A stretch of DNA of 64,000 nucleotides, taken from sequence record KM607001, one strand, 5' to 3'. Of the stretch, positions 1 through 64,000 are shown piece by piece (positions within the stretch are counted from its first letter, which is position 1; each line of letters starts with the position of its first letter). The notes under the pieces are model-generated. The model worked only from the letters and a program-made list of their open reading frames with translations, was not told where the DNA came from and made no database searches. Source of the stretch: Enterobacteria phage RB33. Made by a program: the position numbers and the translations under genes.

Positions 1-2178
1 TTAGGCCGCAAGGGCCTTCATAGTTTTAGCGATTTGGGAAACTTCATCATCACTTAAAGAGTTGCGATAACCGATGAAGTCGGAAACAATACGGAATTTC
101 TTGGTAAACTCAGCAACCATTTTATCACTGTTTTTTGAAGCATTATTTGATAATACATCAAAAAGATTAGTTACTGTCCAGATGTCATGACCAATGGTAT
201 CTTTTCCACCATTAAAATATACACCCTGTAATGAACTAACCATATTAGCGAGTCGTGTATATTCTTCAGAAACTTCATCTACACTGAAGTACTTCATCAT
301 AAAATCTAGCTCAGGATACTTGATAATTTTATCAATATATCGTTTAGCTGAACTTGAATAACCTACATACTTATCATAATCTACATCATCAAAAGCATCT
401 ACATATAAATCACGTAAAGCTTCAAAAATACATTGGCACTGACCGAGTTCTTTTACCTTTTTCTGTAAAAGCGGACGAATAACATAAAATTCATTAATGC
501 CAATAAGATTAGCCATACGAATCAAAATATTCATAGATGGATGACAAAGAGATGTAGTACCATCCATAGAGAAAATATCAGAACGATGCATATACGCTAC
601 ATAACCAGTAATTTCATCTGCTTCTGACGTGAGCGTAAATAATTCCTCTTTTTCCCAGCGCCCGTCTTTAATTTCAAACTTAAATGCTGTAGCAGCTTTA
701 GGACGAGGAGCTTTACTTTTAACTACCTTTGGAATATAGCTTTTAACTAAAGCTTCAATTTCTGACAAATAATGAATGTTAACTTCATCACTTTCAAACA
801 TCGCCATAATGTCAGGAAGCAAATCAATCTGCGATTCTACTTCTGGATTAATAAACAGAAGGCGTTCGTTGTGATGAATATTTAAAGTGTTATTAAATTC
901 ACTATCATCTAACGCATGTGCTAATCCACGGACAATATTAACACGATTTTTAATATTATCAATAACGATATTAATTTTTGTTGTATTAATACCAAACAGA
1001 CGATAACTTGATGCAATGGCTGAAGTTTCATGACTTTGCTTAATGCGTTTCAGTCGAGGGTCAAGATTTACTTCATACACAACTCCTGCATTGCATAACT
1101 TACTGTCAGGTTCAAACATGCTTTGCATCTTTTTATATGACAGATTTTTAGTCGTGAATTTGACTGAATTACTAATCATATAATCTCGAGCAGAATACCC
1201 CATCTTCATCAATTCACGGTATGTGTGACGAGGAGATGTAGATTCTTTAAATCGTTTTACATCTTCATTAAATGCTTTCTCACTAAGCTCTTTAACTCGT
1301 TCAATAATATTTTTACGAGTACGATCATCCAGTGAAAGAGCTTCACGAGATGGAGCAATATCAAGTGAACCCATTGGAAACTTAATGTAATTCACTTCAT
1401 TGCGAATGCTTAGCCAGTTACGGTCTCTAATAACACCATCGATAGGATAAACAATACCACCATAGATAGCATATAATCCACCACGATCAGGCCAGTATCT
1501 TTCTGGATTTACGCCGTAATAATCATCAAAATCCGGAAAATAATCAATTTCGCGGTCAAGACCATTAATGATAGCCAAATCTTTGAATGGTCGCATGATA
1601 TAAGAAACTTCATAAGCAAAGTTTCTAAAGTCTTTTTCTTCAACTGGAACTACGATTTCAATACCAGTTTTATCATCTGGACCCATTTCTTTTACGAATG
1701 TAGGTTTAATCTGTGGTCCATCACCATCCATGTAAGCTACATAACCACGAATTTCACCTTTATGATACGAAGTAATACTAAACGTATCAGTATAACTAAA
1801 CGGAGATTTAGAACCTAAACCAAATCCGCCAATGAAATCGTTAGATTCAGCCTTAGATGAACTGAAGTATGAATTATACAGACCAGGAGAATTATCATCA
1901 CCCTGAATATCAAAATCACTCATACCCGGACCAAAATCTCGACAAACAAATCGCGGATCTAAACGTCCAGGAACTTGTATAATAAATTTTTCAGGATTTC
2001 CATTAAGTGCATGAGCATCAATCATGTTAGTAATCAATTCACGGACTACTGCGCGAATCTTGTTTGTATACAAATCAGATGACAGAATTTTAAATACTTT
2101 AGGAGATGCTGTGATGCTAAATGCTTTTGATTTAGAACCATTACCAAGAATTGTTTCTTTTTCAGTGGTGATAATCAT
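1..2178 (-). CDS. rIIA: rIIA protein, complete (725 aa); stop codon at window edge
   Basis: 725-aa ORF; N-terminus [16 protein letters not shown] and length match T4 rIIA as remembered. Confidence 0.9.
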
Positions 2179-2188
2179 AATTTCCTCA

Positions 2189-2392
2189 TTAATTCATATT
2201 ACGCTTAATAACTTCAGCAACTTCTAGTAGTTCATCTTTAGTTGCGGTGTCAGATTGAATTTTATCTCTAATATCTTTAAAGCGGTTTTTAAATTCTTCG
2301 GCTTCTCCCATATCGAAAAAGCGTTGAATGATTCTATATTCTCGATGAACTGCTTTATCAAAAAGTTCTAAATTTACTTTATATGATTTCAT
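2189..2392 (-). CDS. hypothetical small protein (rIIA.1 position)
   Basis: 67-aa ORF in track, immediately upstream of rIIA on the same strand. Confidence 0.6.
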
Positions 2393-2417
2393 TTCAATAT
2401 CCTCATTTGCCCAATTA

Positions 2418-2447
2418 ATTATACCACATCCTTGTGGTAAAGTAAAC
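2418..2447 (-). promoter_or_regulatory. T4-type early promoter (GTTTAC-18 bp-TATAAT) upstream of rIIA.1/rIIA
   Basis: minus strand reads GTTTACtttaccacaaggatgtggTATAAT; hexamers at 2442-2447 and 2418-2423. Confidence 0.6.
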
Positions 2448-4267
2448 TACTGGCTCATCCATTCTTTACGAAGGTCAGCGTTATCTCCCATGAGCATTTC
2501 AAAAAGCTCTTTCCAGTTCTCAGGAAGTTTAACAACATCATATACTGGATTTTGAATCATCTCACGATATTCAGATTTTTCCAAAGAGCCAAGTCCTTTA
2601 ATATAACGGATGCTATGTTTAGGTAGAGCATCTTTGGCACTCTCATATTCAGCGACTGTATAAAACCATTCTTGTTTTTTGCCGACCTGAGCGATGATTA
2701 CAGGAGTTTTGACAAAACGAATTCGTCCTTGCTCAAACAATTCTGGCCAATTACTAAAAAATCCGAGCAGAGAAGGATAAATGCTTCCTAGACCATCATG
2801 GTCAGCATCAGTCATAATAGCAATATTATGATAATTCAAGTTTTCAGCTTTTTCACCAAGAACTAATCCAGTGATTGCGCAAATATCAAATAGTTCTTTG
2901 TTTTTAAGCATATCAGCATATGACATACCCCAACTGTTGAGAACTTTACCACGTAATGGATAACCACCATGAAGTTCTTTATCACGAACATCAATAAGAT
3001 ATCCGATAGCCGAATCACCCTCAGTCAAGAACAATGTAGTATCAGCATCTTTACCACAAAGATTCGCTTTAATATGTTTATGAACCTTAGCTTTAGAAGC
3101 CTTTTTAGCTGCTTTAGTTTCTGCTGCTTTTTCTGCCGCCAATTTACGAGCCAAAGCAGCTTCAATAATCGGCATTAAAATTGCTTCATTATTTAGAATA
3201 GCACGTGAAATCTTTTTAGCATCAAGTTGAATATGACTACGAATTTCGCCAAATGGAGAAGTCAAACGCTCTTTAGTTTGAGAATCAAATCGCATGTTTT
3301 TCATATCACGAACAAACATAACGATAGTCAAACATTCTTTGACACGTGCTTTAGTTACATCAATTTTGAACTTACGTTTGATTTGTGGAATAAGGTCTTC
3401 ACAAATATCATCCATAACACAGTCAATGTGATGGCCACCATTCTTAGTGTGAATGTTATTCACGTAAGTTAATTGACGAAATCCATCCGGTGAACGACCA
3501 ACCGCAATAGAACAATTTTCTTGCTCTTGAACAATAGCATGTTCATCATACTGCCGTGCATATTTCTTAAAATTACCCTGAACCTTTTTACCATTAAAGG
3601 TAAATTGAATATCAGGATAAACAACAGCAAGTGTCTGGAGACGATCTAATGTAATGTCAAGATAAACTTGGGACAACTCATTAGTTTCAAATGACATAAA
3701 ATCAGGAATGAAAGTAACACGAGTTCCTTTCCATTTTCCAGGAATATCTTCCCATGATTTATTTTCCATGCCATTTGAACAACGAACTACAATATTATTT
3801 TGACCATCACCAGTTTCACCGACAAACATCACAGAAAAAATGTTTGTCAAACTAGAACCAACACCGTTCATACCGCCGGTGACGCGTTCTTTATCATCAC
3901 CGAAGTTACCACCTGCTTTTGGAATAGTCCATGCAGCAACAGGACCAGGAATTTCTTCACCGGTAGGTGTTTTAACCATCGCCTGTGGAATACCGCGACC
4001 GTTATCTTCAACTGTTACTTGATTGTTTTTAATAGTAACATTAATTTTATTTGCGAATTTAAACTTAGTACGAATACCTTCATCTACTGAGTTATCGATA
4101 ATTTCATCAATAAGCTTAACAAGACCAGGTACATACTGAACACTTTCCCATTTACCAAACAGAAAGCGCTCATGCATTTCATTAGCTGAAGAGCCAATGT
4201 ACATGCCGCTACGCTTTTTGATATGTTCAATATCGCTCAGAATTTTAATTTCATTCTTAATCATCAC
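2447..4267 (-). CDS. 39: DNA topoisomerase II large subunit (GyrB-like ATPase), contiguous gene 39 (606 aa)
   Basis: 606-aa ORF with GHKL ATPase and toprim-like motifs (NGRGIP, TEGDSA); one uninterrupted reading frame. Confidence 0.9.
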   Translation of the reverse strand: MMIKNEIKILSDIEHIKKRSGMYIGSSANEMHERFLFGKWESVQYVPGLVKLIDEIIDNSVDEGIRTKFKFANKINVTIKNNQVTVEDNGRGIPQAMVKTPTGEEIPGPVAAWTIPKAGGNFGDDKERVTGGMNGVGSSLTNIFSVMFVGETGDGQNNIVVRCSNGMENKSWEDIPGKWKGTRVTFIPDFMSFETNELSQVYLDITLDRLQTLAVVYPDIQFTFNGKKVQGNFKKYARQYDEHAIVQEQENCSIAVGRSPDGFRQLTYVNNIHTKNGGHHIDCVMDDICEDLIPQIKRKFKIDVTKARVKECLTIVMFVRDMKNMRFDSQTKERLTSPFGEIRSHIQLDAKKISRAILNNEAILMPIIEAALARKLAAEKAAETKAAKKASKAKVHKHIKANLCGKDADTTLFLTEGDSAIGYLIDVRDKELHGGYPLRGKVLNSWGMSYADMLKNKELFDICAITGLVLGEKAENLNYHNIAIMTDADHDGLGSIYPSLLGFFSNWPELFEQGRIRFVKTPVIIAQVGKKQEWFYTVAEYESAKDALPKHSIRYIKGLGSLEKSEYREMIQNPVYDVVKLPENWKELFEMLMGDNADLRKEWMSQ

Positions 4268-4319
4268 TTATCCTCGTTTGGTTTCGGGAATATTATACTC
4301 CAATAATCATAAAGCTAAA

Positions 4320-4335
4320 GGCCCGAAGGCCTTTT
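4320..4335 (-). terminator. GGCC-CGAA-GGCC hairpin followed by T-run
   Basis: aaaGGCCCGAAGGCCtttt directly downstream of the 4334..4603 ORF. Confidence 0.5.
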
Positions 4336-4603
4336 ATTTAAAACGAATAGTCGAATCCTTGAAGAATAGTCCAGAACATACTGTTCCTTCTACTTTCTGC
4401 CCAGTAGGTCCAATAGCACGAAATCCAGTATGCTGGAAATCATTTTCAGAGCAACCGAACCAATTATATCCAGTGATTTCAATATTAGTAAAACCGCTTG
4501 AAGACAAAACTTTGGTTGCATTATCAGCATCAGTACATCCTATTAAAGACACTGCTAATACTAATGCTGCAATAGAACGATTAACATATTTCATAATTTT
4601 CAC
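4334..4603 (-). CDS. putative lipoprotein (signal peptide + lipobox LIGC)
   Basis: 89-aa ORF; N-terminal hydrophobic segment ending LIGCTD. Confidence 0.6.
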   Translation of the reverse strand: MKIMKYVNRSIAALVLAVSLIGCTDADNATKVLSSSGFTNIEITGYNWFGCSENDFQHTGFRAIGPTGQKVEGTVCSGLFFKDSTIRFK

Positions 4604-4971
4604 TTAAATTTAATGGCTTGAAGAAGACTAATAACTCTCAAGCGACTTCTTTCATCTTTAACTGTAAAGGAAAGAGGGTCACCAGATTTCATAGTGATAG
4701 TGCATCCAAAATCAAAATCTTCTGTAACTTCTTCGAATAGGTCAAATTCTTCATCATAAATTAGAACATTACTCTGAAAACTGTGAAGAATTTTTCCATC
4801 ATTTCCAGATGCTGTACTAATCATTGTAACATTATTACCTTTCATATCTTCAACGATAAATTCGCTTGTAGATATTACATTACTAATAGAACCATTCCTA
4901 TAAATAGCAGAAAATAGATATTTCTTTTCTTCACCTTCGCGAATGCGATATTTCTTACCGATTTTAAACAT
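4600..4971 (-). CDS. hypothetical protein
   Basis: ORF in track (4600..4977); start moved to the ATG at 4971 because the track start is GTG. Confidence 0.5.
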   Translation of the reverse strand: MFKIGKKYRIREGEEKKYLFSAIYRNGSISNVISTSEFIVEDMKGNNVTMISTASGNDGKILHSFQSNVLIYDEEFDLFEEVTEDFDFGCTITMKSGDPLSFTVKDERSRLRVISLLQAIKFK

Positions 4972-4973
4972 AA

Positions 4974-5150
4974 TCACCCTTTAAGTAAGTCGTAAAATCC
5001 ACCATTCACATGCTTAGGAGCGGAAACTAACCGAATAGCAATCCGATGACAATCAGGACATACATCAGTATCTCTTTCAGAAATTTTCTTGATTTTTTCG
5101 TATTCTTTTGCACAGTCTTTGGATTGACATTTATAATCATAAAGAGGCAT
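4974..5150 (-). CDS. small zinc-ribbon protein (58 aa; CxxxxC...CxxC)
   Basis: hand translation checked by coordinates: MPLYDYKCQSKDCAKEYEKIKKISERDTDVCPDCHRIAIRLVSAPKHVNGGFYDLLKG; below the 60-aa track cutoff; fills the gap between flanking genes. Confidence 0.55.
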   Translation of the reverse strand: MPLYDYKCQSKDCAKEYEKIKKISERDTDVCPDCHRIAIRLVSAPKHVNGGFYDLLKG

Positions 5151-5152
5151 AA

Positions 5153-5566
5153 TTATTCCTTAAAGTGAGCTTTCAACATCTGATACAAGGACCATGCTTG
5201 TTCATTATTTTCAATAGTAACTTTCATTACCGGGAATTCAGATGGTTCAGTTACTGGTGCAGGGTCTTCCTGCTCTTCAGCAGCCTGATATGGATTTTCC
5301 ACTTCATTAAAGAACTCGGCTTCGTTGCTAGAAAGCCAGATAAAGTTTTCGTCAATGACTGTACCTCGTGATGAATATCCAACTATGCCAGTAGATGTCA
5401 CAATTTTAGTAGGACGCCCGTAATAGTCAACATCTAAAATTTTAAAAGGTTCCATACCTAAACGCCGCGCATAGATTCCGTTATCAGTATGGTCTTTAAT
5501 AAAATTTTCTTGAGCTTGTTTATTTTTGAATTGATACCATTTATTAACTTCAAATTTAATAGCCAT
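5153..5566 (-). CDS. hypothetical protein (goF position)
   Basis: ORF in track; start moved to internal Met (MAIKFEV) that abuts the upstream gene. Confidence 0.5.
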
Positions 5567-5781
5567 TAATAAATTTCCTTCCAATAAGTTGTGCCATTTT
5601 CAGTAATTTCACGAAATACACCATAAATTGGTTGTTTATCACCGACTTTCTCATACACATAAACAGAAGTCAAGTGAGTAAACTTGCTAGTATGTTCCTT
5701 TTGAACTACTACCAAATTTGGATCAAATAATACATCTTCAAATTCATCATTAGTGCAATTCTGAACAATTTTACGTTTCAT
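5566..5781 (-). CDS. hypothetical 71-aa protein (cef position)
   Basis: ORF in track, co-directional with neighbours. Confidence 0.5.
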
Positions 5782-5952
5782 TACAATTTCCTCATTAATT
5801 GAACATTGGAGCGATGCGTTTCAGAAGAGTAGCAGCACCTTTGGCGAATTTTCCATTTTATTCTCCAAGTTGTTTTCTGTATCAGTAGTTGATATTGATA
5901 TAGTACCATAATCAACTACTGATGTATATAGTTTTATGAAAAATTTTAAACT

Positions 5953-6450
5953 TTATGCACAGCGAGCTTTGCTATAGTGTTTAATCCAACTTTCAGGAAT
6001 GACTTTGTATGTTCCTAAAAATACCGCATTGTACAGCTTAACACCATCTTCTACCCATTGATCGGTAATGTATGCACACATAGCGCGAGTACGATGTTTT
6101 TGAACAACCCCTTCCTCATCTTCGGTAAATTCGAATTCATAAGGAGCAATGAACTTAATAGCCTGACCGAGTTTCCACTTAAAGTCTACACCTACGTGCG
6201 AAGTATCAATCGTTTCAATTCCTTTAGCAGGAACAGCTTTCAAAAACGCAGATTCAAGAAATTTCGCACGAACATAGCCAAACTGAGGTTTAGACTTTCC
6301 ATCTTTAGGAATGATACGCACTTTTACTTCAGAATCTTCATCTTTAACACCATGCTTAAGCTGAATGCTTACAATTTCGACCAATTTTCCTGCTGCTTTA
6401 GAACGGGATTTATCAGATACACGAGCAATTTCACCAATATTAATAATCAT
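5953..6450 (-). CDS. motB: MotB-like protein (165 aa)
   Basis: size and position between the 39 region and dexA as in T4; shares a C-terminal domain with the next ORF. Confidence 0.55.
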   Translation of the reverse strand: MIINIGEIARVSDKSRSKAAGKLVEIVSIQLKHGVKDEDSEVKVRIIPKDGKSKPQFGYVRAKFLESAFLKAVPAKGIETIDTSHVGVDFKWKLGQAIKFIAPYEFEFTEDEEGVVQKHRTRAMCAYITDQWVEDGVKLYNAVFLGTYKVIPESWIKHYSKARCA

Positions 6451-6526
6451 AGTTATCTCTCACTTGTTAAAAAGATTTTATACTCCACAGGACCATTATA
6501 CTCTGGTCCCAAGAGTTTGTAAACTA

Positions 6527-7066
6527 TTAATTCAAAATAGCTACCACTGCACTACGAGGTACTACGCTAAAATCACCTGCATGAACAACGTTCAGAAGTT
6601 CAACGCCATCTTCAATCCATTGGTCTGTTACCCAGCCACAGACCGAAATAAATGGAGTCTTGATAGCTACCGCACGAGTCAGAAGGTCAGTAGGATCAAC
6701 TTCTTGGAAGAGGATAATCTCTGCTTCAAAGACTATAGTTTTAATTACTTCATCATTATCTAAGCGGTGTACTCGAATCGCATAAGCTTTATTCTTATTA
6801 TACCAGTTACTTTTTGAAAAGCTTTTAACCACAAACTCGCCTTCACCAAAAACATTAGTCAATGCTTTATAACCCAAATTTAGTTCAGTAGTTTTAATTT
6901 CAGTTTCAACCAGTTTGTAGGTTTTGCCGATTTCAATAGCGGTAGTCATAGTAGGTTCCTTAATTTCCAGTGGTTTAACAGGGCATACATAAGTGCTTAC
7001 AACATCAAAATCAATCAGTTTAGCTACCGGATTTGGTATGTATTCAGGATTATAATTAAATTTCAT
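6527..7066 (-). CDS. MotB paralogue (motB.1 position), 179 aa
   Basis: C-terminal region (VTDQWIEDGVELLNVV) similar to ITDQWVEDGVKLYNAV of the 5953..6450 product. Confidence 0.55.
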   Translation of the reverse strand: MKFNYNPEYIPNPVAKLIDFDVVSTYVCPVKPLEIKEPTMTTAIEIGKTYKLVETEIKTTELNLGYKALTNVFGEGEFVVKSFSKSNWYNKNKAYAIRVHRLDNDEVIKTIVFEAEIILFQEVDPTDLLTRAVAIKTPFISVCGWVTDQWIEDGVELLNVVHAGDFSVVPRSAVVAILN

Positions 7067-7068
7067 AA

Positions 7069-7688
7069 TTATCTCATTTCAATAAAATCTACGAGTTCGG
7101 CATAGGATTTACGGAACATTACTTGATGCCCACCAATGATAACTTGGTCATCTGGTACTTCGTATACAGCAAGATAAAATCCTTTCGAAGATAATTCTTC
7201 CCGCTCTTCTCGCGTGAACCATCTCATCATATCATACTCACTAGCGAAAGCAAAATGATAAAGAGCTATAAACCATCCTGGAATATGATATTCTACTCCA
7301 ACATAATCTTTCTTGAACTTAGTATTAATTACTATATTAGCGTTTTTAACTAATAGTTTATCTTCGTGTGGTAAAGGAATTCTTTTATTATTATCGCTAT
7401 GATGCGATATTCTACTCCAACATAATCTTTCTTGAACTTAGTATTAATTACTATATTAGCGTTTTTAACTAATAGTTTATCTTCGTGTGGTAAAGGAATT
7501 CTTTTATTATTATCGCTATGATGCATAAAATTAGGTCTGTCATAACCTACGTGTAATAGCCACTCTTCACTCCATGAATCTATTATACTCCTGTACGGCG
7601 TTATTTGAACACAAAGATTTCGACGTATTGTTATAGCATCTTCATAATCAAGAATACTAAACGATGATTCAACACGATAAATTTTCAT
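7069..7688 (-). pseudogene. motB.2-position gene disrupted by a 119-bp tandem duplication (frameshift, premature TAG at 7350)
   Basis: ORF from ATG 7688 reads through copy 7406-7524 in frame, then out of frame in copy 7287-7405; removing one copy restores a 166-codon ORF ending at TAA 7069-7071. Confidence 0.6.
7287..7524. repeat. perfect tandem duplication, 2 x 119 bp
   Basis: 7287-7405 and 7406-7524 are identical base for base. Confidence 0.9.
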
Positions 7689-7751
7689 TTTATTATCCTC
7701 AGTAGCTATGGTGTTATAATACCACAACTAACCGAGGAAGTAAATAACTTT

Positions 7752-8435
7752 TTATCGTTTTGTTGGAAGAGACAGAGGATCGCAATCTTCCTCTGACGGA
7801 GCATCTTCAAGACCCATAGCGTATCGCAAAGCATACTTCATCATCAGGATGTCTTTCGCACAGTCATGAATAGAATTATGCGCAACGAATCCATCTAAAG
7901 TTCCCTTTGGAAGGGGACACGTTGTCATATCACGAACAAGCAGAAGTGCTTCAATTCTGGTACGAATATCACGCTGATTCCAGAATTTACATGGTTCTAA
8001 CTTAAATGTATCAAGCTCATTCTCGGAAACGCCGTTAAGACGTTGAATATCGCGAATGAGATCGACTAAAATTGGAAAATCAAACGACATTCCACGGCAC
8101 CAGCCTTGAGATTTCCAAGGATCGATATTATGTGCATTGATGTAATCATTAAATTTTGCAATACCATCAATGGTGCTTACATCTTCATCTGATGGTGCAA
8201 TATTTTTTCGAGCTTCAGGAGATTGATTCTTCCACCATTCGATAGTGCTTTTAGTAAAAAGACGATGTCCTTTTTGGCTTTTTAAATCAAACTTGATTTT
8301 AATGCCGCGTGAAACTAATTCATCAAATGTTTCAACTACTTCTGGATTAGGGTCAAAGGCAATAACAGCCAAATCAATAACAGCTGCCTTTTCACCGCTT
8401 CCCATTGTTTCAAAATCTATAATAAAATCAAACAT
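7752..8435 (-). CDS. dexA: exonuclease A (DnaQ-like 3'-5' exonuclease), 227 aa
   Basis: 227-aa ORF with DEDD-type motifs (FIIDFETMG, HNSIHDCAKD); length as T4 DexA. Confidence 0.85.
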   Translation of the reverse strand: MFDFIIDFETMGSGEKAAVIDLAVIAFDPNPEVVETFDELVSRGIKIKFDLKSQKGHRLFTKSTIEWWKNQSPEARKNIAPSDEDVSTIDGIAKFNDYINAHNIDPWKSQGWCRGMSFDFPILVDLIRDIQRLNGVSENELDTFKLEPCKFWNQRDIRTRIEALLLVRDMTTCPLPKGTLDGFVAHNSIHDCAKDILMMKYALRYAMGLEDAPSEEDCDPLSLPTKR

Positions 8436-8677
8436 TAAATTTTCCTCGCTAAATCGCGAATTTGGCCTACAGTATAGTCTTGAATATAAACTTTATTAAT
8501 AGGTTCATCAATAAATTTTGCCATAGATTCAATATCTTTTTGCATCTCTTCAAGACTGTATATTATCTTTAAAGCTTTTTCGCGAATAGTAATATTTTCA
8601 GGACCAGAATTTTTCTCAATGACAGCTTTAACATTTGTCATAAGAGATTTAAACTGACACCAACTTAATTCAATCAT
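8435..8677 (-). CDS. hypothetical protein
   Basis: ORF in track; start moved to internal ATG that overlaps the upstream stop (ATGATTGA). Confidence 0.45.
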   Translation of the reverse strand: MIELSWCQFKSLMTNVKAVIEKNSGPENITIREKALKIIYSLEEMQKDIESMAKFIDEPINKVYIQDYTVGQIRDLARKI

Positions 8678-8930
8678 TAATAACCGCCTTATAAAGATGG
8701 CTAATTTCACCTAAAATGTAATCACTGATTGTAACAGTTTTTACTTCACCACAAAAGAATTCTAACGCAATCAAATCTCGTTCAATTTCTTCCAATTGAA
8801 GCATTAACTTGCCTGATTCAGTTTTCACATTTTTGCGATTTTTGCTATAAGCTATTTCATAAATTTCGCTTACTTTATCTTGAAGAAGATAAAACTGATC
8901 TTTAGTTATTTCCACGAATAGCTTCCTCAA
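8670..8930 (-). CDS. hypothetical protein
   Basis: 86-aa ORF in track. Confidence 0.5.
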   Translation of the reverse strand: MRKLFVEITKDQFYLLQDKVSEIYEIAYSKNRKNVKTESGKLMLQLEEIERDLIALEFFCGEVKTVTISDYILGEISHLYKAVIND

Positions 8931-8936
8931 ATTTAA

Positions 8937-10256
8937 TCATACATAAAACACATCATAACGACCACGGGTAACACCAACATAAAGAAGCTGCTGTGCTAGT
9001 TCAGCATCTGCATAATGAATACAAGGTGTATAAATGAAAGCACGATCTACAGACATGCCCTGAGCTTTATGGAATGTTGACGCAGGAAGTGCTTTCACTT
9101 TACTGAACTGTGATTTAGCATCCCAAAAATCACTCCACGGAGCTTTTCCGCCTTTGTTCCAATTTTTATAAGTTTCTGCCGTTTTACCTAAAAATAAATT
9201 AAACTTATATAGCTCTTCATCAGATGAAATTATTTTAATCTTTTCACGATAATATTCATCATCGCCGTAAGTTTCTACTGTTAAATCCCAATGACGAATT
9301 AAGTATTCTCCAGAAACACCACGAGCTTTAACAAAGGTTGATGTATACTCTGCTTCTATAATACGAACTAATTGTCCGTTATTAAAAATAATTTCTGACA
9401 CAGGCTTTCCATCAATTTTATATGTTTTAATTAATGGTTCCTGCATTACAATAATTTCACCGACAATAAAATCTTTATCAGTTTCAAAAATCTTTTTACG
9501 AATAATGCTATTTAACTTGTCAACAGATTTATTCGTAAATGCCATTACGCGATTTTCAAACAAATCATCTAGTGATTTGACGATTGAAAAATAATTTACC
9601 ATAAAATCGCGTAAAGCGGTATCACCAGTAAATCCACGTACTCCATGCCCGTCAACAACTTTATCATAAATCCACTTACCATTACGAACATCAGTAGCTA
9701 CATCAATAATAGGAGCATTACTGCGTTTAACTTCAGTAAGTTCACACTGATAAAAATCTTTGTGTGTAAAGAATGGACTGATATAAGCAGTGTTTTCTCC
9801 TGGGTCAACAGGTCTGATTTGCTTATTATCACCTATTCCAATTATGGTACACCATGGCGGGATAGTTGAAAGCAGAATTTTAAATAGCTTTCTATCATAC
9901 ATTGACACTTCGTCGCAGATTAATACCCTGCATTTAGCTAAATCTGGTACTTCCTTCTGTTCAAAAAGAACATTTTCTTCATATGTTACCGGGTTAATTT
10001 TAAGAATGCTGTGAATAGTACTCGCTTCTTTCCCCGACAGTTTTGAAAGAATCTTTTTAGCTGCATGTGTAGGAGCTGCCAAAATGATACCAGTTTCGCC
10101 TGTTGATATTAAAGCTTCAATGATGAACTTAGTAAGAGTAGTCTTACCAGTACCAGCAGGTCCATTAATAGTTACATGATGTTTCTTTTCTTTAATAGCC
10201 CTCATAACGATGTTAAAGGCATTTTTCTGGCCTTCTGTCAAATCATCAAATGTCAT
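8937..10256 (-). CDS. dda: Dda DNA helicase (SF1B), 439 aa
   Basis: Walker A GPAGTGKT; 439 aa as T4 Dda. Confidence 0.9.
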   Translation of the reverse strand: MTFDDLTEGQKNAFNIVMRAIKEKKHHVTINGPAGTGKTTLTKFIIEALISTGETGIILAAPTHAAKKILSKLSGKEASTIHSILKINPVTYEENVLFEQKEVPDLAKCRVLICDEVSMYDRKLFKILLSTIPPWCTIIGIGDNKQIRPVDPGENTAYISPFFTHKDFYQCELTEVKRSNAPIIDVATDVRNGKWIYDKVVDGHGVRGFTGDTALRDFMVNYFSIVKSLDDLFENRVMAFTNKSVDKLNSIIRKKIFETDKDFIVGEIIVMQEPLIKTYKIDGKPVSEIIFNNGQLVRIIEAEYTSTFVKARGVSGEYLIRHWDLTVETYGDDEYYREKIKIISSDEELYKFNLFLGKTAETYKNWNKGGKAPWSDFWDAKSQFSKVKALPASTFHKAQGMSVDRAFIYTPCIHYADAELAQQLLYVGVTRGRYDVFYV

Positions 10257-10564
10257 CGTAAATTCCCTGCAATTGGTATACTAACAATACGCCCAGTATC
10301 TAAAATTCGCTGATATAATCTTTGTGTGTCTACGTCAGGCTTAACATGTTTAACTTCTATTTTATTAAACCAAAACTTGCGTGGAGTCTCAACTAATCTT
10401 GGAATTCCCTTACCTAAAGCTAGTTGATACTGCTCTTTAAGAGTGGTAAATACTTTATCAGCAATCTTCCATTCAAAAAATACAGCAGGACGATGTTCAT
10501 CAAGCGGAACTGGCGCCGTAAATCCGTCTTTGTCTCGGTAAACTATCGCATATACATAAACCAT
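10253..10564 (-). CDS. hypothetical protein (dda.1 position)
   Basis: 103-aa ORF; ATGA overlap with dda. Confidence 0.55.
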   Translation of the reverse strand: MVYVYAIVYRDKDGFTAPVPLDEHRPAVFFEWKIADKVFTTLKEQYQLALGKGIPRLVETPRKFWFNKIEVKHVKPDVDTQRLYQRILDTGRIVSIPIAGNLR

Positions 10565-10565
10565 A

Positions 10566-11312
10566 TTATCCTCGGATAAGTTTAAAAATTGAACAATCTA
10601 GCGGGTATCCTCTTTTTAATTTGAGTTTATCAATAAATGACAAGTTTTGAAACCGCTCTACACCTTGAATAATTTTATCACACATATCATATTGCATTTC
10701 TGCTTCTGACAACTTTTTCACAATTTTCCAATCCGAGCCTTTAAGAAGAACGTTCAGTTTAACAACTTCAGCGCCTTCTGCTATGCGAGAACCATCAATA
10801 CGAGCTTTAAGTGCTATAATCGTTAGCTTAACGTCAGAAGTTTGTTTTGATTTAGAAAGCTGAGAAATGTGTTCAATTCGGTTTTCACGTTTTTTCTGTA
10901 TAGCTTTAATTTGATTATAAGTCTTTTTGATTTTAGCCCATTTCTTTTCATCTAAATTTAGTTTATGAACTTTTTTCGCAGATGAACGACCAATTCGCAA
11001 AGCAAACAAATCACGTTTTTCAATTAACTCCTCTAAAGTATAATCAGAACGAAATGTATTATACTTTTTCTTTACTGCAATAACATTCCCTTTAATGTAT
11101 CCAACGTTATTATCAAAACGTTCTAATGATAATTTCTCTCCTTCAATACGATTATCAAAAGGTTCTCCCGAGTAAGCACAAACTTTTTGGTCTAAAATGT
11201 TCTTAATGTAATTGAAGTCTAAGTTAAAATCTTTAGAACGTCTTTTTGCAGATGCCTGAGTATGCTCTAAACGACGTTTAATTTTACGAATTTGATTATT
11301 AGACAGCTTCAT
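10566..11312 (-). CDS. srd: Srd-like protein, 248 aa
   Basis: size and position between dda and modA as in T4; name not verified. Confidence 0.5.
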   Translation of the reverse strand: MKLSNNQIRKIKRRLEHTQASAKRRSKDFNLDFNYIKNILDQKVCAYSGEPFDNRIEGEKLSLERFDNNVGYIKGNVIAVKKKYNTFRSDYTLEELIEKRDLFALRIGRSSAKKVHKLNLDEKKWAKIKKTYNQIKAIQKKRENRIEHISQLSKSKQTSDVKLTIIALKARIDGSRIAEGAEVVKLNVLLKGSDWKIVKKLSEAEMQYDMCDKIIQGVERFQNLSFIDKLKLKRGYPLDCSIFKLIRG

Positions 11313-11350
11313 ATTTTTCTCACATCTTACGGACGATTTAATACTTTATT

Positions 11351-11380
11351 ACTATAACATTTTTACCTTAACTTGTAAAC
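11351..11380 (-). promoter_or_regulatory. T4-type early promoter upstream of srd-like gene
   Basis: minus strand GTTTACaagttaaggtaaaaatgtTATAGT, 18-bp spacer. Confidence 0.55.
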
Positions 11381-11393
11381 AACTTTATGTAAA

Positions 11394-11420
11394 AATGCTT
11401 TAAAAATTTCATGGTATAAT
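11394..11420 (+). promoter_or_regulatory. MotA-box middle-promoter-like motif on the plus strand
   Basis: aaaTGCTTTA-12 bp-TATAAT at 11394-11420; points antisense into the 3' end of modA. Confidence 0.35.
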
Positions 11421-11437
11421 GAATCTAAGTCCTTCCA

Positions 11438-12040
11438 TTATAGATTAAATCCTTCAAAATCAAGAGTATAGATAGTGTATGTTGAATACTTTTTGTACTC
11501 ATATCTATCTGCAATTCTAAATACACTTCCAGCTGGTATCATTACTTCTTGTTCATCTGAAACTAATTCCATATTACGATAGCGATGACTATCCGGAAAC
11601 TTAAAGTTTGGATTGTATTCTTTACAGCGTAGAGCTTTTATAGCATACTCCTGGAAATTGAATACCATAGGAGCTTTGAATTCAAAAATAACTTGTGTGT
11701 TATACTCTAAACCAGAAGCAAAATGTAGAGCTATATTTTTATCATATGAAGCTGATACGACTTTATCAAATGTAATAATATCAATTCCTTGATTTAATAC
11801 TTGCTTAGTCTCGACTGGAACACCTCTCCAAAGAGGTTTATCGTTTGGAACCAAACGAGATTTGATTATTTCATTTAACCAAGTATGGTCATCTGGTTTG
11901 TTGGTAATACAATGAATTAAAAGTTCAATTTCAGATAAATTAAACCCTTCAGAAAGTAATTCTTCACGAATAGAAGCACGCACCGATGCATCCATTGATT
12001 TTATTTTAAAATCTTTTAGTTGCATTACTGAGTATTTCAT
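11438..12040 (-). CDS. modA: ADP-ribosyltransferase ModA, 200 aa
   Basis: 200-aa ORF paralogous to adjacent 207-aa ORF; size and position as T4 ModA. Confidence 0.8.
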   Translation of the reverse strand: MKYSVMQLKDFKIKSMDASVRASIREELLSEGFNLSEIELLIHCITNKPDDHTWLNEIIKSRLVPNDKPLWRGVPVETKQVLNQGIDIITFDKVVSASYDKNIALHFASGLEYNTQVIFEFKAPMVFNFQEYAIKALRCKEYNPNFKFPDSHRYRNMELVSDEQEVMIPAGSVFRIADRYEYKKYSTYTIYTLDFEGFNL

Positions 12041-12660
12041 TCAACTACCTCAATATCATAAACTTTAAATGTTCCAAATGAATCGTGTAATTTTTCTTTT
12101 GAAATAGAAGTTATTCTATACTTTCCAATTGGAATCATCCATTCTTGTTCACGCACAATCATCATTAAGTTATCAGTACGTTCTGAATCTAATCCATCAG
12201 TATCTTCATACGTGTACTTAAACTCAGTATTAGGAGAAGAAAGTATAATATCGCTGATATGGTCAGAATAATTAAAAGCTTTATCAGTTTTTAAGCGAAA
12301 TATTATTTCAGTGAAATACTCAACATAAGAAAAACCACATGCTGTGTGCAAACTAGTAGTAAATGAATCTACCCTGTTCGTTGAAAACACTTCTCCAACT
12401 TGTAAATCTTTAATGAGTTCTTTTGTCGATTTTGATATACCACGATATAACTGATATGGTGATTTAGTTAAATGCTTTTTAATGATTTTATTCAACTGCC
12501 TATGAAGAGCTTCATTCTTTTTGGCTTCCATACATTGCCAAAGAATTGACTGTTCAAAGTCAGTAAATTTTTCACAGACCTTTTTATACATATCATATTG
12601 AAAATCAACGCTTTCAGCTTTTATAGATAACTGTTCAACATCTGCAAGATTAATAATCAT
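12037..12660 (-). CDS. modB: ADP-ribosyltransferase ModB, 207 aa
   Basis: 207-aa paralogue of ModA; ATGA overlap. Confidence 0.8.
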   Translation of the reverse strand: MIINLADVEQLSIKAESVDFQYDMYKKVCEKFTDFEQSILWQCMEAKKNEALHRQLNKIIKKHLTKSPYQLYRGISKSTKELIKDLQVGEVFSTNRVDSFTTSLHTACGFSYVEYFTEIIFRLKTDKAFNYSDHISDIILSSPNTEFKYTYEDTDGLDSERTDNLMMIVREQEWMIPIGKYRITSISKEKLHDSFGTFKVYDIEVVE

Positions 12661-12686
12661 GATAGCCTCCGTATACTTCAGAAGCT

Positions 12687-12716
12687 ATCATATCATTGTT
12701 AGAAAGGAAAGTAAAC
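12687..12716 (-). promoter_or_regulatory. T4-type early promoter upstream of modB
   Basis: minus strand GTTTACtttcctttctaacaatgaTATGAT. Confidence 0.55.
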
Positions 12717-12727
12717 AACTTTTTGAA

Positions 12728-12910
12728 TTATTTTGCCCAGGGAGCCCAAGGCGGAGGGTCAAGATGGTATGAAGCTAGTTCTTCTAGAAGAGCATCTGGG
12801 GCTTCAATTCCATAATTCTGTAATACTATACGGTACTCTTTCTTATAATCACTAGAATCATTCTGGTTATTCGTAGAATGATTATCTTCTAACATCTCAA
12901 ATAAATCCAT
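12728..12910 (-). CDS. hypothetical small protein
   Basis: 60-aa ORF in track. Confidence 0.45.
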   Translation of the reverse strand: MDLFEMLEDNHSTNNQNDSSDYKKEYRIVLQNYGIEAPDALLEELASYHLDPPPWAPWAK

Positions 12911-12918
12911 ATTAATTC

Positions 12919-13389
12919 CTAGCGATAAAAACCAAAATGACGATTAGCTTCAGCAATCTTTCTTTCTTCTTCGGACATTCTCCAGCGTAGTCCAACATCA
13001 AAATGAGCCCAGACCATCTTAACAAATGCATTTATATCTTTAATATCTTCAATAATGAATGTTTTACTTTTAAAAGGCTGACTCGCTAATTTAACTTTAT
13101 CATCTTCAAACAGGTCAAAAAGACCATATTCGTGAGCTCTTTTATAGCCTTTAATAGTTAAAGCTTCAGAAGAAGAAAATGGTGAATCTGTATTCTGCAA
13201 AATATCTTCAGTATGCTTTATAATTAGAATAATATTTTCTGGATATTTTCTTTCTTTTATATCTTTAATTAAAATATCCGGATTTTCTGCTAAAGGAATA
13301 ATTAACGAGCAATTTTTATCAAGTGTATTTACTGATTTACCTTCTTTAGACATAAATCCTATTGAATACAGTTTTGCTACTTCAATCAT
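12919..13389 (-). CDS. hypothetical protein
   Basis: 156-aa ORF in track. Confidence 0.55.
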
Positions 13390-13542
13390 GTGATTTCCTC
13401 TTGCCTACTAATGGACCATCAGGAATTTTGTTTTCCTGGATATACTTCTCATTTTCTTCCATCATTTTACTACCGATTTTAAGAAGCAAATCCAACGCTT
13501 CATTTGCTTTAACCTTAGCTTCTTCTAATGTCATATCTTTGT

Positions 13543-13746
13543 TCACGATTTATCCCCATAGATGTCTCTCATCAATTTAAGCGCTGAGCGTTCTAGTTTC
13601 TTTTCTTTCTCAGCACTAATCATTGATTTCATCCATTCTTCTGATTCGTTCTGCATTTCTTTATTTGCTTGTTCAACCCAACCATCGTCAATGTACATTG
13701 AGTTTGGTCTATTGAACCATTCAAACATTTTCTTCAGAACTTTCAT
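13543..13746 (-). CDS. hypothetical protein, 67 aa
   Basis: ORF in track; its start lies inside the proximal copy of the 91-bp duplication. Confidence 0.55.
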
Positions 13747-13868
13747 TTGTTTTACCTAAAACAACAGTAGGAGCATCGTCAATGTACATTGAGTTTGGTC
13801 TATTGAACCATTCAAACATTTTCTTCAGAACTTTCATTTGTTTTACCTAAAACAACAGTAGGAGCATC
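13683..13868. repeat. perfect tandem duplication, 2 x 91 bp with 4-bp CATC junction microhomology
   Basis: positions p and p+91 identical for p = 13683..13777. Confidence 0.9.
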
Positions 13869-14309
13869 ATCAAATTCATGAATTTTTAGCAAATTTGGAT
13901 GTAAACTATTCCATACAGAAGAAATAAAGTATGATAACGCATCTTCACTCGCAATTATAAATTTGTTTCCTTTGTCTATTTTCCAGTTATATACTGAATC
14001 GTACGAATAAAAAGATAAGGGTTTATCATTATATTGTTCTGCGCTAACATTAATGTATTCGGATTTAGTAAATGCTTCAATTGCTCTAAATGGAATATTT
14101 GGTACAGTTTCAATAATACCAATCTTTTTAAGTTTTATTTCAGCATCTTCTGGAACTGGCATTGAAACGAAATTTTCTACGAGATACATTGGGTCACAAT
14201 AACCCTTATCAATCATTACGGCTACAGTAATTGGAACATCTTTAGCAAACGACATGCTATTACTGCTAATATACATTTCAAACAAAATCGCTTCCATAAT
14301 TTTCCTCAA
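13812..14309 (-). CDS. hypothetical protein, 165 aa (mrh position)
   Basis: ORF in track; C-terminus and stop lie in the distal copy of the 91-bp duplication. Confidence 0.55.
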
Positions 14310-14650
14310 TCACAAGATGTAGATGAACAACTAGAATCACAAGAACTTCCGCATGAATCGCCCGTCCATACATGAACAGGAACATTAGTATCATATGAAT
14401 CAGAACTAGACTGTGTATTCTGTGTGTTAGATGATGTAGTAGGTGTTGACCAGCGCCAAGGATTTTTATAATATTCTTGGGCTTCTTCATAAGTCATAGT
14501 AACTGCTTCTACTGTTCCATCTCCCATATAAACATACTCAACTACAGTTAAAGGAAGGTAGTCATTTGAAATAGGAACTACACCTTCCCCAGGAGTCGTA
14601 GAGAAAAAATCCGTAAAGAAACTTTTAAACCAATTAAAGATAAACATCAC
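14306..14650 (-). CDS. hypothetical protein with Cys/Ser-rich C-terminus
   Basis: 114-aa ORF; ends [15 protein letters not shown]. Confidence 0.5.
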
Positions 14651-14859
14651 AAAAATCCTCTTTGAAATTCGACTCTTTGAAATCCACCCCAGTCAGTATA
14701 TCGCATTTCAGCATTGAACTCGACTGAACCATCTGCATGCATCATGAATGAATGCGTGACGACATCACAATCCCAGCTTTTCATACCCCATTTATCAGCG
14801 ATAGCTTTATCAAGAACCTTCTGGAGGTCTTCATTTGGTTTAATCCAACGATTTAACAT
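14647..14859 (-). CDS. hypothetical protein
   Basis: 70-aa ORF in track. Confidence 0.5.
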   Translation of the reverse strand: MLNRWIKPNEDLQKVLDKAIADKWGMKSWDCDVVTHSFMMHADGSVEFNAEMRYTDWGGFQRVEFQRGFL

Positions 14860-14957
14860 AGTGTTCTCCTCTATAAGATATTTTTATTATACCACACTCA
14901 TTTTGACATGTAAACCATAAAATGAAAAAAGGAATCCCGGAGGATTCCTTAAATTAT

Positions 14958-15215
14958 TTAACCACCGACACCAGGTGTCGGTGTAACAGTCCAAAGACCT
15001 TCATTAGCAGTGATCCATCCAGTACGCTGATTTTCTTCATATACTGTAGAATATGCTGCTTTTTCAGAAGGGAATGTCTGATAATGAGCACCAGAAATTT
15101 TGTGAACATCAGAATAAAGAGGGAAAGCTACAGAAATTTCTTTACCCTGAATTGTACCACCATCAACTGCTTGGTCAAATGTTTTGATATTAACATAACC
15201 GCGAGTACTAGCCAT
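14958..15215 (-). CDS. soc: small outer capsid protein Soc
   Basis: 85-aa ORF recalled as similar to T4 Soc (AFPLYSDVHKISGAHYQTFPSEKAAYSTVYEENQRT). Confidence 0.85.
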   Translation of the reverse strand: MASTRGYVNIKTFDQAVDGGTIQGKEISVAFPLYSDVHKISGAHYQTFPSEKAAYSTVYEENQRTGWITANEGLWTVTPTPGVGG

Positions 15216-15245
15216 GTAATTCTCCTTTTATTTAAATTACATGAT

Positions 15246-15253
15246 TATTTATA
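15246..15253 (-). promoter_or_regulatory. late promoter TATAAATA upstream of soc
   Basis: exact TATAAATA on minus strand about 30 nt upstream of the soc ATG. Confidence 0.6.
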
Positions 15254-15283
15254 ATAAATTCTCGCGGCTTTTAAGACGAACTG

Positions 15284-15802
15284 TTAATAACCTCGGTCTT
15301 GACGAGCAAAGTTTTCAGCATTTTTCAGATAATAAAGTTTAAAGATTTCTTCTGCTGTAAGACCAAGACCTTGGAACATGTTCAGAACGAAATGGAGAAT
15401 ATCAATCATTTCAAATTTAATTTCCAATTGGTCTTGTGGAGACAAATCAGTAATCAGAGTTTCACGGCGTTCACCATGCTGCGACTTCCAAGGCTTCCAT
15501 ACAGCAGATGCATCTTTTTCACCATTGCTCATACCACCAAGAGAAGTCAGAAGTTCGCGGAATTCATCATCAATATAATCTTTCTGATTGCGTAGCCAAT
15601 CAACAACTTCACCTGCAGTAGCCAAGTCATCAGGATGACGATTATATTCAGGTTTATCTTTAGCTAAACGAACCTGCAAAGATTTCTGCATATCAAGCAT
15701 AACCTGCAGCGGGTCTTTTTCATCACCGAGAATATCCCAATATTCATTTTGAGCTTTATCAGCGCCTTCAATCAGTTGTGAACATTCGTTAAAGTAAGCC
15801 AT
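15284..15802 (-). CDS. 56: dCTPase / dCTP pyrophosphatase gp56 (MazG-like), ~172 aa
   Basis: MazG-like protein; start moved from track (15895) to MAYFNE Met preceded by AAGGA. Confidence 0.8.
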   Translation of the reverse strand: MAYFNECSQLIEGADKAQNEYWDILGDEKDPLQVMLDMQKSLQVRLAKDKPEYNRHPDDLATAGEVVDWLRNQKDYIDDEFRELLTSLGGMSNGEKDASAVWKPWKSQHGERRETLITDLSPQDQLEIKFEMIDILHFVLNMFQGLGLTAEEIFKLYYLKNAENFARQDRGY

Positions 15803-15836
15803 TATTTTTCCTTTCAATTCATGGGTTAGTAGATTA

Positions 15837-15861
15837 ATTATACAATAAATATATAAAGCAA
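15837..15861 (-). promoter_or_regulatory. MotA-dependent middle promoter of gene 56
   Basis: minus strand TTGCTTTA-11 bp-TATAAT. Confidence 0.5.
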
Positions 15862-15873
15862 TAAGGAGGACAT

Positions 15874-16074
15874 ATGGTACAAAAATTAATGGCACTTGTT
15901 AATGCCATCAAAGGTAATAAAAAGCGTATAGCTTTTACTATTTCTGTTATGGTAGGAATTTTACTCTGGAACTTTATTTTATCACCAATTGCAATTGCGC
16001 ATGGTGTTAATATTCCAGTAGTTACTCTTGATACATTTGTAGATTTAGCATTTGCTTTAGTTGGGTTAATTTAA
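15874..16074 (+). CDS. small hydrophobic protein (66 aa, about 2 TM), plus strand
   Basis: AAGGAGG 4 nt before ATG; ORF fills the gene-56 to gene-61 gap exactly and its stop overlaps the gene 61 stop. Confidence 0.45.
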   Translation: MVQKLMALVNAIKGNKKRIAFTISVMVGILLWNFILSPIAIAHGVNIPVVTLDTFVDLAFALVGLI

Positions 16075-17099
16075 ATCTTAGCATATTTAGATAACCGCAT
16101 TTTAGCCATTAACCCCTGGGCAATATTATTTTTCATATATTCCATAATTTGTTCAGGGGTTGCACCTTCCTTTCTAATCATATCATTAACATCTTTTGAT
16201 TTCCAGGGAGATTTATCCCAAAACATAACCCTTTCTCCTGCATCAACTAATTTAGTCATCCGTTTAATAGTGTCAGGGTGACGAGGTTCATTATCTAAGA
16301 CCCACACTCGTCTATCTTTAAATGGAACAATTTCTAGGTCTAATTGACCACCCGTAATAGCTATACCATTTTCAATGAAAAGGGAATCGATAGGTCCTTC
16401 TAGAACATATACATCGCCATCTTTAACTCGTTCGACTCCATAGATTTTTGTTGCCTCAGGATAAGCTTTGATGGTGATATATTTTTGAGGAGCATCTTTC
16501 TTTAATGCACGCCCTTGAAACGACTCGGCTTTTCCGTTAGCATTATAAATTGGAATAACAAGACGAGGCTCAGGTATTTCCTTTTTATATGTTCCCGGTG
16601 CTATGCTATTAACTAATTTAGGCCATTCGGTTGTAAACCAAAGATATTTCCATTTATCCTTTGGAATACAACGAGCTTTTACATATTTTATAATTGCATG
16701 GTCTTCCGCCAGTTTATCTAATCTAACGCATGACGGAAGAGATTTAATTATTTTCTTCTCAGGTTGTTTAGGAAGTTCTTTAGGTTTTTCTACTGGACGA
16801 CTTTTACCTTTTTCTTTTCTTATTTCAAAGATATACTCACGATATAAATCAGGTTCAAACTCCTTTAAATATATTCCGATTGGTGCATGATAGTTACAGT
16901 TATAGCAATGAATATTTCCTTCATTATTATCACCATAATACCATCCACGAGCTTTATTCTGGTCGGTTTTTGAATCTCCACAAACAGGGCATCTAAACCG
17001 TAATTTAAAAGTTGAACTATTATTTACTTGTGTGAATTTAGGTAAATGAGCTAATGCACGATACGCAAATTCATTATCAATCCAAGGTATTGATGACAT
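16071..17099 (-). CDS. 61: DNA primase gp61, 342 aa
   Basis: N-terminal zinc ribbon CPVCGDSK...CYNC and toprim-type core; 342 aa as T4 gp61. Confidence 0.9.
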   Translation of the reverse strand: MSSIPWIDNEFAYRALAHLPKFTQVNNSSTFKLRFRCPVCGDSKTDQNKARGWYYGDNNEGNIHCYNCNYHAPIGIYLKEFEPDLYREYIFEIRKEKGKSRPVEKPKELPKQPEKKIIKSLPSCVRLDKLAEDHAIIKYVKARCIPKDKWKYLWFTTEWPKLVNSIAPGTYKKEIPEPRLVIPIYNANGKAESFQGRALKKDAPQKYITIKAYPEATKIYGVERVKDGDVYVLEGPIDSLFIENGIAITGGQLDLEIVPFKDRRVWVLDNEPRHPDTIKRMTKLVDAGERVMFWDKSPWKSKDVNDMIRKEGATPEQIMEYMKNNIAQGLMAKMRLSKYAKI

Positions 17100-17101
17100 T
17101 T

Positions 17102-17266
17102 TTACTCTTCTTTTTCTTTAGATTCCTCTTTTTTCTTTTTAGGAATCTGTTCAGGACCTTTATTTACTACAGCGCCTGATGTTGTTCCAGTAGAGATATT
17201 TTCAGGACTACCACCTGAATCTCCAGCGACCATATCTTCTTTGATAAATTCTTTATATGTTTTCAT
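17102..17266 (-). CDS. 54-aa mini-protein with internal-protein-like capsid-targeting N-terminus
   Basis: coordinate-checked translation MKTYKEFIKEDMVAGDSGGSPENISTGTTSGAVVNKGPEQIPKKKKEESKEKEE; below the track cutoff. Confidence 0.5.
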   Translation of the reverse strand: MKTYKEFIKEDMVAGDSGGSPENISTGTTSGAVVNKGPEQIPKKKKEESKEKEE

Positions 17267-17670
17267 ATTAACCTCTATTCATAAAAGCATTAAAAATTTG
17301 GTCATCAATAGATGGCGCAGTAATATTTTCTGCATCATTTAGCAAATCATTAATTTCATCAGATAGCATAACACATGTACCTTTATTTCCTGTAATTGTT
17401 ACTGCGCAATTACGAACGTTTTCTTTATTAAATTTTAGGTTAATATTTTCGTAATGAAAATCCTTTAATGCTGAATATATTTTTAAAATAAAATTGTCTT
17501 TTACTACAATAAACCCAACCTCACTATTAAAACGTGGTTCATGGAAACTGTAATAAACCTTTTCATCTATAAAATCGTATGAAATTTTTTCCATTTTTAA
17601 ATATGAAAATTCAGAACTATACATATTAACCTTTATTCATAAAAGCATTAAAAATTTGGTCATCAATAGA
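17264..17670. repeat. 49-bp direct repeat (48/49 identical) at the 3' ends of two paralogous genes
   Basis: catattaacctCtattcataaaagcattaaaaatttggtcatcaataga at 17264-17312 and 17622-17670. Confidence 0.8.
17268..17624 (-). CDS. hypothetical protein (61.1 position), 118 aa
   Basis: ORF in track; C-terminus DDQIFNAFMNRG shared with the next ORF. Confidence 0.6.
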   Translation of the reverse strand: MYSSEFSYLKMEKISYDFIDEKVYYSFHEPRFNSEVGFIVVKDNFILKIYSALKDFHYENINLKFNKENVRNCAVTITGNKGTCVMLSDEINDLLNDAENITAPSIDDQIFNAFMNRG

Positions 17671-18246
17671 AACATTTACTTTAGACTGTTTTTCTGATGG
17701 TAATTCATATCCACATATTACAATTTTGTGATCAATATCAAAATACACAGAAGCAATATGATTAATGATGTTTTCAGTAAAGTCTAAATCAACATCAATA
17801 TCTTTTTGACCACAGCCCAAAGGATAAATAATGCGAGTAATTCGATTATCTTTAACAAATATTCCACCGACATACTCTGTGCTGCGTTTAAAGTCTACAC
17901 GCCGACGAAATGAAAAATATTCAGGCTCTCTATGAGCTCGGCTCATAGGACACAACGAGTAACTAGAATAAGAGATGTCAAATCCTACGCCTTCGATATG
18001 AGCCAAAGTGTCATGATTAAACCAATTATAATCGTACGCCAAATCCATTAGATTATAATATGTAAAAGGCACCGGATTAACATCATTAGTCACAAGCATG
18101 TAATTAGCAACTGCTATAATTTCATTGTTTTTAACGAATACAAACCGTGATTGATGCGAATGACCTGGACCCGCGTTTTCACGATTAATGATATAACACT
18201 GAGACTTTTTATATTTGTAAGAATCATACTTATACATTTGAAACAT
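17626..18246 (-). CDS. hypothetical protein (61.2 position), 206 aa
   Basis: ORF in track; C-terminal half paralogous to the 118-aa ORF. Confidence 0.6.
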   Translation of the reverse strand: MFQMYKYDSYKYKKSQCYIINRENAGPGHSHQSRFVFVKNNEIIAVANYMLVTNDVNPVPFTYYNLMDLAYDYNWFNHDTLAHIEGVGFDISYSSYSLCPMSRAHREPEYFSFRRRVDFKRSTEYVGGIFVKDNRITRIIYPLGCGQKDIDVDLDFTENIINHIASVYFDIDHKIVICGYELPSEKQSKVNVSIDDQIFNAFMNKG

Positions 18247-18539
18247 TATTCACCTACCACTTCAGCAATGATATTTTTGTTATTAAAGTTTTTATCGCAA
18301 TACAGAACATAATTATACTGCATTACACCACCAGACTTAAGCTGTTTTTGCACTTCAGCTTTCATTTCAGGACGATCACGCTTAACGATATTCATAATAT
18401 CTGCTTCAATTTGAGTTTCAACCTCAGTCTGATCCGCAGTCATAGACCATTCGCACAAATCTTTATCATAACCTGCCATAGCAGGCTGAGCAGCACAAGA
18501 AGCTAAAGCAAAAATTGTGGCAAAGATAAATTTTTTCAT
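18246..18539 (-). CDS. sp: Spackle-like periplasmic protein, 97 aa with signal peptide
   Basis: start moved to MKKFIFATIFALASCAAQPAMA preceded by GAGGAG; size and position as T4 Sp. Confidence 0.65.
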   Translation of the reverse strand: MKKFIFATIFALASCAAQPAMAGYDKDLCEWSMTADQTEVETQIEADIMNIVKRDRPEMKAEVQKQLKSGGVMQYNYVLYCDKNFNNKNIIAEVVGE

Positions 18540-18600
18540 GATTAATCTCCTCAGTAGTTTATGTTTATATAGTATCTCAATTTCCAATAAAAGTAAACAG

Positions 18601-18861
18601 TTATTTTAAAACTTTTGCGTAATCACATGTTACAAACTGTTTCTCTAGCTTAACGATCTTACGAAAATACCTTTTACACTGACGAATCTGTCGCTTCGTA
18701 GGACGTACAGCAAACTTAATAAATTCCACTCGACCAAATGGAGGACTTTCTTCTGCTGGAATATCTAACACCAATTCCCACGTATCTGCAATAAGTGCTT
18801 TGAATTGCGTATTTTTCCTGACGTTATACGGAGTAGTAGGTTTAAATAAAACAATATGCAT
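18601..18861 (-). CDS. hypothetical protein (61.4 position)
   Basis: ORF in track; start moved to MHIVLFK. Confidence 0.5.
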   Translation of the reverse strand: MHIVLFKPTTPYNVRKNTQFKALIADTWELVLDIPAEESPPFGRVEFIKFAVRPTKRQIRQCKRYFRKIVKLEKQFVTCDYAKVLK

Positions 18862-18862
18862 A

Positions 18863-19045
18863 TTATCCTCGGCAATCCACTTCGCACACTTTCTTGTCAT
18901 CAATGAAAGCTTTAACTAATGCTTTATTAACTTCAGCATACTGAGTAGTAGCCCATTGAACGTCATCTTTCATCATTGTGGTTTCTTTAGTAAACATGCT
19001 TTCATTCTTAAACCACCCCATAAAAACTACCTTTACCAATTCCAT
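18863..19045 (-). CDS. dmd: Dmd-like antitoxin (inhibitor of RnlA/LsoA), 60 aa
   Basis: 60-aa ORF next to gene 41; sequence recalled as Dmd-like. Confidence 0.65.
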   Translation of the reverse strand: MELVKVVFMGWFKNESMFTKETTMMKDDVQWATTQYAEVNKALVKAFIDDKKVCEVDCRG

Positions 19046-19074
19046 AACAATCTCCTCATTTAACCAACAAGACT

Positions 19075-19104
19075 ACTATACCATAGTCTCGTCAGCTTGT
19101 AAAC
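19075..19104 (-). promoter_or_regulatory. T4-type early promoter upstream of dmd
   Basis: minus strand GTTTACaagctgacgagactatggTATAGT. Confidence 0.55.
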
Positions 19105-20531
19105 TAAAATTTTAATTCATTTGCCAAAGCATCTAACTGAGCTCGAGTCGATTCGTTTCTTTGATAGCGATTCTGTTCAGCCTGAATCTGCTGTGAACCT
19201 GCTACCTCACTCACTTCACTTGGAGTAGAATCTTGTTCAATTTCTACCCATTTCTGATTTCCTTTTTGAACACCCATCAAAAACTTATTCCATTTGTTCT
19301 TATCACCATATCGTGATTTGATTTGCTTAATAAGTTGTTGTTCAGCAGCTGCTAACTCCTCGGTTTCAATGACCGCAAGCATAAAATCAGCTGTTGCTGG
19401 AAGACCGGCAGATTCTGCGATATCGCTCATGTTAACATCAGAAGAATCCCAAGCTTGTTTACCAACCTGTGCTGCAGTCCAAAGAACAGTTTCGGTTTCA
19501 ACAGCCAGAGCACGCAATTCCTCTGCAATAGCTTTAACAGTTGTGTAACTATTTTCTGAATAAACCCGGATGCGACAAGATTTACAAATACCTAGATAGT
19601 CGACAATAATGATTGTTGGAACAAAATTCTTCTTGAGCTTCAATTCGTTTAAAAGTGATCGAAATGTATTAGCGTCTGCTCCACCAGTAGGATACTGTTT
19701 AACGATTAAACGACCGAGAGTAGATTTCTCACGCCATTTTTCCATTTTTCCTTTATACTCAGCGTAAGAAATATGCCCATCATCAATGTCATCAAGAGAA
19801 ACATCAAGCATATTAGCATCAATACGCTTAGCGCAGACTTCTTCTGCCATTTCCATGGAAATGTAAAGAACATTATGTCCGAGCTGTAAATAATCTGCCG
19901 CCAATGAACACAGACCTAATGATTTACCAACGTTAACGCCAGCCATTAAAACGTTCAGTGTTCCAGTTTCAGCTCCGCCTTTCGTAATTTTGTTTAGAAT
20001 TCTGAGTTTAAATGGAACCTTACGAGCTTTATTCATATAAGATAGCCAACGTGCTTCGTAGTCATCCATCCAATCATGACCAACGTAACTATCAAATGAA
20101 ATTGATAATGCCTGGCGCATGATGTCAGGAATAGCACCTACATCTGGCATTTTCTTATTTCGTTTTTCCGGAGGAAGTTCAGCATTAGTTTGAATTTCGA
20201 TTATTTTAGACGTAGCATTAAACATCGCCCTTTGCTGAACATATTTTTCTGTTTCTTTTACTAACCAGCTGTGGTCTTCCGGAGAATCAGCCAGTTTTGA
20301 AATAAGTGTTTTTACACCAGAATATTCTGTTTCAGTAAATGAACTATTTTCTAATGCAACATTTAACGCATTAATAGATGGAACGCTATGATACTCATTG
20401 ACATGAGATTTAATTAATTTGAATGTATTTTTAGCTGGACCACTTTCAAAATATTCTGAATCCATATATGGCCAAACTTTTGAAAAATAAGCTTGATCAA
20501 ATATGAGATGAGAAAGAATAATTTCTACCAC
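19104..20531 (-). CDS. 41: replicative DNA helicase gp41 (DnaB-like), 475 aa
   Basis: Walker A GVNVGKS; 475 aa as T4 gp41. Confidence 0.9.
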   Translation of the reverse strand: MVEIILSHLIFDQAYFSKVWPYMDSEYFESGPAKNTFKLIKSHVNEYHSVPSINALNVALENSSFTETEYSGVKTLISKLADSPEDHSWLVKETEKYVQQRAMFNATSKIIEIQTNAELPPEKRNKKMPDVGAIPDIMRQALSISFDSYVGHDWMDDYEARWLSYMNKARKVPFKLRILNKITKGGAETGTLNVLMAGVNVGKSLGLCSLAADYLQLGHNVLYISMEMAEEVCAKRIDANMLDVSLDDIDDGHISYAEYKGKMEKWREKSTLGRLIVKQYPTGGADANTFRSLLNELKLKKNFVPTIIIVDYLGICKSCRIRVYSENSYTTVKAIAEELRALAVETETVLWTAAQVGKQAWDSSDVNMSDIAESAGLPATADFMLAVIETEELAAAEQQLIKQIKSRYGDKNKWNKFLMGVQKGNQKWVEIEQDSTPSEVSEVAGSQQIQAEQNRYQRNESTRAQLDALANELKF

Positions 20532-20540
20532 ACTTACTCC

Positions 20541-20885
20541 TTAAAAGAATTTAAATTTTTTCTTTGACCTTTTATTAAATGCATCTTGTAGTTGCATTGT
20601 AATACATTTTTCTACATGAGGAGCTAACTCAGCTTTTCTTTCTTGGTCAAGAACAGCAAAGTCCATTACAACCTTTCCATCAACCCAATCTAATTTTGTC
20701 ACATACACAATGTGTGTAGAACCATCTTCTAGTTTAATGACAATCTCCTGGATAACATTTTCCATGGCAGATTTAATTATCTTAAGAGACTCATTAAAAA
20801 GACGCTCTTTTCTTTCTTCTTCCCCCTCCGAAGAGGGGGATTCATCGATAATTTCTAGATCTAAATCTAAATCATCTTTATTCAT
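20541..20885 (-). CDS. 40: gp40-like protein, ~114 aa
   Basis: position between uvsX and 41; start moved to MNKDDLDL. Confidence 0.6.
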   Translation of the reverse strand: MNKDDLDLDLEIIDESPSSEGEEERKERLFNESLKIIKSAMENVIQEIVIKLEDGSTHIVYVTKLDWVDGKVVMDFAVLDQERKAELAPHVEKCITMQLQDAFNKRSKKKFKFF

Positions 20886-22059
20886 TAAATTCTTCCATAT
20901 CACTTAACTGCTCGAGGTCAGTTTCTAAATCAGCTGCTGATTTACTTTTACTTTCTGGAGATTTAAATTTTTCAACCTTTGAGTTAATCAATTCATCAAC
21001 TTCAGCTTCAACAATTTCATTACTATCAATAGCACCTAACTGATAAGCGCGTTTAATAGCATCTCGGAATGGTTGATGCTTAAATAAAGGACCCCAGAAT
21101 GTAGTGCAGTTGGTATCTTTTGCACGCCAAGATTTTTCTTCGCGAATCATCTCGCCGGTTTCTTCGTCAAGAAATTCACGAGCATACCAGCCATTTTTAG
21201 GTTTTACTACAAATCCTAATTCTAGAGCCATATCTAACAATCCAGAATAAGGATCGATACCACCGTCAAATTTAACATCAATAAAGAATTTACTTTTTTC
21301 TTTAACGGTACGAGATTTTTCTACATTTAGAACAAATTGATACCCTTGAAGATCAGAACCATCTTTAATCTGACGTTTACCGATAATGAATACAGTATCA
21401 GCCGAATACATTACGCCTGTACCACCTGTCATCACGGTTTTACTAAACATTTCAATTGTTTCAATTGTATGGTTAACCGCAACGCATGGAATATTTTTAA
21501 TGCTAAAATAAGGAGTAACAATACGGAATAATGACTTCAGTGATTTAGCACGAGTCATATCTGCCACAGATTTTTCATTCAAGGCATCTTCCGTTTCTTT
21601 CTTAGAAGCCATATTACCGATTGAGTCGATGAATACAATAACCTTTTCACCACGCTCAATAGCTTCAAGCTGGTTCACCATATCAATTTTCAGTTGTTCA
21701 ACTGACTGAATTGGCGTATGAATTACACGTTCCGGGTCAACTCCCATGGATCGCAAATAAGCTGGAGTAATACCAAATTCGCTATCATAGAATAGACAAA
21801 CCGCGTCAGGATATTTGTTCAAATATGCCGCAACCATAGTCAAAGACATATTTGATTTAAAGTGTTTAGAAGGCCCTGCAAAAATAGTTAAACCAGATTG
21901 CATACCGCCATCAATCGCACCAGAAATAGCAATATTAAGCATTGGGATTTTTGTACGGATTACATCCTTTTCATTAAAGAATTTAGATGTAGTCAGTTCA
22001 GCAGTCATTTTAGAAGTGGAAGCTTTAATCAAACGGGATTTTAAATCTGCAATAGACAT
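20878..22059 (-). CDS. uvsX: UvsX recombinase (RecA/Rad51 family)
   Basis: 393-aa ORF recalled as highly similar to T4 UvsX along its length. Confidence 0.95.
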   Translation of the reverse strand: MSIADLKSRLIKASTSKMTAELTTSKFFNEKDVIRTKIPMLNIAISGAIDGGMQSGLTIFAGPSKHFKSNMSLTMVAAYLNKYPDAVCLFYDSEFGITPAYLRSMGVDPERVIHTPIQSVEQLKIDMVNQLEAIERGEKVIVFIDSIGNMASKKETEDALNEKSVADMTRAKSLKSLFRIVTPYFSIKNIPCVAVNHTIETIEMFSKTVMTGGTGVMYSADTVFIIGKRQIKDGSDLQGYQFVLNVEKSRTVKEKSKFFIDVKFDGGIDPYSGLLDMALELGFVVKPKNGWYAREFLDEETGEMIREEKSWRAKDTNCTTFWGPLFKHQPFRDAIKRAYQLGAIDSNEIVEAEVDELINSKVEKFKSPESKSKSAADLETDLEQLSDMEEFNE

Positions 22060-22137
22060 TCATTTTTTTCCATAGGCATCATTATATTTTCCTCACTGGT
22101 TAAAGATAGAGTAATTATAACACAATAAATTTAGGCA

Positions 22138-22986
22138 TTAATCAACTACTATTGGATGAATAGCATTAAACTTATGAAATGCTTCTGATTTTTCTTTACG
22201 CGAAACACACATGCGAAGAACCTTTAATGGCTCGTCTTCTTCACCCAACGATTTTCGTTTTTCAATATTCGATGTTTTCCAACGAGCTTGCTCTGGAAAC
22301 TCTCTATTGATTTGCTCAAGCGCTCTATTATGTTTAGAATTACTACGAATTGAACTGCACCCGCCAGGAGCTTGTGCTTTTCCAGATACAACTAGATATT
22401 TGAACAAGGCCAAATGCGGATAACCTTGATTAATTAAATTGAGAAATGCATACATATCTTCACATAAATCAATTTTTCCATACCCAATTTGTTCTGTCGT
22501 AAGTTTTCCGAGGTCATACCATGTATTCGTGAATCCATATGAGTTTTCACGATAATTACCCCAAGATGAAGTAATTTTAAAAATTGGTAGACGAGCATGA
22601 CCGTGATAATACCCGCAATCCATGGCATCTTCAACATATTGAATCAATTCATAGAACTGTTCACGGGTTAATTGATTGACTTTATCTACACAGCGACGAT
22701 CATCTCTTTTTCGCATTGAACTCATACGAATAGTAGTATCATCGTCAATCATCCAGATTCGTTGACCTGCATACATATCAGTAATTGCTTTACGAGTACC
22801 GGCAATTCCATTAACATCATCAGGAATAGTTACAATTTTAGCTTTAGACCCATAGGCATCATAATAAGCTTTTTCTTCATGTTCACGCACTACAATATGG
22901 GGTTCATAATCAGTCGGAAACATATCAAGGGCAGAAACTGCCCCTACACGTTGATAGCTCGGAATTACGAATTGAATCATTTCCAC
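22138..22986 (-). CDS. GT-A-type glycosyltransferase, likely DNA glucosyl-HMC glucosyltransferase (T2/T6 beta-alpha-gt type)
   Basis: 282 aa; FVIPSYQR and IDDDTT (DxD) motifs; occupies the T4 beta-gt position between 42 and uvsX. Confidence 0.55.
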   Translation of the reverse strand: MEMIQFVIPSYQRVGAVSALDMFPTDYEPHIVVREHEEKAYYDAYGSKAKIVTIPDDVNGIAGTRKAITDMYAGQRIWMIDDDTTIRMSSMRKRDDRRCVDKVNQLTREQFYELIQYVEDAMDCGYYHGHARLPIFKITSSWGNYRENSYGFTNTWYDLGKLTTEQIGYGKIDLCEDMYAFLNLINQGYPHLALFKYLVVSGKAQAPGGCSSIRSNSKHNRALEQINREFPEQARWKTSNIEKRKSLGEEDEPLKVLRMCVSRKEKSEAFHKFNAIHPIVVD

Positions 22987-23717
22987 TCACCGTTATAATC
23001 TTTTTTCACAATATGAGTTTCGCCAGTATTCCACCAATGATCAACCAAGTAAAAATGACGAGAATATACATGAAGACTTCCAACATTCCATATAATAGAA
23101 CCTGCTTTATACTGACGAGTTGAATCGCCTGCATTCAAATCAGATACTAATTTATCTAATACGTATTTTTGCCATGCATAATCATTACGGAATCCGAAGA
23201 CCACGTCATTTGAGCGCATGTTAACAACCGCATTGATTTTCTTGTCACGAATCAGATACTGTACGGTATTCGTACACATGAAATCTGACATGCCATCTTT
23301 ATTGTAGTCAAACTGCATAGATGGACGAGTATAAATCATGATACCACGTCGAGAATCAGGATTTTGACCAAGTTCAGCTAAACACATGTCATATTGAGCA
23401 TAGTTATCTTCTGACCAGATAGCCCAACCATAATTCGAGTTAATTTCACCTTTAGAAGATGCTACCTGCTGCCAAATCTTCGGTGTTTCACCTGGAATAT
23501 CTTTAACAAACAGACTTTGAGACTTATACCATTCAAGTTCACGCTGAATGTATTCATCATTAAGAGCGCCAAAAATAAACGGTTCATCTGCTACAAATGA
23601 TGCGCCAATAATTTCAATAGTTTTAACACCAGTTTTATCAATTACGAAATCTTTTTCCTTTAATGCAATTCCCAAATGAAGACGGATTTCTTCAACTGTC
23701 AAAGAGTCATTAATCAT
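22977..23717 (-). CDS. 42: dCMP hydroxymethylase gp42, 246 aa
   Basis: thymidylate-synthase-like fold protein, 246 aa as T4 gp42. Confidence 0.85.
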   Translation of the reverse strand: MINDSLTVEEIRLHLGIALKEKDFVIDKTGVKTIEIIGASFVADEPFIFGALNDEYIQRELEWYKSQSLFVKDIPGETPKIWQQVASSKGEINSNYGWAIWSEDNYAQYDMCLAELGQNPDSRRGIMIYTRPSMQFDYNKDGMSDFMCTNTVQYLIRDKKINAVVNMRSNDVVFGFRNDYAWQKYVLDKLVSDLNAGDSTRQYKAGSIIWNVGSLHVYSRHFYLVDHWWNTGETHIVKKDYNGEWK

Positions 23718-23870
23718 TTAAACCTCAATTGATACATTCATATTTAAATTGTAACAGTAATAAACCCCACCCTATGATAAGAGTTGGAATCATAGCAGGA
23801 ACTGTTACGCTATAGTATATACTTATTATAACCATCAAGATTAAAAGCAATGCTGTTATAATTTTGCTTT

Positions 23871-24122
23871 TCATTCCTTCTCTCTGATGATAATTACCTG
23901 ATTTGGCTGCGCAGACTTTTTAGTTTCACCTGCAATTGACCAAATAAATGTAATAAACCAACCAATAATTGACCAGTTAAACAGTAAAGATGTGAAAAAG
24001 ATTCCTACTGTCGATTTTGACCCACGCATCAAGGCGATAAACCATGGAAGCATGTATATAATAATAGCCAACACGCCTGAAACTAAAACCATAAAAATTG
24101 AACCTGCTACTAAAGTTTCCAT
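23871..24122 (-). CDS. imm: Imm superinfection immunity membrane protein, 83 aa
   Basis: 83-aa two-TM protein between 42 and 43. Confidence 0.75.
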   Translation of the reverse strand: METLVAGSIFMVLVSGVLAIIIYMLPWFIALMRGSKSTVGIFFTSLLFNWSIIGWFITFIWSIAGETKKSAQPNQVIIIREKE

Positions 24123-24129
24123 GTTTTCC

Positions 24130-24522
24130 TCACTTAGTCAAATTTTTTACACATGAATTATAAGAATTCACTACATACTCCATCGGAGCATTTTTACCTG
24201 TACGCCATTGGTAATTATTAGCCCAATTTGCCCAAAGTTCTGCGCAGTAGTTTTCAATTTTTTCTTCGCGTGTAATTACATCCGAATTACGATATGCTTG
24301 AGCAGATTCATCTGGACGAATAGCTTCGTCAAAATTCGCCTGCATTTGTTCTACTGTTTGCTTTGAAGCTTCTTTATAACACTTGACATTAGGATTATAA
24401 AATTTGCTTGAACAGTTTACAATTTTTCCTGCATCAGACTGATTTACTACCGGTCCTTGAGCTACACAACCAGTAAGACCTAATGCAATAACCAAAATAG
24501 CGATTTTCATTTCATTCTCCAA
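24130..24522 (-). CDS. putative lipoprotein (imm.1 position)
   Basis: signal peptide with lipobox LTGC. Confidence 0.55.
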   Translation of the reverse strand: MENEMKIAILVIALGLTGCVAQGPVVNQSDAGKIVNCSSKFYNPNVKCYKEASKQTVEQMQANFDEAIRPDESAQAYRNSDVITREEKIENYCAELWANWANNYQWRTGKNAPMEYVVNSYNSCVKNLTK

Positions 24523-24544
24523 ATCCGTATTAGTTGATAGTTGT

Positions 24545-24574
24545 ATAGTACCATGGAAGAACAGTCTTGTAAAC
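24545..24574 (-). promoter_or_regulatory. T4-type early promoter (GTTTAC-18 bp-TACTAT)
   Basis: member of a conserved ~60-bp early promoter module. Confidence 0.5.
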
Positions 24575-24661
24575 AGTTTTGTGAAAAATTTTTAGGGAAT
24601 CCAAAGGGTCCAGAATCATCTGTTTTTCATAAGTATAGATTTATATTACTTGTATGAAAAA

Positions 24662-24677
24662 GGGACCTGGAGGTCCC
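24662..24677 (-). terminator. GC hairpin GGGACC-TGGA-GGTCCC
   Basis: between imm.1-position gene and gene 43. Confidence 0.45.
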
Positions 24678-24690
24678 TAGATTTATTCTA

Positions 24691-27387
24691 TCAGCCAAAC
24701 AGGAAGTCTAACGAAGCTTTTTCTTCATAGTCCATGCCAGCCGATTCACACATACCCGCAAGCGGTTTAACAAACGATTTTTGGAACAAAGTTGAGTGGT
24801 CAATCCAAGATAGTACGTCAGAACGAATTTCTTTTGGAAGTTCTGTACCCGATGGCCAAGCAATGCACTTGTCACCAAATGGATTTCCTTCACGTAATGG
24901 AAGAACCATTACTTTATTTCCATCCAAAATTGGAGCTACACCCAGACCACTAACAGCTCGACGATAAGTTAGCACACCGCGAATATGGAACGGGCATTTA
25001 AATCCTGGCCAACCTTTATCATCATATTTCGCTATATCGTTCGCAGTTTTTACTTCAGCAATAACTTTATAGTCGAGTTGACGATATTCTTTCTCGAAGT
25101 TCTTGTAATATTCTTGGACAGACTCTTCGCCTTCCTGAAGAATACGACGAATACTTTCTTCGAGAGCTTCTTGCACTGCTTTTGGTGTTGAACTCTGCTG
25201 AGTTTCCATACCCATAATTTTTAGATGCGGTTCAGCAAATCGTTTATCTTCCATATCATAAACGTTCAGAGCATAACGCTTTTTCGCTTTCCAAAATCCA
25301 CCAACGCCCTTTGAACCAAGTGGAGGACAAGAAATAGCTTCACGGTCCATATGCATCAGATGCTCGCGGTTATTCATATAATCGCATAACTCACGATATG
25401 CAACATCAATCATAGGTTCCATCTTTTTCTTACCGAACTGATTCATAAATTCAACCAAATCGTTCTGCTCTTTGAATCGGTCAAGACCAACTTTTTCAAT
25501 AACTTTATCTACACAAACATATACCGAATCAGTATCACCTGCTGCGATGAAATCTTCATCATTAGTTCCGCATACTTTATTCAGATATTCATTAATTTTA
25601 CGAGCAATCCACTGAATACCGACTTGGCCAAAAATTGTGATAGCAGTAGCATTTCGCAAATCATAGTAACGGAAATGAATATTACCAAGAGCACCATAAA
25701 GACTGTTAATAAGAATTTTACGGTTCAGCTGATTTGTATTAGCAAGTGTAGCAGCTTTTTCACATTCCTCAATCAGACTATTGAGAACAGATTCAGTATA
25801 ATTCGACAGTTCATTTAAGAAATCATCATTGAACTTAACATATCGTTCAACTTCTGGTTTAGTTGAACAGGACCCTGCGCCTTTCATAATAATCTTTTTA
25901 ATAGCTTCGGCATTCATTTCTTCAGCGAACATTTTCTTTTTCCAGTCTTTACGCTGGAAAAATACTTTAGCGATTTCCTTTGGAATGATACCTTCTTGAT
26001 GCTTATCATACATCCATCCATTCGGAGAACAAGAATATTCATCACTCGGTTTAGGAGCTGTTCCTGCGATATATTCATGAATTGGATGAACTTTAAACTG
26101 CCCACGAATAGTCTCAGGACTAATGTTAACCTGACGAATAATGCTCGGATACAGAGACGTCAAGTCAAAACTCATAATATATCGACGAGCAATTGGTTTA
26201 GGTTCAAATACAAATGCACCCGGAAAACTTTGTTTAACGTGTGAACCTTGTTGAGGAATAACCTTATGTTCACCTTTCAATGAGTTAAAAATAATAGCAT
26301 CCCAAGTTTTAATAGGACTCATTACACCGGAAAAAGGCATTTTAGCGTAATAAGACATACTTAAAACTAGATCAATAAACCCACGAATTTTATCAATTGC
26401 TTGAACTGATTCTACGTCAATGATGTTATAACTAATGTATCGTTGATGATTAGTCTCACGAAGTTTATTAATAGGACCGTCGTATGGTAATTTACCCTTT
26501 TTGGTTTCATGTTGAGCAACTGATTCCAAAGAGAATGACGGCAAATTAGTAAAAGCGAATTTCTTGTACAAATCTAAATAATCAAGAATAGATACGCCAT
26601 CAATAGAATAAATTTCTTTGCTACCGTACATATTTTGAATTAGTTTAGATTTTACTCGACCGATTGGAGAGAAGCGTTTCATACTACGTTCACCGAGAAC
26701 CATTTTAACGCGATTCATGATATACGGAACGTCAAATCCCTCAATATTCCAACCAGTAAAAATAGCAGGTCGTTTCTGTTCCCAGAGATTGATATATTCC
26801 ATGAGCATATCACGCTCATTATCGAATGGCATATAAATTACTCGGTCAAGAATTTCTTGAGGAACTTCATCACCACCTTCGCAGTCGAGCTTAGCAGCTA
26901 ACTTTGCATCCCATTTTGATACTGAACCGTACATTGAATTCAACAAATCAAAGACGTAAAAACGATCGTCAATTGAATCATAATGAGTGATAGCATCAAT
27001 TTCATATTCTGCTTTCATTGGGTCAGGAAATTTATCACCAGTAACCTCAATGTCGCAGTTAGCTACACGAACAAATTTTCGGTCATAAACAATTTCTGAA
27101 CCATATGTATCACTGATGTAAGCGAGTTTAAAATCGTTCATACCGAGAGCTTCGAGACCGATGTCTTCCATTCGCTTCATCCAGTCTCGCGCATCTTTCA
27201 TTGATGGAAATTTTTGAGGAGCGCAATTTTTACCATAAATGTCTTTGTATTTTGACTCTTCCTTACAATGTCTAAACATAGTTGGAAGATATTCTACTTC
27301 GCGAGTACGTTCCTTTCCATTTTCATCAATATAACGTTCAACAATATTATTTCCGACTGTTTCGATAGAGATATAAAATTCTTTCAT
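24691..27387 (-). CDS. 43: DNA polymerase gp43 (family B), 898 aa
   Basis: exo motifs FDIE/DxE, pol motifs DTDS and KILINSLYG; 898 aa as T4 gp43. Confidence 0.95.
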   Translation of the reverse strand: MKEFYISIETVGNNIVERYIDENGKERTREVEYLPTMFRHCKEESKYKDIYGKNCAPQKFPSMKDARDWMKRMEDIGLEALGMNDFKLAYISDTYGSEIVYDRKFVRVANCDIEVTGDKFPDPMKAEYEIDAITHYDSIDDRFYVFDLLNSMYGSVSKWDAKLAAKLDCEGGDEVPQEILDRVIYMPFDNERDMLMEYINLWEQKRPAIFTGWNIEGFDVPYIMNRVKMVLGERSMKRFSPIGRVKSKLIQNMYGSKEIYSIDGVSILDYLDLYKKFAFTNLPSFSLESVAQHETKKGKLPYDGPINKLRETNHQRYISYNIIDVESVQAIDKIRGFIDLVLSMSYYAKMPFSGVMSPIKTWDAIIFNSLKGEHKVIPQQGSHVKQSFPGAFVFEPKPIARRYIMSFDLTSLYPSIIRQVNISPETIRGQFKVHPIHEYIAGTAPKPSDEYSCSPNGWMYDKHQEGIIPKEIAKVFFQRKDWKKKMFAEEMNAEAIKKIIMKGAGSCSTKPEVERYVKFNDDFLNELSNYTESVLNSLIEECEKAATLANTNQLNRKILINSLYGALGNIHFRYYDLRNATAITIFGQVGIQWIARKINEYLNKVCGTNDEDFIAAGDTDSVYVCVDKVIEKVGLDRFKEQNDLVEFMNQFGKKKMEPMIDVAYRELCDYMNNREHLMHMDREAISCPPLGSKGVGGFWKAKKRYALNVYDMEDKRFAEPHLKIMGMETQQSSTPKAVQEALEESIRRILQEGEESVQEYYKNFEKEYRQLDYKVIAEVKTANDIAKYDDKGWPGFKCPFHIRGVLTYRRAVSGLGVAPILDGNKVMVLPLREGNPFGDKCIAWPSGTELPKEIRSDVLSWIDHSTLFQKSFVKPLAGMCESAGMDYEEKASLDFLFG

Positions 27388-27403
27388 AGATATTCCTTAG
27401 TTT

Positions 27404-27426
27404 ATAGCCCGAGTTATTAGGCTCTT
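27404..27426 (-). promoter_or_regulatory. hairpin upstream of the gene 43 SD, candidate gp43 translational operator
   Basis: minus-strand RNA GAGCCUAAUAACUCGGGCU just 5' of AAGGA-ATG of gene 43. Confidence 0.45.
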
Positions 27427-27447
27427 GATATATTATACTCCAAATAA

Positions 27448-27461
27448 GGGGCCGAAGCCCC
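27448..27461 (-). terminator. GGGGC-CGAA-GCCCC hairpin
   Basis: between 27466..27687 ORF and gene 43. Confidence 0.45.
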
Positions 27462-27465
27462 TTGC

Positions 27466-27687
27466 TTAAATTAATACCAGTTGTCGGTGAAAAATTGTCA
27501 ATCCATCTGCATTAATTGACTTAACGACTGCTGTAAAATGTTTTTGTTCTGGATGAACTAGTTTTTGAAATTCTACTTGAAATTTTAGTTGGAGGTTTTC
27601 TGGTAAATCAAAAAGTGTTTCTGTCGCAGAAAGATTATATTTTTCTTTAAGAGACGTCATGTATTCTTGTGGAGTTATAGCAGTCAT
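27466..27687 (-). CDS. hypothetical protein (~73 aa)
   Basis: ORF in track; start moved to MTAITPQEY. Confidence 0.45.
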   Translation of the reverse strand: MTAITPQEYMTSLKEKYNLSATETLFDLPENLQLKFQVEFQKLVHPEQKHFTAVVKSINADGLTIFHRQLVLI

Positions 27688-27688
27688 A

Positions 27689-28057
27689 TTAATTACCAAT
27701 CGTATATTTAGGAACGAGTTTCCATTCATGTTTTTGTTTAAAAGAAATAACTCGGAAGTTATTAGTTAAATCTTTCATAAAAGTTCTTTGACCAGGAACG
27801 ATTTCAATCAGTCCCCAATCTTCTAACAGCCATGCAATCGAATCACGACGAACTTCATCTTCTTCTGTCATTTCAACTTGGCGACCATCCATACGAAGCA
27901 TTTCTTTAAAATGAACGATATAGTATAGTCCTTTTTTCTGAAGAATATGACAGGACTGATACAGAACTTTATCTTTATTATTAGCAATTCCCATACGAGT
28001 CAAAGTTTCTTTTACTTTCAGAAAATCTTCAGGTTTTTTAAGAGTAATTTCAATCAT
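27689..28057 (-). CDS. regA: RegA translational repressor, 122 aa
   Basis: 122 aa, position between 62 and 43. Confidence 0.8.
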   Translation of the reverse strand: MIEITLKKPEDFLKVKETLTRMGIANNKDKVLYQSCHILQKKGLYYIVHFKEMLRMDGRQVEMTEEDEVRRDSIAWLLEDWGLIEIVPGQRTFMKDLTNNFRVISFKQKHEWKLVPKYTIGN

Positions 28058-28058
28058 T

Positions 28059-28622
28059 TTACCATTCCAATGCTAGTTTTTTGAGTTGTTTCTGTTCTTT
28101 TACGTTCTTAGTCACTTCTTTCAAAAAATCATCCGTGACTAAACCTTTTAGTTCTTTTAATACTAAAGGAAGTTTTCCATTTTTAGTAAGAATTGATTTA
28201 TAGTTAATTGCATCATTTGTATTAACTTGATACCGCTTAGCAAGTAACTTAATAATCAATACTTCGGTAGAATCTTCAACCAGTTTTGCCCATTTACCAT
28301 ATCTTTTACCCCGAGGAACAGCAGCCATCAGATAATTAAAATGGGCTTCATCACTTAAACCTGATCCAATTAAATTCATAGCATATACAGCTGGCATGCA
28401 TTCAGGAAATTGTGATAATGCATTCTCAACCATGTATTTTGAATAATCTTTTTGAGCAATAGAGCATTTAGTTTTATTATTAATAGCTCCAATTATTTCA
28501 AAAAATTCATTTTCAGCTTTTTCTTTAAAAGAATCAGCAGCGGATTGGACAGCTGTCCAATCTTTTGAATACCAAGCAACTTGATGCTCGTTTAATTGAA
28601 TATCATCTTCAAATAAGCTCAT
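28059..28622 (-). CDS. 62: clamp loader small subunit gp62, 187 aa
   Basis: size and position; start moved to MSLFEDD. Confidence 0.8.
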
Positions 28623-28623
28623 A

Positions 28624-29583
28624 TCACTTCCACTGCATTTCACATGCCAATTGAATGAAAAGATATGCTAAATGCAATTCAGTATTAGCTGCAATACCAT
28701 GATACTGGTTATTTTCACCAACAATTTCATACATACGAATAATACTTTGCGGAGTTACGCGTGTATAGATTTCTTCGGCAAGTTTACCTACGAACCACGA
28801 ATAATCAGCTGCATATTTTGGTGCTAAAGCTCTGAGCTGTTTAACATCTTTATTTTTGAGAGACTCAAGAACATCATCAATAGCACCACGATCGTTAGTA
28901 ACCAGTGATAAAATACCAGCATCCAAAACACCTTTAGATGAATAACTATCGAGCTCGCCAATAGTTTTACGAAAATCAGGAAAATTCTTTTTAACCAAAG
29001 CTGCTACAACTTTCATATCAGCTATAGCAATTCCTTCACGCTTGCAGATTTCAGTCAATCGACGAATCATCTGCTTCATCATTTCAATTTTATCTTCATC
29101 GGTCGGTTGACCGAATGTAATAACTCGGGAGCGTGACTGAAGCGGTTTAATAATACCATCAATATTGTTAGCAGTAATAATAATACTACAGTTTGAGCTA
29201 TAAGCTTCCATAAAGGAACGAAGATGTCGCTGAGACTCTGCTAACCCTGAGCGGTCAAATTCATCAATAACGATTACTTTTTGACGACCATCAAATGAAG
29301 CGGCGCTGGCAAAATTAGTCAAAGGACCACGAACGAAATCAATTTTACAATCTGATCCATTCACAAACATCATATCAGCATTTACATCATGACACAATGC
29401 TTTTGCTACAGTTGTTTTACCTGTTCCTGGAGAAGGAGAATGAAGAATAATATGTGGAATCTTACCTTTACTTGTAATAGATTTAAAGGTTTCTTTATCA
29501 AAGGCGGGAAGAATACATTCATCGATAGTAGATGGACGATATTTCTGTTCAAGAATGTGTTCTTTTTCATTTACGGTAATCAT
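28624..29583 (-). CDS. 44: clamp loader large subunit gp44 (AAA+), 319 aa
   Basis: Walker [11 protein letters not shown], Walker B VIVIDEFD. Confidence 0.9.
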
Positions 29584-29618
29584 AATTTCCTCATTCAAGT
29601 TTTAGTGTAAATTATAAA

Positions 29619-29634
29619 GGGCCGAAGCCCTTTA
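29619..29634 (-). terminator. GGGC-CGAA-GCCC hairpin between genes 45 and 44
   Basis: aaaGGGCCGAAGCCCttt. Confidence 0.45.
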
Positions 29635-30321
29635 TTAAAAATCGTGGGTAGAATCAGCTTCAAGAGCTACCACATAATTCGCGTGTTCACCTTCAAATTT
29701 AGCAGCACCTTGTTTACCTTTTGCCCAGAGCAGAAGTTTATAATTTCCTGGTTGCATTTTCATATTTGCCATATTGATAATGAAATTAAATGTATTTTCA
29801 CCATCATAATCACCAAGAGTCAAAGAATATTTAACACGGGTCAGAGCAGAATCTTCTACTTTATTAAAACCGTTAATTACGATTTTACCTTCTTTTACCG
29901 TGATAGCAATTGTATCAATTTGCAGACCACGAGATACACGCAACAGTTGTTGAAGGTCTTCAGCTTTAATTTCAGTAACAACAGATGCTACCGGGAATGG
30001 AATTGGTTTATTAGGAGCAACTACTGTACTCGGATCGGCTGCTGGCCAAAAAATTGTTGAGCGAGCATCAGCAATTTTAATATTACCATCTTCTGACTGG
30101 GAAATTTCTGCATCATCATTAACTAGAGACAGAATACCGAGAAAACCGTTCAAATCGTAAATTGCTACATCAAAATCAATAACGTCAGAAATATTTGCTT
30201 CCGCATAAGTTGTACCATTAACTGCGCGAGTCATAATAAATTGACCGGATTTAAGCATAATACCAGAGTTAATAGTAGCGAAATTTTTAAGCAGAGCAGT
30301 AGTATCTTTAGACAGTTTCAT
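29635..30321 (-). CDS. 45: sliding clamp gp45, 228 aa
   Basis: 228 aa as T4 gp45; position. Confidence 0.9.
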   Translation of the reverse strand: MKLSKDTTALLKNFATINSGIMLKSGQFIMTRAVNGTTYAEANISDVIDFDVAIYDLNGFLGILSLVNDDAEISQSEDGNIKIADARSTIFWPAADPSTVVAPNKPIPFPVASVVTEIKAEDLQQLLRVSRGLQIDTIAITVKEGKIVINGFNKVEDSALTRVKYSLTLGDYDGENTFNFIINMANMKMQPGNYKLLLWAKGKQGAAKFEGEHANYVVALEADSTHDF

Positions 30322-30352
30322 GTAATTTCCTTCAATTCAAATGAGATTTAAT

Positions 30353-30375
30353 TTTATAACTAATTTAATAAAGCA
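30353..30375 (-). promoter_or_regulatory. MotA-dependent middle promoter of gene 45
   Basis: minus strand TTGCTTTA-10/12 bp-TATAAA(A)T. Confidence 0.45.
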
Positions 30376-30376
30376 A

Positions 30377-30766
30377 TTAACGATTAAAATCAGCCGCAAT
30401 TGTTTCGGCAACAATTTGAGCAGCAACAATCAGACGTTCATCTGCATTGCCGCAATAATCATCTTCAAGGCGTTCATGACCATGTGCCATAAGAACCTTA
30501 GCACCGGCGTTTAGGGATTCTGTAGTATGTTTGCGCATTAGTTCAATCCATTTATTACTTACTTCACGATCGATAGCTTCATAATACGCATGACGAGCAG
30601 GTGCAGATTTAATTTTGTTCTGAATAACTTCCATTGCGTTATCAGAAAGAGACAAAACCCATGCGCGACGAATTTTATTTTGGTTTTGTGGATTTGATTC
30701 AGAACGCACGTGTTTTGGCTGAATATCTTTTACATCAACAGTATAATTCACAGTAATTTTAGTCAT
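30377..30766 (-). CDS. rpbA: RpbA-like protein, 129 aa
   Basis: size and position downstream of 45; contains [10 protein letters not shown] motif shared with the internal-protein gene. Confidence 0.5.
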
Positions 30767-30775
30767 AATACACCT

Positions 30776-30967
30776 TTAGTCATAATAATCAGTAACAGTC
30801 CAAGCTTCATTTCTATTGGACATTATTTTTGTATATTCTGCTTTAAATGCATTCCTAAGCATAGATTCAGTAACTATATGCTCTTCATTAGAAAAATTAT
30901 TTCTCAGAATATATCGTTTTATTTCAGGAATAGTTAATAGATGCTGTCCAGTTGAATATTCTGCCAC
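30776..30967 (-). CDS. hypothetical protein (45.2 position)
   Basis: 63-aa ORF in track. Confidence 0.5.
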   Translation of the reverse strand: MAEYSTGQHLLTIPEIKRYILRNNFSNEEHIVTESMLRNAFKAEYTKIMSNRNEAWTVTDYYD

Positions 30968-30977
30968 AGTTCCTCCG

Positions 30978-30985
30978 TATAAATA
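30978..30985 (+). promoter_or_regulatory. late promoter TATAAATA on plus strand upstream of the HNH gene
   Basis: exact TATAAATA about 34 nt upstream of ATG 31019. Confidence 0.5.
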
Positions 30986-31018
30986 TGTTTATCACTCGCT
31001 GTATCAAAAGGATATGTT

Positions 31019-31735
31019 ATGAATTATAAACTAATTTATGAAAAGTTAATCTCTAATGCTAAATCTCGAAAACTTGATTGCTATACTGAATCTCATCACA
31101 TTATACCACGCTGTTTAAATGGCAGCGATGATGCTTCAAACTTAGTAGATTTAACACCAGAAGAGCACTATGTAGCTCATCAACTTTTAGTAAAAATTTA
31201 TCCTTCTGAACCAAAATTAGTCTATGCTGCTAACATGATGACAGTTTCTACGAAATACGCTAAACGCAACAATAAAACTTTCGGTTGGATTCGTCGTAAA
31301 CTCTGGGAATTAGAAAAGAATAAAGAATTCTCCCAGGAGACACGAAAGAAAATGTCTGATGCAGTAGCTAATAAAGCAAGACTAACTTGTCCTCATTGCG
31401 GTAAGTCTGGATTAAGCGGGAATATGAATCGTTGGCATTTTGATAACTGCCCAAATCACCCTAATCCTAAAGTTAGACCACCAATGTCTAAAGAACACAG
31501 AAATAATATCTCAAACGGGCTTAAAGCAATCGTTCTTGAAGAAACATCCTGCGAATTCTGCGGAATGATAGGCAAGAAATGCGTTATCGCAGCGCATAGA
31601 AATTTCTGCAAGAAAAATCCAAATGGACGCAAGAAAACTGAAAAGACTGGTACTTGCGTCCATTGCGGTAAAGTTACCACTTTCGGAAATTTATCAAGGT
31701 GGCATAATGATAACTGTAAATATAAACCTAGCTAA
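31019..31735 (+). CDS. free-standing HNH homing endonuclease with C-terminal zinc-finger repeats, 238 aa
   Basis: HNH core ESHHIIPRCLNGSDDASNLVDLTPEEHYVAH; CPHCGK...WHFDNC and CVHCGK...WHNDNC; AAGGA before ATG. Confidence 0.8.
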   Translation: MNYKLIYEKLISNAKSRKLDCYTESHHIIPRCLNGSDDASNLVDLTPEEHYVAHQLLVKIYPSEPKLVYAANMMTVSTKYAKRNNKTFGWIRRKLWELEKNKEFSQETRKKMSDAVANKARLTCPHCGKSGLSGNMNRWHFDNCPNHPNPKVRPPMSKEHRNNISNGLKAIVLEETSCEFCGMIGKKCVIAAHRNFCKKNPNGRKKTEKTGTCVHCGKVTTFGNLSRWHNDNCKYKPS

Positions 31736-33416
31736 TCTTAGCTAAACTAAATCTACCAACTTTTTCCATCTGAATATGCTGACCATATTCTTGTGGGTCA
31801 TGGTCTTTATGCGAAATTATGAAGAAGTTGGTATCCTTCAAACCATCTAAAATTTTAGCTACATTTTTAATGCCTTCAGCATCAAATGCACCATCATACA
31901 CTTCATCAAGAAATAAACAACTTATTTTAACACCTGAAACTTTTTCAGCAATATCACGCCAAGTAAATAAAAGAGCAATATCAATTCGCGCTTTTTCACC
32001 TTGACTAAATGAAGCATAACTAAAATCTTCACGACCACGGGATTTAATTGTCTCATTAAATTCTTCATCTAATGTAAACACATAATCTGCTTCCATTATT
32101 TTAAGATAATGGTTAATCTGCTTATTAAATAATGGAATGTACTTTTTAATAATAGCACCTTTAATACCAGAATCTTTGAGCATATCAGTCAAAATTCCTC
32201 GGTGGTATTTTTCCATTACTAAATTAGTTTTTGTCTTAACAATTTTATCAAGTTCTTCTTGAAGCAGTGCTATTTCATCAGCATGGTCAATAAATTCAGA
32301 AGATGCTTTTTCTATAGCCGCTTTAACTTTTTTAGCTTTATCTACCGTCGTGATTAGAGATTGCTTTTTATTGCGAATATCATTTGCCAACGTCTGCTGG
32401 GTTTTAATATTATCTCGGTATTCATCAACAAGAACTTTTAAATTATCACGATGTGTTGAAAGCTGTTCAAATGAATGTGTGCATTCAGAAACTTTATCTT
32501 TAATTTTAGAAACAACTTTATCACCGGAACTTAATTGTGACAAACAGGTTGGACATAATCCACCTTCGTGATACATATTAATGACTTTATTATACGAGTC
32601 AATTTTTGATTTAATTAAAACTGCTTCTTGACCGATTTTATTAAATGCATCAGTAGGGTCTTCATCCAAAACAATATTAACTAATCTTTCATTAGCTTCT
32701 TCTATTTCCGATTTTAGCGTTCTAGCTTCTTTTGCCAAATCATCATACATATTTTGCAGACGAGTAAGGTTGTCACCCGTTAATTTTTTCTGGCGTTCAA
32801 CGTTATCATTATATATTTTAATTTGTTGGATAATACTATCTTTTTTAACATCAAGCACTTGGTTTTGTGAATTTAATTCACGTATTAGTGCTTTATTAAG
32901 CTTATCCATTTCAGCTAATGTTCCTACCTCAAGCAGGTCTTCCACAAGCTTTCTTCGCGCAGGGGTCGACAAACCCATGAAAGGGGTATACCCTGCTGTA
33001 CCAAGGACAACAATCTGCTTGAAACTGGCATATGACATTCCGATAAGCTGTTCAAATTCTGCTTGGAAATCTTTACTGCTGGCAGATTCATTAAGACGTG
33101 TACCGTTAATGGTGATTTCAAAAACGTTCGGTTTTTGTCCTCTTTTGATATAGTACTTTTTCTCATCATATTCCATCCACAGTTCAACTAAAAGTTCTTT
33201 CTTATTTGTGCTGTTTATTAATTGACCTTTCTTTACATCACGAAATGGCTTACCAAAAAGCCCAAATGTGATGGCTTCTAACATAGTAGACTTACCACCG
33301 CCATTTCGTCCAGTAATAAGAGTTTTTTGAACCTTATCTAATTGAATGTCAATAGGATTTCCACCTACTGACATTATATTTTGATACCTAACTCGGTTTA
33401 GTTTAAAATTCTTCAC
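31728..33416 (-). CDS. 46: recombination endonuclease subunit gp46 (Rad50/SbcC-like), 562 aa
   Basis: Walker A GRNGGGKST, signature SQGE, Walker B LFLDE. Confidence 0.9.
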   Translation of the reverse strand: MKNFKLNRVRYQNIMSVGGNPIDIQLDKVQKTLITGRNGGGKSTMLEAITFGLFGKPFRDVKKGQLINSTNKKELLVELWMEYDEKKYYIKRGQKPNVFEITINGTRLNESASSKDFQAEFEQLIGMSYASFKQIVVLGTAGYTPFMGLSTPARRKLVEDLLEVGTLAEMDKLNKALIRELNSQNQVLDVKKDSIIQQIKIYNDNVERQKKLTGDNLTRLQNMYDDLAKEARTLKSEIEEANERLVNIVLDEDPTDAFNKIGQEAVLIKSKIDSYNKVINMYHEGGLCPTCLSQLSSGDKVVSKIKDKVSECTHSFEQLSTHRDNLKVLVDEYRDNIKTQQTLANDIRNKKQSLITTVDKAKKVKAAIEKASSEFIDHADEIALLQEELDKIVKTKTNLVMEKYHRGILTDMLKDSGIKGAIIKKYIPLFNKQINHYLKIMEADYVFTLDEEFNETIKSRGREDFSYASFSQGEKARIDIALLFTWRDIAEKVSGVKISCLFLDEVYDGAFDAEGIKNVAKILDGLKDTNFFIISHKDHDPQEYGQHIQMEKVGRFSLAKIS

Positions 33417-33628
33417 AAAAGATTCCTTTTAATGTATCTTTTAGACCATTCTATCATATCATCATAATCTAAAAAGTATTCATCAAATTCAGCCATGCAA
33501 ACAACACCTTGTGCTGTTTTTGATGTAATATAAATTATTCCAACATATCTAGAATCTTCTTCGGTATAATCAATGTTTGCTATGAATTCATCATTAATGT
33601 CAAATGTCGAAAACTTCACAGTATGCAT
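33413..33628 (-). CDS. hypothetical protein (46.1 position)
   Basis: ORF in track; start moved to MHTVKF. Confidence 0.45.
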   Translation of the reverse strand: MHTVKFSTFDINDEFIANIDYTEEDSRYVGIIYITSKTAQGVVCMAEFDEYFLDYDDMIEWSKRYIKRNLL

Positions 33629-33863
33629 CCTTAATACAAGATACGGCCATATCTCGCAATGATTTAGGTGTGTCATTATCTAAAATGTTGAAGTTAAAAG
33701 ATACAGCCCAGTCAGTGCAGACCGTGACCTTTTTAATACAATTATCTTCAACCTCTAGCGGTTCAAACCAATATTCAATAATTTCTTTATGACCAATATC
33801 ATCTTTTACTTCGCATTCAAAATGCTGACTCATCATAACATTTTTAAATTCATCAAAAGTCAT
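33600..33863 (-). CDS. hypothetical protein (46.2 position)
   Basis: 87-aa ORF in track. Confidence 0.5.
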   Translation of the reverse strand: MTFDEFKNVMMSQHFECEVKDDIGHKEIIEYWFEPLEVEDNCIKKVTVCTDWAVSFNFNILDNDTPKSLRDMAVSCIKDAYCEVFDI

Positions 33864-34879
33864 TGTGTTGCCTCTACATATAGCTGATTTGCATATTGAA
33901 TAAGTGCTTCACGGTCAGAATCAGTGATGTCTGGAATTGCATTAATGTATTCTTCCATCAACGTCTGAAGAGATTGAACTTCAACTTCTTCACTGTCATC
34001 TGACTCGACAGAGTTATCAATTTTTGACACAACTCGTAATGAATGCACAACTTTTTCTAGTTCAGATTCGAACTTCGTTAGATTTTTGTCTACCTCAATT
34101 ACTATAACACGTACTGATAGATTTGTAAAATCTTTATAGTCAATTTTTCCTTTAAATGGATAATGAATTCTACGATGCCAGGTAGTATTGTTTGGAATAA
34201 ATTCCATTCGTTCTGTTTCTGTATCAAACATCCAGAACCCGCGAGGGTCATTCTCGTCACCTGCAGTTAGTGTCCATGGTGTCCCAATATATCTGACGTT
34301 TGCAGCCTCAGAAATAGTATGGAAGTGACCAGACCACACTTCTTTATAAGTCTTAAGGAAATCAGGTTCAAGACCGTGAGATTTCATTCCTTTATAAAAA
34401 TAAAATCCATTCAGTTCCCAGTGACCGACGCAAAAAGAAGCAGATGAAGTTTTGATGTGCTCAAGAATTTCACCAGTATTTTCTTCACACATCCAAGGAA
34501 TTAAATCAATTAAACATCCGTCAAAATCTACTGTAGTAGGCTTATCATATACTTTAACATTAGGATATTTAGCCAAAAGCTCAGTAGAGGCATTTGGAGT
34601 TAAAGTATTTTTAAAGTGCATATCATGGTTTCCTACAACAGTATGTAGGGTAATACCAGCATCATCAAGCATTTGAACTATTTCACGAGCGAACTCCATA
34701 GTTTTATGCGTGATTGCTTTTCGCACATCAAAAATATCGCCATATTGAATCCAGGTAGTAATTCCATTTTTCTTAGAATATTCTATGGCTTGTTTAATTC
34801 CATCCAACTGAATGGATTGAACCCACTCATCATCGGCTTTAACGCCTAAATGCCAATCACCTAAATTTAAAATTTTCAT
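33860..34879 (-). CDS. 47: recombination endonuclease subunit gp47 (Mre11/SbcD-like), 339 aa
   Basis: phosphoesterase motifs DWH, GDIFD, GNHD. Confidence 0.9.
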   Translation of the reverse strand: MKILNLGDWHLGVKADDEWVQSIQLDGIKQAIEYSKKNGITTWIQYGDIFDVRKAITHKTMEFAREIVQMLDDAGITLHTVVGNHDMHFKNTLTPNASTELLAKYPNVKVYDKPTTVDFDGCLIDLIPWMCEENTGEILEHIKTSSASFCVGHWELNGFYFYKGMKSHGLEPDFLKTYKEVWSGHFHTISEAANVRYIGTPWTLTAGDENDPRGFWMFDTETERMEFIPNNTTWHRRIHYPFKGKIDYKDFTNLSVRVIVIEVDKNLTKFESELEKVVHSLRVVSKIDNSVESDDSEEVEVQSLQTLMEEYINAIPDITDSDREALIQYANQLYVEATQ

Positions 34880-35016
34880 ATATCAAGAACCGTCATTGAA
34901 ATGCAAAATAAAATTATTGAAATAAATCCATCTGGAGTGCTAAAGAACCCAATCCAACATGCTCTAGTGAATAGATAAAATGCAAGAAAAAGTATCACAT
35001 ATCCAAGAAATATCAT
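34876..35016 (-). CDS. small hydrophobic protein (46 aa) overlapping the gene 47 start (ATGA)
   Basis: hand translation MIFLGYVILFLAFYLFTRACWIGFFSTPDGFISIILFCISMTVLDI; stop and start codons checked by coordinates. Confidence 0.4.
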   Translation of the reverse strand: MIFLGYVILFLAFYLFTRACWIGFFSTPDGFISIILFCISMTVLDI

Positions 35017-35042
35017 TATATCAAACTCCGTATAAAGCTAAA

Positions 35043-35058
35043 GGGCCGAAGCCCTTTA
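35043..35058 (-). terminator. GGGCC-GAAG-CCC hairpin downstream of a-gt
   Basis: aaaGGGCCGAAGCCCttta overlapping the a-gt stop. Confidence 0.45.
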
Positions 35059-36258
35059 TTTTGTAATAATGTCAAATTGCTCTTTAAAGCAGAAGCTTGA
35101 ATCTTGATGCTGATACAAAAATTCATATGCTTTTTCTCGCTCACGGTCATAAAGAGCTCGGTCAGATGACAGTTCTTTAATACGCTCGAATGTTGATTCC
35201 ATGTCATTTTCATCAAACCAAATGATACCGCTATCATGCGAGGTCAAAGGAGTATTATCAACACGGAATTTCAAATTATCACCCGTTGATTTCCAGAAAA
35301 CAGGAATTGTACCGCAAGCACCAAGCTCGAGATGAGTATATTCTAAAGAACGTTGTAGATATTTTTTGTCCAACTTACTCAACTGATAACCAAATCCGGA
35401 TTTACTCATGCGTTCAAGCATTTCGCTATTTACATAACGGTCAAGAATTTGCGTTGGCAAATTAGGAGCAATTTTAATTTGGTCTACTTGATGAAGACGA
35501 TAATACTCGTATGGAATTCCTTTTTCTTTAATAGGAATGAACGCTGGAGAACGTTCCAGACCTTCCATAATAGTACTTAGTCCTGCAGGTTTAAGATGTT
35601 TTTCATGAAAATCAAACATCTGATAAAAACCTTTCCATGTAGTCGTACGACCAATCCAACGGTTGATATTCATGTTAATTTCAGAAACATCTTTCCAGTA
35701 GGTTGATCTAACCTTCGCAATATCCATAGGAGGCTGAAAGTTATATACTGTCGGCGCTTCTTCAATATCATCAAACAAAGAAACTGTTTCAGGATACCAT
35801 TCTTTCATCAGAACTTTATTAAAATCGCCATTATCAGAATGACTAAAAATAACATCAGCTCGACGAACAGTTTCTTCTAATCCCAAATTTCGACGCAAAG
35901 AAAGAGAAGAATGGTCATGTTGATAAACTACAACACGAACCGAAGGTTTAATGTTATCAATAATTTTTTTATAGTTATTAATTGTGTCTTCTTCAACTGA
36001 AGTAGCAGGAACTGAATTGATAATTAGAATATCACAATCATTTACCAGCTTAAGCGTTTTATCGTATTCTTTTGCCAATAAAACCGGAATTGAAAATGAT
36101 TTATAATCATGCGCACAGTTACGAGTAAATGATTTATCTTTAGCATAAACCAAAGTTACTTCATGACCATTTTTAATAAACCAATCACGCTGCTCAAGAG
36201 AAAATTTAGTTACACCGCAACCTTCAAGACCTCGAGCCATAAAAATACATACTTTCAT
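35056..36258 (-). CDS. a-gt: DNA alpha-glucosyltransferase, 400 aa
   Basis: 400 aa; position between 47 and 55 as T4 a-gt. Confidence 0.8.
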   Translation of the reverse strand: MKVCIFMARGLEGCGVTKFSLEQRDWFIKNGHEVTLVYAKDKSFTRNCAHDYKSFSIPVLLAKEYDKTLKLVNDCDILIINSVPATSVEEDTINNYKKIIDNIKPSVRVVVYQHDHSSLSLRRNLGLEETVRRADVIFSHSDNGDFNKVLMKEWYPETVSLFDDIEEAPTVYNFQPPMDIAKVRSTYWKDVSEINMNINRWIGRTTTWKGFYQMFDFHEKHLKPAGLSTIMEGLERSPAFIPIKEKGIPYEYYRLHQVDQIKIAPNLPTQILDRYVNSEMLERMSKSGFGYQLSKLDKKYLQRSLEYTHLELGACGTIPVFWKSTGDNLKFRVDNTPLTSHDSGIIWFDENDMESTFERIKELSSDRALYDREREKAYEFLYQHQDSSFCFKEQFDIITK

Positions 36259-36501
36259 TTAATATCCTCATTGTTTTGGTTTATTTTACCAAAAATTTAT
36301 AAAGCAATATAGGAGCCGAAGCTCCTATCCGCATAATACGCCATACAAAGGCTCGTTAGAGCTTCTAAATTTTATACGCTTATATGTTATAGTTCCTTCT
36401 GCTTTAGCTTTATCATGAGACTCTTTAAAGCGTCTCATCATTTCTACTTTAGAGGAACGAATTTTATTATAATCTATTTCAGAAGTCTGGGTGTTCATCT
36501 T

Positions 36502-36705
36502 TCACAGTTGCCACCATTTTTTGACTTGATAAGAATCAACCCACACTTTCATATTAGGGTCTGCTCTTACAATAGGAGGATTAACTTCTTTAATTGAACT
36601 ATCATGGTATTCTTTTTCAGAAATTTTCACACAAAGATGACCATTCAAAGATTCAGTAAATCCTGCATTAATTTTAAGACGCTTGAATTTTACGTGTGTA
36701 AGCAT
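36502..36705 (-). CDS. hypothetical protein
   Basis: ORF in track; ATG at 36705, overlaps upstream ORF by ~32 nt. Confidence 0.45.
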   Translation of the reverse strand: MLTHVKFKRLKINAGFTESLNGHLCVKISEKEYHDSSIKEVNPPIVRADPNMKVWVDSYQVKKWWQL

Positions 36706-36991
36706 CAATCATATCCTCAATCTGCGATCTAGTAGTCTTCCAAAGAATACTGATGAGTTCATCGTTATATGGCTGTTTTAGAATATCCCGACTTTTCTTG
36801 ATAGCATATTCGTATTGAGCAAAATTATTATTTTCAGCTGCAATCTGAGCGTGCTTATAAAGACGATTCAGTTCGCGTTTGTTTTTAGACAATAACTTAT
36901 TTGCTTTTCTTTCTGCTTCAAGACGGTTCTTTTCTTCAATAGAAGAAATAAGCTTTTCCACTTCATCATTAATTTCGGGTTTATCAGTCAT
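36674..36991 (-). CDS. hypothetical protein
   Basis: 105-aa ORF in track. Confidence 0.5.
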   Translation of the reverse strand: MTDKPEINDEVEKLISSIEEKNRLEAERKANKLLSKNKRELNRLYKHAQIAAENNNFAQYEYAIKKSRDILKQPYNDELISILWKTTRSQIEDMIDAYTRKIQAS

Positions 36992-36992
36992 A

Positions 36993-37211
36993 TTATTTCT
37001 CTAATATAAAATAAAAATCATCATCTGTTAAATGATACCGATAGTTTAATTCTACACCATTAGATTTAAAAGCGGTATCATACGGATTTTCTGGATCAAT
37101 ATCAATGTCAAGAGCTAAAACTTCCCTGAGATACATTTTAAGTAAATAGGGAATAGCTTCAACTTCAGGTATTTCTTCCAAGAATCCGGAGAGGTTAATC
37201 GTTAGCCTCAT
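36993..37211 (-). CDS. hypothetical protein
   Basis: 72-aa ORF in track. Confidence 0.5.
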
Positions 37212-37758
37212 ATAAAAAATCCAAACTAGGAGAATCGTCTACAACACTTTTCTTTTCAGCCCCCGGTGTTCTATAGGTTGATTCTTCGTAATGCGTCATT
37301 TTATCGTAGATGTCTTGAATAAAAGTTTCATCTACTAACGCAACCATATCGTCGTCACGGCTGTCATAGACATTGTGAACGAAGTAACTATATTTCTTTG
37401 CAACTTCCTTACGTTCTTTTTTAATACGTTGGACGAATGCATTAAAACAAGCTTGAGTTATATACGCATGTGGGTTTTTATATTTCGTTTCATCAAAATT
37501 ATGAAGCCCCTTAATAGAAGCTTCTATACCATCTGCAATCATTTCTTGTTTCCAAGACTGGGTGTATCCTGAAAAGTTGAAACGTTTAGATAAGCCTTCT
37601 GCAATAAGCATAATGGCTAATCCGATAGTATCATTCTGACGAACTACTTTATTTGGGTCTTTATTATTTGCTAATTCTGTTTTCCAATCAATAATAGCTT
37701 GTAAAAGCTCTTTATTGTTTACGTAATTATATTTAGGCTTAGTTTCTGACATTTTCAC
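37195..37758 (-). CDS. 55: late sigma factor gp55 (~185 aa; true start probably Met at 37752)
   Basis: size, position and sequence consistent with T4 gp55. Confidence 0.85.
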
Positions 37759-37834
37759 CTCTTAGCTCAATTCATAGATCTATTATATCATAATATTTGA
37801 AGATCTATCTTAAAGCACAGAGGATGAATCAATT

Positions 37835-38056
37835 TCAAGCATTCATCAGCTTAGCTGCTCCAAGAGCTGCATCTAGTGAATCAAATTGGTCAACATATTC
37901 AATCAATTCGCCGTAATTAGCATATAACCACCATTGGCTAAATTCATACTCAAGGATGAATCCATTTCCTTCAATTTGAGTTAAACCAATGCCATTTGTA
38001 TTTACTTCATATCCGGCAAGACGCAAATCGTTAATAAGAGCTTCGTTCATATTCAT
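37835..38056 (-). CDS. hypothetical protein
   Basis: 73-aa ORF in track. Confidence 0.5.
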   Translation of the reverse strand: MNMNEALINDLRLAGYEVNTNGIGLTQIEGNGFILEYEFSQWWLYANYGELIEYVDQFDSLDAALGAAKLMNA

Positions 38057-38379
38057 ACCTTAGCAATTTTCAGGTCTGTAAATTTTTTCTTGCGTTGATT
38101 TTTCATGCGACGAATAGTCTTATCGGAAATTTCATGCTTTTGATAAGCTTTAGATTCTACACCAAAAGCTTTAACATCAAATTCTGACAAGATATATTGA
38201 ACCAGCAATTCACGGACAGTATTGCGTCCAATCTTCTGATCATTTTGTTTCATCGTCTGATGAAGCTCTTTTTCCCATTTATCCAAAATTTGAGGAGTTA
38301 CAATATCGCCTTTTTCTAGCAAAGAAACTACTTTATCATATGCGTAAGAATTAATGACGTTTTTAATTTGAATAGTCAC
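38053..38379 (-). CDS. hypothetical protein
   Basis: 108-aa ORF in track. Confidence 0.5.
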   Translation of the reverse strand: MTIQIKNVINSYAYDKVVSLLEKGDIVTPQILDKWEKELHQTMKQNDQKIGRNTVRELLVQYILSEFDVKAFGVESKAYQKHEISDKTIRRMKNQRKKKFTDLKIAKV

Positions 38380-38417
38380 ACATTATCCTCAATTACGTTA
38401 AAAATTTTATTATCCAA

Positions 38418-38436
38418 AAAGGGCCGAAGCCCTTAG
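38418..38436 (-). terminator. GGGCC-GAAG-CCC hairpin
   Basis: aaaGGGCCGAAGCCCtt at the end of the 38433..38633 ORF. Confidence 0.4.
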
Positions 38437-38633
38437 CTAAACTTTTTGGCACCCTTCCAGCCTTCATACATCATTGCGGCTGATATTAATATTGCTCCTG
38501 AGCAACTTGAATATTTGTGATTCCAAAACCAGTTTAGAAAAACTTCATCATCAATACCTTGGGCTATCATATTTTCAAAGAACTGACGACGAGCTTCGGC
38601 AATTCGCTGCGATAATTTAGATTCAGGATTCAT
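38433..38633 (-). CDS. hypothetical protein
   Basis: 66-aa ORF in track. Confidence 0.5.
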   Translation of the reverse strand: MNPESKLSQRIAEARRQFFENMIAQGIDDEVFLNWFWNHKYSSCSGAILISAAMMYEGWKGAKKFS

Positions 38634-38849
38634 TTAAATTTCCCAATTGCCATTTTCATCAATAAATTTAATCCAGTCATTTACTGACCACTTGGTCGTA
38701 TCGCCTTTTGGAGTAACATTTAAAGTGTATAGCCCTTGCTTAAAAAGCATTCGTTTGATATTCATAATTTCCTCAGCTATAACGATAACACTCGTTTGAT
38801 TTACGTTTAGCAACTCGTTGAGAAGTATTATAATCAAAATCATCGTCAA
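38634..38849 (-). CDS. hypothetical protein (true start may be internal Met near 38765)
   Basis: ORF in track. Confidence 0.4.
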   Translation of the reverse strand: MTMILIIILLNELLNVNQTSVIVIAEEIMNIKRMLFKQGLYTLNVTPKGDTTKWSVNDWIKFIDENGNWEI

Positions 38850-39111
38850 TGTAAACTGATTTTTTCAACTTTCTTACTTCACCGCGTAATTGACGATTTA
38901 GCTCATCTTTAACTTCTGAATCAATGCCTTTCATTCTACGCCATTTATCTGAGCGAAAAATGTTTTCAACCATATCTTTATGACTTACACCATCAGGAGC
39001 TTTACGCTTTCCGAAATAGTCATAATCACGCACTTTTAAGTCTTTACGACGATACGTTTTACCCATGGAGTTTAATTTCCTTAGCAACTGAACTAAATAC
39101 AGCACGGTCAC
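38773..39111 (-). CDS. hypothetical basic protein
   Basis: 112-aa ORF in track. Confidence 0.5.
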   Translation of the reverse strand: MTVLYLVQLLRKLNSMGKTYRRKDLKVRDYDYFGKRKAPDGVSHKDMVENIFRSDKWRRMKGIDSEVKDELNRQLRGEVRKLKKSVYIDDDFDYNTSQRVAKRKSNECYRYS

Positions 39112-39241
39112 AAATCATGTGTTTATGTAACTTAAGTATAAGATAATAAACATCATAACCATTTACGTAAGTAACGCGAACAGCATTACCATTAATAAGA
39201 TAATACTGTCCCTTTTTAATTTCTTTATCAATCATAACCAT
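39059..39241 (-). CDS. hypothetical small protein
   Basis: 60-aa ORF in track. Confidence 0.4.
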   Translation of the reverse strand: MVMIDKEIKKGQYYLINGNAVRVTYVNGYDVYYLILKLHKHMICDRAVFSSVAKEIKLHG

Positions 39242-39382
39242 ATCAATTCCTCAAAGGCAATTCATGTGTTAATAATACCGCAGTTTGAGCTCGTTGTAAA
39301 CAACTTTGCGAAAATTATTTTAGGGAATGATAAGAAAGGAACGATAGCTTAGAATGGTAATATACAGAATGTGAGAAAGAAA

Positions 39383-39396
39383 GGCCCAGAGGGCCC
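39383..39396 (-). terminator. GGGCC-TCT-GGGCC hairpin followed by U-rich tract, downstream of nrdH
   Basis: minus strand GGGCCCUCUGGGCCUUUCUUUCUC. Confidence 0.55.
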
Positions 39397-39399
39397 GTC

Positions 39400-39708
39400 T
39401 TAATCTTCTATGATATCTCTATCATATCCAAGTGAAATGAGAGTTTCTTTGAAGTGTTTAATGTTCTTTTGTCTAGAATCATTAATGAAAATGACTGGAT
39501 AACGAATGTTAAGAGATGTGAATCCAGCGCGTTTAGCAAGAGATACAATCAGTGGACGATCATACTCAATCTTACCGTTATTTGTAAGAACTTTATAGAA
39601 AGTAAAAGGAGCATTAAGCTCCTTTAGAAGTTTTGTAACTGATTGACATCCAGGACAACGACCTACTTCATCTGGAATTCCATAGACTTCAATCTTATTT
39701 TGTTTCAC
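39400..39708 (-). CDS. nrdH: glutaredoxin-like protein NrdH, 102 aa
   Basis: CPGC redox motif; position upstream of nrdG/nrdD. Confidence 0.75.
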   Translation of the reverse strand: MKQNKIEVYGIPDEVGRCPGCQSVTKLLKELNAPFTFYKVLTNNGKIEYDRPLIVSLAKRAGFTSLNIRYPVIFINDSRQKNIKHFKETLISLGYDRDIIED

Positions 39709-39710
39709 AA

Positions 39711-39923
39711 CTATTCCTTACTAAGAGCAGCATTCAGCTTGTTAGTAATTTTATCCAGACGCTCATTAAACTCACTAGAAGATAAGCCCTTTTCTGGAGA
39801 AATCAAACTAATCACGAAAAATATAGCAATAAAAGGAATAAGGAAAATAGCTCCAACTGCCATAAACAGAAAGAATGTTACAGTTGTAAGAAAATCAGCT
39901 AAACCTTTACGAAATTTATACAT
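39711..39923 (-). CDS. hypothetical membrane protein
   Basis: 70-aa ORF with hydrophobic core. Confidence 0.5.
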   Translation of the reverse strand: MYKFRKGLADFLTTVTFFLFMAVGAIFLIPFIAIFFVISLISPEKGLSSSEFNERLDKITNKLNAALSKE

Positions 39924-40038
39924 ATTTTACCCTTAATTAATTAACCAAGCATTGATAAGCACTAAACTATATTGGGAATAAAATTCTGGACCAAAATGAA
40001 AAATCATATCATTTATAGTATCCATAATGTAATTCAAT

Positions 40039-40509
40039 TTAATCATGTTTCCACACCCCATCGGTATTTGACCAAAGCCGCTGATTATCTGATCCTCGCC
40101 ACAGCTTTTTGGTCGGAAGATTTTTCTCATACTTCCCATCAATAATAACATCAACATATTTAAGCATTTCTAGTTGTTTAATATCTTCAAACTTATATCC
40201 TGTCCACAACCAAATGCTTTTATTGGGATAAAGATTTTTTACTGTTTGAACAATGCAATGAATAACATCTCGGTTATCAGGATAGAGAGGGTCACCTCCA
40301 GTTATAGTCAATCCTTCTATATAATCATTATTCAAACATTCAATTAATTGCTCTAGTGTTTCACCAGTGAATGGAATACCATTTCTAGCATTCCATGTTG
40401 ATTTATTATAACACCCTTCACATTTATGCAAACAACCTGTAACGAAAAGAACGGTCCTGCAGCCAGGACCATTAATAAAATCGCAAGGATAAAATCTATC
40501 ATAATTCAT
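40039..40509 (-). CDS. nrdG: anaerobic ribonucleotide reductase activating protein NrdG (radical SAM), 156 aa
   Basis: radical-SAM-type cysteine motif CLHKCEGC; ATGA overlap with nrdD. Confidence 0.85.
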   Translation of the reverse strand: MNYDRFYPCDFINGPGCRTVLFVTGCLHKCEGCYNKSTWNARNGIPFTGETLEQLIECLNNDYIEGLTITGGDPLYPDNRDVIHCIVQTVKNLYPNKSIWLWTGYKFEDIKQLEMLKYVDVIIDGKYEKNLPTKKLWRGSDNQRLWSNTDGVWKHD

Positions 40510-42323
40510 TGGTGTTTAACCCTATGCATGATTTCTTTATTTTTGCCGAGATTAAATCCGCGTTCGTTCGGATTTCCCAAATAACCACACGTTCTTCTTA
40601 TTGTGTTCATCTTTTTAGGATCAGTTTCTCCACAAATAGAACAAACAAATCCGTTTTCAGTAGGAGTCATTTCATGGGTACTTCCGCATGTAAAACACTT
40701 ATCTACTGGCATATTAACACCAAAATAATCTAAATGTTGTGCAGCATAATCCCATACAGCCTCAAGACCTTTTAGGTTATTTTTCATATCAGGAAGTTCA
40801 ACATAAGAAATGTGACCACCTGTCGCAATGAAATGATATGGCGCTTCACGAGAAATCTTTTCAAACGGAGTAACATTTTCTTCTACTGAAACGTGGAAAC
40901 TGTTAGTGTACCAGCCTTTATCGGTAACATCTTTTACGCTTCCATATTTTTCTGTATCAAGTTTACAGAAGCGATAACAAAGGTTTTCAGCAGGAGTCGA
41001 ATACAAACTAAAAGCAAACCCAGTTCTTTCAGTCCACTGTTTAAGATGAGCATTCATTTTAGTTAAAATTTCTCGTCCAATATCACGACCGACAAGAATA
41101 TTCAATTCGTGAATACCAATGTATCCTAGGGACACTGAACTTCTACCGTTTTTAAATAACTCAATTATGTCGTCATCAGGTTTAAGACGAACCCCGAATG
41201 CACCTTCTTGGTAAAGAATAGGAGCAACAGTAGCTTTAACTCCTTTTAAGGAACTAATTCTACACATCAAAGCTTCAAAACACAAATCCATACGTTCATT
41301 GAATAATTCAACAAATTTCTGTTCGTTAAATTGTGTTCCAATATAAGAATCTAATGCAATGCGAGGAAGATTCAGTGTTACAACACCAAGATTATTACGT
41401 CCATCAAGAATTTCATTACCAGTCGAATCTTTCCATACGCTCAAGAAACTACGGCAACCCATTGGAGAAACAGGAATAGATGAACCGGTGATAGCTTTAT
41501 TATTCTTAACTGAAATAATATCAGGATACATCCTTTTGCTTGCACACTCTAGAGCAAGCTGCTTAATATCATAGTTCGGATCGTCTTTATAAAGATTAAC
41601 GCCTTCTTCAACGAACATAACAAGTTTAGGAAAAATAGGAGTTATCCCATCACGACCAAGACCTTTAATACGATTTTTCAAAATTGCTTTCTGAATCATT
41701 CGTTCAGTCCAGTCAGTTCCCGTACCAAATGTAATTGTTACAAAAGGAGTCTGTCCGTTTGAACTAAAGAGAGTATTTACTTCATATTCATAAGCTTGGA
41801 ATGCATCGTATACGTCTTTTTCTGTTTTAGATTGGGCATAATTCAGTGCATCGGCGATTTGCCATTTTTCTGCGTCCTCGATATGTTTTGCATAGGTGCG
41901 TTTAACATAAGGAGAAAGTACTTTATCTACATTCGCAAAAGTCGTTCCGCCGTATTGGTGAGAAGCAACCTGTGCGGTAATTTGTGCCATAATTGCAGTA
42001 GCAACGCCAATTGATTTAGGAGTTTCAATCTGCGCATTACCAAGCTTAAATCCGTTCTCAAGCATTCCTTTTAAATCTACTAAACAACAATTAGTAAATG
42101 GAAGAGCAGGGGAATAATCAATATCATGAAAATGAATAATTCCGCTTTCATGCGCTTTCATAATAAAAGACGGGACCTTATTTTTGGCAATGTGTTTAGA
42201 CACAATACCAGCCATAAGGTCCCGTTGAGTTGGAAAAACACGAGAATCTTTATTAGCATTCTCGTTTAAAAGGTCTTTATTAGTTTTATGAATCAATCCT
42301 TCAATTTCTTTTTCAATTGTCAT
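40506..42323 (-). CDS. nrdD: anaerobic ribonucleoside-triphosphate reductase NrdD (glycyl radical enzyme), 605 aa, uninterrupted
   Basis: 605-aa ORF; C-terminal zinc ribbon CFTCGS...CSICG and glycyl radical region. Confidence 0.9.
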   Translation of the reverse strand: MTIEKEIEGLIHKTNKDLLNENANKDSRVFPTQRDLMAGIVSKHIAKNKVPSFIMKAHESGIIHFHDIDYSPALPFTNCCLVDLKGMLENGFKLGNAQIETPKSIGVATAIMAQITAQVASHQYGGTTFANVDKVLSPYVKRTYAKHIEDAEKWQIADALNYAQSKTEKDVYDAFQAYEYEVNTLFSSNGQTPFVTITFGTGTDWTERMIQKAILKNRIKGLGRDGITPIFPKLVMFVEEGVNLYKDDPNYDIKQLALECASKRMYPDIISVKNNKAITGSSIPVSPMGCRSFLSVWKDSTGNEILDGRNNLGVVTLNLPRIALDSYIGTQFNEQKFVELFNERMDLCFEALMCRISSLKGVKATVAPILYQEGAFGVRLKPDDDIIELFKNGRSSVSLGYIGIHELNILVGRDIGREILTKMNAHLKQWTERTGFAFSLYSTPAENLCYRFCKLDTEKYGSVKDVTDKGWYTNSFHVSVEENVTPFEKISREAPYHFIATGGHISYVELPDMKNNLKGLEAVWDYAAQHLDYFGVNMPVDKCFTCGSTHEMTPTENGFVCSICGETDPKKMNTIRRTCGYLGNPNERGFNLGKNKEIMHRVKHQ

Positions 42324-42793
42324 TTTAAACTCTTTCTAAGCTGCTTCTTAAATGAAGCTATTAATTGTGTTTTGGTGTCAGATTCATTATATTCAAATCC
42401 TCTTTGAAGCATCTCGGCCATCATTTCCTCTTTTCCTAAACGAGAAAATTCCTTTGATTTATCTCCAACAAAGTTAGGGTGAATATTATTTTGGGTGTAA
42501 TCGGATTTTAAATAAGTAAGTAAATTTTCTAACCATTCAAGATAATCAACACCTTGTCCCTTTAAGCCAGAACGATTAAATTTATGCTTCATTTGACCTT
42601 CTGCGGCATTGCATAGATTACAAAGCAATCCACGTACCTTTCCTGCTTTTGGTCCATTTAATTCATGGTCATGATCAAGATGATTAGCTTGAACATCAGG
42701 ATTTAGTTCTCGTTGGCAAATTAAGCATTTACCGTTTTGTGCATTATAAAATTTCTGTTTTTCTTCTTTGTATAATTTGCCAGTCAATAACAT
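42320..42793 (-). CDS. 49: endonuclease VII (Holliday junction resolvase) gp49, 157 aa
   Basis: zinc-binding CLICQ...CNLCN and H-N-H-like core; 157 aa as T4 gp49. Confidence 0.9.
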   Translation of the reverse strand: MLLTGKLYKEEKQKFYNAQNGKCLICQRELNPDVQANHLDHDHELNGPKAGKVRGLLCNLCNAAEGQMKHKFNRSGLKGQGVDYLEWLENLLTYLKSDYTQNNIHPNFVGDKSKEFSRLGKEEMMAEMLQRGFEYNESDTKTQLIASFKKQLRKSLK

Positions 42794-42835
42794 AATAAAA
42801 CCCTTACCTTAAATAGATAAGGGTATTTATTATTT

Positions 42836-43125
42836 TTAAGTATTGTAAAACATTCGATGCAATCGTTTATACTGTCGAATCATCTTTTTAGTAGGACGAG
42901 AATAGGTTCCTACGCAAGTGGTCATATGAGGGTCCGTAGAATGTCCTTTAATAAAAAGTTTCCAAACCTTACCGCCATTTAACTTTTCAGTATAAACCAA
43001 TTCGGTTTTCATTAAAATGTCCTGTCAGAAAAAGAATTTTGAGTTTTTTCAAGTATTATAAAACATTTGATGCAATCGCTTATATTGCCGAATCATTTGG
43101 TCAGAAAAAGAATTTTGAGTTTCAA
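42836..43125. repeat. imperfect direct repeats flanking a degenerate small ORF next to pin
   Basis: ~46-bp segment at 42839-42883 and 43051-43096 (about 5 mismatches); 22-bp segment tcagaaaaagaattttgagttt at 43025-43047 and 43101-43122. Confidence 0.7.
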
Positions 43126-43534
43126 GCCATTCAATATATTCTGCCGCAGCTTGCATCAGGTTACCTTCATAGCCATCGTTATTTTCTTGCGCAGCTAATT
43201 TAGCTAATGCGTATGAAATACGTTCACCTTGAAAAGAGGCTTCAGGCTTCTGAACAACTTGATTAGTTCGCTCTACAACTTCTTCAATTTCGCCATTTTC
43301 AACGGATTCAGTATTCCACAAGCACCAATACGTAATTGGCTTATCATAGATATTAATAATCTTTCCACCAGAAAGTTCAATTTCAATAATTCCAGTATCA
43401 GGCTCTATATCATCTTCACATTCTTTTGTAAGTTCACGAACTTTAAAGACAGTACCTGCACTAAGTTCCGGCCAGTAATTACACAGCCCTGTATCAGCAC
43501 GATTAATTCTAAACCACTTATCTACTGTAATCAT
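43049..43534 (-). CDS. pin: Pin-like protein (inhibitor of host Lon protease), 161 aa
   Basis: 161 aa from ATG 43534 (track start is TTG); size and position as T4 Pin. Confidence 0.6.
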   Translation of the reverse strand: MITVDKWFRINRADTGLCNYWPELSAGTVFKVRELTKECEDDIEPDTGIIEIELSGGKIINIYDKPITYWCLWNTESVENGEIEEVVERTNQVVQKPEASFQGERISYALAKLAAQENNDGYEGNLMQAAAEYIEWLETQNSFSDQMIRQYKRLHQMFYNT

Positions 43535-43829
43535 GTCCCATCTCCATATCAATTAAGTCATTTATCGTTGGTTCATTATATACTGTTTCTTCATCAGTGT
43601 AAACCGGTTCTTCCGGCTCTGGCTCTACAGTTTCCCATCTAGCCGCCCACCAGGGTTTAACCCCGAAGCTTATTAAGTTCTTCATAATCAATCCAGGATT
43701 CTAGTCCTGATGGCAAATCAGATTCAATTTCCCAAAGAAGTTCTTCAATTTTCTGAAGACGATCTAATTCTTCAGCTGGAATAGTAACCATTGATGGAGT
43801 TCTTGATACACTAATATCGTAAATCATAT

Positions 43830-44045
43830 TTACCCCAGTTTAACCATGCAATCGCCGTATTTCCACTTAGAAATAGACTTTTCGCCATTAGAATAATAAA
43901 CTTCGAGTTTAGCACGGTTATTTTTAATTTGAATAATCTTTGCTGTCATCAAAGTTCCATACCCATAGTAAACTGCAACTTCATCACCTACATATACCGC
44001 GCTTCCGCGGTAATCATGGATATAATCAGTTCCTTCGAGCATCAT
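43830..44045 (-). CDS. hypothetical protein
   Basis: 71-aa ORF in track. Confidence 0.45.
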   Translation of the reverse strand: MMLEGTDYIHDYRGSAVYVGDEVAVYYGYGTLMTAKIIQIKNNRAKLEVYYSNGEKSISKWKYGDCMVKLG

Positions 44046-44305
44046 TTAAAGTATTCCCGCAATTGGTCAAATCCACCAATATAACTTCCATCAGGAGCAA
44101 ATACCTGAGGCATTGTCAAGCCGATTTGAGTATCACGACCTAGTTTCGTCAGAAGCTCAGCAATTTTCTCATCATCAAAAACACCTTTTTCCGGCATAAT
44201 GTTGATAAATTCAAACGGCTGTTTCTTCACGGTCAAAAGACGTTTTGCATTATCACAATACACGCATTTATGAATGTTGCTATCATAACCATATACTTTA
44301 AACAT
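44042..44305 (-). CDS. nrdC: thioredoxin NrdC, 87 aa
   Basis: CVYC active site; 87 aa as T4 NrdC. Confidence 0.85.
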   Translation of the reverse strand: MFKVYGYDSNIHKCVYCDNAKRLLTVKKQPFEFINIMPEKGVFDDEKIAELLTKLGRDTQIGLTMPQVFAPDGSYIGGFDQLREYFK

Positions 44306-44306
44306 A

Positions 44307-44549
44307 TTATTCCTTAATTCCTAGTACTTGTTTAAAAGTCTCGTCGTAATCAAGACTTTGGCCCGTTTGTTCTTTATATTTGTATATAATATCACTTACT
44401 TCTGATAGCATATTTTTATATGAACGAGTTAAAGCAGATTTAAGCACGCTGTATCTATCAGGAAATTTACCATGTTCATTATAATAAGCTATTGTTAATT
44501 CACGGACTGCCTTTTCAGCAGTCTCCATATATTCTTTACGCTTGGTCAT
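44307..44549 (-). CDS. hypothetical protein
   Basis: ORF in track (44307..44690); start moved to internal Met MTKRKEY. Confidence 0.45.
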
Positions 44550-44850
44550 TTTCTTCTCGGTCAAATCGGTGTTTACAATGACGACATTTATAACGAAGAT
44601 TACTAGTCTGCCAATGGACCAATTGCACCTGTTCAGTTCCACATTCAGGGCAATTAGGAACGTTTTTAGAAGCCCTTTCGCGACGTTCAACCATGACCAT
44701 TACAGAATCCCAATTAACAGGAGGGCTATAATCATCACAACCATGAATCTTTCCACGCATTTCCAGATCGTCTTCTTCACCAGCCATAATAATTTTAATT
44801 AGACTAGAATTACTTGAAGCTGCAATGTCTTCTAATAGACGCTTTTTCAT
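44536..44850 (-). CDS. zinc-ribbon protein
   Basis: CPECG...CRHCKH motif. Confidence 0.5.
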
Positions 44851-45773
44851 TTCAATACCTCAATAGCATTGCGTAAACCATTTGCTTTGGCGGTTAAAGC
44901 CTTAAGAACTTTAGTATGCTCTTCAATTTGTTTTTCAACTTCAATCAAACGAGCATTGAGATATTCGCGTTCTTCTTTCATAGTATCATTCCCATGATTG
45001 GATTTTGGTGTAGGTTTAAATTCACTAGGGTCCTTTAATTTAATAACAAATTTAGTTTCAAACAGCGAAAGACCATAATTCGTATTATCATCAAAGGATT
45101 TGACTACATCCATATCAGATAATAACACGCGTAAATTATAAGCCAAAGAACTAATAGTTTCATTGTGTTTATTAGCTTCGCGTGGTTTCATATACGGAAG
45201 ATTTTTATATATCTCGTGCGGAGCACAAATGATAATTGACAATTCAAATTGCCCATTCTGGGACGATGGAGTGAATTTAGCCGTAACCCAGTCTTTTACA
45301 TTCACATTAATAGTACGGTTATCACCATGACAAAACAGTCTACGAGAATGCTTAAAAAGCATATTCACGTTATTATTGAATTCGTGTGAAAATTCACTAG
45401 CAAATTTTTCTTTACTATCTTTAGAAAACCATTCTTCTAAATAAGTTCTTTTCACGTCGTTAATAATATTAAATGTAACAACACTAGCATTTGATACATT
45501 AGTCTCAATGTAGCTTGGATACATAAATTTTTTAACATTATTAACAGCTATCACAGAAGATAGTAATCGGGAACGTTTGAACCACTCGAGCAAAGAACCA
45601 AGAGAATGTGAATACGCATTTTGTGTATCTTTACAAATATGGTTTTCCCATCCAATATAGTCTAAAAAATCACGAAGAATATTATTGATTACTGCTCTGT
45701 GCCCGATCTGATAATTACGGTGTTTAGTAATAAGACTGTCAAAATAATCAATATAATGTTTACGAGTTTTCAT
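44847..45773 (-). CDS. protein with C-terminal coiled coil (family member 1), 308 aa
   Basis: ORF in track; same architecture as the next three ORFs. Confidence 0.6.
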   Translation of the reverse strand: MKTRKHYIDYFDSLITKHRNYQIGHRAVINNILRDFLDYIGWENHICKDTQNAYSHSLGSLLEWFKRSRLLSSVIAVNNVKKFMYPSYIETNVSNASVVTFNIINDVKRTYLEEWFSKDSKEKFASEFSHEFNNNVNMLFKHSRRLFCHGDNRTINVNVKDWVTAKFTPSSQNGQFELSIIICAPHEIYKNLPYMKPREANKHNETISSLAYNLRVLLSDMDVVKSFDDNTNYGLSLFETKFVIKLKDPSEFKPTPKSNHGNDTMKEEREYLNARLIEVEKQIEEHTKVLKALTAKANGLRNAIEVLK

Positions 45774-45825
45774 ATTCTTCTCACTTGGTTAATGGTTTAT
45801 ACTCCGAGCCATCCTTGGCTTTAAA

Positions 45826-46827
45826 TTACTTAATTAACTGTAAAGCTTGTTCAAGACGATCAAGACGATTAACGGATTCTTCCCAAATCTTTTTAGCCTG
45901 CTCATATTCTTTCTGCGCTTTATTAGAAATTTCTAGAACTTCTTTATAAGCTTTTTCTAGTGCAATAACTTCTGGACGAATTTCTATCGGTTCAGGTGAA
46001 TCATCAAGACATTCCATTAGTTCCTCAAGGGTAGTTTCTTCTTTAGGAGTATTCACAATTTCATCACATTTTTGTTGGTAAATTTCTTTATCAGTAGGTG
46101 AATAAGCACATTTCACTTCACGAAGGCTAATTATAATTTTATATCCTTCCCAACCACACATATTTTTGAAAGGATATGTATGAATACTTTTTACAGTTTC
46201 CATACAGCCCAAAACCGCCTCTAATTGATAAGTTATAGTGCTAGCAATTGAGAAAAATTTATTAATGCTCTTTTGGTTAGCTTCTGGTGTAAAAAATCCA
46301 TAATTCACAAAAATAGATACTTTATTTTTATCAAGTTCATATTCTTTTATGATAATCATATCAGAAGCCAAAGGATGAATTTGACGATAATCGCCATAAC
46401 ATAATTTAGAAGCTGATTTTAGAATTTGTCCTTTGAAAAGTCTGAAATTACTAATCCAACGACGAGTAAAAATATTCTCAGGGTCTTCTTTATTATTGAG
46501 ATGATAAGAATTAACATCACCGAACCAATTATATCCTACTACATCTTTAGTTCGTTTAATTTCTTTCCCAAAATTACCAAGAATATCCCGATTAACCAAA
46601 TATGAAAGAAGACGAGACTCTTTAAAGGTTTTCTTGATAACATCTTTATCTACACGGCTAGAAATTTTACGAACTTCATGAATAAATTTGCCGGAAGAAA
46701 CAATACCTGCATCAACACTATTGAGCCATTGATTGATAATAGAAAGAACGCTATTTTGGCCAAACATCGGTATAGCTTTATCATCAATAACGCTATTGAA
46801 TGATTTGATATATTCGTTACGAGTCAT
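45826..46827 (-). CDS. protein with C-terminal coiled coil (family member 2), ~333 aa
   Basis: start moved to MTRNEY after GAGGAG; early promoter lies inside the track ORF extension. Confidence 0.6.
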   Translation of the reverse strand: MTRNEYIKSFNSVIDDKAIPMFGQNSVLSIINQWLNSVDAGIVSSGKFIHEVRKISSRVDKDVIKKTFKESRLLSYLVNRDILGNFGKEIKRTKDVVGYNWFGDVNSYHLNNKEDPENIFTRRWISNFRLFKGQILKSASKLCYGDYRQIHPLASDMIIIKEYELDKNKVSIFVNYGFFTPEANQKSINKFFSIASTITYQLEAVLGCMETVKSIHTYPFKNMCGWEGYKIIISLREVKCAYSPTDKEIYQQKCDEIVNTPKEETTLEELMECLDDSPEPIEIRPEVIALEKAYKEVLEISNKAQKEYEQAKKIWEESVNRLDRLEQALQLIK

Positions 46828-46855
46828 ATTAATCTCCTCAGTAGAAAGTAAGAAC

Positions 46856-46885
46856 ATTATACCACATCCTTGTGGCAAAGTAAAC
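46856..46885 (-). promoter_or_regulatory. T4-type early promoter
   Basis: minus strand GTTTACtttgccacaaggatgtggTATAAT. Confidence 0.6.
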
Positions 46886-47907
46886 TAGTTCAGTGCATTT
46901 AGTGCATTGTTCAGTTTAGAACGTTGCTTTGTCAGATTTTGAACCCTTGACTGAGCTTGTTCTAACGCCTTTTCAGCTTCTAGCACTTCATTGGTAGCTT
47001 TAACGAGTTCATCATCTACTGCCTTAAGAGACTTCTCAATCGCGTCAGCGTGCCATTTTTCTACAGGTTTAAAATTTGAATTTTCAGTAGGAAGAAAACT
47101 CACTTTATTAAGTTTACATGCATCTATATTGCTTGAGCTATACATCCAAAATTTAGGATCGTTTGATAAGTAATTGGATAAATTTAAGTTATCTTGCACT
47201 TCCTGCTTTTTCTCTTGCGGGACTTCGTCCTTTCTCAAAAAATCGTATTTAAATGAAACGATCATATCAAGTTCATATGTTGTTGTATGTTCCCAATTTC
47301 GCTCAAAACGAGGTAAAATCTTAGATTGAACAGCAGCAACAACATCCATATACTTAAATGCTTCTGTCAGCTGTGATTTAAGACATTCACAAATTGAAAG
47401 AGAATTTTTAGTATTAGGCTTAAAGCTAATTCGTGCAGTTCTATTATTTTCTTTTAACGGTCTTACTTCCATCTGAAGAGTATAACCATCAAATTTCAGA
47501 TTCTTTAAGTTAATATCAGAGCCTTTTAATCGACTAGCAGTAGACAAAATTTGCTTTAATTGTCTACGGAACAGAGCAATAAATCTCCATTCAATACGAT
47601 AATGATTTGGATTGAAAAATCCAGATGATAAATCGACCTTACTTTGACCAACGCCTTGAACAATCAAAGGATTTTTATAATCAATAGTTTTACAGAAATC
47701 GGTGAGCTGTTCACGAGCAGTCATTTGTGTAATATACCCTGCTTTACTAAAATTACGCACCCATTCACTGCTATTCGTATACTTAAAGTGATGAATAACA
47801 CGATTAACTTTATCAGGGTCTAAATTATTTTGGCACAAAAATGTCATAACATCACGAGTATAACTGGCATTACGAACCATATCTTCAATTTGAGAACGAG
47901 TTTTCAT
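46885..47907 (-). CDS. protein with C-terminal coiled coil (family member 3), 340 aa
   Basis: ORF in track. Confidence 0.6.
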   Translation of the reverse strand: MKTRSQIEDMVRNASYTRDVMTFLCQNNLDPDKVNRVIHHFKYTNSSEWVRNFSKAGYITQMTAREQLTDFCKTIDYKNPLIVQGVGQSKVDLSSGFFNPNHYRIEWRFIALFRRQLKQILSTASRLKGSDINLKNLKFDGYTLQMEVRPLKENNRTARISFKPNTKNSLSICECLKSQLTEAFKYMDVVAAVQSKILPRFERNWEHTTTYELDMIVSFKYDFLRKDEVPQEKKQEVQDNLNLSNYLSNDPKFWMYSSSNIDACKLNKVSFLPTENSNFKPVEKWHADAIEKSLKAVDDELVKATNEVLEAEKALEQAQSRVQNLTKQRSKLNNALNALN

Positions 47908-47915
47908 AGTGTTCC

Positions 47916-48827
47916 TTAAGATTTAAGTAAATCAACAATTTTAATTAACTTTTCACGCTCAGATTTAGCTTTACTACTCAGTCCAGATAGTCTGAAAATT
48001 TCATCATCATATTGTTGAATAGAAATATTCAGCTCTTCAATTTGCTTATTAAAATAATCAATTTGCTCAGAATGTTTTTCGTTACTACGAACTGGTACAG
48101 GGTTTGTAGGCAATTTAGTTAAACTGGATTCATCCGGGCGATAAATTAAAATGCAATTTGAACCAATCGGGCATTTAGCACCAGATGAATATTCTAATGT
48201 TCCAGATTCTTTTAAAACTTCAAAAGCTAAACAGAGATGATGCCCCATATTGACATAATCTGTAGAGTGAGCTCTGATATAATAATCATCGCCGCGAATA
48301 CTAAATTTAAAGCATTTAAGGTCTTCTGTATTATTGGTCTTAAAAATCATTTGTTTATCTAGACCTTTAGCTAATCGAGCGCCTAATGCTAATAATCGTC
48401 GTTGATTTTCCCACAAATCTGCGATCATTTGACCAAATGATAATTTCGGCATTAGTCGACCATAAAGGTCATATCCTTTATTATAATTGCGAAGGATTTC
48501 ACTCGCATTAATACGAGACAATGCTCCAATTTTATTAAGGGCTTTCATGATGCGATTAGATAAACTCATTCCAGACCCGTTTGTTCGCTGTAAATGTTTT
48601 TCTAATCCAAATCCAATATCAACTTTAAATTTATCTAAAATTTCAGCATGAACATCTCTGTCAATAACATTCAAATCCAAAGTTGGGTTAAATCTATGAA
48701 AAAATTTATCTGGCTCTCCACGACGAAATACAGTCCATTCATTCATCATTTTTTTATTAACTAAAGATTTAATTACTGCATTGACATTATTAATTACGAC
48801 TGACATATTTTCCTCACTCAATTTCAA
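47916..48827 (-). CDS. protein with C-terminal coiled coil (family member 4), 303 aa
   Basis: ORF in track. Confidence 0.6.
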   Translation of the reverse strand: MKLSEENMSVVINNVNAVIKSLVNKKMMNEWTVFRRGEPDKFFHRFNPTLDLNVIDRDVHAEILDKFKVDIGFGLEKHLQRTNGSGMSLSNRIMKALNKIGALSRINASEILRNYNKGYDLYGRLMPKLSFGQMIADLWENQRRLLALGARLAKGLDKQMIFKTNNTEDLKCFKFSIRGDDYYIRAHSTDYVNMGHHLCLAFEVLKESGTLEYSSGAKCPIGSNCILIYRPDESSLTKLPTNPVPVRSNEKHSEQIDYFNKQIEELNISIQQYDDEIFRLSGLSSKAKSEREKLIKIVDLLKS

Positions 48828-49221
48828 TTTTACTAAATATACAGAATAAGATGGAACAGACTATATAAGCACCACACACAGATTGAACTAATACCATTCC
48901 AAAGAACCAAACAATATTATCAAACAATGTCTGTTTTACGTCGAAAGGACGTAAACTTACAGTAATATTATCACCTTTTTCTATTGAAGAATACATCTCT
49001 GGGGAAATATATTCACTAAATCTATAACCGTCTTTGAGTTCATATACAGCAATAAACGATAAACTAGACCCCTTTCCTTGAGTTCCTGTAAGGGTATTAA
49101 CTACAGTAACATCATAATCTTTATAATGCATATAATCATTAATTGCGTAATAACCATATGCAATTACTATACATAAACAACATATCAATAAATTCAATCT
49201 TTTAATTATCAACTGTTTCAT
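48814..49221 (-). CDS. hypothetical membrane protein, 135 aa
   Basis: two hydrophobic segments. Confidence 0.55.
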   Translation of the reverse strand: MKQLIIKRLNLLICCLCIVIAYGYYAINDYMHYKDYDVTVVNTLTGTQGKGSSLSFIAVYELKDGYRFSEYISPEMYSSIEKGDNITVSLRPFDVKQTLFDNIVWFFGMVLVQSVCGAYIVCSILFCIFSKIEIE

Positions 49222-49276
49222 AATAATCTCAATTAAAAGGGCTTAGAACCATTATACCATCCTTGGTATAAAGCGG

Positions 49277-49804
49277 TTATGCGAGTACCGTCTTTAACCG
49301 TTCTTCAAACTTCCGAAGAGTATTCTGGCGTTCAGCTCTTTGCTTTTTGTAAGTTTCAATACGCTCTGAAATGAGAGTGTATCGTTCATTTACTGATTCT
49401 TTCATAAAATCAGGAATTTCACGAGAAGCTTTAATCTCATCAAATTTATCAATAACAACTTGCTCTTCAGCAATTAAGTTATCATACATTAAAATATCTT
49501 TCTTGATGAACTCAATATCTTCTTGAGTTACACGAGATAATTTAGATGCTTTATCCTTTTTGTACTGTTCATTAGTATCACGAGACCAGTGTAATGTACG
49601 ATTTTTATTCGTATTCTTGTAAATTTCTACAATACCAATCTCATCGATAATAACGATCCAATTCCAACGGGATTTGTAAATTTGTCCTCCATCAACCGTG
49701 ATTTCACCTCCAATTGAGATGTCATTAAAGAACTTGCTTTGTGCTTCAGATTTAAATTTACCATCGTTGTAATTTACCAGGTTGAAAATATCTTTAGCGT
49801 TCAT
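49277..49804 (-). CDS. hypothetical protein with C-terminal coiled coil, 175 aa
   Basis: ORF in track. Confidence 0.55.
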   Translation of the reverse strand: MNAKDIFNLVNYNDGKFKSEAQSKFFNDISIGGEITVDGGQIYKSRWNWIVIIDEIGIVEIYKNTNKNRTLHWSRDTNEQYKKDKASKLSRVTQEDIEFIKKDILMYDNLIAEEQVVIDKFDEIKASREIPDFMKESVNERYTLISERIETYKKQRAERQNTLRKFEERLKTVLA

Positions 49805-49831
49805 TTTGTGTTCCTCCGTAGTTGATAGTTG

Positions 49832-49861
49832 TATAGTACCACAGAGGAACAGTCTTGTAAA
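49832..49861 (-). promoter_or_regulatory. T4-type early promoter (conserved module)
   Basis: GTTTAC-18 bp-TACTAT upstream of 49804. Confidence 0.5.
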
Positions 49862-49864
49862 CCA

Positions 49865-50179
49865 CTAAAAGAAACTTCTTTTACAATTTTTTCCACTGAA
49901 CCATGCGCTCACTGCTTTCTTAGTCTCAGGAGCAGTGTTATCCATAAACCATTCAAAGGCAGCCTTTTTATGATTCTGGAGGGCTTCTCGGGCTTTAATC
50001 TGCTCACGGTCTATTAACACTAACATATGAGCCTTTCTTGTCACCAAGGGCTTCTTATGATTTTTTGAATACTCCCAATCATTTGTCCATCGCATCGTTG
50101 TTGCGAATTGAAGTACAGCTTCTTTAATTTTAGTTTCGTAAATTTCACGAGCCTTTGAGTATAACATCATTACCTCCAT
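49865..50179 (-). CDS. hypothetical protein
   Basis: 104-aa ORF in track. Confidence 0.5.
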   Translation of the reverse strand: MEVMMLYSKAREIYETKIKEAVLQFATTMRWTNDWEYSKNHKKPLVTRKAHMLVLIDREQIKAREALQNHKKAAFEWFMDNTAPETKKAVSAWFSGKNCKRSFF

Positions 50180-50249
50180 TTACCAGTTTAATTCTAGTCA
50201 TCTTTTTGATGGCAGTCCATATAATCTATTTCTGAACTGCCTTTTTGTC

Positions 50250-50969
50250 TTAGGATTCTTCTAAATGTCTTTTCTGAAAAGTTGATACCATACTACGATA
50301 CGGTTCATTTGGATATCCGTGTTTTATAGCTTCCTTTGTAAATTTTCTCCATCCATATTTAGTTTCTTTCCAAAGCTCGAATAATTCATCTTCATACTGC
50401 CATATAGTTAAATGAGAACGCTTTGCAGCTTTAATTCCATTAATATGCTTTTCTTTTACTGCAGGATTGTTTAGTTTCTTTTTAATAATATTACTAACTT
50501 TTCTAACAAAAACTGGGTCCTTATATCGTTGCGAAGTTTTTATTGAAGTGTTTAATTTAGCTTCCGGCGTGGATGTGACCTCTTTCATCTTTTTCTTCAT
50601 ATGCTGTATATGATTAGGATTTTTCCATAAATTTATAGAATGCTTTTTGCATTTTATCCTAGTTTCATCTGCAACCTTTCCTCCTTCACCCCCGTATGAC
50701 AGGTTAACACAGTTTTTTCCATATTTCAATTTACCTGCCATGATATATAATATTTCAGCTTGTACCATTTTATCATAATTATCAAAAACTTCTAAAACCG
50801 TTTTTGATAATATGTGGTCATTTGACACTTTTACACGTTCTATATAATTTCCACTACCAACATACGAATCATTGATGTTATTAGTTATATGTCGACCATA
50901 ATAGTATTTCTTAATACCTGTCTTTAAATTTAATATTTCAGTTTTATAGATAGTAAAATATTTTTTCAT
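50250..50969 (-). CDS. putative GIY-YIG homing endonuclease with NUMOD-like C-terminal repeats, 239 aa
   Basis: N-terminal TIY-(x11)-YYYG-RH pattern; lysine-rich repeats resembling Seg/I-TevI DNA-binding modules. Confidence 0.5.
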   Translation of the reverse strand: MKKYFTIYKTEILNLKTGIKKYYYGRHITNNINDSYVGSGNYIERVKVSNDHILSKTVLEVFDNYDKMVQAEILYIMAGKLKYGKNCVNLSYGGEGGKVADETRIKCKKHSINLWKNPNHIQHMKKKMKEVTSTPEAKLNTSIKTSQRYKDPVFVRKVSNIIKKKLNNPAVKEKHINGIKAAKRSHLTIWQYEDELFELWKETKYGWRKFTKEAIKHGYPNEPYRSMVSTFQKRHLEES

Positions 50970-51946
50970 TTTAATAATACCGTTTCAGCGATTTCTTCCC
51001 AACCGTTTTTGTCGGTCATAATAAAGTCAGCAAGATAAAGAGCAGTACGCAGTGAAACATTGCGTAAACGATTAACATTGACTTTCATCCATGATAATGC
51101 TTTATAAGTTTCTTCATCAGAAAGACCGCGCTTTTGCATCATGTCGGTTGAAAGAATAACATCTTCAACCCTGACCATAATTTCTTCATTAGTGTGAACA
51201 CCCAAATCCAAATAAACCGAGCGGGACACTAATGCTTGTAAATGTGGAGCAAGTTTAGTACCACGGTCTAATTCGCGGTCAATGTCAACGTTTGTGATAA
51301 AAACAATCGTTCCTTTAAATTCAAACTCACGCTCAATGCCTTTTTCTTCTAAGTAAGAAGATGCAGTGCTCCAGCAGACTTTACGGGTCTCTCCAGTGTC
51401 CAGAGCAGCTTTCAGAAGATTAAGAATGTCCATATCAGAGAAAACATCCACATCATCAATCAAAAGGACAGAATTCTCTTCACGATTATTCCAAAGCTGC
51501 TCATAAAGACCAATACCAGAGATTTTACCATTAATGCTTTTATATTCAATGTATCCAATATCATTTGCTTTATTTAAAGCTTTATCTAAAGAATATGTTT
51601 TACCTATACCTGCCGCACCAGAGATAATTAATGAACGAATGTTTCCGTTAATAATACCATTCGTCATCATTCCCATAACATTAAATCTTTTATTAATGCG
51701 GGTTTTCATATCTTCATATGATTCTTTAACTTCTTCAACTTTTACACCATCATATGAAATGTCTGATTTGTAAACCCAAACACCGCGACGCTTACCGTCA
51801 ATTTCAACAAAAACTTTACCATCTCCTTGTGCATCTACCGGAGCATTATCTGGGAACCATTCACCTAAGAGCTCAAAAGTTCCAGAGATTTCTTTACCAA
51901 AGTAGATACCCTTATTGATAGTTACAGTTTTCATTTTATTCTCCAA
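50966..51946 (-). CDS. P-loop ATPase (AAA+-like), 326 aa
   Basis: Walker A GAAGIGKT, Walker B LLIDDVD. Confidence 0.65.
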   Translation of the reverse strand: MENKMKTVTINKGIYFGKEISGTFELLGEWFPDNAPVDAQGDGKVFVEIDGKRRGVWVYKSDISYDGVKVEEVKESYEDMKTRINKRFNVMGMMTNGIINGNIRSLIISGAAGIGKTYSLDKALNKANDIGYIEYKSINGKISGIGLYEQLWNNREENSVLLIDDVDVFSDMDILNLLKAALDTGETRKVCWSTASSYLEEKGIEREFEFKGTIVFITNVDIDRELDRGTKLAPHLQALVSRSVYLDLGVHTNEEIMVRVEDVILSTDMMQKRGLSDEETYKALSWMKVNVNRLRNVSLRTALYLADFIMTDKNGWEEIAETVLLK

Positions 51947-51968
51947 ATCCGTATCAGTTGATAGTTGT

Positions 51969-51998
51969 ATAGTACCATAAAGCTTTATGCTTGTAAAC
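51969..51998 (-). promoter_or_regulatory. T4-type early promoter (conserved module)
   Basis: GTTTAC-18 bp-TACTAT upstream of 51946. Confidence 0.5.
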
Positions 51999-52028
51999 CG
52001 TTTTGTGAAAAATTTTTGAAATAAAAAA

Positions 52029-52046
52029 GGGAGCCCGAAGGCTCCC
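52029..52046 (-). terminator. GGGAGCC-CGAAG-GCTCCC hairpin
   Basis: downstream of the nucleotidyltransferase-like gene. Confidence 0.5.
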
Positions 52047-52048
52047 TA

Positions 52049-53062
52049 TCATTTATAATAACTTCGGTGGTTTTCAAGATAGACCTTCTCAAGGAAGTCA
52101 TCCCAGAAACCCATGTCTACTTTTTGCTGCATACCGTTCTTAGAAGCTTCAGTAGATGCTGCTTCTACTTGATCGACCACATCTTCCAAAAACTCTTGAA
52201 CTGTTTTAAATGGATGTTTACCCAACTTCACGTCGAGAATAAATGGAGCATCTTGGAGTGGATAAACCAAGTCACCAGTTTTGTAAATTTCCAATAGTTG
52301 AAGTCCACCACGACAAGCATGACTCAGAGCTTTCCAGTCAATGCCTTCATTGGCTTCGGCCTTACGAGCGCGTTCACCATATTCAGCATCTAATTTGTTC
52401 AGTGACTGCTTAAGCTCAATAAGAGAAAGAGTTGTCTGATATTTACGACCCAACACAGTGTAGAACGTTTGTGGGCCTGTTTTCTCATGATTATGGAACA
52501 CCCATTCACAGAATTCGTTTTCTGGAAGACGATGCTTAATATCTTCAACTTTAGTACGACGCTGCTTAATGGAACCGTCTTCTTGGTAATCAACCCATTG
52601 CTCAGGGATTTGATTAACTACTTTCAATACATCGCGTAATGCAGCCAAACGAGAACCCTTGACGCCATATTTAGAAGCTTGCTTACGGACATATCCTAAA
52701 TAGGATTTCATGTTAGTCGTATAAAAACGAGAACGGTTGTCTTGAATAAACTTCCACACATCAGGCAAATCAGATTTAACCACTAATTCAGGTGGAGTGT
52801 GAAGCATATCCAATGCTACAGTTTCACCATCTGCTGCTAATTTAAAGAAATATTTAAGACTATATAGTTCATGGTCAATATCATCTTTAGTGTTTTTAGA
52901 TGATGTGTTGTTGGTATTTTTACTCATATGCTCTTTAACATTTCCGATAAGAATATCGCGAGCAGGAGGAACAAAAATTTCTTTAAAATCTACATCAGAT
53001 TCTGGGGTAGAAGTTCCATAAAGATGACTACCAAAATAGCTTTTCATTACTGTTTTCATCAT
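52049..53062 (-). CDS. predicted nucleotidyltransferase (Pol-beta-like fold), 337 aa
   Basis: N-terminal GS-x10-DVD motif (FGSHLYGTSTPESDVDF) with downstream acidic residue (DDIDHE). Confidence 0.55.
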   Translation of the reverse strand: MMKTVMKSYFGSHLYGTSTPESDVDFKEIFVPPARDILIGNVKEHMSKNTNNTSSKNTKDDIDHELYSLKYFFKLAADGETVALDMLHTPPELVVKSDLPDVWKFIQDNRSRFYTTNMKSYLGYVRKQASKYGVKGSRLAALRDVLKVVNQIPEQWVDYQEDGSIKQRRTKVEDIKHRLPENEFCEWVFHNHEKTGPQTFYTVLGRKYQTTLSLIELKQSLNKLDAEYGERARKAEANEGIDWKALSHACRGGLQLLEIYKTGDLVYPLQDAPFILDVKLGKHPFKTVQEFLEDVVDQVEAASTEASKNGMQQKVDMGFWDDFLEKVYLENHRSYYK

Positions 53063-53520
53063 TCAGCCTTATATTCAATAACAGGACATACTTTAGCTTT
53101 ACGAGCTTTTAAAAATTCAACGATAATCGATTTCTTGGGTTGAATAGGAGGTAAACCTTTATACGCCCTATCAATATTTTCTACGTGTAAAGCATAATCC
53201 TTTTTCCATTTATAATCTTTATATTTTTCACGCAAATGTACAGGAATAACAAATGAACCAATAATAAGTAAAACAACCAAAAGCGCAAGTATAAATGCTG
53301 ATGGAAGCAAAGTCCATAAACTACCAAAAATAAGCCAACGCTGTAGGCTTTCTGCACAAATAATTGTTAGCCCTACGAGTATAGCACATCCAAAAATAGA
53401 AACGAAAAATGTAGGAATGGCAATAGACCAAAAATATGCGCATAGTGTCTTAGGTCGTTGCCATTCATCGTTAAACATTTTGAATAATTTATAGTGCCAA
53501 GAGTTTTCATTAATAATCAT
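53059..53520 (-). CDS. hypothetical membrane protein, 153 aa
   Basis: about 3 predicted TM helices. Confidence 0.55.
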   Translation of the reverse strand: MIINENSWHYKLFKMFNDEWQRPKTLCAYFWSIAIPTFFVSIFGCAILVGLTIICAESLQRWLIFGSLWTLLPSAFILALLVVLLIIGSFVIPVHLREKYKDYKWKKDYALHVENIDRAYKGLPPIQPKKSIIVEFLKARKAKVCPVIEYKAE

Positions 53521-53522
53521 AA

Positions 53523-54044
53523 TTATCCTTTCATTGAAGGCGTAACGGTTGTTAAATACTTAATCATAGCTTCAGCTTCTGATTTTGATAATGAAATTTC
53601 TCCATTGTTTTGACGAATAGAAATAAAATCCGGATGACGGTCACCACCAGCTTTTAAAACACACATATAAGTATCAGTTTCATCTTCAATATTTGAAATG
53701 ATTGAAGCAGTTCCACATGAATGCGGTTTTTGATAAATCAATACAGCTTTTCTTCCGCCATTTGACTGTTCATAGGCTTTTAATACATCAAACAAATCAG
53801 TTCTTTTATCAATAGCTAAAATGTTATTTTCATCTTCAATGTTAAATCCTTCGGATACTTCATAAAGCGTTACCCATAAATCACCGATGTCAATAACAGC
53901 ATTTACTTTTCCACGGCTTTCAAGAATATGACAAATTTTCTTGATTTCGTCATAGCTCATTTTAATAATATCATCTCCTTGACTAAGAAAGATGTCATTT
54001 TTAAATTCAACGCGAATTAAACCGCTTCCACTTGAAATAAACAT
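53523..54044 (-). CDS. hypothetical protein (paralogue pair member), 173 aa
   Basis: C-terminus similar to the 54051..54608 product. Confidence 0.55.
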   Translation of the reverse strand: MFISSGSGLIRVEFKNDIFLSQGDDIIKMSYDEIKKICHILESRGKVNAVIDIGDLWVTLYEVSEGFNIEDENNILAIDKRTDLFDVLKAYEQSNGGRKAVLIYQKPHSCGTASIISNIEDETDTYMCVLKAGGDRHPDFISIRQNNGEISLSKSEAEAMIKYLTTVTPSMKG

Positions 54045-54050
54045 ATTTCC

Positions 54051-54608
54051 TCACTTTGAAATCATAGTTGGAATGACAGAATCAAGATAAGTCTTTAGTG
54101 CAATAGCTTCGTCTTTGTTTAATGTAATGATATGTGATCGAAAATCGTCAATTTGACGAATAGATACTACATCTCCCTCTTCATAGCATTTTGAAACATT
54201 TAAAATAGTTTCATCATTCTGATTACAGGAGTTAGTAATAATAGCATTACAATTTTTGAGCCATTTTAAACTATGTTTTCTTTCATTAGAATAATAAAAA
54301 TATTTAATCTTAGCTATAAAACTATCCCAATGGATAACTGATAAACACATTGACTCACTTTTAATATTAAATCCTGGGCATGAAGAATAAAAATGAATTT
54401 TGTGCTCATCATTGATGCTTACTATTTTATCAGTATAAGGATATTCAATTTGGGTTAAATGAATGATTTCACTAGGCGTAAAATATAGCATATCGTCTTC
54501 TTGCGTCAAACGATACATGTTATTTACTTTTTCTATAGCCAATTCACCAAAAAGCGGACTAACTTCTAATACTAATCGTTTCATATTGATTCTCTTCGAC
54601 TCACTCAC
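54051..54608 (-). CDS. hypothetical protein (paralogue pair member), 185 aa
   Basis: ORF in track. Confidence 0.55.
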   Translation of the reverse strand: MSESKRINMKRLVLEVSPLFGELAIEKVNNMYRLTQEDDMLYFTPSEIIHLTQIEYPYTDKIVSINDEHKIHFYSSCPGFNIKSESMCLSVIHWDSFIAKIKYFYYSNERKHSLKWLKNCNAIITNSCNQNDETILNVSKCYEEGDVVSIRQIDDFRSHIITLNKDEAIALKTYLDSVIPTMISK

Positions 54609-54743
54609 AATTACATACTCCTTTGAATAATATCAATAATGTTGTTCACCAGATTATAAGTAAACATTGGGTAATTATATTGAATCATTACATACACAAC
54701 AAACAAAACTTTCATTCTCTTCTCCTTGACAGTTGACAAGATT

Positions 54744-54773
54744 ACTATACCATAACCTTGCCAACTTGTAAAC
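54744..54773 (-). promoter_or_regulatory. T4-type early promoter
   Basis: minus strand GTTTACaagttggcaaggttatggTATAGT. Confidence 0.55.
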
Positions 54774-54938
54774 CGTTAAATGTTGTTTTCAATAAAATTT
54801 TGAAGCTTTGTGTGAGCATCAACCATGATTTTCATTTCTTCTTTGGCGAAAGCTGTACCTCTTTCCCGAGCAGAATACTCATAGTCAGAAACTGCATTAG
54901 CATATTCTTCAATTAGCTTCATTAAAAACATCTGCTTT

Positions 54939-55133
54939 TCAGTTTTCATTATTCCACCTAATCATTTCAAGATATTGAACTAACTTAGCTTTAGATTTAT
55001 CCAAATCCCTTTTAGCTGATTCTATACCATCGTATGAATATCCTTCACAATGCTCAACTGCTAATTGGTATGAATCTATTTCAATATCATGCGCTAATTT
55101 AATGATTTTTTCAAACTGTTCGCGTGTTAGCAT
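54939..55133 (-). CDS. hypothetical small protein
   Basis: 64-aa ORF in track. Confidence 0.5.
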   Translation of the reverse strand: MLTREQFEKIIKLAHDIEIDSYQLAVEHCEGYSYDGIESAKRDLDKSKAKLVQYLEMIRWNNEN

Positions 55134-55135
55134 AA

Positions 55136-55339
55136 TTAAACTCTCGTATTATGATCGATAATTTCATCAAGAAACATATCTAACGCTTCTAAAGCATTAT
55201 CAACTTTAGCTTCAAGTTCATCAATGCCTTTATTTGCAATGCCTGACGAAAACCAAGCAAAGTCACTAAGTTCCTCGTCTGCTTTACGAATTAAAGCTAC
55301 CAATTCCTTAATTTTATCCGCTTGTTCGATACTAATCAT
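55136..55339 (-). CDS. hypothetical small protein
   Basis: ORF in track; start moved to MISIEQ. Confidence 0.45.
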   Translation of the reverse strand: MISIEQADKIKELVALIRKADEELSDFAWFSSGIANKGIDELEAKVDNALEALDMFLDEIIDHNTRV

Positions 55340-55572
55340 TATTCCACCACATATGAAAGAGAGAATATTGCACACGCCATGTGAGTTGCAACTTCATCAC
55401 ACATATTATAACGTTTCTTAAGAAGTTCTACAAGTTCTTCACTAGTAACTTCATCCATGTCGACGAAAAAATCACCATTAATGATGACGTAGATATTTCC
55501 TTCTTGATTAAGTGCTTCAATTTTCATGATGTTCTCCTCTTTATCCGATGGTTGTATAGTATCACAGCTCAA
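55339..55572 (-). CDS. hypothetical small protein
   Basis: 77-aa ORF in track. Confidence 0.5.
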
Positions 55573-55585
55573 ATGGAAAGTAAAC
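55556..55585 (-). promoter_or_regulatory. T4-type early promoter
   Basis: GTTTAC-18 bp-TACTAT upstream of 55572. Confidence 0.5.
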
Positions 55586-55600
55586 CGTTTAAATGAAAAA

Positions 55601-55618
55601 AGTCTCCCGAAGGAGACT
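55601..55618 (-). terminator. AGTCTCC-CGAA-GGAGACT hairpin
   Basis: downstream of the rI.-1-position gene. Confidence 0.5.
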
Positions 55619-55622
55619 AACG

Positions 55623-56009
55623 TTATTCGAGGGAAAGAAGATATTTACTCTGGTAAAACATTCCAGTAATATCATCTATCGTGCTTTGAATGGCTGGAGG
55701 CATTTCTTTGTAAATGCTGTTAGATTGGTCTAGTATGCGATCAATCATTTTAATTGTGTCGGTAGGAAGTTTACTGGCATCTGGAATTGAAGGTGTGTAT
55801 TTTCTACCAGAATACCCCAAATATTGCTCACCAAATTTATCAATCAAATCTGGCAACTCGGAGAAAATAAAATCGTATGCTTTGTGTCTAGCATAATTTT
55901 TAGTTTCAAAATGTGCAGAATGAAAATAAGCTTGTGCAGCCATTAATAAACCTAAGTATTCATCTGCCTTTGAAGGTTTTCCACTTTGTGAAAAGTCGCT
56001 GAATTTCAT
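55623..56009 (-). CDS. hypothetical protein (rI.-1 position)
   Basis: 128-aa ORF in track. Confidence 0.55.
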
Positions 56010-56299
56010 TCAGTCTCCAATTTAATGTTCATAATTCTAGCGTATGATTGTGCCATCTCCGCGCCTCGCTCTATACATTCAAAATCAGAAGAGCACGGGT
56101 CATTTTTATAGGTCGTTCTCATAAAACTATAGAATTGTTCAGACGATTCTACGCTTTTATTTTCAAAAAGTGTATAAACGTGCCTAATACCAGATTCCAT
56201 AAATTTATCAAAATGAGGATCGACATTCGCTTCAATCGATGGAGATAAAACAAATGACAATCCTAGCATGGCAAAAAGTGCCGTTGCTTTTAAGGCCAT
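56006..56299 (-). CDS. rI: lysis inhibition regulator rI, 97 aa
   Basis: 97-aa protein with N-terminal signal anchor; sequence recalled as near-identical to T4 RI. Confidence 0.85.
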   Translation of the reverse strand: MALKATALFAMLGLSFVLSPSIEANVDPHFDKFMESGIRHVYTLFENKSVESSEQFYSFMRTTYKNDPCSSDFECIERGAEMAQSYARIMNIKLETE

Positions 56300-56311
56300 A
56301 AAGGCCTCCTA

Positions 56312-56524
56312 TCATTTTTGTCCTGTATTTACTTTATGCCGGTGCACGGCCTTAACTTTATCAAGGTATTTTTCAAAATTTCGCAATCTAGTATAGTCTG
56401 CCGGAGATTGGTTGAGCGATACTTCTCGACGCAAAGCTGAAATGATATTTCCAACTTCCCTACGAATTTCATCTAATTGAAGCACAGTAAGATTGCGAAG
56501 TTGCTTTTCAGTTAATTGTAGCAT
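56312..56524 (-). CDS. hypothetical protein (rI.1 position)
   Basis: 70-aa ORF in track. Confidence 0.5.
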
Positions 56525-56566
56525 ATATACCCCTTTAGTTAGATAAACCTATTTATAACTTTTGCA

Positions 56567-57148
56567 CTAACCGAGTTTTTTAGTTAATTCATTCCAATGT
56601 TTTCTACACAAAGAAACATAAATTTCATCACCAATACAGATTTGATTACCTTCTTTAACGGGTGTTCCATCTTCCATTAATCGAGCTGTCATAATAGCTT
56701 TTTTACCACAATGACAAACTGCCTTTAGTTCAATAAGTTTATCTGCAATCGCCAAAAGTTCTTTAGAACCTTCAAACAATTTTCCAGCGAAATCAGTCCT
56801 TAATCCATAAGCCATAACAGGAACATTATATGTATCAACAATTCGGCTCAATTGATGCACCTGTTCAGTTTTTAAAAACTGGGCTTCATCTACAAATACG
56901 CAATGAATATCTTTTTGTGCTTCAGCCCATTTATAGAACTCGAAAATATCCATATCATCTGTAATAATATTCGCTTCCTGCTTAATTCCAATGCGAGAAA
57001 CGACTTCACAGACAGAATCACGAGTATCAATAGCAGGCTTAAGAACTAATACACTCATTCCACGTTCTTTATAATTGTGTGCAGCAGTCAAAAGAGAAGC
57101 AGATTTTCCAGCATTCATTGCTGCATAAGTAAAAATTAAACTCGCCAT
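56567..57148 (-). CDS. tk: thymidine kinase, 193 aa
   Basis: P-loop AMNAGKS and C-terminal zinc-ribbon cysteines. Confidence 0.9.
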   Translation of the reverse strand: MASLIFTYAAMNAGKSASLLTAAHNYKERGMSVLVLKPAIDTRDSVCEVVSRIGIKQEANIITDDMDIFEFYKWAEAQKDIHCVFVDEAQFLKTEQVHQLSRIVDTYNVPVMAYGLRTDFAGKLFEGSKELLAIADKLIELKAVCHCGKKAIMTARLMEDGTPVKEGNQICIGDEIYVSLCRKHWNELTKKLG

Positions 57149-57149
57149 C

Positions 57150-57338
57150 TTAGTCCTTAGTTAAATTTTCTAAATATGTTTCTAAATCATTTTCAGCTTT
57201 ATCGATAGATTTTACTAATTCATAATATGTTTCGGCATCTCCATAATCAGAAGATAATTCAAAAGACAAATCCTTTTCTAAACTAATAATTTCACCAACT
57301 AAAAATAATATTTCGTTCTTTTGTTCGCGAGTAATCAT
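57150..57338 (-). CDS. hypothetical small protein
   Basis: 62-aa ORF. Confidence 0.5.
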   Translation of the reverse strand: MITREQKNEILFLVGEIISLEKDLSFELSSDYGDAETYYELVKSIDKAENDLETYLENLTKD

Positions 57339-57520
57339 AAGGAATTTATATAATTAATAAGTTCTTGTTCTTTATTATCGAATTCTTTAGAAAGTTCTTC
57401 GTACTCGTTTGCACTAAAAGGACCGCATTCATTACAAACTTTTTCCAATTCACTATTTTTATCCATAACTTCATGGATAAGAGAAAAGAGTTTGTCTTTT
57501 TGTTCTTTGCTTAGGCTCAT
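57335..57520 (-). CDS. hypothetical small protein
   Basis: 61-aa ORF. Confidence 0.5.
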   Translation of the reverse strand: MSLSKEQKDKLFSLIHEVMDKNSELEKVCNECGPFSANEYEELSKEFDNKEQELINYINSL

Positions 57521-57686
57521 ATATTAATTTCCAGAAGTTTTAAAATAATTCGCTTTTGCTTAAATATTTCCATAGTTAAATGATCAGTATCTTTTTGACC
57601 AATTCCAATAGCAAAACCTTTATTAGCAACGAGTTCAATTAAATTATCAAGTTCACGTGACACTTCATATTGTAACTCAGAACTAT

Positions 57687-57899
57687 TCATTTCGGTTTAC
57701 CTTCTTTAACGAAATCTGGATAAGGATAAAATCCCGAATAAAATCCTTCACCTTTATGATTGATGCATCCTTTATTAGAACAATAGCACCAATAATCGAA
57801 ATCACAAGCCATTTCATCATTACATAAAGCAAAAACAACCGGCCATTTACACTTTTCACAATGGGCATTTTTAAGAATACTAGTTTGGCTCATAACCAT
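57687..57899 (-). CDS. cysteine-rich small protein
   Basis: about 8 Cys in 70 aa (CEKCKW...CNDEMACDFDYWCYCSNKGC). Confidence 0.5.
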   Translation of the reverse strand: MVMSQTSILKNAHCEKCKWPVVFALCNDEMACDFDYWCYCSNKGCINHKGEGFYSGFYPYPDFVKEGKPK

Positions 57900-58102
57900 G
57901 TAACCTTTAAGCAATATTCTTCTACATGTTGTTTACGACCTTTCTTATCAATAAAGGTATATTCAACGAATGTTCCAATGTAGTCTTTATCTACATCATG
58001 TGGACTATTAATTGGACATTTAGTACGACAAATGCGTTCCCATTGACGAATAATTACTGTCTTATTCTTTGGGTCATATGGATGTGGATAATGTATATTC
58101 AT
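57890..58102 (-). CDS. hypothetical small protein
   Basis: ORF in track; start moved to MNIHYPH. Confidence 0.45.
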   Translation of the reverse strand: MNIHYPHPYDPKNKTVIIRQWERICRTKCPINSPHDVDKDYIGTFVEYTFIDKKGRKQHVEEYCLKVTWL

Positions 58103-58566
58103 AATAATGGTTCCCAATCAACAATCACAATTTCTAATTTAGAGGAATATGTATCTAAAATCCCCTCAATAATATCCCAGTTCCCTTTACCTATGCCTGC
58201 ACCAATCCTAGGCATATAGATTGTAGGTTTAGTCAGTTTATTTTCACCAAACTCATTTAATTCTAACATACAATTCATTAAAGCGGAATACTCAAAATTT
58301 GGCCCTGGTTGAAATTGAGTATAAAGATTAAAGCAATACGCTTTATGAGTCCTAAAGTATTTTTCATAGACTGAGTAAGAACCGAGTTTAGTTACATCAC
58401 CACATTCAGTCTGTAATTTATCAGCTTCCAAAATTTTAGGGAAAGCTTTGGTTAATTGACCCGCTACACCTGAACCCATAGTATGAAAACAATTGCATCC
58501 ATGCGCAATATTTTTACCTTCAGCGAAAAGGGCGACAATATCGCCCTTGATATATTTTACAATCAT
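58099..58566 (-). CDS. macro domain protein (ADP-ribose binding / hydrolase-like), 155 aa
   Basis: KGDI..., GCNCFHTMGSGVAGQL and RIGAGIGKG match macro-domain glycine-rich motifs by eye. Confidence 0.55.
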   Translation of the reverse strand: MIVKYIKGDIVALFAEGKNIAHGCNCFHTMGSGVAGQLTKAFPKILEADKLQTECGDVTKLGSYSVYEKYFRTHKAYCFNLYTQFQPGPNFEYSALMNCMLELNEFGENKLTKPTIYMPRIGAGIGKGNWDIIEGILDTYSSKLEIVIVDWEPLL

Positions 58567-58910
58567 CTAGTACTCAATCCTCGATTATAAGAATCTACCA
58601 AACGGTCAACCATTGAATGACAAGCGGCTTTATCTTTCTCCTCCGCAACTGAACATTCTAAGGTATTCCACTTTTTAGCATATCGTTTTAATAATGTATC
58701 GTTTTTGTATCTGCTTGATTTATCTCTTTCTCCGTCTTTATATGCATATATTAATTTCTGTGCAAATTCAGCTTGGCATGCTTTATTTTTCCCACAATAA
58801 TCTGCCGCAGTGCGGTTTACATATTCTCTAATTTCAGTATATGATGTATCTGCTGACGCAGAAGCAGAAAATGAAATTAATCCTATACATAAAACCAAAA
58901 TTTTAGTCAT
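58563..58910 (-). CDS. secreted small protein with signal peptide, 115 aa
   Basis: N-terminal signal MTKILVLCIGLISFSASASA. Confidence 0.55.
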   Translation of the reverse strand: MTKILVLCIGLISFSASASADTSYTEIREYVNRTAADYCGKNKACQAEFAQKLIYAYKDGERDKSSRYKNDTLLKRYAKKWNTLECSVAEEKDKAACHSMVDRLVDSYNRGLSTR

Positions 58911-59448
58911 TTACTATTTCCAAAAGTTTATTATTTTTAAGGTAATTAGCCTTTTCTAGGACTTCAGAAGCATATTTAGAACCTGCTTTAACATTCCATC
59001 CCGAATTATAAGAGGATATTGCTTTTCTTATATCGCCCTTATGTATATTTAACCAATAAGAAAGTTCAATGTACGCCCAGGAAGCTGAATTGGATCGTTT
59101 ATTCAACATTCTTTTTATTTCAGCATCGGTCATATTATAACCAAGTTCCTTAACTCTTGCTCGCATAGTAGGCAAATAATTTTGGAACATTCCGTAGGCA
59201 TGATGCTTTGGTTTAGATTTTAAATTAACTCCGCCAGAGCTTTCTTGCCATAAAATAGCAGCCATTATATGACCTAATCCGCTCTTGTGGATATTTTTAT
59301 GTGTTTTATATTTTCCATCCTTAGAAAATTGTTCCCCGAATTGATACGCGTAACGCATGTTATCGAGTTGGACATTACTGAAAGTATGCTCGGAGCTATG
59401 TGCCATCATTGAAATGGCCAATAGACCAGCGAGTAGTGCTTTTCTCAT
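58903..59448 (-). CDS. periplasmic lytic-transglycosylase-like (SLT) protein, 181 aa
   Basis: signal peptide; SLT-like ILWQESSGG motif. Confidence 0.55.
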   Translation of the reverse strand: MRKALLAGLLAISMMAHSSEHTFSNVQLDNMRYAYQFGEQFSKDGKYKTHKNIHKSGLGHIMAAILWQESSGGVNLKSKPKHHAYGMFQNYLPTMRARVKELGYNMTDAEIKRMLNKRSNSASWAYIELSYWLNIHKGDIRKAISSYNSGWNVKAGSKYASEVLEKANYLKNNKLLEIVND

Positions 59449-59455
59449 GCTTACC

Positions 59456-59917
59456 TCATTGAGTTTTAATTACTGCTTTAGAAGCCTTTCCTGGTAAACG
59501 ACGACTATTGATAATTGCCATCCTGCACTGAAGTGACGGGTCTTTGAACTTCGCATTAGGTTTACAAACTGTAAATCCAAGCCAAAGATTTCCATCTGTG
59601 ATTTCTAAACGTCCAGGACGATATTCAACCCCATCAATAAAATCCTCGTCAATGTCAGGACGCGGAGGCATACTCAGGAATTCATTAACTTCTAAAACAT
59701 GGTCTTTTATTTTATGGAATAATTCAAAAACGTATGTCTCATCAATCTCCCGTTGAATTGCGCGATCAAGAAGATGCTGAGAATATTTTAGATGAAACGA
59801 TGAGACCCCTGCTGCTTTTGATGCCTCACGAATCTCATTGTTAATTTGACGAAACTCCGACTCAAAGTGACGACGAAGCTTATTTCGACGGATAAAAACT
59901 TCTGTATTGATAGTCAT
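59456..59917 (-). CDS. regB: RegB endoribonuclease, 153 aa
   Basis: 153 aa; size and position as T4 RegB. Confidence 0.8.
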   Translation of the reverse strand: MTINTEVFIRRNKLRRHFESEFRQINNEIREASKAAGVSSFHLKYSQHLLDRAIQREIDETYVFELFHKIKDHVLEVNEFLSMPPRPDIDEDFIDGVEYRPGRLEITDGNLWLGFTVCKPNAKFKDPSLQCRMAIINSRRLPGKASKAVIKTQ

Positions 59918-59944
59918 GTTATTCTCCTCTTAACTGATAGAAAA

Positions 59945-59974
59945 ATTATACCACAGTCAAGAGGAAAAGTAAAC
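59945..59974 (-). promoter_or_regulatory. T4-type early promoter upstream of regB
   Basis: minus strand GTTTACttttcctcttgactgtggTATAAT. Confidence 0.6.
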
Positions 59975-59976
59975 AA

Positions 59977-60255
59977 TTATTCTTTAAATCTAATCAATTT
60001 ATTCATAGACTTTGAAACTTCTGCACGAACCTCATGTAGATTTTTGAGCTGTTCAAGACGCTGCGTATAGTAAGCAATTTCATCTTCTTCGAGACAGTCC
60101 TGTGAATCTTCTTTAAGATAACGTGTATAGTCCTGAAAAGCGTTACGAACTACTTCCTGGAAATCATCAAGACTTTGAATTTTCTTAGTAGCAGCAGATA
60201 CATGACGAGGGGCAGTATAATACTCATAACCAAACCCTGCGCTTAATTGAGCCAT
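59977..60255 (-). CDS. hypothetical protein (vs.3 position)
   Basis: ORF in track; start moved to MAQLSAGF. Confidence 0.45.
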
Positions 60256-60521
60256 TAGTATTTTTCCTCTGGTTGGAACACTGCACGACAAGCCCACATA
60301 CTGGCTTCTTTGAGTTTCGTTTTAGCAATAGTTAACTGATCGAGGCTTTCGGCGTAATTCTTCACGAGTTCATCATCTTCACAATTATCTAGTGCTTCCC
60401 AGAATTCATCATACAAAGCATCAAAGATAAGTCCTAAACGAACTTCAGCATCTTTGATAGCATTCACTTTACTGATTTTATCGTCAGTATGTGGCTTATA
60501 ACCTTTAATGTCTTCAATCAT
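60255..60521 (-). CDS. hypothetical protein (vs.4 position; possible Acb2-like cyclic-nucleotide sponge)
   Basis: position only; start moved to MIEDIKGYK; identity not verified. Confidence 0.35.
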
Positions 60522-60735
60522 ATTTGACTTCCTCACCAGTACATAAATCGTATTCAACTAAACGAATAGGTTCATGAATGCCATATCCCTGAACAGAAAT
60601 TTCTGTCGTAGGATAAATTCCGTCAATATCACCCATATTCCACGCTTCATTAAATTGCTGTTCGCCTGAATTACTAAACCACTCGGCGAAAGCATTTAGA
60701 ACATCTTTAGAACCTTCAATAATTATCTTTGCCAT
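60514..60735 (-). CDS. hypothetical protein (vs.5 position)
   Basis: 73-aa ORF. Confidence 0.5.
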   Translation of the reverse strand: MAKIIIEGSKDVLNAFAEWFSNSGEQQFNEAWNMGDIDGIYPTTEISVQGYGIHEPIRLVEYDLCTGEEVKYD

Positions 60736-61097
60736 TACAAACTCTCGGTGAAGGTACGAGCGATAACGTCGCGCTGCTGTTCCGGAGTCAGAGAGTTAAA
60801 GCGAACTGCATAACCGGATACACGGATGGTCAGCTGCGGATATTTTTCCGGATGCTTAACTGCATCTTCCAGAGTTTCACGACGCAGAACGTTAACGTTC
60901 AGGTGTTGACCACCTTCAATTTTAACTGTAGGCTGTGGCTCAATTTCAATTTCACGGGCATGCAAACCATAGAAAATTTCTGGGTCTACAAAAGAGTCCT
61001 CTTTAAAGGTTTTAGAAACGATAATTCGTGCTTGAATACCATCTTCAAAATAAATAGTACCTTTATGTGTGCCTTCAAGAATTTGATATGCTTTCAT
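60735..61097 (-). CDS. GrcA/YfiD-like autonomous glycyl radical cofactor, 120 aa
   Basis: C-terminal ~60 aa ([55 protein letters not shown]) recalled as matching E. coli GrcA/PflB C-terminus. Confidence 0.8.
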
Positions 61098-61104
61098 ATA
61101 AACC

Positions 61105-61434
61105 TCAATTAGAAAATAAATTTATCCAAGATTGTTCTTTAATTAAAAATGGCTCAGAATCATATGCCATTAAACTTTGCGTAATTAATCCTTTAAAAGG
61201 TCCATCAATAAATTCCATGGTAAAATATGGAATTTTATTCATTAGCCGTGCATTAGGAGCCGTGCACAAAACTCTGCATCCTTTGAATACACCTTTTTGT
61301 AATTTGTATTGCTTGGGATAAAATTCGCTCAAAATGTTATTATTTGCTAAAATTTCAAAATGATTCACCAATTTATTTTTAATAGTTTTTGGCGAAAAAT
61401 AAAGATATTCGAAAAGCTGAGTGTCTGTCATCAT
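61105..61434 (-). CDS. hypothetical protein (vs.7 position)
   Basis: ORF in track; start moved to MMTDTQ. Confidence 0.45.
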
Positions 61435-61970
61435 TGCATTCCGATTACGAAAAACTGTGGACGAGTAATACCACCAATACAACATTTAATATTACAGCAG
61501 CAGTGTACAGTGTCAATATGGACACTATAAATCTTATCCATATCAGGAGATTTGACGGGCTCATCAATTATATACAAAATTCGCGAAAGCGATAAACCTC
61601 TGAACTTGCTTCCTTTATTACCAATAAAACTGCGCACAGAATCAGTAAATAAACGAAAACGTATATCATCATTAGAATAACGCGAAAATTCCTTTTTAAT
61701 GTTATTTGCAGAAATTTTAGCGTAAGCTGAAGTATTAGAAAGAACAATAACTGTTCCGCCATCATACAACCAATTAGCAGCAAAGTTAGTCACAGCAATT
61801 GATTTACCGGATTGACGTCCACCATCTAGTCGAAGTGTGCAATACTGTTTAAGTAAGTCTTCAAATGGTGGAATATAATCGTTTTTACAAATTTCTTCTA
61901 CTCTAGCATCAGAATGGTGTGTAAAAGCATTCATCAGGGATAGATAAGGACCAGTTAAAAATGTTCTCAT
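61431..61970 (-). CDS. P-loop NTPase-like protein (vs.8 position), ~179 aa
   Basis: Walker A-like GGRQSGKS and Walker B-like ILYIIDEP; start moved to MRTFLTG. Confidence 0.5.
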   Translation of the reverse strand: MRTFLTGPYLSLMNAFTHHSDARVEEICKNDYIPPFEDLLKQYCTLRLDGGRQSGKSIAVTNFAANWLYDGGTVIVLSNTSAYAKISANNIKKEFSRYSNDDIRFRLFTDSVRSFIGNKGSKFRGLSLSRILYIIDEPVKSPDMDKIYSVHIDTVHCCCNIKCCIGGITRPQFFVIGMQ

Positions 61971-62123
61971 TTTATTCTCTCTAGGTTTGGGCCATTCCAT
62001 GGCGCATGAATTGTCCATTTCTGTATTTACCCATTACCGCACTTGGGCTCGACCTTATTACAGGTTGGCGGGAATCCCTCACAGAATCATGAGGTCCAGC
62101 TTGTTCCCATATTTCTTATTTGC

Positions 62124-62597
62124 TTATTTGAATGATTTAACGTACTGAATAGAACCTTTACTATTCACGAAAGCGATTTTACCATTTTTATTATACATTG
62201 TAGCAGTACGTTGATAGCCATAAGTTTGTTTACCAGATTGATAACCAACTAATGCGAAATTATCTTCACCCATTTTATTCTGTTTAGCGCGAATACGTTC
62301 ATGACCATGTGCCATAAGAACCTTAGCATCACCGGTTGCAATGGATCGACGAGTTTTTTCATCTTCAACTGTATTAACAAAGTCGTCAAATGAATCAAAT
62401 TTAGCATGAGATTTATTATACAGTTTTCCATCTACTGCATAATTATATCCCTGTACATCCATCTCAACTTCTGTACCATCATCCAGTACAGCAGTGATTT
62501 TCTGTCCTTTTTTAAATTTCAAAAGATCAGTAAAAGATTCAGCAATAATTTGAGAATTAATAGCTGCTTCAGTAATAAATTCTTGATATGTTTTCAT
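62124..62597 (-). CDS. internal protein (IPII/IPIII family) with capsid-targeting N-terminus, 157 aa
   Basis: N-terminus MKTYQEFITEAA matches the internal-protein CTS as remembered; position before e. Confidence 0.6.
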   Translation of the reverse strand: MKTYQEFITEAAINSQIIAESFTDLLKFKKGQKITAVLDDGTEVEMDVQGYNYAVDGKLYNKSHAKFDSFDDFVNTVEDEKTRRSIATGDAKVLMAHGHERIRAKQNKMGEDNFALVGYQSGKQTYGYQRTATMYNKNGKIAFVNSKGSIQYVKSFK

Positions 62598-62657
62598 GTG
62601 TATCCTTTAAATGTAAATATTTTAATTAATAATTTATCTCTTCAAGTAACTGTGAAT

Positions 62658-62687
62658 ATACTATCACAATTCTAGAAGAAAGTAAAC
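62658..62687 (-). promoter_or_regulatory. T4-type early promoter upstream of the internal protein gene
   Basis: minus strand GTTTACtttcttctagaattgtgaTAGTAT. Confidence 0.5.
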
Positions 62688-62691
62688 AACT

Positions 62692-63664
<973 letters not shown>

Positions 63665-63730
63665 TTTAATTTCCTACAATCACTCACAAACTCTTTCATT
63701 GATTCATTTTCAATATAAGACATGTAGCTA

Positions 63731-64000
63731 TTATATTCTTTTAATTGTATTTTGTAATCTTTTTTTTTTTCTTTGCCAATTTATTTTAAAATTATCATAA
63801 TGAAAATATAACATGGTACCAAAGAATGAAAATAATGAAATAATTTTAGTATAGTGAAGTTCACTCCAAACTTCTATTATATTTACTGTGCCGTCGATGT
63901 TTAAAATAAGACAGTCAATTAACAATCCAAAAAGACTACCCGCAAGAGCTGCAGCCAACGCCACAGCAAAAATTAAAAATGACTCAGGAAGCGAATATTT
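63731..64000 (-). CDS. membrane protein, 5' end beyond window (partial)
   Basis: reading frame stays open to the window end; hydrophobic N-terminal region. Confidence 0.45.
   Translation of the reverse strand, partial: KYSLPESFLIFAVALAAALAGSLFGLLIDCLILNIDGTVNIIEVWSELHYTKIISLFSFFGTMLYFHYDNFKINWQRKKKRLQNTIKRI

Follow-up and report, generated by a model that had tools for sequence, protein, structure and literature searches.

Introduction

When a gene is broken in a deposited genome, is it also broken in the phage? This question is raised by motB.2 of Enterobacteria phage RB33 (KM607001), which is interrupted by a perfect tandem repeat of 119 bp in the window analysed here, a stretch of 64,000 nucleotides that corresponds to positions 1-64,000 of that record. 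The initial annotation of the DNA proposed that the single-copy state is ancestral and that the repeat is either a recent, unselected duplication causing loss of function or an assembly artefact. In this study, we have examined the repeat, its closest relatives and two sibling genomes, and we conclude that the duplication in the record is very probably an artefact of genome finishing.

The provenance of the record is central to this question. For RB33, MiSeq read pairs of 250 bp were assembled by Velvet (K51, K57 and K63), which gave one contig. This was processed further in Geneious, where reads were mapped iteratively, and the result was 'oriented ... to start with rIIA' (PMC4293622). The phage has been placed by NCBI in the species Tequatrovirus RB32; RB32 itself was sequenced by the Sanger method in 2006.

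Results

Structure of the repeat and its effect on motB.2

The two 119-bp units (Table 1) are identical, as had been claimed. TRF reports a period of 119, with 2.0 copies, 100% match and a score of 476, and the self-match run covers 119 bases and extends no further in either direction, such that there are exactly two copies. At the edges, 7286 is t where 7405 is c, and 7525 is a where 7406 is g; the microhomology at the repeat boundaries is 0 bp on both sides. The novel junction lies at 7405/7406 and reads GCTATGATGC up to the join and GATATTCTAC beyond it. A perfect match of 119 bases cannot be ascribed to chance.

Table 1. Coordinates of the repeat, of the reading frames around it and of the other features discussed in the text (positions are those of the window).
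Feature	Position	Strand	Details
Other MotB paralogue	5953-6450		
Downstream MotB paralogue RB33_010	6527..7066	-	Identical to RB32ORF010c
Whole motB.2 locus	7069..7688	-	620 nt deposited; 501 nt (166 codons) minus one copy
Orphan 53-aa ORF, MotB.2 C-terminal remnant	7069..7230	-	AIT74649.1, RB33_011, UniProt A0A097J636
Truncated motB.2 ORF	7350..7688	-	112 aa; AIT74650.1, 'hypothetical protein RB33_012'
Copy 1 of the 119-bp unit	7287..7405	.	In the minus-strand reading, promoter-distal and out of frame
Copy 2 of the 119-bp unit	7406..7524	.	In the native motB.2 frame
dexA	7752-8435		
dda codon 78 difference	10024	-	GCG (Ala) in RB33, GAG (Glu) in RB32
Native 91-bp tandem duplication, mrh/srh boundary	13683..13873	.	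2.1 copies; common to RB32 and RB33

The locus lies, as had been described, between the MotB paralogues and dexA. Translation confirmed the predicted frameshift in full: from the ATG at 7688 the deposited ORF encodes 94 native residues followed by 18 frameshifted ones (...EYRIIAIIIKEFLYHTKINY), and it ends at the TAG at 7350-7352. With one copy removed, the frame runs for 166 codons to the TAA at 7069-7071, with the ATG of the next gene (7066) 2 nt further on. In a comparison with relatives, the product of this single-copy frame proved to be identical to RB32 MotB.2 (ABI94835.1). The start of the orphan downstream ORF corresponds to the internal Met113 of MotB.2.

The Shine-Dalgarno region upstream of the motB.2 ATG (7689-7702, minus strand) contains GAGGAT. 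In T4, the RegB endoribonuclease cuts only two intergenic GGAU sites, one of them being that of motB.2 (PMC1702504). On the strength of these two observations, motB.2 is probably an early transcript under RegB regulation.

RB33 is an RB32-like phage with one additional repeat

The best phage match was RB32 (DQ904452.1 / NC_008515.1), with 100% identity, the matching region being 1,882 bp in that record as against 2,001 bp in the query. RB32 has one copy of the unit, and its motB.2 is annotated as an intact gene of 166 codons. A base-level comparison of the window with RB32 positions 1-63,881 showed only two differences, namely the additional 119 bp and a single substitution in dda (Table 1). 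The GCG of RB33 at dda codon 78 is also present in T4, T2, ECO4, SH7 and PYps14T, and the Glu78 of RB32 sits within the conserved KEASTIHS helicase motif (DQ904452.1, NC_008515.1). The RB32 base is probably either a Sanger error or a mutation private to that stock. As RB33 Dda, unlike that of RB32, matches the family consensus at Ala78, the RB33 sequence is an independent read of the RB32 lineage and not an edited RB32 record.

This bears on a suggestion prompted by the resemblance of the sequence to RB32 plus an insertion, namely that the repeat was introduced after deposition, for example by an in-silico edit of the RB32 record. However, the fragment proteins are those of the deposited RB33 entries in GenBank and UniProt, which refutes an edit of this kind, and the substitution in dda restores a consensus residue, as a random edit would not. 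We therefore give the suggestion almost no credence.

The genome of RB33 is 166,007 bp long and that of RB32 is 165,890 bp, a difference of +117 bp. The published similarity of the two phages is 99.93% (PMC4293622), equivalent to approximately 116 differing bases, and this is essentially the 119-bp repeat. Given these two figures, RB33 has no room for a second duplication of at least 47 bp, and thus the 119-bp repeat is the sole candidate for a join of the genome's own contig ends.

The junction is private to RB33

A 34-bp query across the junction gave 0 matches in 50,697 phage records (a collection without KM607001). The junction also gave 0 matches in IMG/VR, JGI metagenomes and GTDB genomes and was not found in 42 related loci. 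An 80-bp junction query gave two-piece matches only. As a positive control, a 34-mer across the 91-bp duplication of the RB32 lineage (Table 1) retrieved exactly the two RB32 records, and the negative result for the 119-bp junction is therefore meaningful. We also sought independent assemblies of the RB32 lineage through exact matches to the products of neighbouring genes and found none but RB32 itself, in an index that also misses RB32 proteins which are indexed. The related loci that carry motB.2 align without gaps to the single-copy version. The proposal that the single-copy state is ancestral is thus upheld, as RB32 and every gene-bearing relative examined have one copy.

A perfect tandem repeat can in principle be reverted by recombination, and the duplication might accordingly be viewed as a functional or programmed element, for example a switch in which motB.2 is silenced when a copy is gained and restored when it is lost. 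Nothing specific points to such a role. The repeat is present in one record only and is absent from all relatives examined, the two copies are identical, which leaves no time for selection to have acted, and there are no associated signals: a regulatory scan of 6400-8500 found 11 promoter-like sites where 9.0 were expected, which is the background level, and no terminator-like sites. We regard a switch as extremely improbable.

MotB.2 is conserved, although some relatives lack it

Comparison with ten relatives gave dN/dS values of 0.04-0.16 for motB.2, and the gene is therefore under purifying selection. There are 88 close homologues of MotB.2, mostly of 165-170 aa, and 32 of the 36 invariant columns in the family lie at residue 96 or beyond, in the part removed by the frameshift. 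For the sequence as written, loss of function is therefore a sound reading of the initial annotation, resting on both the selection and the position of these columns. Homologues that naturally end with the truncated C-terminus would have refuted the initial annotation, and we looked for these and found none; the short entries were proteins cut off at contig ends, gene calls with a short N-terminus or products of unrelated frameshifts.

MotB.2 belongs to PHROG 1106 and to the Pfam family PF26820 (Phage_T4_Y00F). The single-copy product matches PHROG 1106 over residues 1-165 (E 9e-56), and the match to PF26820 is a precomputed one; the ORF as deposited retains only residues 1-94. Sequence searches of a local Pfam copy, NCBIfam and the PDB gave no match. 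A profile search recovered 406 relatives, mostly of 110-160 aa, with 'YRVE...GPY' as a common N-terminal motif and 'YhFGF...WF...ER...GF...YEV...G..Q..F' as a common C-terminal domain, and all ten relatives tested fall in PHROG 1106, a family without known function. Two residues, R5 and W117, do not vary at all, and another three (E7, Q149 and F152) hardly vary. MotB.2 is an early protein that is conserved, and its family is widespread among phages.

AlphaFold predicts a confident single domain for MotB.2 from a 124-sequence alignment (pLDDT 89.1, pTM 0.84), as against a pLDDT of 40.9 from a 20-sequence alignment. In BFVD, the same fold is found in uncharacterized proteins of many unrelated phages. 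The predicted fold weakly resembles that of ADP-ribosyltransferases, and we treat this as a lead and not as a finding; an hhalign comparison of MotB.2 with ModA and ModB, which are ADP-ribosyltransferases of phage, gave a probability of 0.24%, with no detectable profile similarity.

The gene has been lost in several relatives. In T2 (AP018813.1; fetched locus 2666-2848), all that remains of motB.2 is an 11-codon remnant (MKIYRVEFIV and a stop), and the gene is absent from two further contigs, of metagenomic or Logan origin (L013 and L019). T2 is also without the second MotB paralogue. In a gut-metagenome contig (L008, approximately 7790-7800), one nucleotide is deleted from the A-run directly after the motB.2 ATG, reflecting either a frameshift or a base missed in sequencing. 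As its absence from T2, L013 and L019 shows, motB.2 is dispensable, and a real duplication within it would be tolerated. The main alternative to an artefact is that a tandem duplication arose recently, was neutral or nearly so and became fixed in the RB33 stock, making RB33 a natural loss-of-function variant of RB32 for motB.2. These gene losses, together with the deletion in L008, favour this alternative.

A genuine duplication in the same lineage

T4-type phages do make tandem duplications, which is a further point in favour of a real event. In T4, tandem amplifications are bounded by microhomologies of 6-10 bp, one copy of which is left at the junction (Srikant, Guegler and Laub, 2022, PMC9391042). 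The RB32/RB33 lineage carries a duplication of its own, with a unit of 91 bp, at the boundary of mrh and srh (Table 1). The boundaries of this duplication share CATC exactly (4 bp) and 8/9 bases overall (CATCGTCAA vs CATCATCAA). It spans the overlap between the end of mrh and the start of srh, leaving both genes intact, and creates a chimeric 38-aa ORF (RB32ORF024c, which is RB33_025) composed of 21 N-terminal residues of srh and 17 C-terminal residues of mrh. A search of the phage collection found the 91-bp duplication in no phage record other than RB32. It has been seen in two independent sequencings, those of RB32 and RB33, and it looks genuine, unlike the 119-bp repeat; real duplications of this type thus do arise in the lineage. 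For the latter, the 0 bp of boundary microhomology, as against the 6-10 bp typical of T4, argues against a real duplication, as does the single copy found in RB32. Furthermore, it is established that T4-type phages recombine homologous sequences readily, and a perfect repeat of 119 bp should readily be lost in this way.

Sibling genomes carry equivalent duplications in essential genes

The study that described RB33 (PMC4293622) also covered ten sibling genomes, and we scanned two of these, RB59 and RB27, for perfect tandem duplications with a period of 15-1500. Each genome contained exactly one. In RB59 (KM607003), the duplication is of 56 bp (152443-152555) and lies within gene 34, which encodes the long tail fibre; the unit length equals K57 minus 1. 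As deposited, this gene stops at codon 580 and is split in the annotation into two CDSs, RB59_245 and RB59_246, but with one copy removed it has 1,289 codons, the same length as T4 gp34. In RB27 (KM607000 / NC_025448), the duplication is of 47 bp (92015-92108) and begins 2 nt past the ATG of the small terminase gene (gene 16). Here the deposited frame meets a stop after 21 codons, and with one copy removed it runs for 164 codons and encodes an N-terminal sequence equal to that of RB59 gp16; the record annotates an N-terminally short gene 16 (92132..92554). Both duplications are perfect, at 2.0 copies with no more than 1 base of chance extension, and neither length is a multiple of 3. Their junctions occur only in their own records (for RB27, KM607000 and NC_025448).

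Genes 16 and 34 are conditional-lethal loci in T4 and are essential. With gene 34 frameshifted, a phage could not be propagated on E. coli B. As the frameshifts in these essential genes would be lethal, the 56-bp duplication of RB59 is an artefact of an assembly join, and the 47-bp duplication of RB27 is almost certainly one too. The presence of one such duplication in each sibling scanned argues that the pipeline leaves end overlaps untrimmed. It also weighs against a real duplication in RB33, for which the 119-bp repeat, within a total excess of +117 bp over RB32, is the only join-artefact candidate on offer.

A separate observation from the RB59 record is that gene 22 is frameshifted after ...VAEMEE and that rIIA is annotated as two CDSs.

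Seven further genomes (RB3, RB5, RB6, RB7, RB9, RB10 and RB68), described as 99.99% similar (PMC4293622 Table 1), fall into two size classes, of 168,394-168,395 bp and 168,401-168,402 bp. The two classes are 6-7 bp apart, matching the difference between 62 and 56 (K63 minus 1 and K57 minus 1), and these records may also carry untrimmed overlaps that derive from different values of k.

Discussion

T4-type genomes are circularly permuted, and de novo assembly yields a linear contig with overlapping ends. We propose that the linear contig of RB33 was cut and rejoined in order that the record should begin at rIIA, and that an overlap of 119 bp between its ends was left untrimmed, in which case the overlapping sequence would appear twice, head to tail, where the old contig ends met. 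Those ends would have fallen inside motB.2, at 7287-7524, and the gene caller would then have annotated the two pieces of the gene as RB33_012 and RB33_011. Under this proposal, motB.2 is most probably intact in the phage itself, with 166 codons as in RB32.

The length of the repeat requires comment. Neither k nor k-1 of the assemblies gives 119 bp (the k-1 values for Velvet K51, K57 and K63 are 50, 56 and 62), and this is a point in favour of a real duplication. The 47 bp of RB27 is also not a k-1 value, such that an overlap of k-1 fits RB59 only. As 119 and 47 bp match no k-1, it must be assumed that the contig ends were additionally extended or trimmed in Geneious. Artefactual terminal repeats of k-mer length have been documented on phage contigs (PMC9331655, PMC10914622). 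An overlap of length k from MEGAHIT was considered as a source of the repeat in RB33, since 119 is in the k-list of that assembler, and was rejected, as Velvet at K51, K57 and K63 had been used (PMC4293622). It is only because of the sibling controls that the end-overlap mechanism outlived the MEGAHIT idea.

A real duplication would also account for the position of the contig ends, because a perfect 119-bp repeat, being longer than k, would break a Velvet assembly, and contig ends would be expected there in any case. Even so, when the siblings, the pipeline, the lengths and the junction are considered together, we judge a real duplication to be unlikely. Of the two origins put forward in the initial annotation, therefore, the assembly artefact is favoured over the recent unselected duplication. 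If the duplication were real, the RB33 stock of the Krisch laboratory would be a natural motB.2 knockout that differs from RB32 in essentially nothing else (a single further substitution across the 63.9 kb compared), and the two phages could be used directly as a pair in the search for what MotB.2 does.

If the repeat is a finishing artefact, its biological weight is small, as motB.2 is then most probably intact in RB33. The consequences for the databases are more practical. Three records from one study (KM607001, KM607000/NC_025448 and KM607003) appear to carry join duplications that break genes, and all of these probably need correction. The fragment proteins are now in nr, UniProt and BFVD (for example, A0A097J636 and A0A097J657), where they can mislead counts of pan-genomes and of pseudogenes, as well as inferences of 'natural knockouts'. 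Rotation of the linear contig of a circularly permuted genome turns an untrimmed overlap into an internal tandem duplication. Such errors in rotated phage genomes can be detected cheaply by scanning each record for one perfect tandem repeat that has two copies and is private to it.

Several known systems can be set beside the repeat in RB33. Like the tandem amplifications of T4 and the 91-bp duplication, which together range from tens to thousands of bp, it is arranged head to tail and lies among the early genes of a T-even phage; unlike the T4 amplifications, with their 6-10 bp, and unlike the 91-bp duplication, it has 0 bp of microhomology and has been seen in one sequencing only. It resembles the duplications in RB59 and RB27, in that it comes from the same pipeline and is perfect, private, gene-breaking and of a length that is not a multiple of 3. 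However, those duplications lie in essential genes, whereas that of RB33 lies in a dispensable one, where the argument from lethality cannot be used, and the RB59 length is K57 minus 1 whereas that of RB33 matches no k. Finally, the repeat resembles the artefactual terminal repeats of de Bruijn assembly in being perfect, private, present in exactly two copies and without homology at its boundaries; it differs from simple terminal repeats in that rotation to rIIA would have moved the overlap inside the record, where it looks like an internal duplication.

Follow-up and report, generated by a model that had tools for sequence, protein, structure and literature searches.

The window analyzed here is a 64,000-nucleotide stretch of Enterobacteria phage RB33 (sequence record KM607001). 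A promoter-like module lies in the 125-bp intergenic region between srd and modA. The 1.2 kb around it are 100% identical to Escherichia phage RB32 (DQ904452.1) and 94-98% identical to about 500 further Tequatrovirus genomes. The module is on the plus strand and every annotated gene and long ORF nearby is on the minus strand, including modA.2, modA.3, modA.4, srh, and mrh beyond modB, so the orientation opposite to every neighbor that was claimed in the first-pass annotation is correct. The features of the locus, in window coordinates, are:

8937-10256, minus strand: dda (from the annotation and ORF list)
10253-10564, minus strand: dda.1 (from the annotation and ORF list)
10566-11312, minus strand: srd, the gene next to the intergenic region on its low-coordinate side
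11351-11379, minus strand: early-type sigma-70 promoter of srd, TTTACA (11379-11374), 17 bp, and TATAGT (11356-11351) with TG
11393-11402, plus strand: MotA box AAATGCTTTA, matching (a/t)(a/t)(a/t)TGCTTtA at 10 of 10 positions
11403-11414, plus strand: 12-bp spacer aaaatttcatgg
11412-11414, plus strand: extended -10 (TGn), TGG, the last three bases of the spacer
11415-11420, plus strand: -10 hexamer TATAAT, 6 of 6 positions
11427, plus strand: predicted +1, A11427, 7 nt past the -10 by the spacing rule
11427-12660, plus strand: putative non-coding antisense transcript, which would enter the modA 3′ end at +12
11438-12040, minus strand: modA, encoding the RNA polymerase alpha ADP-ribosyltransferase and convergent with the antisense promoter
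12037-12660, minus strand: modB, encoding an ADP-ribosyltransferase, a second possible antisense target

The MotA box, 12-bp spacer, and TATAAT are exactly as first described. The motif had been placed from 11394; it is real, with its box beginning at 11393 and 11394 lying one base inside the A/T tract. Middle promoters of T4 have a MotA box with the consensus (a/t)(a/t)(a/t)TGCTTtA centered near -30, with 12 bp as the optimal distance to the -10 (PMC2988021), and RB32 is listed with both motA and asiA (PMC2988021). The module has the MotA box, a spacing within 12 ± 1 bp, a -10 with TGn, and no -35, in a genome encoding MotA and AsiA. Its assignment to the MotA-type middle promoters thus holds for all of the sequence features that can be tested. 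No sigma-70 -35 was found at 16-18 bp (the best match to TTGACA is 0-1 of 6 positions), and a generic sigma-70 scan does not report the site, although it does report the srd early promoter.

Directly past TATAAT, the plus strand reads gaatctAAg. The predicted start at 11427 is 11 nt short of the modA stop codon (11438-11440), and modB would be reached only by an antisense RNA of more than about 610 nt.

The early promoter of srd is back-to-back with the antisense module. There are 13 bp between its -35 and the MotA box starting at 11393, which agrees with the 14 bp that had been counted from 11394. GTTTAC is the early -35 form of T4. The UP-element zone of this early promoter (about 11382-11404) overlaps the MotA box.

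Several other sequence elements were observed near the module. The srd 5′ UTR contains a motif, CGTCCGTAAGA(T/C)G, just upstream of the srd Shine-Dalgarno (11325-11335, minus strand). It may form a 4-bp stem with a CGUAA loop, occurs once in the window, and is common to the window, T4, Mosigvirus, Dhakavirus, and Klebsiella phage Roth21; in Roth21 it falls within the spacer of the antisense promoter. The motif is not essential, since a 7-nt deletion takes half of it in the Tequatroviruses F26, G28, HY01, and Pu-Krd-SF3. Two adjacent ORFs on the minus strand at 13543-13837 (67 aa, 13543-13746, and 38 aa, 13721-13837) have identical first 21 residues. The RB32 record annotates this region as a possible partial srh duplication, and T4 has a single srh.

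The strict consensus WWWTGCTTTA-N12-TATAAT has a single match without mismatch on both strands of the 64 kb, and this is the srd/modA site. When up to one mismatch is allowed, there are 5 matches in the window versus 0.11 expected. A loose pattern (TGCTTNA-N11-13-TANNNT) gives 17 matches on both strands versus 4.6 expected; 12 are on the minus strand, which carries the early and middle genes, and 5 are on the plus strand, where about 2.3 are expected. The weak plus strand matches are therefore near chance level, and the window statistics alone are not enough to settle whether the module arose by chance in an intergenic region that is A+T-rich and dense in promoters. One plus strand site with a single mismatch (ATTTGCTTTA-N12-TCTAAT, 13502-13529) lies antisense within modA.4 codons. 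It is found only in the window among the loci compared, is not in T4, and is probably a chance match, which lends some support to a similar origin for the module.

We compared regions upstream of srd in progressively more distant phages, which were found by tblastn with Srd. The comparison used annotated phage records; IMG/VR gave only six close relatives. The sample covers 13 genera, and the module is present at the site in 11 of these (9 enterobacterial and 2 Acinetobacter), always as an antisense TGCTTT-N13-15-TATAAT at the same syntenic position. In the enterobacterial phages, the modA homologue is on one side of it and srd, or an ORF ahead of srd, is on the other. The phages with the module are:

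Tequatrovirus: T4 and 12 others
Mosigvirus: ESCO47, WFbE185, and RB69
Dhakavirus: MX01
Karamvirus: fGh-Ecl01
Marfavirus: Potts1
Gelderlandvirus: S16
Moonvirus: CF1
Kanagawavirus: Q7622
Klebsiella phage Roth21
Hadassahvirus (Acinetobacter): PhT2, module upstream of srd
Lazarusvirus (Acinetobacter): Kimel, module upstream of srd

The T4 copy is at 11863-11890 (2364-2391 of locus L001), has two changes in the spacer or flank, and has a predicted +1 at about 11897. The RB69 copy is at 12081-12122 on the plus strand, between srd and modA.

In an alignment anchored on the boxes, TGCTTT, TATAAT, a G at -6, and a T at -3 are invariant in 11 of 11 genera, and the spacer (12-14 bp) and flanks contain about 0-1 bit per position. 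The MotA box and the -10 are 12 bp apart in the window, T4, and MX01; this distance increases to 13 bp in the remaining seven enterobacterial genera and to 14 bp in the Acinetobacter phages. Among the 13 Tequatrovirus genomes, changes in the module are limited to two spacer positions (A/C and A/G) and TGCTTT is invariant; several indels and substitutions are seen in the half of this intergenic region closer to srd. Two invariant boxes separated by a free spacer are the footprint expected of a promoter under purifying selection.

A blastn search with the S16 module returned 82 records, with one place per genome and always at the ADP-ribosylase/srd junction. In Marfavirus, the similarity detectable by this search is reduced to an island at the -10 and start. 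We considered whether the module could be a dispersed repeat, and rejected this because it is single-copy and orthologous in the window and the other enterobacterial phages. When each intergenic region was shuffled with its dinucleotides preserved, 0-9 of 20,000 trials gave an antisense match (37-49 of 20,000 for the Acinetobacter regions of about 300 bp). The probability of a chance match is thus about 1e-4 to 2e-3 per region. The first-pass annotation had left the choice between a regulatory antisense RNA and a chance match. The second option is effectively excluded by the orthologous conservation of both boxes around a free spacer in 11 of 13 genera, across two subfamilies and within intergenic sequence that otherwise cannot be aligned, and we give it almost no weight.

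Genera differ in where the module is placed with respect to the srd early promoter. In Tequatro-, Mosig-, Dhaka-, and Kanagawavirus, it is upstream of this promoter, back-to-back with it, and overlaps the UP-element zone. In S16, CF1, and fGh-Ecl01, it is downstream, in the srd 5′ UTR. The predicted starts in these phages nearly coincide face-to-face, and binding at the two promoters would be mutually exclusive. Potts1 has an extra 63-aa ORF (gp121) between the module and the srd early promoter (1351-1542 of locus L013), which indicates that the module has remained linked to the ADP-ribosyltransferase gene, at its 3′ end, rather than to the srd promoter. A gap of about 60 bp or more separates the module from the srd early promoter in the Acinetobacter phages. 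Given this variation by genus, conservation of the module does not track the srd promoter, and an explanation by the UP element alone was rejected because the module flips from one side of that promoter to the other. What is constant is the direction away from srd, which in 9 of 9 enterobacterial genera leads into the 3′ end of an ADP-ribosyltransferase gene. Each of these genes has its own T4-type early promoter. The layout is therefore convergent: early promoter, gene, middle promoter.

The promoter may be active and yet matter through the presence of polymerase rather than through its RNA. A very stable complex of MotA, AsiA, and polymerase, favored by the consensus -10, TGn, and G at -6, could displace or occlude the srd early promoter, or could act as a roadblock or insulator against modA to srd-dda read-through at the early-to-middle switch. 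The geometry in the window and T4 would allow this, as the MotA box, 13 bp away from the srd -35, reaches into the UP-element zone of the srd promoter, and the nearly coincident starts in S16, CF1, and the Karamvirus point the same way. The invariant G-6 and T-3 in the discriminator fit selection on properties of the open complex, and a conserved RNA feature downstream was not found. The arrangements are back-to-back, overlapping, separated by an ORF in Marfavirus, and about 60 bp or more apart in Acinetobacter phages, however, so no single occlusion mechanism can serve all genera. We consider this explanation unlikely, and it is the strongest of the four alternatives weighed here.

The module co-occurs with motA in the phages sampled, with one exception. 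MotA homologues were found in 1142 phage records, including the groups with the module. Krischvirus (Makalu) is the only genus in the sample that has an ADP-ribosylase/srd junction and no module, even with a relaxed pattern, and RB49, the type of the Krischvirus group, is described by Nolan et al. 2006 (PMC1524935) as having neither a motA orthologue nor the middle-promoter consensus. Erwinia phage IT22 has motA and asiA, and no module was found at its syntenic site. This exception weakens an otherwise perfect correlation of module and motA. In IT22, modA, a small ORF, and srd follow one another with no intergenic spacer. An antisense match (TGCTTCA-14-TATAATAGGGTCAAGGAG) was seen within its srd codons (..LLYLNNIMKQ.., about 1650-1689 of locus L021, minus strand). 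The match resembles the Karamvirus module downstream of the -10, and could be a relocated promoter or a coincidence.

The conserved blocks may instead serve the sense (minus strand) RNA, as part of the srd 5′ UTR, of a modA-srd intercistronic region, or of a far-upstream element of the srd promoter, with no antisense RNA made and the resemblance to a middle promoter on the other strand a coincidence. The complement of the module is always within sense transcripts, either in a 5′ UTR or between cistrons. It abuts the Shine-Dalgarno of the next gene in several genera, and lies in the srd 5′ UTR in phages of the S16, CF1, Karam, and Roth21 types, in which a sense role is possible. The T4 site is also not among the 58 mapped middle promoters, despite searches based on the consensus. 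Against a sense role, what is invariant is precisely TGCTTT and TATAAT, which are spaced as in MotA-type promoters and have a freely varying spacer between them. These blocks cannot base-pair with one another, and searches for a structure or an Rfam family found none. The module moves from one side of the srd promoter to the other between genera, and it is absent in the motA-less Krischvirus, which keeps the ADP-ribosylase-srd junction. A sense role is, in our view, improbable.

The Acinetobacter copies differ in their context. There, the module is placed to drive a free-standing stretch that contains two GC hairpins and ends, after about 130-190 nt, at the tk.4 terminator. The promoter and leader form a dispersed cassette with 5-6 copies per genome. 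The cassette combines a MotA-type promoter (TGCTTT[AG]-14-TATAATGGTTCTACCGGTTCACCGCTC) with a leader, about 100 nt long, that has two GC hairpins (GCUGCUGCGCAGC and CGGCGCUNNGCGCCG), and it has no Rfam match. Copies were located at:

about 1180-1350 of locus L018, minus strand
about 1380-1560 of locus L022, minus strand
895-1047 of locus L025, plus strand

The copy upstream of srd contains no ORF and ends at the tk.4 terminator. In Kimel, a second copy faces in the sense direction ahead of an ORF that has a Shine-Dalgarno, which indicates that those phages use this type of sequence as a promoter. In being a dispersed middle-type promoter with a structured leader, the Acinetobacter module resembles the PmSL (promoter-middle stem-loop) elements of vibriophage nt-1, which belong to the PeSL/PmSL mobile promoter cassettes that Comeau et al. 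2014 (PMC4122927) described in T4-like phages. The enterobacterial module, in contrast, is single-copy and orthologous. Because the Acinetobacter module is part of a dispersed cassette, it may not be orthologous to the enterobacterial one. As its promoter faces a terminator and not an ADP-ribosyltransferase gene, and is antisense to no gene at all, a position antisense to modA is not a universal role.

A coding function for the predicted transcript appears doubtful. On the plus strand from 11427 to 12700, no ATG-initiated ORF of at least 25 aa with a Shine-Dalgarno was found. Downstream there are just a 35-aa GTG ORF and a 59-aa TTG ORF on that strand, which bears out the first-pass statement that no plus strand ORF follows and led us to reject a coding role. 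Two weak sites with a hairpin and T-tail were found on the plus strand within the window transcript (11822-11837 and 11841-11858), and no conserved intrinsic antisense terminator was found in RB69, S16, or MX01. A search of Rfam at the E-value threshold with window positions 10400-13000 and five related loci gave nothing relevant.

A strong 14-bp hairpin at 12658-12692 was scored as terminator-like in a scan, but was rejected as a plus strand terminator since it is the modB leader with GGAGG. On the minus strand, this hairpin is in the modB 5′ UTR. It contains both the start codon and the GGAGG Shine-Dalgarno, and an early promoter (GTTTACT..TATGAT, 12715-12687) immediately precedes it. The hairpin may be involved in translational control or be a RegB-type target.

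In phage lambda, the OOP RNA is a cis-antisense RNA to cII; its promoter is just past the 3′ end of the target, and it is a discrete 77-nt RNA with its own terminator that acts with RNase III. The module resembles OOP/cII in that it immediately follows the stop codon of a regulatory gene that is tightly timed, and faces back into this gene, so that the predicted RNA overlaps the 3′ end of the mRNA. The predicted layout has the convergent promoter and an RNA overlapping its target, and this is the same in 9 enterobacterial genera. Unlike OOP, no terminator or defined product is evident, and the promoter is predicted to depend on a phage activator. Neither a discrete 3′ end nor a conserved structure was found in the enterobacterial phages examined.

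A promoter without an ORF to serve could also be of the origin type. In T4, oriF and oriG contain a middle-mode promoter with an A+T-rich unwinding element downstream (PMC3016281), and a persistent R-loop formed by a MotA-dependent transcript from the module could likewise prime leading-strand synthesis. The module shares with oriF and oriG a MotA-dependent promoter, here predicted, with a non-coding role for the transcript (PMC3016281). It differs from them in that no origin is mapped at T4 11.9 kb and no marked unwinding element is apparent. The region from +1 to +100 is 72% A+T, which is the 87th percentile of the window and not distinctive. The active T4 origins are oriA, C, E, F, and G, and oriA is near soc and linked to a nearby MotA-dependent promoter (PMC3016281). 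From our reading of PMC2988021 together with PMC3016281, the oriA promoter is P56/69 at 16.8 kb, about 5 kb from the module, and a link between the module and oriA was rejected because of the position of oriA near soc, about 5 kb away. An origin-type function is very unlikely. A sense role, an origin promoter, and a chance match are progressively less likely in that order.

We searched for previous reports of the site. Table 1 of Hinton 2010 (PMC2988021) has 58 mapped T4 middle promoters. None of these is close to 11.9 kb, and the site is flanked at some distance by Pdda.1 (11138) and P56/69 (16813), the nearest ones. For RB69, Additional File 4 of Nolan et al. 2006 (PMC1524935) contains “Pm:12081” on the plus strand, with a low score of 7.9 and the remark “1 bp ins”, from an HMM built on the middle-promoter consensus. 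This is the orthologous site, present there only as a supplementary coordinate, and searches of the main text found no comment on Pm:12081 or on its orientation, conservation, or function. A T4 dRNA-seq preprint (GSE255091) gives 150 phage TSSs, of which 22 are antisense. A full-text literature search found no specific report of an antisense transcript or a middle promoter at modA/srd.

The module is similar to the MotA/AsiA promoters of T4 that are activated by sigma appropriation (PuvsX, PrIIB2, and P56/69) in its box, 12-bp spacing, TGn, and lack of a -35. It is unlike these in that it faces against all of its neighbors, has no ORF to express, and has a MotA dependence that is predicted. 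The module is thus an unmapped addition to a well-known promoter class, with an unusual orientation and depth of conservation. Stoskiene and colleagues are said to have found in 2007 that some good consensus matches in T4 are silent, with no transcript in vivo or in vitro. Such silent matches are the main caveat on promoter activity. Based on sequence and conservation, we consider it quite likely that the module is an active MotA/AsiA-dependent promoter. For the whole statement, an active promoter that also has an antisense or interference role, the case for and against appears evenly balanced.

If the promoter is active, we would expect the following course. About 1-2 min after infection, MotA bound at 11393-11402 would recruit RNA polymerase with AsiA-remodelled sigma-70. 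The polymerase would use the TGG-TATAAT extended -10 and initiate rightward near A11427. The product would be a non-coding RNA antisense into modA, and into modB if it is long enough. The likeliest consequence would be a temporal shut-off of the toxic early ADP-ribosyltransferase genes. Rightward polymerases would interfere head-on with those that arrive from early promoters upstream of modB and modA, and sense and antisense RNA would pair at the 3′ end of the modA mRNA. A side effect may be reduced read-through into srd-dda.1-dda.

More tentatively, the deeply conserved MotA-driven non-coding unit may be a built-in timer, in which, after sigma appropriation has been set up, the middle-mode machinery silences the early ADP-ribosyltransferase genes by antisense RNA and collision and disengages the srd early promoter. 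We regard this as possible rather than probable. The early genes targeted in this way would themselves have helped to set up the switch. According to the review by Hinton (PMC2988021), neither ModA nor AsiA explains the shut-off of early transcription. If the timer is real, the T4 early region would gain its first conserved cis-antisense regulator, and the shut-off of early transcription would gain one concrete mechanism. A consensus-grade middle promoter in the “wrong” orientation, conserved over a long time and directly behind the gene for RNA polymerase alpha ADP-ribosylation, is a candidate for antisense or interference control. Its location indicates that promoter lists confined to sites upstream of genes can overlook conserved non-coding transcription units in phages.

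Follow-up and report, generated by a model that had tools for sequence, protein, structure and literature searches.

At the junction of the overlapping genes mrh and srh, the genome of the T4-like Enterobacteria phage RB33 carries a 91-nt segment as two perfect, directly adjoining copies, which are shared with the sister phage RB32. Very probably, this arrangement is a genuine microhomology-mediated tandem duplication that is private to one phage lineage and most likely selectively neutral. The analysis covers the first 64 kb (64,000 nt) of the RB33 record KM607001; this stretch is referred to as the window, and coordinates are counted from its first nucleotide.

Structure of the repeated segment

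Within the window, the sequence is identical to itself at an offset of 91 nt over positions 13683-13777 (95 nt). This identity reflects two 91-bp copies at 13683-13773 (copy 1) and 13774-13864 (copy 2), which are 100% identical and abut head-to-tail with no spacer, followed by CATC at 13865-13868, a 4-nt continuation identical to the opening of the unit. TRF reports the array at 13683-13873 with a period of 91, 2.1 copies and a score of 375, and finds just one further long-period array elsewhere in the window, a 119-nt repeat at 7287-7524. At the base composition found here, the probability that a match extends by 4 nt on a given side by chance is about 0.006, and chance is excluded as the source of the 91-bp repeat. 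On the transcribed minus strand, copy 1 is the downstream copy and contains the functional srh start codon together with the stop codon of a chimeric open reading frame (ORF). Copy 2 is the upstream copy; it contains the true mrh 3' end and stop codon, the chimeric ORF starts in it, and it corresponds to a 91-nt alignment gap in related phages.

The borders and the centre of the array are marked by related 9-nt sites. The left site, CATCGTCAA at 13683-13691, encodes on the minus strand the Asp-Asp at residues 20-21 of Srh (…MYIDD), and the right site, CATCATCAA at 13865-13873, encodes the Asp-Asp of Mrh (…EFDD). The two sites match at 8/9 positions, including the first 4 nt (CATC). A single repeat is kept between the copies at the novel junction site (13774-13782), where the sequence reads GGAG-CATCGTCAA and shares CATC with the right border CATCATCAA, which would place the crossover within CATC. 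An initial reading of the sequence alone, made by a model and referred to as the sequence-only reading, had described the identity at offset 91 and the CATC on both flanks of the unit. Both are borne out by the two perfect copies and the CATC that follows them, and the true match at the flanks is wider (8/9) than the four nucleotides first recognized. The same reading had assigned the last 19 codons and the stop codon of mrh to the unit. The stop codon is indeed contained in it, but the unit proper holds 16 full mrh codons plus 2 nt of an Ala codon, and a count of 19 residues is reached only if this Ala and the shared Asp-Asp are added.

Coding capacity of the mrh/srh junction

The upstream gene, mrh, occupies 13812-14297 on the minus strand and encodes 161 aa as annotated; a mechanically called ORF of 165 aa starts at an upstream TTG and extends to 14309. 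The gene is intact, ends in copy 2 and has RB32ORF025c as its counterpart in RB32. Its assignment to the T4 Mrh family follows from its syntenic position between mrh.1 and srh and from a precomputed Pfam hit to PF24070 (T4_MRH), and the exact 161-aa protein is found on at least 20 contigs. The downstream gene, srh (13543-13746, minus strand, 67 aa), is likewise intact and starts in copy 1. It is identified as T4 srh, an ortholog of T4p025, by a 67-aa ORF that overlaps the 3' end of mrh by 26 nt, and the exact Srh protein is widespread in Tequatrovirus contigs at the syntenic position. A function of Srh as a decoy of host sigma-32 is postulated in its annotation. A further observation concerns ModA.3 (12919-13389), which also matches PF24070 (T4_MRH), carries the RefSeq name 'Mrh transcription modulator' and is an Mrh paralogue encoded three genes downstream of mrh. 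In many phage records, modA.2, modA.3 and modA.4 are labelled 'molybdenum ABC transporter periplasmic molybdenum-binding protein', which looks like an annotation error spread from the gene name modA.

In single-copy phages, the srh start lies 26 nt before the mrh stop. The 91-bp unit carries this mrh stop codon and the srh start codon with 27 nt of its upstream context, and since both signals are contained in the unit, its duplication results in the gene order mrh (complete), chimera, srh (complete). This agrees with the sequence-only reading, which had both genes intact, with mrh ending in the upstream copy and srh starting in the downstream copy, and which had also predicted the 38-codon chimeric ORF. 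The latter lies at 13721-13837 on the minus strand and consists of Srh residues 1-21 and the 17 C-terminal residues of Mrh, with the Asp-Asp as the point of fusion. Its start codon and 27-nt upstream context are the same as those of srh, and its stop codon has the same overlap with the genuine srh start that the mrh stop has in phages with one copy. The genuine srh start in turn precedes the second mrh stop by 26 nt, which is the wild-type spacing. The sequence shows that mrh, srh, their 26-nt overlap, the ribosome-binding context of srh and the context for translational coupling have all been kept. A scan for promoter-like and terminator-like sites inside the 91-bp unit returned none.

The chimeric ORF is annotated in both phages, as RB32ORF024c (ABI94848.1) and RB33_025 (AIT74663.1), and its 38-aa product occurs on 2 contigs only among approximately 15 billion proteins. 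The depositors of RB32 labelled RB32ORF024c as 'unknown; possible partial duplication of srh' (DQ904452.1). The annotation thus concerns this very ORF with an identical sequence, but it mentions the srh part only and is silent on the exact 91-nt tandem repeat, the duplicated 3' end of mrh and the microhomology at the borders. A literature search retrieved no paper that discusses the 91-bp duplication or links RB32 with srh.

Occurrence in RB32 and in other Tequatroviruses

A megablast search of 50,697 phage records with positions 12900-14700 identified RB32 (DQ904452.1 and its RefSeq copy) with 100% identity in a single piece, while the other matches listed have spans that are about 91 nt shorter than that of RB32. 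The start of the RB33 window coincides with position 1 of the RB32 record, and over the 64 kb the two phages differ by one 119-bp indel and one SNP, being otherwise identical over 63,881 nt. Across the 64 kb compared, RB32 and RB33 are almost one and the same phage. Their published similarity is 99.93%, with genome lengths that differ by 117 nt, and this figure may mostly be due to the single 119-nt indel. The SNP (G at window position 10024, T at position 9905 of RB32) changes Dda residue 78 from E in RB32 to A in RB33. A78 is the common allele, present on about 200 contigs, and E78 of RB32 could have arisen as a private mutation or could stem from an error in the sequencing of this older record.

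The identical two-copy sequence and junction of RB32 and RB33 were not detected in other phages. A 40-mer centred on the junction has a full match in the two RB32 records only among the 50,697 phage records, a collection that does not contain KM607001, and single-copy phages match at most 29 nt of it. Searches for exact junction patterns in IMG/VR, the GTDB genome set and the JGI metagenome contigs gave no match. In five aligned genomes (T4, RB3, PD112, ZCEC14 and Kha5h), a single copy is found, each time with a clean 91-nt alignment gap. Among 37 loci fetched from relatives, the 35 that cover the site all have exactly one copy, and TRF finds no tandem repeat with a period of at least 30 in the 248 kb of these relatives; many of them are short-read assemblies, which could collapse repeats. 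The two-copy state was likewise found nowhere else among approximately 500 Tequatrovirus genomes. The 91-bp duplication therefore seems, from these genome comparisons, to be private to the RB32/RB33 lineage, and it can serve as a reliable marker of that lineage.

Several sequences required individual inspection. One single-copy locus with the exact Soc of RB32 was considered as a single-copy relative of RB32, but its identity to the window is no more than 94-97%, and it is uninformative on the stock. The repeat_region that the Kha5h record annotates within the matched part is only 12 nt long, lies in modA.3 and is unrelated. An apparent deletion of mrh and srh in the metagenome scaffold L037 (about 942-1355) is actually a 100-N scaffold gap that replaces most of the two genes, and a one-base indel in L038 (654-974) shortens mrh to 106 aa. 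Neither the gap nor the indel looks biological; both seem to reflect problems of assembly or sequence quality.

Probable origin by microhomology-mediated duplication

In all 35 relatives, the single unit is bordered on both sides by the 9-mer CRTCRTCAA. The border 9-mers are polymorphic at synonymous positions among Tequatroviruses. The exact pair CATCGTCAA / CATCATCAA is present in 6/35 relatives, including PD112, and this pair is inferred to be the state of the RB32/RB33 ancestor. Perfect 9-nt direct repeats at the borders occur in 12 of the 35, none of which has the duplication. The locus thus combines abutting copies, a single-copy allele with the repeat on both of its flanks, and one repeat at the junction. 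Conserved border repeats of which one is retained at the junction are the footprint of a microhomology-mediated tandem duplication, and the slipped-strand or microhomology-mediated origin that had been read from the RB33 sequence is upheld by the arrangement in relatives.

The following series of events is consistent with this footprint. The ancestor would have had a single copy, the 26-nt mrh/srh overlap and two CRTCRTCAA sites 91 nt apart, an arrangement still present in PD112 and other phages. Slippage during replication, or unequal exchange, between the two 9-mer sites, with the crossover inside CATC, would then have doubled the 91 nt; the two processes leave indistinguishable sequence. 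The product is the series mrh, 38-codon Srh-N/Mrh-C ORF and srh, in which each downstream start is placed in its native overlap context. Finally, since the locus lies in a dispensable early region and headful packaging could take 91 extra nt, the duplication would have been retained in the phage from which the RB32 and RB33 stocks both descend.

Persistence of the two copies

The genes mrh, srh and motB belong to a dispensable region (PMC6070864), and we infer that the 91-bp duplication is selectively neutral or close to it. Alternatively, the duplication could have been selected because an extra srh-type initiation region or the 38-aa peptide changes the output or activity of Srh and Mrh, for example by tuning a sigma-32 decoy function under heat shock, with maintenance of the two-copy state. 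Both this general reading and its heat-shock example are considered improbable. They are compatible with the modulation of late transcription by mrh and srh at 42 C and in rpoH mutants (PMC6070864), and with the chimeric ORF, whose native start context means that it is probably translated. In addition, two perfect copies are kept in both stocks despite possible recombinational loss; recombination of the T4 type might be expected to collapse 91-bp repeats, and their retention could reflect either weak selection or a low rate of loss. Against selection, however, RB32 and RB33 represent one almost clonal lineage with 1 SNP in 64 kb, and the duplication occurs nowhere else in the approximately 500 Tequatrovirus genomes, though 12 of the 35 relatives have an even better, 9/9 repeat at these sites. 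No signal of recurrence, divergence or conservation accompanies the two copies. The narrower proposal, that selection keeps both copies and that a 38-aa micropeptide or a doubled srh initiation region alters the manipulation of sigma-32 under heat stress, is more doubtful still, as what speaks for selection amounts to persistence in two sister stocks only. If selection did act, the locus would illustrate, on a small scale, how a microhomology duplication where two genes overlap can give rise to new coding sequence.

It is very unlikely that the repeat is an artefact of assembly or finishing, in which two contigs that overlap by 91 nt were concatenated untrimmed. The perfect identity of the copies and the restriction of the arrangement to one lineage would fit such an error, and manual gap filling was part of the RB33 pipeline: the 166,007-bp genome is a de novo assembly of 2x250-nt MiSeq reads at 3,355x (Yaung, Esvelt and Church; PMC4293622) that was finished with Velvet/Geneious, subjected to manual post-assembly gap filling and annotated by transfer from RB32 (PMC4293622). 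However, 250-nt reads are long enough to span the entire 182-nt structure, and a join would not be expected to land exactly on a pre-existing 8/9 direct repeat. Moreover, the junction is present not in one assembly only, as for a faulty join, but in two that were made years apart, in different laboratories and from separately kept stocks. RB32 and RB33 are maintained as separate stocks, and papers of 2009-2011 already cite the RB32 record, which is thus older than the sequencing of RB33. The sequence-only reading had held that its proposal would fail if independent isolates proved single-copy, or if a diverged two-copy arrangement were conserved across related phages, and had suggested a comparison with such phages as a check. 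The separately sequenced RB32 stock has the same two copies, all other relatives examined are single-copy, and a diverged two-copy arrangement was found in none. The least credible explanation, an ancient two-copy element conserved at the mrh/srh junction and since lost from other phages, finds no point in its support and is already refuted by the single-copy state of T4, RB3, PD112, ZCEC14, Kha5h and 30 metagenome or isolate contigs, and the copies are 100% identical.

Relation to known tandem duplications

A genuine, lineage-private duplication of this kind has well-studied counterparts in T4, where tandem amplifications and deletions arise by recombination between microhomologies of 6-10 bp (Srikant, Guegler and Laub, 2022; PMC9391042). 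Earlier T4 cases cited in that article are those of Kumagai 1993 (rII), Mosig 1987 and Wu 1991, together with Wu 2021. As in the T4 amplifications (PMC9391042), the RB32/RB33 copies are arranged head-to-tail in a T-even genome, the borders are short direct repeats of the parent and one of these is found at the junction. In contrast to the experimental T4 cases, which involve whole genes or kilobases, the unit is just 91 nt long and is present in two copies only. Furthermore, the event was not experimentally selected and doubled no complete gene, so that gene dosage is not changed.

The duplication is also of the same kind as the MTD class described in Schizosaccharomyces pombe (10.1101/2020.03.03.972455) and in a broader survey (10.64898/2026.02.28.708716), in which a microhomology-flanked segment gives rise to a perfect tandem duplication. 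The MTD class is described as universal across life (10.64898/2026.02.28.708716), and its members can revert by losing one copy (10.1101/2020.03.03.972455; 10.64898/2026.02.28.708716). Whereas MTDs were observed as subclonal variants, the RB32/RB33 case is fixed in a phage stock. The feature was already flagged in public annotation, belongs to a well-known mutation class and is an ordinary phage mutation, and its biological weight is little. Its value is that of a clean natural case, in which a microhomology duplication across overlapping genes spares both genes and their coupling and yields a small chimeric ORF.

A second duplication in motB.2

The 119-nt tandem duplication at 7287-7524, detected with TRF, consists of 100% identical copies and lies inside motB.2. 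It has zero microhomology and is absent from the RB32 record, being present in RB33 only, and a 40-mer centred on its junction has no match in the 50,697 phage records (KM607001 lies outside this collection). A suspicion that the extra 119 nt had been inserted artificially, raised by their absence from RB32, was rejected, since the window also differs from RB32 by the SNP and the ORFs specific to this duplication are annotated RB33 proteins. The duplication is either a mutation of the RB33 stock that followed the split from RB32 or an artefact of Velvet/Geneious gap filling and finishing. In the sequence-only reading, two independent exact duplications within 7 kb were regarded as unusual. Their independence is confirmed, given that RB32 lacks the 119-nt duplication, but no special significance attaches to their proximity. 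The 91-bp duplication occurs in two stocks that are nearly clonal, the 119-nt one still needs to be verified, and indels are tolerated where both are situated, so their co-occurrence says little, and their different histories make it weaker evidence of anything special. The 119-nt duplication shifts the frame of motB.2 and shortens MotB.2 from 166 to 112 aa. Both parts of the interrupted gene are annotated in RB33: the truncated 112-aa protein is RB33_012 (AIT74650.1) and a 53-aa C-terminal fragment is RB33_011 (AIT74649.1), each an exact match on a single contig.

Follow-up and report, generated by a model that had tools for sequence, protein, structure and literature searches.

The genes soc, e and 49 of bacteriophage T4 are transcribed late in infection, and their late transcripts have been mapped experimentally. 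The open reading frame (ORF) described here resembles them in having a TATAAATA-type box shortly 5' of a strong Shine-Dalgarno sequence and an ATG start codon, but whereas the three T4 genes have mapped late transcripts, late transcription of the ORF is predicted from its sequence motif. Among 50 T4 late sites, 32 have a perfect box and nine have an A replacing the T at position -13, which is the commonest variant (PMC2988020), and in late promoters of other T4-like phages A or T at -13 is common (PMC1524935).

In T4, as well as in RB55, a T4-species phage, the gene order around the ORF is 56 – dam – ORF (+) – 61. The likeness between T4 Dam and the ORF is one of neighbourhood only, with the T4 dam gene situated between gene 56 and the ORF. 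T4 Dam is a 259-residue enzyme, unrelated to the ORF product, encoded on the other strand and absent from RB32.

The ORF between genes 56 and 61

The window, i.e., the whole 64,000-nt stretch of DNA that was analysed, shows 100% identity to the RB32 record (NC_008515 / DQ904452) at both ends and over the ORF. From position 7406 onward, window positions equal RB32 record positions plus 119, an offset that arises because a 119-bp segment of the window is exactly duplicated in tandem. Genes 56 and 61 are separated by a gap of 268 bp (15803..16070), in which the ORF is the only one of at least 30 amino acids. Its 66-residue translation (15874..16074, plus strand) is MVQKLMALVNAIKGNKKRIAFTISVMVGILLWNFILSPIAIAHGVNIPVVTLDTFVDLAFALVGLI. 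The ORF overlaps gene 61 by 4 nt, with its TAA at 16072-16074 on the plus strand and the stop codon of gene 61 at 16073..16071, and these 4 nt are all that the 66 codons share with other coding sequence. The layout given in the original prediction, a sole substantial ORF in a 268-bp gap, on the strand opposite to its neighbours, with two hydrophobic segments and a stop that overlaps the gene 61 stop, is thereby confirmed. In the RB32 neighbourhood the ORF is the sole plus-strand gene. A GTG-extended gene 56 of 203 amino acids (15284..15895) was discarded as a mechanical artefact of ORF calling, the annotated start being at 15802. When the 272-bp stretch 15803-16074, comprising the gap and the 4-nt overlap, was shuffled 20,000 times, 1.1% of the shuffles yielded an ORF of at least 66 amino acids; the length by itself is only mildly unusual, and it is the conservation that lifts the ORF above chance. 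The features of the locus are listed in the table.

Features of the gene 56 to gene 61 interval, in window coordinates
Feature	Position	Strand	Basis or remark
Gene 56 (dCTPase), left neighbour	15284..15802	-	ORF listing and RB32 annotation
-10 hexamer TATAAT of gene 56 middle promoter (predicted)	15837..15842	-	in sequence common to T4
RB32-type junction, 20 bp	15843..15862		blastn of RB32 versus T4
T4-type late-promoter box AATAAATA (consensus TATAAATA, -13 to -6)	15844..15851	+	predicted start near 15857
MotA box TTGCTTTA of gene 56 middle promoter (predicted)	15854..15861	-	context, outside the ORF
Shine-Dalgarno sequence AAGGAGG, 4 nt before ATG	15863..15869	+	read directly; GGAG(G) core in 11 of 11 orthologues
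ORF, 66 codons and stop	15874..16074	+	ORF listing and RB32 annotation; family PHROG 2024
Intrinsic-terminator-like hairpin (15911..15886) with U-run (15885..15876)	15876..15911	-	codons 1-13 of the ORF, 3' of gene 61
Gene 61 (DNA primase), convergent right neighbour	16071..17099	-	ORF listing and RB32 annotation

The RB32 annotation names the ORF RB32ORF030w and describes it as "similar to RB69ORF029w". Other annotated relatives of the ORF are RB69ORF029w itself and VR7ORF033w, while in RB55 it is called dam.1; position and strand are the same throughout the annotated relatives. A profile search of the 66-residue sequence, as proposed with the original prediction, matches the ORF product to phrog_2024 over its full length (residues 2-66 aligned with positions 1-65 of the 65-position profile; E=1.7e-31). 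PHROG 2024 is a family with its function listed as unknown. The ORF is thus already known, as the source genome and hundreds of relatives carry an annotation for it and it belongs to a PHROG family. At the curated cut-offs of Pfam, holin families included, no family was found for the ORF or for 23 family members, and a search of NCBIfam with the ORF product gave no matching family either. Foldseek matches among viral models are limited to the ORF's own family, and a literature search on the gene and on the locus names of its relatives found no paper that mentions the ORF. One close homologue in UniProt carries the name 'Holin', with no evidence attached. In the T4 reference sequence NC_000866 the ORF is intact at 17738..17938 and encodes a product with two amino-acid differences from that of RB32, but the record has no annotation for it and leaves 17626..17934 unannotated. 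The ORF has no genetic definition in T4 and is missing from the reference annotation.

Conservation, predicted expression and membrane features

With tblastn the ORF was found in 746 phage records, 502 of which match at an identity of at least 80% and 244 at less than 60%. Orthologues were extracted from Tequatrovirus, Mosigvirus, Gaprivervirus (two), Dhakavirus, Gelderlandvirus, Moonvirus, Jiaodavirus, Marfavirus and an unclassified Enterobacter phage, and the ORF alignment comprises 11 T4-like orthologues. Across the eight named genera the ORF keeps its position and strand, opposite to its neighbours and facing the 3' end of gene 61 in a convergent arrangement, and its length is 63-69 codons in every extracted case. 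The stretch between the ORF and gene 56 is variable, and contains nothing, dam, homing endonucleases, or MazG-like or hypothetical genes.

Pairwise comparisons show purifying selection on the ORF protein, with dN/dS ratios of 0.14–0.30. Between RB32 and T4 there are six synonymous and three non-synonymous changes (dN/dS 0.14), and the ratio is 0.23 for RB32 versus Mosigvirus, 0.23 for Melville versus CF1 and 0.30 for DK-13 versus VR7; for Marfa versus Dhakavirus pS is 0.79 and pN 0.12. Residues M1, W32, N33, P38, G44, P48 and G64 are invariant across the 11 aligned sequences. The ORF product displays the family motif, (W/Y)-N-x4-P ... G-x2-L-P ... (D/E) following a basic N-terminus, which the distant representatives retain with a few substitutions. 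A dual start at Met1 and Met6, like that of lambda S, was ruled out, since Met6 is not conserved. In a deposited mutant T4 clone (OL964745) the ORF is frameshifted by a 2-bp deletion, and from this single clone the ORF is probably dispensable in the laboratory. Its conservation makes it very probable that the ORF is a real gene.

The ORF is preceded by signals for its own expression. The Shine-Dalgarno sequence AAGGAGG occupies 15863-15869 and is separated by 'acat' from the ATG at 15874, just as had been noted in the original prediction. The accompanying suspicion that AAGGAGG might be coincidental, as it overlaps the MotA box of gene 56 on the other strand, did not hold: a Shine-Dalgarno sequence of the GGAG type occurs in all 11 orthologues, most of which lack that MotA box. 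The overlap itself is real but small, as the A/T-rich 5' extension is the sole part of the MotA box that touches AAGGAGG, reaching its first 2 nt.

Further upstream, a putative late-promoter box (NATAAATA; ATAAATA) is found 12-22 nt 5' of the ATG in nine of the 11 orthologues. Three of these nine have the perfect TATAAATA, and Gelderlandvirus and Moonvirus show only ATTAAATA at the site of the box. At position -13, RB32 has an A (AATAAATA) and T4 a G (GATAAATA). The RB32 box lies within the RB32-specific 20-bp junction and the T4 box GATAAATA within T4-specific sequence, so that the late box is kept despite non-homologous flanks. In RB32 the box also falls inside the spacer of the back-to-back middle promoter of gene 56; this overlap is dispensable for function, because in T4 the two signals are 900 bp apart. 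The heptamer ATAAATA has only 59 occurrences in the 166-kb genome, both strands counted, a density of 1.8e-4 per nt per strand, and the chance of finding it on the correct strand within a 25-nt span is ∼0.5%. Just five other NATAAATA boxes followed by a Shine-Dalgarno sequence and ATG are present in the 64-kb window: two in tandem before e, and one each before soc, gene 49 and a mobB-like endonuclease gene. Gene 49 in the window likewise uses the AATAAATA variant, and the mobB-like endonuclease gene is expected to be late-transcribed. A scan of RB32 for early or middle promoters of the ORF on the plus strand found none, leaving the late-type promoter only. Late transcription of the ORF therefore appears well supported by its promoter motifs. 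For T4, a dRNA-seq data set with transcription start sites is available (bioRxiv 10.1101/2024.04.04.588121).

The hydropathy profile of the ORF product shows a strong hydrophobic core at approximately residues 19-42 and a weaker stretch at residues 49-66. Of its tryptic peptides the single long one is highly hydrophobic, so that the product is poorly suited to shotgun proteomics. An AlphaFold2 model, calculated with a 23-sequence alignment, has a mean pLDDT of 76.5 and contains helices at residues 2-12, 16-42 and 52-63. Of 18 family representatives, 15 have an N-terminal segment of net positive charge and 17 a C-terminal tail that is net neutral or negative. This tail, which follows the membrane helix, comprises 21-27 mostly hydrophobic residues with a net charge of -2 to +1 in all representatives. 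By the positive-inside rule, the charges of the N-terminal segment and the tail suggest an N-in/C-out orientation. The model suggests a single membrane span followed by a short amphipathic periplasmic helix, but the second hydrophobic stretch could also form a short second span, resulting in a two-span hairpin. In either arrangement the product is very probably a small membrane protein.

Searches with a single protein sequence retrieved close relatives only, and the family was widened modestly by profile and HMMER searches. The profile search gave 119 clusters at 90% identity, all of 41-73 amino acids, the long contigs among them being T4-like in size; an exhaustive HMMER search of 1.84 billion representative proteins gave just 17 clusters. 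Six distant members could be placed, five of them on contigs of siphovirus-like phages or prophages, for which no close cultured relatives were found. In these five contigs the ORF homologue is located among or right after the tail genes and shares its strand with the tail genes upstream, and in two of them bacterial genes begin directly after it, at the end of a prophage. The sixth contig is a 2-kb fragment in which the homologue precedes a RelA/SpoT-like gene. In five of the six distant contigs the gene lies directly 3' of an Endonuclease VII or GIY-YIG nuclease gene. Two distant members, scanned alone, match phrog_2024 with E-values of 1e-8 and 4e-10, and searches of phage genomes with two of the distant members retrieved nothing but the T4-like ORF from the gene 61 locus, with weak E-values.

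We consider it likely, on the combined evidence of conservation, expression signals and predicted membrane features, that the ORF is a genuine gene, conserved in T4-like phages as an accessory one, which encodes a late-expressed membrane protein and is independent of dam. The T4 reference annotation has a small gap at NC_000866 17738..17938, where a conserved ORF with late-gene signals is found that is under purifying selection.

Alternative accounts of the locus

Since the protein is small, membrane-embedded and probably late, it might be a holin or a pinholin-type lysis protein that makes or regulates a lethal membrane lesion. The UniProt name of the close homologue would agree with such a role, as would the presence of a Phage_lysozyme gene at a distance of 0.5-3.3 kb from the homologue in three of the five siphovirus-like contigs. 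However, the name is unsupported, and at all three distant loci the homologue and the lysozyme gene occupy different strands. Moreover, neither the ORF product nor any of 23 family members matches a Pfam holin family, or any other Pfam family, at the curated cut-off. Holins typically have a charged hydrophilic C-terminal tail after their last span; the ORF product ends in the hydrophobic sequence ...DLAFALVGLI. In the T4-like phages the ORF is also located far from e, t, rI and the spanin genes, which already constitute a complete lysis system. The missing profile match, the absence of a charged C-terminal tail and the complete lysis system elsewhere in T4-like genomes together make a canonical holin unlikely, and for the broader class of holin and pinholin-type proteins we likewise see only a small chance.

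A second account assigns the function to the transcript instead of the protein: the late promoter would act mainly by producing an antisense RNA, transcribed from 15857 into the convergent primase gene 61, that damps expression of gene 61 (and 61.x) late in infection, with the ORF as a leader or secondary product. This account draws on the overlap between the stop codons of the ORF and gene 61, and on the plus-strand sequence 3' of the ORF, where no convincing terminator was found in the scan and the annotation of SA20RB has just a weak, AT-rich predicted one. Moreover, several T4 sites are transcribed on both strands at different times (PMC2988020). The purifying selection, however, operates at the amino-acid level, the motif residues being invariant while synonymous sites are saturated. 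In DK-13 and VR7 a homing endonuclease gene or a 200-bp spacer lies between the ORF and gene 61, in a Jiaodavirus a GC-rich hairpin immediately follows the ORF, and the distant siphovirus-like homologues have no downstream primase gene. An antisense RNA as the principal product thus seems quite improbable, and we assign little probability also to an antisense effect on gene 61 that occurs as a side effect in Tequatrovirus.

The ORF might also be untranslated, its conservation reflecting overlapping signals in the DNA or RNA, namely the terminator and the 3' end of gene 61 and the oriA-priming middle promoter of gene 56. Both minus-strand signals are indeed recognizable, and the T4 reference has no annotation of the ORF. 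The predicted gene 56 promoter consists of ttaTTGCTTTA, an 11-nt spacer and TATAAT, in agreement with the pattern (a/t)(a/t)(a/t)TGCTT(t/c)A, ∼12 bp, TAnnnT; it abuts the Shine-Dalgarno sequence, and the equivalent site is marked as a T4-type middle promoter in the SA20RB annotation. The terminator-like hairpin has an 11-bp stem, covers codons 5-13 and is followed by UUUUUGU (-12.4 kcal/mol, z=-3.97). It could plausibly end the transcript of gene 61 as an intrinsic terminator, and a rho-independent terminator is annotated at its site in SA20RB and fPS-65. Yet the hairpin covers only 26 of the 201 nt of the ORF and is confined to Tequatrovirus. Being absent from the other genera examined, it cannot account for the conservation of the ORF, and was ruled out as a general cause of the conservation of the N-terminal region. 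The best-conserved residues, 30-55, overlap no known signal. The reading frame, the length of 63-69 codons, the Shine-Dalgarno sequence and the substitution pattern are all kept where the DNA of the genera no longer aligns, and homologues occur in unrelated genomic contexts. It is therefore very unlikely that the ORF is untranslated.

The remaining alternative concerns dam. The homology between RB32 and T4, as detected with blastn, stops at window position 15842 and restarts at 15863; between these points RB32 has 20 bp and T4 has 899 bp, which include dam and its upstream region. The original prediction had placed both dam and oriA of T4 in this interval. For dam this is correct, as it lies between gene 56 and the ORF, but oriA is placed by the T4 record within the 5' end of gene 56, outside the gap. 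The absence of a methyltransferase from the gap was confirmed, and a dam homologue elsewhere, which would have removed the case for a loss of Dam, was not found: a tblastn search with T4 Dam against the window and the remainder of the RB32 genome gave nothing better than E=1.0, compared with E=7e-167 for the T4 control. The contiguous, dam-less junction of the RB32 type occurs in 322 of the 502 Tequatrovirus-level records, and dam is present in ∼183 records. By this count, the state without dam, found in about two thirds of the records, is the commoner one in Tequatrovirus. T4, RB55 and other dam-positive phages carry the ORF next to dam at 94-97% identity. As dam and the ORF coexist in T4 and RB55, the ORF is no stand-in for Dam, and its distribution among the records indicates that it is independent of dam. 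The earlier reading that the ORF fills the T4 dam slot, and marks or compensates the loss of Dam methylation in RB32, fits with its being the sole gene in the gap of a phage that lacks dam both here and in the rest of its genome, but is already refuted by the phages that carry both genes. Against it, too, are the genera that have other insertions or none and still possess the ORF, and the PHROG and Pfam scans, in which the ORF product shows no similarity to methyltransferases. An attractive but wrong inference is hereby corrected, and the ORF is unlinked to Dam loss.

Proposed role and comparison with known envelope proteins

In the preferred reading, that of a late-expressed membrane protein, RNA polymerase with gp55/gp33 and the gp45 clamp would start transcription late in infection at the AATAAATA box (15844-15851). 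The resulting short-leader mRNA, beginning near 15857 in the window and at about position 17722 in T4, would carry a strong Shine-Dalgarno sequence that drives translation of a protein of 63-69 amino acids. The protein probably inserts in the inner membrane with its basic N-terminus toward the cytoplasm. A long helix (approximately residues 16-42) would bear the invariant Trp-Asn...Pro motif, and a tail of ∼24 residues would be exposed in the periplasm. A Gly-x-x-Leu-Pro turn and an acidic residue are conserved in this tail, which would also form a short amphipathic helix. The late transcription, the translation, the membrane topology and the function of the ORF are all inferred steps of this proposal.

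From the late timing, the membrane location, the small exposed tail, the position among late or tail genes in unrelated phages and the apparent dispensability, we infer a non-essential function in the envelope during the late period. The envelope events that could be tuned in this way include lysis timing, lysis inhibition and the protection of progeny. In its widest form, the proposal would be that enterobacterial T4-like phages of the eight genera sampled, T4 included, possess a late gene, so far overlooked, whose single-pass inner-membrane product tunes envelope events at the end of infection, and that this module has perhaps been exchanged with siphovirus-like phages; we put this forward tentatively, as a possibility that is more probably wrong than right. 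If it is true, a functional gene of the best-studied phage still awaits annotation, and its phenotype should be measurable. The ORF could then add a component to the late envelope biology of T4, and otherwise it is an ordinary gene. With 66 codons and probable dispensability, it is in any case a clean and cheap experimental target.

As to the specific function, no feature of the T4-like context singles one out, and the T4-like phages already encode Imm and Sp for exclusion as well as a holin, an antiholin and spanins. A role in the control of lysis timing or in lysis inhibition ranks first among our guesses, although we regard even this one as doubtful. The T4 antiholin RI and the rI.-1 and rI.1 products act in lysis inhibition as small accessory proteins located in the envelope, and T4 can do without them in the laboratory. 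The periplasmic domain of RI, which binds the holin, comprises approximately 70 residues. The ORF product differs from RI in that it would expose just ∼24 residues, and no sequence relationship between the two was detected.

The second-ranked guess, which we hold to be unlikely, is that the protein blocks incoming phage DNA or acts in a debris-related form of exclusion. The exclusion proteins of this kind, T4 Imm and those encoded by prophage 'morons', are small inner-membrane proteins, as is predicted for the ORF product. A profile match to an Imm-type exclusion family was not obtained for the ORF in Pfam. Imm acts early, whereas the promoter predicted on the strand of the ORF is of the late type, with neither an early nor a middle one found there. 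The similarity to the morons extends to gene order: HK97 gp15 is a moron exclusion protein that is encoded beside tail genes, and the distant homologues of the ORF show a moron-like placement, right after tail-tip or tail-fibre genes and, in two cases, at the prophage end.

The 66-codon ORF in T4 and promoter overlap beside gene 56

The same 66-codon ORF, predicted to encode a small membrane protein (PHROG 2024), is intact in the T4 reference genome (NC_000866.4, 17738..17938, plus strand; 2739-2939 of the retrieved locus L004), and the T4 copy retains both the Shine-Dalgarno sequence and the GATAAATA box. The 309-bp interval between dam and gene 61 that holds it carries no annotation in that reference. 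In the mutant T4 clone T4_7t1 (OL964745.1), a 2-bp deletion at about 3070-3075 of the retrieved locus (L003) shifts the reading frame of the ORF, a second deletion of 4 bp lies between its Shine-Dalgarno sequence and ATG, and dam is broken into two CDS. Unless these are sequencing errors, the clone hints that the ORF and dam are both dispensable.

On the other side of the ORF, a MotA-type middle promoter serves gene 56 from the minus strand, and its spacer contains the plus-strand late box (15844-15851); this arrangement (window 15837-15862) is confined to dam-less Tequatroviruses. By analogy with T4, the gene 56 middle promoter probably provides the oriA primer transcript, and an RNA polymerase occupying either the late box or the middle promoter would block the other. 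GATC is scarce in the whole RB32 genome, with 209 sites observed against approximately 540 expected from base composition; RB32 encodes no Dam of its own.

Comparison with the RB32 record and nearby duplications

Over the 7.8 kb compared, the window and the RB32 record (NC_008515.1) differ by a single mismatch, at window 10024 (record position 9905), within dda. The window also contains an exact tandem duplication of 119 bp (7287-7405 = 7406-7524), which the RB32 record lacks. The duplication falls within motB.2 (RB32ORF011c, minus strand), which would be frameshifted, because 119 is not divisible by three. Closer to the ORF, srh is partly duplicated (window 13721-13837) as an ORF of 38 aa, the first 21 of which it has in common with srh, and a second, shorter 61.2-like gene is found at window 17268-17624; the RB32 annotation already records both.

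Nuclease genes next to distant homologues

In three siphovirus-like or prophage contigs an Endonuclease VII gene is followed by a distant homologue of the ORF. A GIY-YIG nuclease gene lies upstream of the homologue in two contigs, directly preceding it in L019 and separated from it by three small ORFs in L021. The stop and start codons of nuclease gene and homologue frequently overlap in such contigs.

Regions holding a nuclease gene and a distant homologue of the ORF
Contig	Coordinates
L018	2553-3213
L022	3553-4210
L025	3543-4159
L019	2567-3243
L021	1669-3213

The nuclease and membrane-protein genes may constitute a mobile cassette; in the T4-like phages, the locus of the ORF is a hotspot for homing-endonuclease insertion.

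What the first reader, a model, noticed from the sequence alone, without database searches (positions are those of the whole stretch)
17102..17266. Unannotated 54-aa ORF with an internal-protein-like capsid-targeting N-terminus
Between primase gene 61 and the next ORF lies MKTYKEFIKE-DMVAGDSGGSPENISTGTTSGAVVNKGPEQIPKKKKEESKEKEE. The first 10 residues closely match the N-terminus of the internal-protein gene at 62124..62597 (MKTYQEFITE) and end in an I-x-E site of the kind cut by the prohead protease. If functional, a roughly 44-residue Gly/Ser-rich, Lys/Glu-tailed peptide would be packaged into heads and injected with the DNA.
Basis: partly seen in the sequence, partly recalled or inferred. 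Interest (0 to 1): 0.6.

Follow-up and report, generated by a model that had tools for sequence, protein, structure and literature searches.

The report
Capsid-mimic mini-protein with head-targeting leader
This 54-codon gene of a T4-type phage (gene 61.1, function unknown until now) encodes a head-targeting leader, a head-protease cut site and a copy of the first ~30 residues of the mature major capsid protein, and a close relative's product is found already cut at that site in purified virus particles.

Summary
The ORF is real (17102..17266, minus strand, 54 aa) but not unannotated. The window is phage RB32, where this is gene 61.1, "hypothetical protein". Its first 10 residues match the internal-protein leader at 8/10; the next best of 849 frames scores 4/10. 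It is identical at the four positions shown experimentally to matter for the T4 capsid targeting sequence (Y4, F7, I8, E10).

New findings:
- Residues 2-46 are homologous to major capsid protein gp23 residues 57-101, covering the cleavage site, N-fist and start of the N-arm (BLASTP E=2e-8; profile-profile 96%, E=1.6e-9).
- The gene belongs to a very large uncharacterised family found next to the primase gene across T4-like phages. Most members are 150-300 aa; T-even phages keep only the capsid-like peptide plus a leader.
- The peptide co-varies with each phage's own capsid N-terminus.
- Many genera place a late promoter directly upstream.
- In published virion mass spectrometry of a Klebsiella relative (71% identical), all three confident peptides start just after the predicted Glu.

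Verdict: most likely a prohead-targeted, protease-processed capsid-mimic peptide. Packaging in RB32/T4, injection and biological role remain untested.

The parts
17102..17266 (-). Gene 61.1: 54-aa ORF including the stop codon
   Evidence: ORF list and sequence. Annotated as 61.1 in RB32. Matches phrog_1823 over its full length, E=2.4e-33. tblastn found homologs in 1433 phage records.
17237..17266 (-). Codons 1-10, MKTYKEFIKE: CTS-like leader ending in the predicted gp21 site I-K-E|D
   Evidence: 8/10 identity to the internal-protein leader at 62124..62597; next best of 849 frames is 4/10. Y4, F7, I8 and E10 are identical to the IPIII CTS positions shown to govern targeting and processing. Other genera show synonymous codon changes together with only conservative replacements. 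Both types of processed N-terminus observed in a relative start after a Glu; two of the three spectra start at the equivalent L-N-E site.
17153..17236 (-). Codons 11-38, DMVAGDSGGSPENISTGTTSGAVVNKGP: copy of the N-terminus of mature gp23* (N-fist and start of N-arm)
   Evidence: BLASTP of 61.1 residues 2-38 against gp23 57-93: 41% identity, ungapped, E=2e-8. hhalign of family profiles: 96.3% probability, E=1.6e-9, residues 3-46 against 58-101. Invariant M12, A14, G15, D16, G19, I24, G27, G31, P38. N-fist description from PMC9958956 and PMC9546572.
17105..17152 (-). Codons 39-54, EQIPKKKKEESKEKEE: Lys-cluster tail
   Evidence: A K/R cluster is conserved in nearly all homologs. In the profile alignment it aligns with gp23 'MVRR'.
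17270..17283 (-). Ribosome-binding region (GAGG) and a degenerate late-promoter-like box TATGAATA, overlapping the end of the upstream 61.2-like ORF
   Evidence: Sequence. Other genera carry canonical TATAAATA 21-24 nt upstream of the ATG. RB32 has 7/8 with G at position 4. No exact TATAAATA occurs on the minus strand in the 41-61 cluster.
62124..62597 (-). Internal virion protein gene (DUF7412 / phrog_3155) whose leader MKTYQEFITE is the comparator
   Evidence: Pfam E=5.7e-96 and PHROG 'internal virion protein' E=6e-102. It is the only other CTS-pattern ORF in the window.

Best explanation
Gene 61.1 encodes a prohead-targeted, protease-processed mini-protein.

Proposed mechanism:
1. The first 10 residues act as a capsid targeting sequence. 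Y4 and F7 tether the protein to the scaffolding core while the prohead assembles.
2. The prohead protease gp21 then cuts after Glu10 (I-K-E|D).
3. This releases a 44-residue peptide, DMVAGD...KKKKEESKEKEE.
4. The first ~28 residues of that peptide are a paralogous copy of the N-terminus that gp23 acquires at its own maturation cleavage (the N-fist and start of the N-arm).
5. The peptide can therefore engage whatever binds that segment of gp23. Before cleavage the candidates are the core or gp21; after cleavage, the capsomer interfaces.

RB32/T4 carry the minimal form of a family spread across the T4 superfamily. Longer members put a ~95-aa helical domain, sometimes with an SH3-like domain, in front of the same cut-site-plus-capsid-mimic module.

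Shown: the ORF, the homologies, the conservation, the co-variation with the capsid protein, late promoters in other genera, and processed peptides in virions of a relative.

Inferred: packaging and cleavage in RB32/T4 itself, whether the peptide stays in the head and is injected, and what the mimicry achieves.
For: 1. Leader. It matches the IP leader at 8/10, a unique outlier. It is identical at CTS positions 4, 7, 8 and 10. The 10-residue CTS alone suffices to package foreign proteins (PMC9026906). K5 and K9 both occur in genuine IP leaders of JS98.

2. Capsid homology. The match to gp23 57-101 aligns I-K-E|D with gp23's own maturation site L-T-E|A.

3. Cut-site conservation. The P1 Glu is invariant and P3 is aliphatic in nearly all long and short homologs.

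4. Leader under selection. It shows synonymous codon changes with only conservative replacements across genera.

5. Co-variation. T4-type peptides score 66-101 against T4-type capsid N-termini and 20-27 against marine ones. The HTVC008M and Melnitz-3 peptides each score best against the capsid protein of their own genome.

6. Late promoters. Canonical TATAAATA, or a 7/8 variant, lies directly upstream of the gene in many genera although the gene sits among replication genes.

7. Virion mass spectrometry. In ValerieMcCarty04, the listed peptides were E.EMVAGDAGGNPQNIASGTTSGAVVNK.G (-10lgP 89.9 and 65.2) and E.MVAGD...K.G (54.4). No uncleaved K.LNEEMVAGD... peptide was listed. That homolog is 71% identical to RB32 gp61.1.

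8. Expression timing. ipII and ipIII transcripts are also classed 'early' in T4, so early transcription does not exclude packaging.
Against: - There is no virion or prohead data for RB32 or T4.
- T4 gp61.1 protein was not detected in a time-resolved infected-cell proteome. A search restricted to fully tryptic peptides would, however, miss a processed N-terminus; this is inference.
- RB32/T4 lack an exact late promoter. They have only TATGAATA.
- The Klebsiella evidence is 3 spectra, below the authors' 15-PSM cut-off. The same preparation contained non-structural contaminants such as ExoA and Dda.
- Long-form homologs have no N-terminal CTS.
- The long form of Morganella phage MP1 is not in that phage's virion MS table.
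- The JS98 leader (MKSFKEVMNE) has drifted from the strictly conserved IP leaders of the same genome.
- The mature peptide is acidic (pI 5.0), unlike DNA-binding internal proteins.
- A 4.6-kDa fragment could escape through the prohead pores, as other core fragments do.
Confidence: 0.55

Rival explanations
1. Transient assembly factor. gp61.1 enters the prohead, or binds gp21 or the core. There it acts as a competitor or pseudo-substrate for the gp23 N-terminal segment, timing cleavage or tuning core-shell contacts and head size. It is then cut and lost with the other core fragments. On this reading it is not a stable virion component and is not injected.
For: - It carries the same cut site and capsid mimicry as in the best explanation.
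- gp23 N-terminal mutations A66D, A94V and G97S alter head length through core contacts.
- Small core fragments leave through 14-17 Å pores.
- PSM counts in virions are very low.
- The mature peptide is acidic.
Against: - The processed peptide was still present in CsCl-purified virions of a relative.
- No 61.1 phenotype is known. The literature search found only genome-table mentions.
Confidence: 0.2
2. Cytoplasmic decoy for anti-defence. An early-made mimic of the capsid protein N-terminus would blunt a host immunity sensor or protease that recognises gp23. This would fit the gene's position in the dmd / tifA(61.4) / sp / adfA(61.2) 'anti-TA island'.
For: - It lies next to known counter-defence genes, and other genes of that region have been proposed as anti-toxin candidates.
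- Its transcript is early in T4.
- Co-variation with the phage's own capsid protein is what a decoy would need.
Against: - The family is conserved next to the primase gene even in phages of SAR11, Methylophilales, Sinorhizobium, Vibrio and Acinetobacter. Some of these lack the island genes; for example, Aes012 has 41-61.1-orf-61. That points to a core function rather than a host-specific one.
- Conservation of the protease P3 and P1 residues, and late promoters in many genera, are not explained.
- The homology covers gp23 57-101. From background knowledge, the Gol region sensed by Lit is about residues 93-122.
- The peptide is processed in virions.
Confidence: 0.12
3. Replication accessory or expression element. 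Either the peptide partners with primase/helicase, or the ORF exists mainly to couple translation or late transcription into gene 61.
For: - The position immediately upstream of, or near, the primase gene is invariant across the superfamily.
- In RB32 the stop codon lies 2 nt from the gene 61 start.
- The late promoter could serve gene 61.
Against: - Tight coupling is not conserved. Gaps of 40-48 nt occur in RB69 and Stupor, and an intervening ORF occurs in Aes012, phiM12 and L156.
- The amino-acid sequence is under strong purifying selection, with invariant residues over very deep divergence.
- The capsid homology and the cut site are unexplained.
Confidence: 0.08

Closest known systems
T4 internal proteins IPI/IPII/IPIII and other CTS-bearing head proteins (Mullaney & Black 1996, as summarised in PMC9026906)
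   Same: - A 10-residue N-terminal leader of the MKTYxEFIxE type.
- An L/I-x-E gp21 site at its end.
- Early transcripts, as for ipII and ipIII.
- In a relative, a processed N-terminus in purified virions.
   Different: - The mature product is only 44 aa and acidic, not basic.
- It is highly conserved across the whole superfamily, whereas IPs are hypervariable.
- It is encoded in the replication cluster rather than at the IP loci.
- Its body is a capsid-protein paralogue.
- Most family members have a long N-terminal domain instead of a CTS.
N-terminal region of T4 major capsid protein gp23 (maturation site, N-fist, N-arm)
   Same: Homologous over gp23 residues 57-101, including the cleavage motif, GD, NI..G.TSGAV and GP. 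The peptide co-varies with the capsid protein of its own lineage.
   Different: There is no HK97-fold body and no Pfam Gp23 hit. The Δ-domain is not detectably related to the family's N-terminal domain. It is a free peptide rather than part of the shell subunit.
T4 prohead core proteins that yield internal peptides (gp67, gp68, gp22 giving peptides II and VII)
   Same: Small proteins that enter the core, are cut by gp21 after Glu, and leave short peptides in or from the head.
   Different: No sequence similarity was noted by eye to gp67, recalled from memory; no comparison was run. Those genes are late and lie in the head gene cluster. 61.1 lies in the primase/helicase cluster.
Cargo-loading or propeptide targeting in other capsid-like shells (giant-phage head protein propeptides, PMC5694885; encapsulin cargo-loading peptides, from background knowledge)
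   Same: A short segment directs a protein into an assembling HK97-fold shell and may then be removed.
   Different: Here the retained part, not only the targeting part, imitates the shell protein's own N-terminus.

Membership tests
CTS-bearing T4 internal head proteins | N-terminal ~10-residue leader matching the CTS, with the targeting determinants at positions 4 and 7 | tested here: met
   MKTYKEFIKE against MKTYQEFITE (window) and the T4 CTS; Y4 and F7 are identical. The K5 and K9 variants occur in JS98 IP leaders.
CTS-bearing T4 internal head proteins | gp21 cleavage motif L/I-x-E at the end of the leader (positions 8 and 10) | tested here: met
   I8-K9-E10, followed by D. The motif comes from PMC9026906. 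E is invariant and P3 is aliphatic across the family.
CTS-bearing T4 internal head proteins | Protein physically present in proheads or virions with a processed N-terminus | tested here: inconclusive
   Not testable for RB32. In the 71%-identical homolog of phage ValerieMcCarty04, three PSMs from purified virions start after Glu at or next to the predicted site. T4 protein was undetected in infected cells.
CTS-bearing T4 internal head proteins | Basic, DNA-associated mature protein that is injected | tested here: not met
   The mature peptide has pI about 5.0, with 7 K+R against 9 D+E. Injection cannot be tested here.
CTS-bearing T4 internal head proteins | Hypervariable cargo that differs between closely related phages | tested here: not met
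   The core is conserved from T4 to Acinetobacter, Aeromonas and Vibrio phages.
gp61.1 family (phrog_1823 / phrog_2086 / phrog_18642) | Significant profile match, and a position beside the primase gene | tested here: met
   phrog_1823 E=2.4e-33 and phrog_2086 E=2.3e-16. A profile search found 1837 cluster representatives with E<=1e-3. Synteny.
Major capsid protein Gp23 (Pfam PF07068, HK97 fold) | HK97-fold shell domains (P, A and I domains) | tested here: not met
   There is no Pfam hit at E<=1. Only 45 residues are homologous, to gp23 57-101. Database names such as 'major capsid domain-containing protein' over-state this.
Anti-toxin island proteins (Dmd, TifA, AdfA) | Homology to, or demonstrated inhibition of, a toxin | not tested
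   Only the genomic neighbourhood links them. There is no sequence relationship; the Pfam AdfA hit belongs to the neighbouring ORF, not to 61.1.

The most novel reading that the evidence does not exclude
All T4-like phages, from coliphages to SAR11 and rhizobial phages, encode beside their primase gene a protein carrying a 'spare copy' of the capsid protein's cleavage site and new N-terminus. This module co-evolves with the capsid protein. After gp21 processing inside the prohead, the freed peptide would occupy N-fist/N-arm binding sites that lack a gp23 N-terminus, for instance around the vertices or the portal, or it would control when gp23 is cut. That would make it a previously unrecognised universal component of T4-type head maturation. 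[quoted passage not shown]
Probability: 0.2. Interest if true: 0.85.

Novelty: new variant of a known kind. Interest (0 to 1): 0.62.

Why it matters
T4 head assembly is among the best-studied assembly pathways, and its parts list is thought to be complete. A conserved, processed peptide that copies the capsid protein's maturation site and N-terminal arm would add a new player to prohead maturation. It is encoded outside the head gene cluster and has never been studied.

It would also do three further things:
- Give a function to a family with about 1800 cluster representatives in metagenomes.
- Suggest where the capsid targeting sequence used in T4 protein-delivery and vaccine platforms came from.
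- Correct misleading database names such as 'major capsid protein'.

The hypothesis is directly testable by targeted mass spectrometry and a simple deletion in T4.

Tried and rejected
- **Pfam on gp61.1 and on the long forms:** no hits.
- **Structure of the long form (AF2):** only the N-terminal helical domain is confident, and Foldseek against PDB found nothing.
- **Is the long-form N-terminal domain related to the gp23 Δ-domain?** No. hhalign is significant only from the cut site onward.
- **Is the DUF7201 neighbour equivalent to T4 gp40?** Rejected by eye; RB32 gp40 shows no obvious coiled coil or transmembrane segment, but no prediction was run.
- **Is Morganella MP1 gp018, found in virion MS, the homolog?** No. 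The primase is gp026, so the homolog lies upstream of it and is absent from the table.
- **Exact late promoter upstream of 61.1 in the window:** none found.
- **N-terminal domain elsewhere in the window:** none found.
- **The search for homologous proteins with the gp23 N-terminus:** returned only fragments. I used IMG/VR loci instead.
- **Fine-scale co-variation within Straboviridae:** uninformative, because the gp23 N-terminus is almost invariant there.
- **Literature searches for 'gp61.1' and 'gene 61.1':** only genome tables. One numeric-term search was wasted.
- **Supplements of the T4 head MS paper (PMC5694885):** no protein list containing 61.1.

Full report
**What is there**

The window is Escherichia phage RB32, a T4-type Tequatrovirus. 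It is 100% identical to NC_008515, with window coordinate = record coordinate + 119. The ORF at 17102..17266 on the minus strand encodes MKTYKEFIKEDMVAGDSGGSPENISTGTTSGAVVNKGPEQIPKKKKEESKEKEE.

In the public record it is annotated as gene 61.1, hypothetical protein. The local gene order is 41, dmd, 61.4, sp, 61.2, a 61.2-like ORF, 61.1, 61. 'Unannotated' is therefore wrong, although no function has been assigned. A full-text search for 'gp61.1' found only two genome tables.

The gene has a GAGG ribosome-binding site. Its stop codon lies 2 nt before the start of primase gene 61. A strong early-type promoter sits upstream of dmd, and no terminator-like site lies between them. In T4 the transcript is classed as early, and the protein was not detected in a time-resolved infected-cell proteome (PMC9697503 Table S2).

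- The leader matches that of the internal virion protein gene at 62124..62597 (DUF7412 / phrog_3155) at 8 of 10 residues and 26 of 30 nucleotides. The upstream DNA is not similar.
- Of 849 Met-initiated frames of at least 30 aa in the window, the next best match is 4/10. A relaxed CTS pattern hits only these two ORFs.
- According to the review of Black's work, the first 10 residues of IPIII suffice to package foreign proteins. Targeting depends mainly on residues 4 and 7, and processing on residues 8 and 10. gp21 cuts after L/I-x-E (PMC9026906).
- RB32 gp61.1 has Y4, F7, I8 and E10, identical to the IPIII CTS.
- Its two differences, K5 and K9, both occur in genuine internal-protein leaders of phage JS98: MKTYKEFIAE in ipIII and MKTYQEFIKE in an unannotated ORF.

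**The peptide body is a copy of the capsid protein's N-terminus**

- BLASTP aligns gp61.1 residues 2-38 with RB32 gp23 residues 57-93 without gaps, at 41% identity and E=2e-8.
- A profile-profile comparison used 55 distinct gp61.1 homologs and 77 distinct gp23 N-termini. It gave 96% probability and E=1.6e-9 for residues 3-46 against 58-101.
- The alignment places I-K-E|D of gp61.1 on F-L-T-E|A of gp23. That is the site where gp21 removes the 65-residue propeptide.
- The rest of gp61.1 aligns with the first residues of mature gp23*, which form the 25-residue 'N-fist' and the start of the N-arm.
- That gp23 segment is disordered inside the unexpanded head. It appears to contact the scaffolding core. 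After expansion it is externalised, links four subunits and helps form the Soc site (PMC9546572 and PMC9958956).
- This homology explains why some databases call gp61.1 homologs 'major capsid (domain-containing) protein'. There is no HK97-fold body and no Pfam hit.

**A large modular family**

- tblastn finds the gene in 1433 phage records across Straboviridae.
- The gene lies between the helicase and primase genes, directly upstream of primase in most and one ORF away in some, e.g. Aes012.
- Most genera encode a long form of 148-177 aa. It has a ~95-aa N-terminal helical domain that AF2 models confidently, and a disordered capsid-like tail.
- Short forms of 52-64 aa occur in T-even-like genera. 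Their leaders include MKTYKEFIKE, MKSFKEVMNE, MKTFKDFINE, MKTYKEFVKLNE, MKTYKEFVTE, MTLLEKYKQSLSE and MKQLVEE.
- MAFFT aligns the short leader with the segment '...IFKELPLFE' that precedes the cut site in long forms. The leader may therefore be what remains after loss of the N-terminal domain. No copy of that domain exists elsewhere in the window.
- A profile search of 1.84 billion cluster representatives found 1837 members at E<=1e-3 and 598 at E<=1e-10.
- Many members match only the N-terminal domain and show modular architectures:
  - module A, the N-terminal domain;
  - module C, the [LIV]-x-E site plus capsid-like peptide plus K/R cluster;
  - module D, a C-terminal α/β domain of unknown function.
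- In pelagiphage HTVC008M and Methylophilales phage Melnitz-3, A-B and C(-D) are separate adjacent genes.
- In phiM12 and a marine contig (L156), the family gene lies one ORF upstream of primase; in phiM12 the primase is annotated, in L156 it is inferred from size and an N-terminal zinc-finger motif.
- All matching PHROGs are of unknown function.

**Evidence bearing on mechanism**

1. **Cut site.** The Glu at P1 is an invariant alignment column. P3 is aliphatic in almost every long or short member: LFE, LYE, IKE, INE, MNE, LNE, VTE, LSE, VLE, IEE.

2. **Selection on the leader.** Across genera the leader shows synonymous changes: GAA/GAG, TTT/TTC, TAT/TAC and four Val codons. Replacements are only conservative: T/S, Y/F, E/D, F/V, I/V/M.

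3. **Co-variation with the phage's own capsid protein.**

| Phage | Capsid N-terminus | Companion peptide |
|---|---|---|
| RB32 (T4-type) | FLTE\|AEIGGDHGYNATNIAAGQTSGAVTQIGP | FIKE\|DMVAGDSGGSPENISTGTTSGAVVNKGP |
| HTVC008M | FLGE\|IANVTGSAV... | ...QQE\|DIANVAGDGAV... |
| Melnitz-3 | FLSE\|AAPTNSTGSAV... | ...KTE\|DAPANASGSAV... |

   The score matrix is block-diagonal. T4-type peptides score 66-101 against T4-type capsid N-termini and 20-27 against marine ones. Each marine peptide scores best against the capsid protein of its own genome. Further marine members carry 'E-x-AP-x-N-x-x-G' tails like cyanophage-type capsid N-termini.

4. **Late promoters.** An exact T4 late promoter TATAAATA lies 21-24 nt upstream of the start codon in several short-form lineages, and at -32 or -35 in two long-form lineages. 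7/8 variants (C/G/A-ATAAATA) sit at the same place in Acinetobacter-phage and other long forms. RB32/T4 have only TATGAATA, which overlaps the end of the upstream ORF.

5. **Mass spectrometry in a relative.** A 2026 paper analysed CsCl-purified virions of Klebsiella phage ValerieMcCarty04. Its supplementary table lists WKM80554.1, 'putative capsid protein'. The sequence is MKTFKEFVKLNEEMVAGDAGGNPQNIASGTTSGAVVNKGPETLPKKKRDKSKPET. Its accession follows that of the primase, and it is 71% identical to RB32 gp61.1.
   - Three confident spectra are listed: E.EMVAGD...VVNK.G twice (-10lgP 89.9 and 65.2) and E.MVAGD...VVNK.G once (54.4).
   - Both N-termini are non-tryptic and follow Glu. The first lies exactly after L-N-E.
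   - The uncleaved tryptic peptide K.LNEEMVAGD... is not listed.

**Evidence against, and caveats**

- Three spectra is below the authors' 15-PSM threshold. Their preparation also contained non-structural proteins.
- The long form of Morganella phage MP1 is absent from that phage's virion MS table.
- T4 gp61.1 was undetected in infected cells. A fully tryptic search would miss the processed N-terminus; this is inference.
- JS98's own 61.1 leader has drifted from its strictly conserved IP leaders.
- Long forms have no N-terminal CTS.
- The mature RB32 peptide is acidic (pI 5.0, 4.6 kDa). It could leave through the prohead pores as other fragments do.

**Interpretation**

The best-supported reading (confidence about 0.55) is that gp61.1 is targeted to the prohead by its CTS-type leader and cut by gp21 after Glu10. 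This yields a 44-residue peptide that mimics the new N-terminus of gp23*.

What the mimic does is not known. It may fill or compete for sites that bind the gp23 N-terminal segment. Or it may act only transiently as a pseudo-substrate or regulator.

Rivals, with evidence detailed in the rival section:
- a transient assembly factor that is lost after cleavage (0.2);
- a cytoplasmic anti-defence decoy in the 'anti-TA island' (0.12; PMC9391042 preprint);
- a primase-linked or expression role (0.08).

**Comparison with known systems**

It works like a CTS-bearing internal head protein in its leader, cut site and processing. It fails two descriptive features of that group: basic charge and hypervariability. 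The decisive feature, presence in RB32/T4 heads, is untested. It is homologous to a 45-residue segment of gp23 but is not a capsid protein.

A side observation is that gp23's own P7-P1 segment (FGSFLTE), the IP CTS (YQEFIAE) and the 61.1 leader (YKEFIKE) share the pattern aromatic-x-x-[F/L]-[L/I]-x-E. The CTS may therefore itself imitate the capsid protein's pre-cleavage segment. This is inference from the sequences.

**Novelty and score**

No paper in the searchable library discusses the function of this gene or family. I rate it a new variant of a known kind: a propeptide-targeted, gp21-processed head component. Interest is 0.62, because the key steps are still unverified in RB32/T4 itself.

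Noticed in passing
window 17268..17624 (-): The 118-aa ORF directly upstream of 61.1 (RB32ORF033c) is a partial duplicate of the C-terminal half of adfA / 61.2. Pfam AdfA positions 113-211 match at E=8.8e-8. It ends in SIDDQIFNAFMNRG, whereas 61.2 ends in SIDDQIFNAFMNKG.
   Followed up: partly
L003 (RB69 NC_004928) 899..1365: In the RB69 record the long-form 61.1 gene is split into RB69ORF032c (N-terminal domain) and 'gp61.1' (92 aa). A related IMG/VR contig (L013) has one intact 155-aa ORF whose C-terminal 88 residues are identical to residues 5-92 of the RB69 'gp61.1' ORF. This is either a frameshift/pseudogene or a sequencing error in RB69.
   Followed up: partly
L155 (JS98 EF469154) 27261..27554 (-): An unannotated 97-aa ORF between trna.4 and 57B starts with a perfect CTS-type leader, MKTYQEFIKE. 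It is probably an unannotated internal protein gene. JS98 orf112, orf114 and orf135 also carry CTS leaders but are annotated only as hypothetical.
   Followed up: no
L046-L065, L044, L023/24, L039 upstream of the 61.1 start; window 17270..17283: A T4 late promoter box (TATAAATA) sits immediately upstream of 61.1 in many genera, inside an otherwise early/middle replication gene cluster. In RB32/T4 it is degraded to TATGAATA, where the 61.2-type ORF abuts the gene.
   Followed up: partly
L158 (HTVC008M) 3477..4556; L160 (Melnitz-3) 3106..3624: In marine T4-like phages the capsid-mimic peptide is the N-terminal part of a separate, larger protein (HTVC008M gp143, 359 aa; Melnitz gene 30, 172 aa). 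Their N-termini (MKTFTDF..., MSFKFDD...) loosely recall the T-even leader.
   Followed up: partly
L156 79..2563; L159 2127..4522; L158 2135..3474: In the marine contig L156 and in rhizobial phage phiM12 the block is DUF7207 protein, 61.1-family protein, DUF7201-like membrane-anchored coiled-coil protein (Pfam-confirmed only in phiM12), then primase. HTVC008M keeps only the DUF7207 plus A-domain gene pair. All are of unknown function.
   Followed up: no
L002 4486..6051 (RB32 gene 23), residues 59-65: The gp23 segment just before its maturation cut (FGSFLTE) has the same pattern as the internal-protein CTS (YQEFIAE). From memory, so does the gp24 propeptide (INELLRE). The CTS may have evolved as an imitation of the capsid protein's pre-cleavage segment.
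   Followed up: no
public annotations of 61.1 homologs: Several records and UniRef name this 50-160-aa protein 'major capsid protein' or 'major capsid domain-containing protein'. That name rests only on the ~45-residue similarity to the gp23 N-terminus and is misleading.
   Followed up: yes
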